Source of the DNA: an uncultured bacterium
GTDB taxonomy: Bacteria > Hydrogenedentota > Hydrogenedentia > Hydrogenedentales > JAEUWI01
Direction of reading: 5' to 3'
Assembly: GCA_963977445.1 (NCBI GenBank)
Contig: CAXBPH010000114.1
Coordinates: 1-20,465 of the forward strand
Length of the DNA stretch: 20,465 nt
Shown piece after piece: positions 1 through 20,465 of the stretch (position 1 is its first letter; every line of letters begins with the position of its first letter). The position numbers and the translations under genes were made by a program. The notes under the pieces are model-generated. The model was not told where the DNA came from, did not search any database, and was given only the letters and a program-made list of their open reading frames with translations.

Positions 1-32
1 CGCAGTGTGTACTGCGTGGCTTGGTGCTCTAA

Positions 33-108
33 TGGCACCTCGGACAGGACTCGAACCTGTGACAAGGTGGTTAACAGCCACCTGCTCTACCAACTGAGCT
101 ACCGAGGT
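33..108 (-). tRNA. tRNA-Asn (anticodon GTT), CCA encoded
   Basis: Reverse complement reads ACCTCGG TAGCTCAGTTGGTAGAGC A GGTGG CTGTTAA CCACC TTGTC ACAGG TTCGAGT CCTGT CCGAGGT G CCA: a 76-nt cloverleaf with 7-bp acceptor stem, D arm, GTT anticodon, TTCGA T-loop and discriminator G. Confidence 0.98.
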
Positions 109-149
109 ATTGGTAATGTCGAGTGGCGTTGCCGCTCAACAAGGTCGAT

Positions 150-179
150 ATTATGCCAAACAAAACTGGGGTGATGCAA
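150..179 (-). promoter_or_regulatory. Sigma70-type promoter for tRNA-Asn
   Basis: Minus strand TTGCAT-N18-CATAAT with TGG immediately before the -10 (extended -10), about 40 nt upstream of the tRNA, with an AT-rich tract upstream. Confidence 0.6.
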
Positions 180-219
180 GTAAGAAAGGAAATTTATTCT
201 TTAAAACCTCTGCGGATAC

Positions 220-250
220 AAAAAAGGCCCGGTGCACAGGGCTCCGAGCC
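220..250 (-). terminator. Intrinsic terminator after the ThuA-like gene
   Basis: Minus strand GGCTCGG-AGCCCTGTGCA-CCGGGCC followed by TTTTTT, 55 nt after the stop at 305. Confidence 0.75.
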
Positions 251-304
251 ATAGAAATGGTTGAATTTTTTTGTCTCCGGGATGTCCGAAAACATCCCAA
301 ACGA

Positions 305-1186
305 CTACTTGCGGGCTTCGCCGCTCTTTGGGTCCAACTCCGCAGGAGCAACTTCGGCGAAATTCGGGGTGGCTGCACCTTCCCCGTTGCCTGCTACCCA
401 GGAAACCGCATCAACAAAGGCATTCTGGAAAGCCTCATTATCCCAAACATCTTCCCGGTGTCCCATGGCATTGTAGAACACCCGCCCGTCTCCGGGGGTG
501 CTGCACCAGATGACAGGATAGTTCGGCACAACATACTTTTCCTGCTTGGCCCGCTCTTCACCCGGGTCCAGGAGGGCCAGAACGTGCATGGAATCCTGCT
601 GAAACTGGGTGAACAGATACCATTCATCGGCAATCTTCCAGCCGTCTTTGATGTGGGTCATGGTGGGGTGTGCCCCGTCAACGACCCGCAGAATTCCTTC
701 GAACTGGGCGCCATGGCCACGAAATTCGCCGCCGAGCATGTCGAGGTAGGGCGATTCCGGCGCAAACTGGTTTCGCTCGCGGTGCCACGTGTCGCTGGCG
801 CAATGAAAGCCAAGCAGGCCTCCACCGGCCTTGACCCAGTCGAGCAGCTCTACCATCCCATTGGGGCCCACGGCAGGCGTCTTATCGCCGGTTTCAGCGC
901 TGCACAGGTCCTCGGTGGTATAAAACATGACCACGTCATAGTCTTTGAGGGCCTCGGCATTGATCAAGGTGCCATCTTTGGTCGAGGTGAGGGTTCCCCC
1001 CATTGCCGTAACCAAAGGGCGAATCGTTTTCTCGACGTAACTGGGTTCGTTATTCTCTACCTTGACCACGCCATGTTCGTAGCCCGCCGACTTATTTAAG
1101 AACAGGACTTTCGGGCCCGCAGCGGCGTGAGCCGATACAGCGGCCAACATGAGAAGTCCTGTTATGCTCCAACGGATACTATTCAT
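305..1186 (-). CDS. Secreted ThuA-like domain protein (class I glutamine amidotransferase-like fold)
   Basis: Signal peptide ending in AHA-A. ThuA-family motifs KVLFLNKSAGYEH, YDVVMFYTT, GGGLLGFHCASDT, DEWY and GRVFYNAMGH. AAGGAG RBS upstream. Confidence 0.85.
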   Translation of the reverse strand: MNSIRWSITGLLMLAAVSAHAAAGPKVLFLNKSAGYEHGVVKVENNEPSYVEKTIRPLVTAMGGTLTSTKDGTLINAEALKDYDVVMFYTTEDLCSAETGDKTPAVGPNGMVELLDWVKAGGGLLGFHCASDTWHRERNQFAPESPYLDMLGGEFRGHGAQFEGILRVVDGAHPTMTHIKDGWKIADEWYLFTQFQQDSMHVLALLDPGEERAKQEKYVVPNYPVIWCSTPGDGRVFYNAMGHREDVWDNEAFQNAFVDAVSWVAGNGEGAATPNFAEVAPAELDPKSGEARK

Positions 1187-1220
1187 TCTATTTACTCCTT
1201 AAAACAATCCGGTTAATACG

Positions 1221-2624
1221 TTAATGCCTGGATTCTTCCGAAGCGATTGCTTCAGCCGTATTGGCGTAGATGGTACCCAACTGCGCTTCCGTAATGGTCA
1301 GAAAATCGAGCAGGTCAGAACATCGTTCGGCCAGTGATTCCATTTCGATACCATTGCCCCGGGTCATGGCATCGGCAATATAAGCACCAAGTGCGGTAAT
1401 TGCGACCGCTTCTGGCACATGTTGAGCCTGGCGAAAATCATGATGAAAGCGAATAGGCTCTTTGATGTCTTCGGGAAGTCCCCAACCATCGGCGAGCAGG
1501 TAACCCACCTCCGGGTGTGCCAAACCGAAAAGTTCGTTCTCGAGGGTGATAATGGCCTCGTCAGGGAGTTGTTGCTCGACGCTCACATACTGCTTCGGAG
1601 CGATTTCGGCAAAAATCGCGCGACCGATATCGTGCAAGAGACCCGCAGCGAAAACACTGCCTGCCTCTTTGGGGCGCTTCGCCTGGGCGATTTGCCTGCA
1701 CGCCGTGGCGCAGATCATGGAACGTTTCCAGAACGCCTTGTGGTCGAAATGTTTCCCTTCGGTGAAATACTCAATGACTGCCGAAGCGAGGACCACCGAA
1801 TAGACTTCCCGAAGTCCCAACAAGGCCGTCGCTCGTTCTATCGTGTCTACGTTGTGAGCGAATGAATATGCCGCCGAGTTGGCCAGGCTGATTACCTTGG
1901 CCGCGAGAAGGGGGTCAGTTGCAATTATGGCCGCGATATCCTGTGTGGACGTATCGATGTTTTCCATCGCAGTCCGTACCTGAGAGACTGTTTCGGGCAA
2001 GGTGGGGAGGGAGCTAATCTCCCGAATCAGATGGACCACTTTCTCAAATTTAATATTGCTCTCGACCAGGCCGATGGAAGCAGAACCCGGCGTAGAAACT
2101 TTCGCAGAGGGCTGAAGCTTCAGGTCCCCATCCATCGTATAGTGCTCTCGCGCCTCATCCTGACGTCGATAATAGTTGTCGAGGGCAACGCGAATATCAC
2201 TCATTGAGACCAGCAATGGGCGAACCTTCATGCCAGTCTGCGCTTCCAATTCCGCTACGGTACTTGCATCGAGTGGGCAAGCCATTCCAACCGTCAAATG
2301 CTTACCCATCTTGTCGATGGGAAGAATTTCGTGTTTTAACGCAAATTCCCGGTCTACCAGCTTGATGACGTCGGAGGGGATCATGTAGTTCAGCAAGTCT
2401 ATGCTGGCAACGCCTGGTTGTCGCGATAGAAAGCGCACGAAAGCCTGACTATCCAGGAACTCCAAAGCGATCAGGTTTTCAACCACCTTGCCGCCATCTT
2501 TACGCTGTTTTTCCAACGCTTCCTGAAGTTGGCTGGCCGTAATTAGTTCGGCTTTTATCAGCAGTTCACCGATACGAGGCGGGAGGTTTTTGGTTATCTG
2601 CGTTGGACGTTGTGGACTTTGCAA
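1221..2624 (-). CDS. MshEN/T2SSE_N (GspE N-terminal) domain fused to an HDOD domain; signalling protein. Start uncertain (TTG at 2624 chosen; ATG at 2693 possible)
   Basis: N-terminal RIGELLIKAELITASQLQEALEKQ and ALKHEILPI..LTVGMACPLD match the GspE/PilB N-terminal domain. C-terminal LPTLP, DPLLAAKVISLANSAAY, AGLLHDIG, HPEVGYLLADGWGLP and IRFHH match HDOD. The first ~60 codons of the 527-aa ORF do not look like protein. Confidence 0.88.
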   Translation of the reverse strand: MQSPQRPTQITKNLPPRIGELLIKAELITASQLQEALEKQRKDGGKVVENLIALEFLDSQAFVRFLSRQPGVASIDLLNYMIPSDVIKLVDREFALKHEILPIDKMGKHLTVGMACPLDASTVAELEAQTGMKVRPLLVSMSDIRVALDNYYRRQDEAREHYTMDGDLKLQPSAKVSTPGSASIGLVESNIKFEKVVHLIREISSLPTLPETVSQVRTAMENIDTSTQDIAAIIATDPLLAAKVISLANSAAYSFAHNVDTIERATALLGLREVYSVVLASAVIEYFTEGKHFDHKAFWKRSMICATACRQIAQAKRPKEAGSVFAAGLLHDIGRAIFAEIAPKQYVSVEQQLPDEAIITLENELFGLAHPEVGYLLADGWGLPEDIKEPIRFHHDFRQAQHVPEAVAITALGAYIADAMTRGNGIEMESLAERCSDLLDFLTITEAQLGTIYANTAEAIASEESRH

Positions 2625-3180
2625 TCTCTGACTTTCTAACTTGACCGTGGTCAATCGGTTTAAATTATTGAGTTTCGGTGGACAGTACACCATAACACAG
2701 GCGGTTGGGCCCGGGTTAGCCGCAGGTTTTCCAGAGTAAGCCAGGAAATCGCGCAAATTTCTGGGAACCCAACGGCCCTCAAATTTCAGGAGATGCCATA
2801 CCATTACGACTTCACGAACATAAGTGTAAGTTCTTTGTGATAAGGTGTCAAGTGGTCACAGAGCAGGATATTGGGCCTTTCGCGGCAAATATTGTCATAA
2901 TTTTGATTCGGGCTATGGTGGTGAGAATAGTGGGGGGCTTTCTGATATAGTAGCTGGCAAAGGGAATACCAGAAGCGGAAGTGATGTTCATCCTTAGAGT
3001 GATTGCTCCTGACGTGCCATAATGTCAGGAACGACGCATTTGGATGCTGCCCGGCGGGCTGATCACGGGCGTGGGGCGTTGCCCGCAATGGTGCGCTCTC
3101 GGAAAATCCAGTAAAATGACAGGCGTGGTTTTGACCACGCAGTTAATCGTTGACCCATAAAGCAGAAGGAGATTGTTAAA

Positions 3181-3795
3181 ATGGCTTTTGAGCTACCCCC
3201 ATTGACCTATGCCAACGACGCACTCGAACCCCATATCGATGCGAAAACGATGGAAATTCACCATGACAAGCACCATGCCGCCTATGTCGCCGGCCTAAAC
3301 GGTGCCCTGGAAGGCCTTTCCCAGTTTGACGGCAAATCTGTCGAAGAAATTCTGGCCGCTATTGGGGACGTGCCCGAAGCCAAGCGTCAGGCCGTCACCA
3401 ATCACGGTGGTGGTCACGCCAACCACTCCTTGTTTTGGAATATCCTTGCGCCAGGTGGTGCCAACGCGCCTTCCGGTGACCTTGCCACAGCAATTGACGG
3501 TGCCTTCGGTAGCCTCGATGCCTTCAAAGAAGCCTTCGGAAACGCCGCCAAGACGCGCTTCGGCAGCGGTTGGGGCTGGCTCGTTGTCGGTGCCGACGGC
3601 GGCCTCGAAGTATTGAGCACGGCGAATCAGGACTCTCCGCTGATGAGCGGCAAGACCCCCATCGTGGGTCTGGACGTATGGGAACACGCCTACTACCTGA
3701 ACTATCAAAATCGTCGCCCCGACTATGTGGCGTCCTTCTGGAATGTTCTCAATTGGGATGTGGTCGCGTCGTTGTATGCAGCTGCTAAGGCGTAA
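3181..3795 (+). CDS. sodA: Superoxide dismutase [Mn]
   Basis: [45 protein letters not shown] and DVWEHAYY motifs. GGH and NQD are Mn-type determinants. AAGGAG RBS. Confidence 0.96.
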
Positions 3796-3840
3796 TTTTG
3801 AGATCTGAATGAACGCTAAATCAGTACCATGAAATTCACG

Positions 3841-3882
3841 TTGGGTCGACGCCCCTGCAACGGGGCGTCGGCCCAATTTTTT
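3841..3882 (+). terminator. Intrinsic terminator of sodA
   Basis: TTGGGTCGACGCCCC-TGCAAC-GGGGCGTCGGCCCAA followed by TTTTTT. Confidence 0.9.
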
Positions 3883-3916
3883 GTCAACGTCCATGTTGAC
3901 GCGCCTCGGGAGGTGT

Positions 3917-4309
3917 ATGTTGGGTCAGGAAATCGGGCGAGCCTATATCGTGCTTTTGGTGGATGATGAGGAGATGGTGCGGCATGTTGGCAAAAAACTG
4001 CTTACAAAGCTGGGGTATGAAGTCTTCGTCGTATCCTCCGGCGCGGAAGCGGTCGATTTCTGTAACGCGGCCAATCCGATTCCCGATTGCCTGCTTCTGG
4101 ACTACAATATGCCCGGAATGAACGGTGAAGAAACACTGGCCGCTATACGCGCATTCTTGCCGACGATTTCGGCGGTGCTGAGCACGGGATACAGTCCGGA
4201 AGATATCGGTCTCGATTTGTCCGATGGCGTCTGGGACCGCATCGTACAAAAGCCTTTTCGCCTGGAAAATCTGTCGCAGGCCCTCGGTGCCCTTCGCGAC
4301 AAAATGTGA
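3917..4309 (+). CDS. Stand-alone response regulator receiver (CheY-like) protein
   Basis: VLLVDDEEMVR, CLLLDYNMPGMNG (phosphoacceptor D), LSTGY and QKPF. ATG at 3917 follows GGGAGG. Confidence 0.88.
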   Translation: MLGQEIGRAYIVLLVDDEEMVRHVGKKLLTKLGYEVFVVSSGAEAVDFCNAANPIPDCLLLDYNMPGMNGEETLAAIRAFLPTISAVLSTGYSPEDIGLDLSDGVWDRIVQKPFRLENLSQALGALRDKM

Positions 4310-4324
4310 CTTTTCACGGGGGCG

Positions 4325-4762
4325 CTACAAGGGGCAAATCATGCGATAGTGGGGGCCAATTCCAGGGATATCAAAGGCCTCTCCTTCAATAGAAAGTCCT
4401 CGCAATTCATAAAAGGGCCGCGCCCCGATTCGTGCATTGCACCAGAGCGCTTTGCCGCCGTGGGCCGACGCATAAGCCATACATGCCTGCAGCAACTTGC
4501 TGCCCAGCCCGCGCCCATGGTGTTCCGGCAAGACCGCCATACCACGTAGCCTCCAGGCATCGTCCATATCGTATTCCGCAGGCCCCTCGGGATAGAGGGA
4601 GACGACACCCACGAGACTACCTTCTTCAAAGGCACCCATGTGCCAGGTGCTTTCAAGATCATCTCCGGGGAATATGGCCGATTCCGGAGGGAGATCGGGG
4701 CGGAGGACTTGTTGACGAATGGGGTAGACTTCGCTGGCTGAGACGCGACTTATCATCATCAT
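4325..4762 (-). CDS. GNAT family N-acetyltransferase (YitI/ElaA-like)
   Basis: RQQVLRP, WRLRGMAVLPEHHGRGLGSKLL (acetyl-CoA motif A) and LWCNAR..A..FY. The start overlaps the upstream stop (ATGA); GAGGAGG RBS. Confidence 0.92.
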   Translation of the reverse strand: MMMISRVSASEVYPIRQQVLRPDLPPESAIFPGDDLESTWHMGAFEEGSLVGVVSLYPEGPAEYDMDDAWRLRGMAVLPEHHGRGLGSKLLQACMAYASAHGGKALWCNARIGARPFYELRGLSIEGEAFDIPGIGPHYRMICPL

Positions 4763-5694
4763 GACGGTGCAACCTCCTCAAGAAATCCCAATACGGCTTC
4801 CGTAACCTCTTCCTCGTCATAGTCCCAGAATATCACATGGTCCGATTTTTCCAGTAGATGCATTTCGGTGGATGCCCCCGTCATTTTTTCCAAGGCCGCT
4901 TGTGTGGCGTCGTACGACGTGACCGAGTCCCCCGTCGAATGTATCGCCAGCACCGGGGCCGTGATTTGCGTCAACAGGGTGGCGTCGTTGGCCTGTTCAC
5001 ACAAGGTCAGGGCCGTTAATACACCCTTCATCGGTATCCACCCATAACACTGGACATGGGCGCGCCCTTCCGGTTTCGCTACGGGCCCATGATTGGGGCG
5101 CCCCGGCAGCCACCGAACAATCGTTGCAAGGCGATGGGCCAGCCAGTCCGTATCCACCCCGAGAAGGTGATTGTAGGTTAAGCCAAAATAAGGTGCGCAC
5201 AATACGAGACCATCCACAGGGACCTCCCCAGCAACCAGCGTCGAAAGGGCGCCACCCATGGAGTGTCCGACCACCACGACCGTTTCGTGATCTTCTTTGA
5301 GTGCCAATACGGCCTCACGAACACCCGCAATCAATTCGTCTGCTGTGGTGCGCTCGAATTCCCGGGGACTGGTCCCATGTCCGGGCAAGCGCAGGGTTTC
5401 CACATACCATCCCGCATTTGCGACGGCGTCTGGAAGCACGTTGAAGTTACTCTGATCACCAATAAAACCGTGGACAAAAAGAACCGCCCGTTCCGACGAT
5501 TTTGTCCCCAGGATACGGGGCGACGCCCCTGCCAGAATGCCCGATTTATGATCCCGATTTGCCTTGGCGTCATAGCGGGTGACCAACCAGTCAGCGACCA
5601 GATTGAACAAGACCACAGCGACGATGGTCGCCATGATCCCGTAGGCAATCCGAGGGCGCCAATGCTTCTTCTTTGCCTGTTTCGTTGATACCAT
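4759..5694 (-). CDS. Membrane-anchored alpha/beta hydrolase (carboxylesterase / monoacylglycerol lipase / lysophospholipase-like)
   Basis: Basic N-terminus and one TM helix, VLFVHGF, RLPGHG, nucleophile GHSMGG, HSTGDSV and SDHVI. ATG at 5694 lies 4 nt after the aas stop. Confidence 0.88.
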   Translation of the reverse strand: MVSTKQAKKKHWRPRIAYGIMATIVAVVLFNLVADWLVTRYDAKANRDHKSGILAGASPRILGTKSSERAVLFVHGFIGDQSNFNVLPDAVANAGWYVETLRLPGHGTSPREFERTTADELIAGVREAVLALKEDHETVVVVGHSMGGALSTLVAGEVPVDGLVLCAPYFGLTYNHLLGVDTDWLAHRLATIVRWLPGRPNHGPVAKPEGRAHVQCYGWIPMKGVLTALTLCEQANDATLLTQITAPVLAIHSTGDSVTSYDATQAALEKMTGASTEMHLLEKSDHVIFWDYDEEEVTEAVLGFLEEVAPS

Positions 5695-5698
5695 ACTC

Positions 5699-8600
5699 TT
5701 AATCCCCCAGATCGAAGGCCAGGGCCATCTGCTTGATAGATTTGATGTCCATCTTGCCCGTTCCCAATATCGGTATTTCGTCAATTTGATAAAAGGCAGT
5801 TGCCTTCGGAATCCATAAGTTGGGCATGGAGGACGTCTTCATGGCGGACAGCAATTTTTCCAGTTCCTCGTCATTCAGGGTGTGGAGCACAATGAGTCGC
5901 TCCCCTTTTTGCGTGTCGGGAACGCCCGCGACAGCAAGTCGCTGCTCGGTGAGATCAAGCAGGCCATGGAGGATTTCTTCCACCCGCGTATGGGGCACCA
6001 TTTCGCCCGCGACCTTACTGAAACGGGCCAGCCGGTCCGTAATCGTGATAAAGCCATCCCCATCGATGTTCGCAATGTCCCCCGTTTCATACCAGCCATC
6101 CCGAAGTACCTTGGCAGTTTTCTCTGGCTGTCCCAGGTAGCCCTGCATGATGTTGGGGCCTCGGGCAAGCAACAGGCCAGATTCTCCCGCAGCAACCTCT
6201 TCACCCGACGCCGTATCCACCACGCGCACTTCCACGCCGGGGATGGGTCGACCAATCGTACCGTGCTTGGTGCCGGGGCTATAAAAGCCGGGTGAAACAC
6301 AGTCGGTAATGTTGGCCGACACGACAGGGGCACATTCCGTCGTCCCATAGCCCTCCAGGGGCTCCATGCCGAATTTCTCCTTGAAGGCATTACGTACCCG
6401 CGGCGCAAGTTTTTCAGCACCGCACACGATGAAGGCCAGACTCGACAGTTGTTCCGGTGTACATCGGCGGATGAAGCCCTGCATGAAGGTGGAGGTGCCT
6501 ATCATGATGGTTCCCTGATACGTATTGATAAGCTTTCCGATTATTTTAGGCTCCAGGGGATTGGCATGGTAAATGCCGCGGATTCCATGGATGAGCGGCA
6601 TCCAAAGGGTTGCGGTGAAGCCAAAAGAATGAAAAAAGGGTAGGAAGCCCACAATGCAGCTGTTGCGGTCGTTCGGAAAGGCTTCCAGGGTGCCATCAAT
6701 ATTGGTGATGATGTTGCGATGGCTAAGCATGACGCCTTTGGGCTCGCCTTCGCTACCACTGGAAAAAACCACCGTCGCCAGATCATCGGCACTGCGTTGG
6801 GGGGAGCCGAGAACGCGCTCAATCAGGGAGACAGGACATGCCACCGCAAGAAACATGGCGATAAGACGATCCAGGAAAGTTACGCTGTCCCGGATATCCT
6901 CGAGGAAGATGGTTTCGCCCGGAACTTCGAGGGGCAGACGTTCCACGAGCTTCTTCGAGGTCAGCACCTGGGTTACGTTGCACTGGCGGGCACAGGAAGC
7001 AATCACATCGCTGCTGGCCGTGTAATTCAGGTTGATGGGCACGCGTCCCATCAGTTGAAGGGCAACGTTGGTCAGGGATCCGCCCAGGGAGGGAGGGAGC
7101 AATACACCCACCATCTGTTGCTGATCGAGACGTTGCTGAAACTTTCGCGCAAATACCAGACTGCCGACGAGGGTCTTGAAATAGCTCAGTTTTCCCGTCA
7201 ATGTGTCGGCAATGGCCATTTTAAAGGGATTGCGCCGTGCCATGCGAACGAAGCCACGGTGGAGCAGCTGGACACGGAGGGGACGCTCCGTGTGGACTTC
7301 CCGGCCCAGAAGATGCAACGTTTTCGTAATCGATTCCATCGTGCTGTCCACCGGGAGCGGGGGACCAAAACGTATATCGATGGGGTAGGGCAATTGCTTG
7401 GGGCGTCGCCATTGAACGCGATTCTCGATAATTACATAGAGTGATTGCCACATGCGCGTGATATAAAACGGCACCACCGGTATGTCGAGACCCCGGGTGA
7501 TGACCCCAACATTGTTTTCCCAGGCTACGGGGCAGCCTTCCGGGGTGACCTGGCGCTCATTGTTGATGCAGACAACATGGCCCAACGCAAGGCACTTTCG
7601 GACCTGCTTGGCCACCTGGGCCTGTTCCGTTTCCGTAGCGTGCTCCGGTATGGGTATCACGTGCAGCAGGCGCGCCAGGCGGCCCATAATCGGGCGCCGG
7701 AAGACCCCATCACCCATTACAAAATGGATTTCCCTGTCCGTTGCGCTGAATATGGCAAGACAGTCGATGAAAGAAATGTGACTGCCCACGAGCAGGGCTG
7801 CCCCCGATTCTGGCAACAATTCCCGGCCGTGCACGCGAATACGAACCCAGGTATTGGAAAGAATCCACAACACTGCCCGAAGACATAGATGGGGCAAGCG
7901 GAAGGTGATGTAGATACCCATTCCAAGTGAAAAGGCCGCCGTCAGCAGGTAAACCTGGTAGGTGCTCAGGCCCGCCGTCCCCAGCGCGATAAACAACAGA
8001 GAAGCCACCGCCATACCCACAAAGGTGAGCATATTCGTTGTCGCTATAATGCCGCCGACTGTGCCCTTGGGTGCCCGGTGTTGTACCGATGCGGCCAGGG
8101 GAACGTCGAAGGCGCCCGCGAAAAAGCCCAACCCGAAGGTGCTGAACAGCAGAAAATAGAAATAGGTCCCCGGGTTGGTCGTCGGTGTATTTTCGACAAG
8201 TATCGGAATCGACATAAAGGGACGGAAAGCTTCGAAAGGTATGGCCATCAGGGCACCAAAGAACGCCATGCCCAGCGCGCCAATCGGGATGATGCCCAAT
8301 TCAATCTTGTTGCGGGAGAGGAAGCCCGCGGCCAGTGCACCCAGACCGATTCCCATAACTACCGCACCGATGAGTGCGCTCTGATAGGCCTCGCTAAGCT
8401 GGAGCGTGTCCCCTGCGAATTTGACGATATTGGCGCGCACCAGGGTGCCCACGAACCAGAAGTAGATGTATCCAAGCACCACATTGAAGAGTACGCGGTC
8501 GCGCCAGATGATACCGAAGTCCCGCCCCATACCTTTCCAGGGAAGGAGTGGGTTCATGGGGATGGGAAGGTGGGGATTGGCCGCCGGGGGACGGGTAATC

Positions 8601-9253
8601 CAAAACGCGGTTGCGATGCCCAAACCAGAAAGAGCGACCAGGTAAAAGGATGTGCGGTAGAGTTCCCCCGCATAGGCATGGTGTATCTTTCCAGCCGCCA
8701 GCACCCCGAGTATGATGGCAGCAATCGTACCCATCTGAATGATACCGTTGGCCCACGAGAGGCGCCGTTCAGGGAGTATCTCAGGCAGAATGCCATACTT
8801 CGCGGGAGCAAATAGGGCGCTTTGGGTCGCCATCAGGAAAAGCACGGCCCAAATGAAAAGCGGCGATCCGGATAAGAAGGCAAGACCGCCGATGATCATG
8901 ATGACCACTTCCATGATCTTGGTGGCGATGGCGAGGACGCCTTTGCTGTAACGGTCGGCGATGGCCCCGAAGAGACAGGGGAAAATGATGAAGGGCAGGG
9001 AAAAAAGTAAGGTAGATATACCCTGGACATAGTCGTAAGGTGCCAGAGAGAATGTCTTCCCCAACAGACTTACGTCTACAACACCCGCGCCCGTACCCGA
9101 CGTCAGTGTCGCCACAAGGCTGTAGATGATAAGCCATTGATAGACGTTGTCGTTGAATGCCCCCTGAAATTGGGTCACCACCAGTGCCCAGAACCCACGG
9201 GGTTTGAAATCCGCCTCGTGCAGCGTGGTAGCAGTCTGCTCTCGATGTGTCAT
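5699..9253 (-). CDS. aas: Aas-type fusion: MFS (LplT-like) lysophospholipid transporter + PlsC-like acyltransferase + acyl-ACP synthetase (AMP-binding)
   Basis: TQFQGAFNDN, ADRYSK and QSALFAPAKYGILPE (LplT-like MFS); SHISFID (HX4D); FSSGSEGEPKGVMLSH, EGYGTTE, WYETGD, RFSKVAGEMV and GTGKMD (adenylation domain). Confidence 0.93.
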   Translation of the reverse strand: MTHREQTATTLHEADFKPRGFWALVVTQFQGAFNDNVYQWLIIYSLVATLTSGTGAGVVDVSLLGKTFSLAPYDYVQGISTLLFSLPFIIFPCLFGAIADRYSKGVLAIATKIMEVVIMIIGGLAFLSGSPLFIWAVLFLMATQSALFAPAKYGILPEILPERRLSWANGIIQMGTIAAIILGVLAAGKIHHAYAGELYRTSFYLVALSGLGIATAFWITRPPAANPHLPIPMNPLLPWKGMGRDFGIIWRDRVLFNVVLGYIYFWFVGTLVRANIVKFAGDTLQLSEAYQSALIGAVVMGIGLGALAAGFLSRNKIELGIIPIGALGMAFFGALMAIPFEAFRPFMSIPILVENTPTTNPGTYFYFLLFSTFGLGFFAGAFDVPLAASVQHRAPKGTVGGIIATTNMLTFVGMAVASLLFIALGTAGLSTYQVYLLTAAFSLGMGIYITFRLPHLCLRAVLWILSNTWVRIRVHGRELLPESGAALLVGSHISFIDCLAIFSATDREIHFVMGDGVFRRPIMGRLARLLHVIPIPEHATETEQAQVAKQVRKCLALGHVVCINNERQVTPEGCPVAWENNVGVITRGLDIPVVPFYITRMWQSLYVIIENRVQWRRPKQLPYPIDIRFGPPLPVDSTMESITKTLHLLGREVHTERPLRVQLLHRGFVRMARRNPFKMAIADTLTGKLSYFKTLVGSLVFARKFQQRLDQQQMVGVLLPPSLGGSLTNVALQLMGRVPINLNYTASSDVIASCARQCNVTQVLTSKKLVERLPLEVPGETIFLEDIRDSVTFLDRLIAMFLAVACPVSLIERVLGSPQRSADDLATVVFSSGSEGEPKGVMLSHRNIITNIDGTLEAFPNDRNSCIVGFLPFFHSFGFTATLWMPLIHGIRGIYHANPLEPKIIGKLINTYQGTIMIGTSTFMQGFIRRCTPEQLSSLAFIVCGAEKLAPRVRNAFKEKFGMEPLEGYGTTECAPVVSANITDCVSPGFYSPGTKHGTIGRPIPGVEVRVVDTASGEEVAAGESGLLLARGPNIMQGYLGQPEKTAKVLRDGWYETGDIANIDGDGFITITDRLARFSKVAGEMVPHTRVEEILHGLLDLTEQRLAVAGVPDTQKGERLIVLHTLNDEELEKLLSAMKTSSMPNLWIPKATAFYQIDEIPILGTGKMDIKSIKQMALAFDLGD

Positions 9254-9334
9254 GGAAGTATATCCTCGTCCACGGTATTACCGTCGACTTCAATCGAATA
9301 TCATGCCCCGAAATACATTCCAACGATTACGCGT

Positions 9335-9799
9335 TCATCGCTCGCATCGGTCTCGAACCAGCTCCAGGCTCTCTACCAATAATTCGCACCGCTTGCGATC
9401 AAAATCAGCCATCACGTCATGTACATTCTGCCGGTACAACGGCTCCACCTGCTCGATTAGCGCCCGTCCATCCGGGGTTAAGTCTACATGGTAAATTCGC
9501 CGATTACCTTGGACCACCTTCCGCTCGACCAGGCCCTTGCTTTCCAGCTTGTCGAGTACGGAGGTTACGCTGGCCCGGGTAACCACCAGACGCTTACCAA
9601 GATCCGATTGTGTCCAGACCGTTTCCTTATATTTGAGCGAAAAGAGTACGTTGAATTGAGCTTCGGTTAAATCAAATTCACGAAACAGCGCCGCACCCTT
9701 CAACGAGAGTACCCCGGCAGTTCGAACGATACTCAGAATGGCCTCATGGTGGACGTCGTCCATGGGATGTTCCAGGTTCAATTCTTTTTCGAGGGACAT
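9335..9799 (-). CDS. MarR family transcriptional regulator
   Basis: LTEAQFNVL, TQSDLGKRLVVTRASVTSVLDKLESKGLVER and NRRIYHVDLTPDG. AGGAGG RBS. Confidence 0.93.
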   Translation of the reverse strand: MSLEKELNLEHPMDDVHHEAILSIVRTAGVLSLKGAALFREFDLTEAQFNVLFSLKYKETVWTQSDLGKRLVVTRASVTSVLDKLESKGLVERKVVQGNRRIYHVDLTPDGRALIEQVEPLYRQNVHDVMADFDRKRCELLVESLELVRDRCER

Positions 9800-9812
9800 T
9801 GTGACCTCCTGG

Positions 9813-9875
9813 TTGTAAAGATTCTGATTTTATTGTAAATCAAATCATTGTTAGGTGTAAACCATTTTTAGCAAT
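9813..9875 (-). promoter_or_regulatory. AT-rich marR promoter with overlapping palindromes (candidate autoregulatory operator)
   Basis: Minus strand TTTACA-N18-TACAAT. Palindrome TGATTT-N6-AAATCA at 9825-9842 and imperfect palindrome ATTGTTAGGTGTAAACCAT at 9847-9865. Confidence 0.5.
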
Positions 9876-10063
9876 AGTTGGCGGGACGGGAATGGGGCGG
9901 CGCGCTTGCACCGGATAAGTACGCCATTGAAGCCCGTGGTCTTTGGTCGATGGCGACCATGGGAGAGGGACGTGAGACGTCGTGAATGAGGTTTTCCGTG
10001 TTTGGGGAAGACGGGGCGGGCGAAGGGCATTGCATAGGCTTGTTATCGAGTTCATACAATTCT

Positions 10064-10209
10064 TTGTGTCGGTATTTCTTTGCGTACATACAGGAGACGC
10101 AATAGTATGGAGGAGCGCCGGATGTTCTATCTCATACCGACAGAGGAATGTTTAACTTGATTATCGTGTTGTTGTGTCGGTATTTGTCGTTACGTGATGA
10201 GACAGGAGA
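10064..10209. repeat. Short dispersed repeats in a non-coding gap
   Basis: TTGTGTCGGTATTT occurs at 10064-10077 and 10172-10185, each followed by ACAGGAGA (10090-10097, 10202-10209). The inverted core ATACCGACA is at 10134-10142. Confidence 0.6.
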
Positions 10210-10334
10210 TGGGTGCCGTAGGGGGCACTCGAGGAGATTAGGTGGGGGAATTCCTATCCCGTATCAGGACCCTGCGCCCGACATAGGTTCCCGCAGTATC
10301 GCGCGGAAAGAATAGATTCCCCGTGGCAGTGGGA

Positions 10335-11312
10335 TCAGGAGACCCGCACCATAACAAACTCCACAATACCTTCCATGCTGTCCCGGTAGGCGCTGGGGGG
10401 GAGTTTGGAAAGGTGGCGGCGGGCATCATCGGCATAGGAGCGGGTGAGGGCCTCGGCCTGATTCTTCGCACCCGTTTCCTCTGCTTTCCCAATGACCCAT
10501 GCCCGGTCATCATCGGAAATATCGGCACCCCGCATCGCCTCAAGCCGTTCAAGGTCGGCACCATTCAGGCCATGTTTCAGATGCATGATGGGAATCGTCT
10601 TTTTGCCTTCGACGATATCGCCACAGGCCGGTTTGCCCAGCTGCTCCGTTGATTGGGTAATGTCGAGCATATCATCGACCAACTGAAAGGCGATACCCAG
10701 TGAAATGCCGAATTGATAGAGCGATTTTCGGTGGGTCGCGTCGATGATGTAGGTGGGCGCACTGCACGCTTCTGCAAAGAGGCTTGCTGTTTTCTGCTCG
10801 GCCAGCATGATGCAATCTTCGGCCACAATAGGGTCATTTTCTTTGCCAAAGAAATACAATTCGCCTTCAGCCATGCACCGCACCGACTTGATGGCATTGG
10901 CGACGACCGTGCAGACATCGTATGTCGCTAGCATTTCGACGGCACGTGCGACGAGATAATCGCCACCAAGCACCGCAGCGTGATTATCCCAAAAGACATT
11001 CAGTGAGGAGTTGCCCCGGCGTAATATTGCGCGGTCGATCACATCATCGTGGGCGAGGGATGCAATATGAAGGGCTTCAAAAGAGCTGGCCAAGGTGACG
11101 TACTGTTTTAAATTGGTGCCACCGATTGCCCCCGCGGCCAATAGAGAAAGGGCCGGGCGCAACAATTTGCCTCCGGGACGGGGGGATGCATCGCCATCAA
11201 TGCGGACGAGGGCCAATGCGTCAACCCAGAGCTGGTGAATCGTGTCACGGACACCATCCAACTCCGTCTCTATGGGGCGATATAAGTCTGTCAAAGCTAT
11301 AGTTTTACTCAC
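10335..11312 (-). CDS. Polyprenyl diphosphate synthase, long-chain (IspB/HepT-like)
   Basis: GGKLLRP, first aspartate-rich motif ASLAHDDVID..RRG (small residues at -5/-4, no insertion, consistent with a long-chain product), KTASLF, FQLVDDMLD, GK...DIVEGKKT. GTG start. Confidence 0.93.
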   Translation of the reverse strand: MSKTIALTDLYRPIETELDGVRDTIHQLWVDALALVRIDGDASPRPGGKLLRPALSLLAAGAIGGTNLKQYVTLASSFEALHIASLAHDDVIDRAILRRGNSSLNVFWDNHAAVLGGDYLVARAVEMLATYDVCTVVANAIKSVRCMAEGELYFFGKENDPIVAEDCIMLAEQKTASLFAEACSAPTYIIDATHRKSLYQFGISLGIAFQLVDDMLDITQSTEQLGKPACGDIVEGKKTIPIMHLKHGLNGADLERLEAMRGADISDDDRAWVIGKAEETGAKNQAEALTRSYADDARRHLSKLPPSAYRDSMEGIVEFVMVRVS

Positions 11313-11683
11313 CGGAAGAGTATAGCACAGGCATTTTTAAGCGTTCCAGCCACAGCCATGAGTTCATTTGGCGGTCGGGCGTGGGGGGAATGCAAAATAT
11401 CAGTACGGCTCGTAACCGGTATCTGCCGTTTCGGTACGAATATAATTCGTTCGAACCCTTCACATGGATCTCAGCCGCTCTTGTAGCAGCGTTCCGTGCA
11501 CCGATTATTTTTCGGGCGGGCAGGCCCTACGGCCATCATTGCTTAAAATCATAATTGTGATATACAATTTGATTACAAGGCTCCGATCTGACTTCTTGGG
11601 GGAGGTATCCATCGTGGATAGCCGGGCGTTGAGGATGCGTATACGCCGATCGAATGACCAGCTAACTGGGAGGTCAATACTCC

Positions 11684-13786
11684 GTGGAAACTTCAGCATT
11701 GTCCACTGCATTGGACAAGCTCAGGGTGGGAGATTCAAGTCATGAGCCCCACCTGACCGATGCCGAGGTCCGCGCACTGTCGACGTATCTGGTAGAATTG
11801 ACCTCTTCCTCCTCAACGTCGGAATCGGAACACGTCCTTTGCAAGCAAATTCGAATGGTTCTACAGGCCTGCGCCGTTCGCGCGAAAACGGATAAAACGG
11901 TGGCAGAGCAATCATTTCAGCGATCGAATAACGCGTTGCGTGCGGCTATCGATGTATTTCTTGTAAGCGATTTTGCACGGGTGCCTCCGTGTGATGTTCA
12001 ATTGCTTCAGGCCACCTTGGCGCGTCTGCAGCAAATGGATGAGAGCGGTGATGGCTCAACCAATCAAGCCCGCCTTGCCCAGCTCATAATGAAGTGCCTG
12101 GAAAATTACAATGCGTGGATTGTTGAGCACCCGCCCGAGACCGTCGTCCCCGTGAAGGCGGATTACATCATCGATTCCCCACCGCCCACGGAAACGCTGG
12201 CACCCGAAGAGCCCGTCGACAGTTCAGATGGGGGCATCACACTGGATATACAGGGGCTGCTTTCCCGGGCAGACCAGCGAGTCAGTATTACGGAACTCGA
12301 AGGCACCGCCATAGCAGCCAATTTAAGACCCGTTGTTATCGAGGGTGCGCTGTTTGTTGATGGAGACATACCCGAAGACCTATTGCTGACGGTGGAAGGT
12401 GGGGGCGTGACGATAGCAGGCTCGGTCTCGGGATACGTCATTGCTGACGGAGATATATCCGTTCGGGGTAATGCCCTCGGAGGGTGGATGTTCAGCCGTC
12501 AAGGAACGATTCAATCGTCTCGTGTGCTTGCTTCCGCTACGGCAATTGCACCTCGGGGCAATATTACCGTTGAATCAGTGGAGAGCGCTGCACTGTTGTA
12601 TTGCGGCAAAGGCTGTTCCGTTGACGGTGACGCATCCAGTCTGGTCGTCTATGCCAACAAGTTTACCGTTGGCGGCACGGTTAAAAAAGCGATGATATAC
12701 ATTCGCAACCGTTTCGATGCGGGCGCGGTCGAAGTGAACCCGCGCGAAGAAACCAAGGTTCAATTTCGTGCAGCCCAGTCGTGCCTGGATTTCGGGCGTC
12801 CGATCCCGGCGGCGGCCGTCGCGGGGCTGCGTCAGATTACCCGTCTCAACTACCGGAATGTAGTCATGGCAGATTTGCTGCGATTCCTCGAAACGGAACG
12901 TATCAATATTGCCCGGGCACGGATCTACTTGGCGAAGACCGGCAAAGAATCCGAGGCCATTCTCTCTGATCTCCGAGGCGGTCACGCCATTCATGCCGCG
13001 ATACAAGTGTTATTGGGCGTTACCGAAGCCATTAAAGAAACCTACGCCGTCGGCGAAAGTTTGGGAGAGGCCCATACGGGCGTCTTGGTGAACGGTGCCT
13101 TAGACGAAGCCGCGAATTTCGTGTCGGTCATCGTCAAGGAAGCGGAGGGCATGTCCAAAGAATACGTGGGTGCTACGGATGATATTGATTCCCCCTGTCG
13201 TCACCTGAAGAGCTTCTCGAAGAAATTCAAAGAAGCCCTGCGGCTGGGTACCGGACTTGATATGTTGATGTATGACTTCGATATGCGTCTCGACGAATGG
13301 CGGGAGGTCGCCGAAAAAGCACGTGTGCGCTACAGCGAAATATTACCCCGGATTGTCGAATCCCTCGGTGAAAATGTCTTCAAAGTGGTGGATTGTGAAA
13401 AGCTGGACGCGCTCGCCACCCGATTGGAGGGGCAGGTATCCGGCACGGGAACCTCAAGCCAACGATTCCGGTGCCTGAAGCAAAAGTCGACTCAATATGC
13501 AAGCATGAATGCCCGCTGGCGCGAGTCGGAGAAAGTCACGCGTCAGGAATATGAAACGGCTATCGCCGGTTTCTTCGAAATGTTCGAGCTCATACTATCC
13601 CGTCGGGATGGTCGTGGGCTACATGTCGGCAACATGTCCGAGGGGGTGCCCATTAGGACACTGGCCGTTTGCGAAAGAATGAGTGGGCGCGATCGAACCG
13701 CCGCAGTACGCTCCCCGAATGCATCACCCTATCAACTACGTTGCGAGAACCTTCGCCTCTACCTCACCAGCGACAATACCTCCTGA
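11684..13786 (+). CDS. Hypothetical 700-aa protein with a FapA/DUF342-like beta-solenoid and long helical regions
   Basis: Long ORF with GGGAGG RBS and GTG start. The central repetitive segment (IEGALFVDGDI, VTIAGSVSGYVIADGDISVRGN, APRGNITVESV) resembles DUF342 and is followed by a helical region and a LHVGNMSEGVPI tail. Confidence 0.6.
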   Translation: METSALSTALDKLRVGDSSHEPHLTDAEVRALSTYLVELTSSSSTSESEHVLCKQIRMVLQACAVRAKTDKTVAEQSFQRSNNALRAAIDVFLVSDFARVPPCDVQLLQATLARLQQMDESGDGSTNQARLAQLIMKCLENYNAWIVEHPPETVVPVKADYIIDSPPPTETLAPEEPVDSSDGGITLDIQGLLSRADQRVSITELEGTAIAANLRPVVIEGALFVDGDIPEDLLLTVEGGGVTIAGSVSGYVIADGDISVRGNALGGWMFSRQGTIQSSRVLASATAIAPRGNITVESVESAALLYCGKGCSVDGDASSLVVYANKFTVGGTVKKAMIYIRNRFDAGAVEVNPREETKVQFRAAQSCLDFGRPIPAAAVAGLRQITRLNYRNVVMADLLRFLETERINIARARIYLAKTGKESEAILSDLRGGHAIHAAIQVLLGVTEAIKETYAVGESLGEAHTGVLVNGALDEAANFVSVIVKEAEGMSKEYVGATDDIDSPCRHLKSFSKKFKEALRLGTGLDMLMYDFDMRLDEWREVAEKARVRYSEILPRIVESLGENVFKVVDCEKLDALATRLEGQVSGTGTSSQRFRCLKQKSTQYASMNARWRESEKVTRQEYETAIAGFFEMFELILSRRDGRGLHVGNMSEGVPIRTLAVCERMSGRDRTAAVRSPNASPYQLRCENLRLYLTSDNTS

Positions 13787-13788
13787 GT

Positions 13789-13812
13789 CCATGCCAGGGA
13801 CCCCCGGCACGG
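13789..13812. terminator. GC-rich hairpin between convergent genes
   Basis: Minus strand CCGTGCCGGG...CCTGGCATGG stem with G-U pairs; no clear U tract. Confidence 0.45.
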
Positions 13813-13829
13813 TTTCGTGGCTCGACGTG

Positions 13830-14855
13830 CTACAGGGCCGGTGTGGATGCCTTAATCGGATTGAGCCAGGTAAAGTGGATGGGCTCGGGGGTATCGGAAG
13901 TCTTCAACGTCTTTCGGCTGTGTACACGATCCAACAGCTTGTTGTAGCGTTCTGGGAGGCGACAAAGGTAATCCTGCGCCTTCGCAGCGGCTGGAGACAG
14001 ACCGGTCAGGTGTTCGATATTCCACTCCTCAAGCAGGTGCTCAATGATATCCACATAGTCCTTGCCCGTGTAGACGCCTGCACGGGTGGCCACTTCTTCA
14101 AACTTCTTGAAGGTGTCGCCAATCTGCCCGCCCCGTTCACGCATATACATGGCCGGCATGGTAATCTTTTTCTTCATCATGTCGTGAAATGCCAAAATAG
14201 TTTCGTTGGTATCGACTTCCATGATTTTAGAAATGAAATATTTGTAGGCGCGGGCATGTCGGTGTTCGTCTCCGGCGATTTTTGCGGAAAGCTCGTAGAG
14301 TTTTTCTGCCCCTACGGAACGGGCGATCTTGCCTACGTTCAGGTGAGACACACGGGTAGCAATCTCCTGAAAGGAGGTGTAGATAAAAGTTCGATAAGGA
14401 TCGTTTTCGCTCTGGGTGTCGCCCCCGTCCGCAATAAGGTTTTGCACGGTAACTTCCACTTCACGCATGTTGACCCGTCCGGAAAGATAGAGCCAGCGAT
14501 TTAGCAGATCGCCATGACGGTTCTCCTCACCACACCAGGCCCGATTCCAGGCTCCCCAGGCCGTTTGTGGCTCGCCCGTGGCCCCCACACCTTCCAGGGT
14601 GCTGATCCACGACGCGTAGGAGGGCAGGGCCTCCTCGGTAACCATATCACCCACCAGAATGACCAGGGCATCTTCCGGAAGGCGTTCGGCCTCTTCACGT
14701 AGTTCGCGAAGGGCCTCGAAGCCCTCGTCCGTAGAGAGGTCCGGTGAATAATCGCTGGGTTGCCAGTTGGTCTCGGGATTGCGCAAGAATACGGAGAGAT
14801 TCTCGGACACGAATCGTTCGACGTGCTGCATGACTTCCAGGCGTGAAGGTATCAT
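13830..14855 (-). CDS. Soluble acyl-ACP desaturase (plant stearoyl-ACP desaturase / mycobacterial DesA1 family)
   Basis: WQPSDY, LVGDMVTEEALPSY, di-iron motifs WCGEENRHGDLL and IAGDEHRH, YTSFQEIATRVSH, MMKKKITMPA and AQDYLCRLP. Confidence 0.95.
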   Translation of the reverse strand: MIPSRLEVMQHVERFVSENLSVFLRNPETNWQPSDYSPDLSTDEGFEALRELREEAERLPEDALVILVGDMVTEEALPSYASWISTLEGVGATGEPQTAWGAWNRAWCGEENRHGDLLNRWLYLSGRVNMREVEVTVQNLIADGGDTQSENDPYRTFIYTSFQEIATRVSHLNVGKIARSVGAEKLYELSAKIAGDEHRHARAYKYFISKIMEVDTNETILAFHDMMKKKITMPAMYMRERGGQIGDTFKKFEEVATRAGVYTGKDYVDIIEHLLEEWNIEHLTGLSPAAAKAQDYLCRLPERYNKLLDRVHSRKTLKTSDTPEPIHFTWLNPIKASTPAL

Positions 14856-14926
14856 TAAACTCAGGTCCTCGTGGGGCTGCCGTTGCGTGACTGTTGAAGA
14901 TACGAAGCAAAACTGTTAGGGGTTAA

Positions 14927-14956
14927 ATTATATAAGTTCCCCGCTCGCCAGATCAA
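14927..14956 (-). promoter_or_regulatory. Sigma70-type promoter of the desaturase gene
   Basis: Minus strand TTGATC-N18-TATAAT, about 70 nt upstream of the ATG. Confidence 0.65.
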
Positions 14957-15341
14957 GGAATTGCTGCGCCACTACGAGGGCGTTGATCCATGTCGAAGCG
15001 GGCGCGGAGCTGCCTGCATTAATAAGACTACCTTGGGCCCCGATTGGTTGCCGGGTGTCATTTGCGTTTTCCCCACCAAAGCCGATACCATAAAGCACCC
15101 TACACAATTGATAGCATAGGGTGTGCCTCTATGCCATCATTGCCGTTTGCATGCTGTGCCAATTTTATTTCAGCTGCTTGCGGGAGAATTGGGCACCTGC
15201 AAAACGAGCTCTCTGATTCGTAGCGCTGTGTGAATTGATCCGGGTTATGCGTCTGGTACATCGGGGGAGGGCCAGTCGTTGACGCTTGGTGGCACGTGCC
15301 TGTACTTTAATGGGCTCGCAGCAGGGATTGAAGGTACGACG

Positions 15342-15941
15342 ATGAAAAACAGAGTATTCACGACAGGTGAAGTCGCCACTATCTGCGGTGTATCTGCGGA
15401 TACCGTATCCCGTTGGTTTGACCTCGGACAAATTGAGGGATACCGCCTCGGGCCGGGGGGCGACCGAAGAATTCCCTATAGCAGCCTGCGGACCTTCATG
15501 CTGAATCACGGTATACCGGTGGAGCGTCTTGAAGAAGGCGAACGCCGAATTCTGGTGGTCGATGATGACCCGTATTACCTCGACATTATCCCCGCCGTAC
15601 TCGCGCGGGAAGAAGATTTCGTCGTATTGACGGCTTCCACCGGTTTCGATGCCGGAGCCATCATCGTCGAACACAACCCCCAACTGGTTATTCTCGACAT
15701 CCATCTTTCCGACATGGATGGGCGCATGGTATGCGAGCGGGTCAAGGCCCGTGTTGAAACCCGGAATACGCGAATCCTGGGGATTTCGGGCTTCATTGAA
15801 GAAGACGAGATTCTAGAGCTCTCCAGTTACGGGTTTGATGACTTCCTCAAAAAACCCTTTCGGGTCGAGGAACTCGCTACGCGGGTAAACACCTTGTTTG
15901 CCCTTCCCCCGTCAAAGGTAAATCGCCCCCGCGTGCTCTAG
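15342..15941 (+). CDS. Response regulator with N-terminal excisionase/MerR-like HTH (HTH_17) and C-terminal receiver domain
   Basis: VFTTGEVATICGVSADTVSRWFDLG.IEGYRL.PGGDRRIP, then RILVVDDD, LVILDIHLSDMDG and KKPF. ATG at 15342 follows GAAGG; candidate promoter TTGACG-N18-TACTTT at about 15279-15308. Confidence 0.9.
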   Translation: MKNRVFTTGEVATICGVSADTVSRWFDLGQIEGYRLGPGGDRRIPYSSLRTFMLNHGIPVERLEEGERRILVVDDDPYYLDIIPAVLAREEDFVVLTASTGFDAGAIIVEHNPQLVILDIHLSDMDGRMVCERVKARVETRNTRILGISGFIEEDEILELSSYGFDDFLKKPFRVEELATRVNTLFALPPSKVNRPRVL

Positions 15942-16048
15942 GAGTCTGACTCCTAGCAACGGGCCCCTACTACCCCGGTATCCCGCAACGAGGAAATTTG
16001 GGGTTCGAAGTCAGCCCGGCACGCAGGCCTGACGCCATACAGCGCCCC

Positions 16049-17026
16049 TCAGGGCCACTCTGGTTTGGCTTCTCGGGTCATCAGTCCTTCGATTGCTTCC
16101 CGGGCGGACACATTCTCAAACAAGACCTGGTAGGTCGCTTCCGCCAGCGGCAGGTCTACCCCCATCCGTTTTGAAAGCGCATGGACCGACTGGGTCGTGC
16201 GAATACCTTCCGCAACCATGTGGCTACCCTGAATGACTTCATCCAGCGTCTTGCCCCGGGCGATGGCTTCGCCAACGGCCCGGTTGCGTGAATGTTTGCT
16301 CGTGCAGGTCGTAATCAGGTCACCCATACCACTCAGGCCCGCAAAGGTCAGGGGATTGGCTCCACAGGCGACACCCAGCCGCGCCATTTCGGCCAGACCT
16401 CGGGTAATTAACGCCGACTTGGCATTGTCGCCCAACCCGAATCCGTCACAGACGCCCGCCGCGATGGCGACGACATTTTTCAGTGAGCCACCAAGTTCCA
16501 CACCGATGATATCGGGGCTGGTGTACACCCGAAATGTCCCGCAGAAAAATGCATCCTGAACCGCGTGACGGGCCGCCCCATCGGAACTGGCCGCAACCAC
16601 CGATGCAGGTAGACCACGCCCAACTTCTTCCGCGTGGCTCGGTCCCGAGAGGGAAACGACGGGACTGCCCGGAGCCAACAATGCGATCACTTCACTCATA
16701 CGCAGCAAGGTATCGTTTTCAATGCCCTTGGCCACACTTACCCGAATCGGATTGCCCCGAAAGATAAACTGAGGGACGACCATGCGCATGGCGTGGGACG
16801 GGACGGCGTAGATCACCATGTCCACGTCGGCGTCGATGTTTCGGTCGATTTCGACCGATTCAGGAATGAGCACCCCGGGGAGATAGGTTGTGCTTTCCCG
16901 CGTTTCGCGCAGGCCCCTGGACTCATCTTCACTGCGACACCATAGCCGTACGTTGTGGCCGTTCAACGCCAGGACCCGGGTGATGGCCAATCCCCAGCTG
17001 CCGCCTCCAATTACCTGTATTCGCAT
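16049..17026 (-). CDS. gpsA: NAD(P)H-dependent glycerol-3-phosphate dehydrogenase
   Basis: MRIQVIGGGSWG (Rossmann fold), AVPSH, AKGIE, SGPSHAEEV, GVELGGSLKNVVAIAAG, GLSGMGDLITTC.S.HSRN and VAEG. True start is ATG 17026. Confidence 0.96.
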   Translation of the reverse strand: MRIQVIGGGSWGLAITRVLALNGHNVRLWCRSEDESRGLRETRESTTYLPGVLIPESVEIDRNIDADVDMVIYAVPSHAMRMVVPQFIFRGNPIRVSVAKGIENDTLLRMSEVIALLAPGSPVVSLSGPSHAEEVGRGLPASVVAASSDGAARHAVQDAFFCGTFRVYTSPDIIGVELGGSLKNVVAIAAGVCDGFGLGDNAKSALITRGLAEMARLGVACGANPLTFAGLSGMGDLITTCTSKHSRNRAVGEAIARGKTLDEVIQGSHMVAEGIRTTQSVHALSKRMGVDLPLAEATYQVLFENVSAREAIEGLMTREAKPEWP

Positions 17027-17078
17027 CGTTGAAAAAGTATCCAAGGGTTTCGGTCTTGCGGTTAGGGTGTGGATCTGT

Positions 17079-17108
17079 ACCCTAGCAAAGTGGCGTCGTG
17101 TGGAGCAA
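17079..17108 (-). promoter_or_regulatory. Candidate gpsA promoter, downstream of the sRNA copy 1 terminator
   Basis: Minus strand TTGCTC-N18-TAGGGT with a TGc extended -10. Confidence 0.35.
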
Positions 17109-17118
17109 TGGCAGGCAC

Positions 17119-17242
17119 AAAAAAGGCCCGCCGAGGGGGGCACCTCGACGGGCTGCGGCAGGTAGGCTCTTCGTTTGGCAGGGGGCATGCCAAATTGAGG
17201 GAGTTGCTGACTCCGAAGAGTCAATCAACTGAGTGAGCCTAC
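17119..17242 (-). ncRNA. Putative structured small RNA, copy 1 (C-rich-loop sibling sRNA; family not recognised)
   Basis: P1 GUAGGCUC/GAGCCUAC. P2 AGUUG-AU-UGACUC(UUCG)GAGUCA-G-CAACU. P3 UUUGGCA(UGCCCCC)UGCCAAA. Terminator GCCCGUCGAGG(UGCCCC)CCUCGGCGGGC-C-UUUUUU. TATACT lies 7 nt upstream of the 5' G. Confidence 0.8.
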
Positions 17243-17249
17243 AATTAGG

Positions 17250-17288
17250 AGTATAACCGAAATGTGCGACGAAAGTGAAACAAAAAAA
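17250..17288 (-). promoter_or_regulatory. Promoter of sRNA copy 1
   Basis: -10 TATACT (17250-17255), -35-like TTCACT (17274-17279) and an upstream T tract. Confidence 0.6.
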
Positions 17289-17543
17289 CGAAGCTTTTCT
17301 TTCGATTCGGTAGCTTGTGAGCCCGCGCAGGCCTACGATAAAAGACATGATTGACCACGAATACTACCGCGGCGGCCGCTCCCGACAATCGCGTGAGATG
17401 ATGTGTTGGATCGCAGGAACCGGCTACGGAAGGTTTTTTCAGGTAGGGCCCGAAGATCTGGGAAACATAATCTTGAACGGGGGGAGAAGGGGCGGTATCG
17501 TAGTGCTGGAACGCATGCCGCCTTACCGCAGGATTCTCTCGTG

Positions 17544-17670
17544 AAAATGAAGCGCCCGCCGAGGGGGGCACCTCGACGGGCTGCGGCAGGTAGGCTCATC
17601 ATTTGGCAGGGGGCATGCCAAATTGAGGGAGCTGATGACTCCGAAGAGTCAATCAACTGTGCGAGCCTAC
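17544..17670 (-). ncRNA. Putative structured small RNA, copy 2 (C-rich-loop sibling sRNA; family not recognised)
   Basis: Same fold as copy 1, with 6 substitutions over 119 nt (17554-17672 vs 17126-17244). The terminator hairpin is followed by GCUUCAUUUU. TATACT lies 7 nt upstream of the 5' G. Confidence 0.8.
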
Positions 17671-17677
17671 AAACAGA

Positions 17678-17716
17678 AGTATAGCGTAAATGTATGAAGA
17701 AAGCATAACGAAAAAA
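17678..17716 (-). promoter_or_regulatory. Promoter of sRNA copy 2
   Basis: ATGCTT-N17-TATACT (-10 at 17678-17683) with an upstream T tract; aligns without gaps to the copy 1 promoter but is more diverged than the RNA body. Confidence 0.6.
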
Positions 17717-17856
17717 TGGAATTATTATGAATTAATTCCGATTATGGTACGTTTTTCTCCAAAATGGCGAATGTAACTAGAGAAAAACCATTAAATACAT
17801 TAGAATACAGTTTCTGACTACCCTACGCGACGACACACAGAAAGGAAGAGTTTACA

Positions 17857-18234
17857 ATGGCGCGAGTGCTGGTAATTGATGATCACTACGCAATGCGTAA
17901 AACAATCCGGGAAGTCCTGGAAGATGCCGGCCATGAGGTCCTGGAGGCCCCCGACGGACAGTCCGGAATCGATATGCGTGGTCGCTACGAAGTCGATCTC
18001 GTTATTACCGATATATTCATGCCCGAGAAAGAAGGCATGTCAACCATCCGTGATATGTGCGCCCGCTTTCCCGGCTCCCGGATTATCGCCATGTCGGGGG
18101 GCAATGATGATTTGACGGCCCCCGAGGGCTTCATCCAGCTCGCCGAGCGTTTTGGAGCCTGTGCAACCATTACGAAACCCTTTAAGATAGATGACTTCCT
18201 CGCGGTGGTGACCCAGGTGTTGAGCGGGGAATGA
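17857..18234 (+). CDS. Stand-alone response regulator receiver (CheY-like) protein
   Basis: RVLVIDDH, DLVITDIFMPEKEG, IIAMSGG and TKPF. AAGGAAG RBS. Confidence 0.92.
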   Translation: MARVLVIDDHYAMRKTIREVLEDAGHEVLEAPDGQSGIDMRGRYEVDLVITDIFMPEKEGMSTIRDMCARFPGSRIIAMSGGNDDLTAPEGFIQLAERFGACATITKPFKIDDFLAVVTQVLSGE

Positions 18235-18264
18235 AAAAATCCTGCTTTCATGAGAAAGCAGGAT
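18234..18264 (-). terminator. Intrinsic terminator, possibly bidirectional
   Basis: Perfect 11-bp stem ATCCTGCTTTC-ATGA-GAAAGCAGGAT. The A tract is on the left, so the U tail is on the minus strand. Confidence 0.85.
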
Positions 18265-18310
18265 CATAATGTTGGACTACATTGTGGACCGTGAAGTCCG
18301 GTCGCTCGGG

Positions 18311-18412
18311 CTAGAAGCCGTCGAAGAAACCTACACCAGCACCGAAAAGGAAGAGCAAGACGGCACCAAAGGTAAACAAAAATCCACTGATAATCTGGTC
18401 CAAAATGGTCAT
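18311..18412 (-). CDS. Small hydrophobic protein, 33 aa (MTILDQIISGFLFTFGAVLLFLFGAGVGFFDGF), probably single-pass membrane
   Basis: AGGAG RBS 7 nt before the ATG, open frame to TAG, about 24 consecutive uncharged residues, and a minus-strand terminator 46 nt downstream. It is below the ORF-track size cutoff. An in-frame ATG at 18436 would give 41 aa. Confidence 0.7.
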   Translation of the reverse strand: MTILDQIISGFLFTFGAVLLFLFGAGVGFFDGF

Positions 18413-18507
18413 GGTTTTTCTCCTGAATTCTTCCATGGTTAGGTAGGTAAACTATGCCCTCACGCTAGCATGTATGCCGAGGCAAATACAATCTGTCACG
18501 CACCAAA

Positions 18508-20247
18508 TCAGTGGATGAGGTAGGTGCCTGTCACGGCGGATGGGTTCCGAATAATGACCCGTCGGGCCCCTTCATCGTAGGCCCACAACGCCGCTTCCAG
18601 CGCGGTTCCATTAAATAGAACCTGCTGGGGAGGGGCGGCCAGGAGAACGCGCAGCAGATAGGGGCCCAGGGCACCCGAGATACGCACCGTGACCTCCTCA
18701 CCTCCATGGCTCTCAATGGTAGCAAGTCGCCCATCGTTCACGTCGGTATATTGATAGGACCGCTCCGGGCCCGGATAAATGTTCAGCGTCAGAAATGACT
18801 CCGAGGCACGGTCGCCTATACCCGTGTAGTCTCTCGAAATATTCATCGGGAGAATCGCGCCCTCGCGGACGTAGACCGGGTATTCGTCCAGGGGGAAGTC
18901 CCGTGTGAAGGAAAGGGGACCTTCAATCAGGTCTTTATCCTGGAACCAGTAGCGCCACGTCCCCTCGGGCAGGGTAACCGTCTGTCTATTCCCGGGGGTT
19001 ACGATGGGCGCGACAAGCAGGTCGTCACCAAAGAAATAATGGTAGGCACCATCATGGGCGGCCCGCATAAGCCGGGGGCCACCTTCGTGTGCGCTGATAA
19101 CAGACTGGTACATATAAGGCACCAGCTCATGGTGAAGCCACGAAAATTTGCGAATCACCGCCAGTTCTTCCGGTGAACGCATCCACATGCGCCGTTCGCC
19201 GTGGCCGCCATTCAGGAAGAGCCCGCAAAACGTGGAAAACTGGGTCCAGCGAATATAGAGCTCGGCGTCGATGGGATTGTCACCGTGGTAACCCGCAATG
19301 TCGGAGCCCACAACGTTGTACCCCATGGCGGAGCTTTCCAGCGTGAGCCGAACCGCCCGCTCCAGGCCCCGTTCTTCCTCGGTCCAGGTGTGCTTATTGT
19401 CCCCCAGCCAGTTCACCGGTGACGCGTCGATGGGGGAGACCCCTTCCGGGTGGCCCCACGGCATGACGGAGTCCAACGAGCGGGAGAGGGTAACAAACTC
19501 AGGATTCTGTGTAAGGCCGTGGGCATATTCATCGCGATAGTAATGATCCATATACTCCCGCGTGGAGCGGCGGCCGGCCAGGGTGTCCACATAAAACCAC
19601 GGCATCTTCCCCTTCATCGTGAAGGCCAGCGTGCCCGTTCCGTCCAGTTTCCACCCGTCGATACCCCAATCGAAGACATTCTGCTGGAGATCGCGCCACC
19701 ACGTCATGGCATCGGGATTCGTGTAGTCGATGAAGCCTCCCTTGCCCTTCCACCACTTCTCACTATGCCCCTCGTTGATGAGGAAGCCCTGCGCGGCGGC
19801 CGCCTGAAACCAGTCGCTACTGTCTTCGATGGCCGTGTCCTTGTTGGTCTCATTGACCAGGCTGGTCATCCACAGCACCACACGGATGTCTCGTTCGTCG
19901 AGGCTGCGAAAAAAGTCTTCCGCATTGGGAAAACGTGCCTCGTCCACAATGAAATCGTTGTAGCGGGTGGACCACGGACTGTCGATGAGCACCGTTTGTA
20001 CCGGGAAGTCGTGCTTCAGATGGCCGTTCACCATTTCCAGTGTCGACTCTTCCGTGTTGGTGTCATCCTCCCAGACCCAGCATTCCAGGGCCCACGCCGG
20101 GGTAAGGGGCGGATTGCCCTGTCGTTCGGAATTAAAAGGAATACCCCAGAAAGGATAAAGAAGCAGTCCCCAGGCCAACAGCACCACAACCAGAACCAGG
20201 GCGCTGAAAAACTGGAAAAGACGTCGAAGGCAACCAAGTTTTTTCAT
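18508..20247 (-). CDS. Glycoside hydrolase family 31 protein with N-terminal membrane anchor
   Basis: PAWAL, IDSPW, DEARFP, IDYTNPDAMTWW, GIDGWKLDG (nucleophile D), WLGDN (acid/base D), GSDIAGY, ELYIRWTQF, YFFGDDLLVAPI, LPEGTW and PVYVREGAILP. Confidence 0.92.
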   Translation of the reverse strand: MKKLGCLRRLFQFFSALVLVVVLLAWGLLLYPFWGIPFNSERQGNPPLTPAWALECWVWEDDTNTEESTLEMVNGHLKHDFPVQTVLIDSPWSTRYNDFIVDEARFPNAEDFFRSLDERDIRVVLWMTSLVNETNKDTAIEDSSDWFQAAAAQGFLINEGHSEKWWKGKGGFIDYTNPDAMTWWRDLQQNVFDWGIDGWKLDGTGTLAFTMKGKMPWFYVDTLAGRRSTREYMDHYYRDEYAHGLTQNPEFVTLSRSLDSVMPWGHPEGVSPIDASPVNWLGDNKHTWTEEERGLERAVRLTLESSAMGYNVVGSDIAGYHGDNPIDAELYIRWTQFSTFCGLFLNGGHGERRMWMRSPEELAVIRKFSWLHHELVPYMYQSVISAHEGGPRLMRAAHDGAYHYFFGDDLLVAPIVTPGNRQTVTLPEGTWRYWFQDKDLIEGPLSFTRDFPLDEYPVYVREGAILPMNISRDYTGIGDRASESFLTLNIYPGPERSYQYTDVNDGRLATIESHGGEEVTVRISGALGPYLLRVLLAAPPQQVLFNGTALEAALWAYDEGARRVIIRNPSAVTGTYLIH

Positions 20248-20465
20248 GCAAGTGTACTTTCCGTTTTATTATGAGACGGCCGATATAGCAGATAGGTTTT
20301 AGTATACCGCAAGTTGCCCCAAGGCGTTCCCGGGAAGCAAACACACCGACGAGGGCAATCACGCCAAGGGTGCCACCCTTACTGTTCGCTTTTTAAATGC
20401 AGGGGTATTCGGGGGGCACGCTCAGGAATAACTTTCTCTGACGGCAATCACACCAACTCTCCGCC

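Follow-up and report, generated by a model that had tools for sequence, protein, structure and literature searches.

A tandem pair of candidate C-rich sibling small RNA genes beside gpsA in one genus of Hydrogenedentota

The locus and the repeated element

The window analyzed here is the whole 20,465-nt stretch of contig CAXBPH010000114.1 from an uncultured member of the Hydrogenedentota, whose genome assembly holds 7.1 Mb in 464 contigs with 56% G+C and is 94% complete. By Pfam domains, the genes of the locus include gpsA on the minus strand (16049–17026), a receiver-only (CheY-like) response regulator on the plus strand (17857–18234), a GH31 glycosidase and an HTH-receiver regulator. A repeat search found positions 17126–17288 and 17554–17716 to be direct repeats of 163 nt, 88% identical and spaced 428 nt apart, and pairwise alignment of the two copies, called A and B below, counts six substitutions in the 119-nt core, all between the first paired G and the end of the terminator stem. 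Similarity between the copies sets in ∼45 nt 5′ of the structured part and stops directly after the terminator stem. The substitutions lie in J1/2 (two), a P2 bulge (one), a U-A/U-G pair in P2 (one) and J3/1 (two). These results bear out the preliminary description of this DNA, which had claimed direct repeats 428 nt apart with six substitutions in 119 nt, falling at junctions, helix ends or an internal loop or else keeping pairing. The features of the two copies, all on the minus strand, are as follows.

17119–17244, minus: candidate small RNA copy A, the downstream sibling, ∼125 nt (fold; covariance model R1, 138.8 bits at 17118–17244; orthologues in 9 of 9 genus genomes; contigs of RNA library X1)
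17546–17672, minus: candidate small RNA copy B, the upstream sibling, ∼125 nt, with the architecture of copy A (fold; R1, 150.3 bits; contigs of X1, X5, X6 and X14)
17235–17242 with 17161–17168, minus: predicted stem P1 of copy A (fold)
17250–17279, minus: promoter-like site of copy A, TTCACT, 18 nt, TATACT (promoter scan; consensus match only)
17250–17255, minus: −10 box TATACT of copy A, 7 nt before the first paired G (17242), a fixed distance in the aligned copies
17678–17683, minus: copy B −10 box, TATACT, located 7 nt ahead of the first paired G (17670) (sequence)
17126–17153, minus: predicted intrinsic terminator of copy A with 11 pairs in its stem, loop GGUGCCCC in the region 17137–17142, tail CUUUUUUG (terminator scan)
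17554–17581, minus: predicted intrinsic terminator of copy B, loop at 17565–17570, weaker tail GCUUCAUUUU (terminator scan)
17196–17203 (copy A) and 17624–17631 (copy B), minus: linker CUCCCUCA, predicted single-stranded, invariant in 18 of 18 copies
17181–17187 (copy A) and 17609–17615 (copy B), minus: P3 hairpin loop UGCCCCC, with GCCCCCU invariant in 18 of 18 copies

Both copies are predicted to fold in the same way on the minus strand, into a stem P1 (GUAGGCUC/GAGCCUAC), a hairpin P2 with a C(UUCG)G cap, the linker, a hairpin P3 whose loop is UGCCCCC and, last, a G+C-rich terminator that has the loop UGCCCC. We model the RNA as a three-way junction in which P1 would enclose the UUCG-capped P2 and P3, with the terminator hairpin lying beyond it. 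The minus-strand folds have z-scores of −5.3 and −5.6, with none of 200 shuffles folding equally well, and the plus-strand folds have −3.1 and −3.5. The arrangement of closing stem, UUCG hairpin, UGCCCCC hairpin and UGCCCC terminator that had been proposed for this strand was thereby reproduced, and the TATACT box that had been claimed 7 nt ahead of the first paired G was found in both copies.

In a consensus scan, copy A showed the TTCACT-18-TATACT pair and each copy a minus-strand terminator; for copy B, the same promoter scan listed no sigma-70-like −35/−10 hexamer pair. Repeats of the form ATAC(T)TTT lie upstream of copy B. Across the nine genomes of the genus, the −10 box of the B copy reads TATACT or TATAAT in eight and CTACTGTAT in the remaining one (G004). 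The terminator is invariant in all 18 copies apart from one U/C position, which is still paired as U-G or C-G. When 20 distinct sequences were aligned, 99.3% of 768 helix cells paired, compared with 35–45% in slid controls; the helices read on the opposite strand pair in only 94.1%. The 40 G-U cells behind this difference point to the minus strand, and the terminator T tails and the promoter-like site of copy A agree with them, so the orientation first proposed for the pair stands.

Support from covariation was analyzed on the same 20 sequences. Eight pairs change on both sides, a number reached by none of 500 shuffles, with the qualification that seven of the eight rest on a single divergent copy from genome G005 and that the alignment was fitted to the model. 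The 18 main copies contribute a single compensatory pair (A-U to G-C via G-U) and, in addition, U-G/U-A and U-G/C-G switches. We regard the predicted structure as supported by these sequences, if thinly where covariation is concerned.

Conservation and distribution

By both blastn and the covariance model, the source genome holds exactly two copies of the RNA. All eight other genomes of the genus carry the tandem pair as well, with the copies 120–369 nt apart, so that the model search for homologues raised in the preliminary description returned structure-keeping copies in all nine. In every one of the nine loci the pair is flanked by gpsA and the CheY-like gene, one locus being cut within the latter, and the order is kept as HTH-receiver gene, gpsA, RNA A, RNA B and CheY-like gene, with gpsA 93 nt downstream of copy A in the window. 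One genome, G005, has a third and shorter copy located elsewhere, which scores 48 bits.

Outside the genus, model R1 was run on 15 genomes of the family, 133 of the order and 135 of the phylum, and matched only the genus itself plus one weak hit of 31 bits in a genome of another family (G020). These large searches scored 26–150 first-look candidates per genome under strict filters, and with so few candidates weak or distant relatives may be missed. In five genomes of three other genera, the sequence upstream of gpsA gave no match, the best alignment having an E-value of 0.04 and lying downstream of gpsA. A pattern scan of species-representative genomes returned eight loci, seven of them in Hydrogenedentota or Hydrogenedentales MAGs; the locus in OW818658.1 coincides in its coordinates with the pair of genome G008, and a locus in an Ardenticatenaceae MAG was without a covariance-model match and was taken as chance. 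The same kind of scan in metagenomes gave 53 loci, of which the covariance model upheld only three, with four copies. Taking the R1, gpsA-upstream and metagenome results together, the gene pair is restricted to one genus within the reach of these searches.

Within the genus, conservation is concentrated on the RNAs. Mean pairwise identity over the nine genomes is 92.8% for RNA body A, 92.7% for RNA body B and 71% for the coding DNA of gpsA. The 60 nt upstream of copy B reach 70% and those upstream of copy A 59%, the 90 nt that follow copy A reach 42%, and the spacer separating the copies reaches 27%. When the 18 copies are aligned with their flanks, the conserved block runs from the −10 box to just past the T run, and this limitation of conservation to −10 box, RNA body and terminator supports the earlier proposal that A and B are separate minus-strand genes. 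Judged as small RNA genes in general, the copies have a −10 box at a fixed distance (except the B copy of G004), conserved terminators and a non-coding body. The bodies are taken as non-coding because J3/1 of the orthologues has indels of 1–4 nt and because the sole AUG, in the P3 loop, reads AAG in five of the nine genomes.

The variable columns are confined to J1/2, P2 and its loop (UUCG, UCCG or CUCG), J3/1, the junction columns 50–51 just ahead of P3, the base that opens the P3 loop and a single terminator pair. At that first loop base four genomes have U and five have A, and the two copies of any one genome agree. By comparison, all 18 copies agree throughout P1, the linker, the rest of P3, its loop sequence GCCCCCU, the stretch CCUGCCGCA and the loop of the terminator. 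By this placement of variable and invariant columns, P2 acts like a structural module, and the 3′ two-thirds of the RNA like the functional core. Furthermore, the stems P1 and P3 are invariant in sequence despite having room for compensatory change, which suggests a constraint beyond a simple seed model.

Tails and promoters separate the A orthologues from the B orthologues, and the duplication therefore predates the genus. Within a genome, A and B are 95.2% identical, which exceeds the identity between genomes (92.9% for A-A and 92.5% for B-B), and several variants are common to both copies of a genome. This excess and the shared variants point to partial concerted evolution.

RNA libraries and tests for target sites

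Fourteen sequencing runs from 10 studies each contain a small share of the stretch, and 12 of them are on record as RNA. Contig coverage was examined, with Logan contigs, for four metatranscriptome runs from four studies, and in all four the contigs fall on the RNA bodies alone; the small shares (0.04) in the other 10 runs are not taken to indicate habitat. The 91 contigs of X1 cover only 17122–17217 and 17553–17649, with a summed word depth of up to ∼67,000, and adapter sequence abuts them at 17126 and at 17553, where the terminator stems have their base, and also at 17636 and 17638. In X5, contigs of 111 and 107 nt lie over 17551–17656 and continue for 5 nt past 17551, ending in the terminator tail. 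A 154-nt contig of X6 covers 17544–17671 and ends 2 nt beyond, beside the predicted 5′ end, and a 210-nt contig of X14 covers 17544–17646 and continues into unlike sequence; past the terminator of copy B, the X6 and X14 contigs extend by 25 and 106 unlike letters, respectively. The contigs are 90–99% like the window, and X1 has the A-type loop variant at 17615, from which we conclude that they derive from relatives. For that reason missing contig cover on the spacer and flanks is no evidence, since the flanks of relatives would not align. The RNA is very probably made, and there is good evidence that it is short, as read from contigs, which cannot show strand, true ends or level, and from RNA libraries, which can contain DNA.

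To look for sites that the RNAs could pair with, we used an open reading frame set from a home-made caller, comprising 5033 frames of at least 120 aa whose starts were chosen partly by Shine-Dalgarno (SD) score; the genome uses AAGGAG-type SDs. The 8-mers complementary to the UGCCCCC loops occur 1–5 times in the predicted start regions, where 5.4–9.7 are expected from genome frequency, and look depleted there. GGGGGC turns up in 147 of 4587 start windows, compared with 212 gene-internal and 169 antisense windows, and matches of at least 9 nt to any exposed segment number 11–17 at starts versus 7–20 inside genes. Thus, the enrichment of GGGGGCA near start codons that had been proposed for the pair came out negative in this crude run, and start regions do not in general carry a long GGGGGCA-type site. 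A ranking of start regions by duplex energy against three RNA segments gave no discrimination, as reversed-sequence controls scored alike.

The linker behaves differently from the loops in these counts. It appears, from its letters, to resemble an anti-SD sequence, and its complement GAGGGAG is found in 41 of 4587 start windows compared with 16 inner and 18 antisense windows, a 2.3–2.6-fold excess that is SD-like and hence partly circular, the starts having been picked by SD score. Among the start windows, GAGGGA clusters at −20 to −11 and the peak of AGGGG falls at −15 to −6. Of the genes that follow the three best linker matches, two have no close relative in the other five genomes of the genus that were searched. 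The third is a DUF4034/TPR gene (C5:16690 of the source genome), for which two of three orthologues have an 8-nt match to their own species' linker, weak evidence because the site is itself an SD.

Genome-wide, GGGGGCA forms no cluster of note, the best being three within 200 nt inside a gene, and the fraction of its occurrences that are intergenic (232 of 1570) is the same as the intergenic fraction of the genome. Terminators with C5 loops occur at 26 sites, nine of them intergenic by the open reading frame map and including the terminator of copy B; six were folded and resemble ordinary gene terminators. Hfq (PF17209) was not found in the 94%-complete genome, and CsrA is present.

Relation to known RNAs and possible function

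Several known small RNAs are built around C-rich pairing elements; the staphylococcal RNA RsaE, for example, acts through C-rich pairing with SD-like mRNA sites. Searched against Rfam 15 in gathering mode, the whole window returned a tRNA at 36–108 only. In E-value mode, positions 16950–17900 gave six rows, all far below their cut-offs, and no row for 6C, LhrC or RsaE at E up to 10. The sub-threshold scores include ar14 (15.7 and 12.9 bits versus a cut-off of 58.8), ar7 (15 versus 60) and Rhizobiales-2 (21.9 versus 40), and the resemblance reflects nothing but C-rich terminator loops. The earlier view of an undescribed family holds to this extent: no Rfam 15 family reaches its gathering score here, and the RNAs match neither 6C nor ar14 (cuckoo).

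The closest comparisons are with four published systems, each taken here as portrayed in the portion of its report that we draw on. LhrC1–5 of Listeria monocytogenes are sibling small RNAs of ∼100 nt, multicopy and partly in tandem, with C-rich sites in the loop of a hairpin, in a segment that is single-stranded and in the terminator's loop, all of which can contact the SD region of lapB mRNA (PMC4132741). The present pair shares with LhrC the multiple copies and the redundant C-rich elements in loop, linker and terminator loop (PMC4132741). It differs in that there is no similarity of sequence or model, the motif being GCCCCC or CUCCCUC here and UCCC in that account of LhrC, in its P1-closed three-way junction and in its phylum; moreover, LhrC binds Hfq and depends on LisRK, whereas no Hfq was found here (PMC4132741). 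The sX13 RNA of Xanthomonas, as described in the part considered, is highly expressed and Hfq-independent and has apical C-rich loops, with G-rich motifs near the start codons of its targets (PMC3771888). C-rich loops are common to sX13 and our pair, but sX13 is a single-copy RNA of three adjacent stem–loops and ours a two-copy, P1-closed junction (PMC3771888), and whereas sX13 targets carry G-rich motifs, the starts examined here are enriched weakly for GGGG and not for GGGGGC.

For the 6C RNA of Actinobacteria, the relevant portion of the report gives the C-rich loops as direct binding sites and describes G-C-rich pairing without chaperones (PMC6486639). That RNA has two hairpins with C-rich loops and is conserved phylum-wide, whereas the pair described here has another architecture and is confined to one genus in the lineage Hydrogenedentota. 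Lastly, the cuckoo RNAs of Alphaproteobacteria (Cuckoo/ar14/CcsR; RF02344 is ar14) resemble the pair in their repeated anti-SD-like C-rich loop motif and their tandem or multiple copies (PMC4615179), and ar14 gave the closest of the sub-threshold Rfam resemblances. In the account considered they have the loop motif CCUCCUCCC in each of two to four adjacent hairpins and no multiloop, whereas here CCUCCUCCC is absent, the loops are UGCCCCC and GUGCCCCCC and the predicted fold is a multiloop (PMC4615179).

With moderate confidence, and by analogy with these systems, we favor the reading that A and B are two sibling minus-strand small RNA genes acting by Hfq-independent, C-rich base pairing on mRNAs. 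Each gene, apparently with its own promoter and its own intrinsic terminator, would yield an RNA of ∼125 nt that exposes three C-rich elements: the linker, the P3 loop (U/A)GCCCCCU and the terminator loop GUGCCCCCC. These redundant elements would pair without Hfq to G-rich, SD-like mRNA sites, and pairing at such sites would block translation initiation. We infer action in trans, the seed elements and the targets from this analogy as the most likely arrangement, and within it a short-seed, SD-directed mode of the sX13 type is plausible. The absence of Hfq fits the chaperone-independent, G-C-rich pairing described, in the portions of the reports drawn on, for 6C (PMC6486639) and sX13 (PMC3771888).

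The lack of enrichment of loop-complementary sites at starts also bears on the alternatives, the foremost of which is a protein-binding RNA, either a sponge or a component of a ribonucleoprotein, in which the two (U/A)GCCCCC loops and the C-rich linker would serve as repeated sites for an RNA-binding protein that the abundant RNA would titrate or carry. We consider this unlikely, if worth weighing: besides the missing enrichment, it would accommodate a loop motif that is both repeated and invariant, an invariance of P1, P3 and CCUGCCGCA that exceeds the need of pairing seeds, and the very high summed contig depth in X1, but depth taken from contigs measures abundance poorly, nothing ties a candidate protein to the locus, where gpsA and the receiver-only response regulator are the neighbors, and CsrA, although present, has the known loop motif GGA, which is absent from the loops. 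Also against this reading, we know of no bacterial sponge RNA with C-rich loops. A specific form of it, to which we attach a rather small probability, emphasizes that the whole 3′ two-thirds is constrained in sequence and makes the RNA an abundant, genus-specific scaffold or decoy for a protein recognizing (U/A)GCCCCC loops rather than a conventional seed-pairing regulator. Such an RNA would be a C-rich-loop counterpart of the CsrB/RsmZ-type sponges, and it may act as a 5′-shortened processed form, for copy B one that would start near 17638. If the partner were instead another RNA, such as G-rich small RNAs, tRNA fragments or leader RNAs, the pair would be a sponge or decoy and not a direct mRNA regulator; any G-rich RNA would be a pairing partner for the exposed C-rich elements and the loops lack enrichment at mRNA start sites, but the genome has no outstanding GGGGGCA cluster and GGGGGCA is as often intergenic as the genome itself, and we hold this to be quite improbable.

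The synteny with gpsA raises the question of control in cis, in which copy A, 93 nt upstream of gpsA, would act as a leader or attenuator that governs read-through. Adjacency on the same strand in nine of nine genomes would suit such a role, as would the X6 and X14 contigs that run past the terminator of copy B. We nonetheless judge it very improbable, given that copy B has the same structure and precedes the promoter of copy A rather than a gene, that the third copy of G005 lies elsewhere, that no alternative anti-terminator pairing was seen, that conservation of the 90 nt separating copy A from gpsA is just 42% and that gpsA in other genera is without the RNA. As for a non-functional REP/MITE-like repeat or a duplication produced by assembly, both of which the preliminary description had named as ways in which its claim could fail, nothing except the repetition itself speaks for them, and the chance that either applies is negligible: they are refuted by the copy number (two per genome, with one extra in G005), by the same syntenic site in nine of nine genomes, including one on a single contig, and by the distinguishable A and B orthologues.

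To our knowledge, Hydrogenedentota is a candidate phylum without a known cultured member, and a full-text literature search for small RNAs of Hydrogenedentota or Hydrogenedentes, judged by titles and abstract openings, found no paper on the subject. The pair gives this phylum a well-delimited, conserved candidate regulator that is present in RNA libraries, the first candidate of its kind found for Hydrogenedentota, on the familiar plan of C-rich sibling small RNAs and confined to one genus. In practical terms, model R1 and alignment A3 can be used for annotating MAGs of the genus, and the RNA can serve as a genus marker transcript in metatranscriptomes. Should the protein scaffold or decoy reading prove true, it would provide a sponge RNA in a phylum without known RNA biology. 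Under the favored reading of base pairing with mRNAs, the pair would be an independent, added case of sibling small RNAs with several C-rich, anti-SD-like elements, in a lineage in which no Hfq was found, and as such would lend support to the view that the C-rich sibling design arises repeatedly.

A relative and a possible relative of the RNA in other genomes

Searches with the covariance model of this RNA family led to two further loci, one in a genome of the same genus (G005) and one in a genome of a different family within the same order (G020):

L048:1501-1589 (G005:C156:4597-4685), minus strand: short third family member
L049:1501-1599 (G020:C31:10044-10142), minus strand: 31-bit match

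The third member was found in G005 only, is shorter than the A and B copies and is devoid of P2. It has a TATAAC box of its own 7 nt upstream, carries compensatory changes in both the P3 stem and the terminator stem, and displays the loop sequences CUCCCCU and AUGCCCCCU. The G020 locus consists of a closing stem and a hairpin whose C-rich loop spans 18 nt, with CCCCCUCGAC as linker and UUUGCCCC as terminator loop (z of -6.6), and may be either a distant relative or an independent analogue.

The RNA 5′ end and possible pairing partners

In the assembled contigs of metatranscriptome run X1, adapter sequence adjoins window positions 17636 and 17638, and in both copies the 25-30 nt at the 5′ end are left uncovered by the contigs of this run (window 17636-17649 and 17217). 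The abundant species may be a 5′-shortened form that begins only with the 3′ strand of P2; alternatively, reverse transcription or the library may account for the missing 5′ part.

A candidate target is a DUF4034/TPR gene of the source genome (G000:C5:16690, L131), whose SD matches the copy A linker over 11 nt. Among its orthologues, those of G003 and G004 retain 8-nt matches to their own linkers, and that of G008 does not. A further feature lies between the two copies:

Window 17472-17495, plus strand: G-rich run GAACGGGGGGAGAAGGGGCGG in the spacer

This run is C-rich when read on the RNA strand and, if transcribed from the plus strand, would be complementary to the C-rich loops of the sRNAs; taken over its full length, the spacer is not conserved (27%).

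Gene neighbourhood and promoters of the two siblings

Window 5699-9253, minus strand: 1184-aa protein with fused MFS, acyltransferase and AMP-binding domains
Window 17684-17716 and upstream regions of the B copies in L002-L009: ATAC(T)TTT-like units

Lipid-related genes surround the 1184-aa protein, namely a fatty acid desaturase, a polyprenyl synthase and gpsA.

When the copies were aligned with their flanks, the B-copy promoters were seen by eye to carry a series of three ATAC(T)TTT-like units with a spacing of 11-13 nt, the last of which overlaps the -10 box. These units could be a regulator binding site. In the G008-type clade (upstream regions in L005-L009) the A-copy promoter differs, reading TTTACA-N18-CATACT with a C run within its spacer, and for that reason siblings A and B may be under different regulation.
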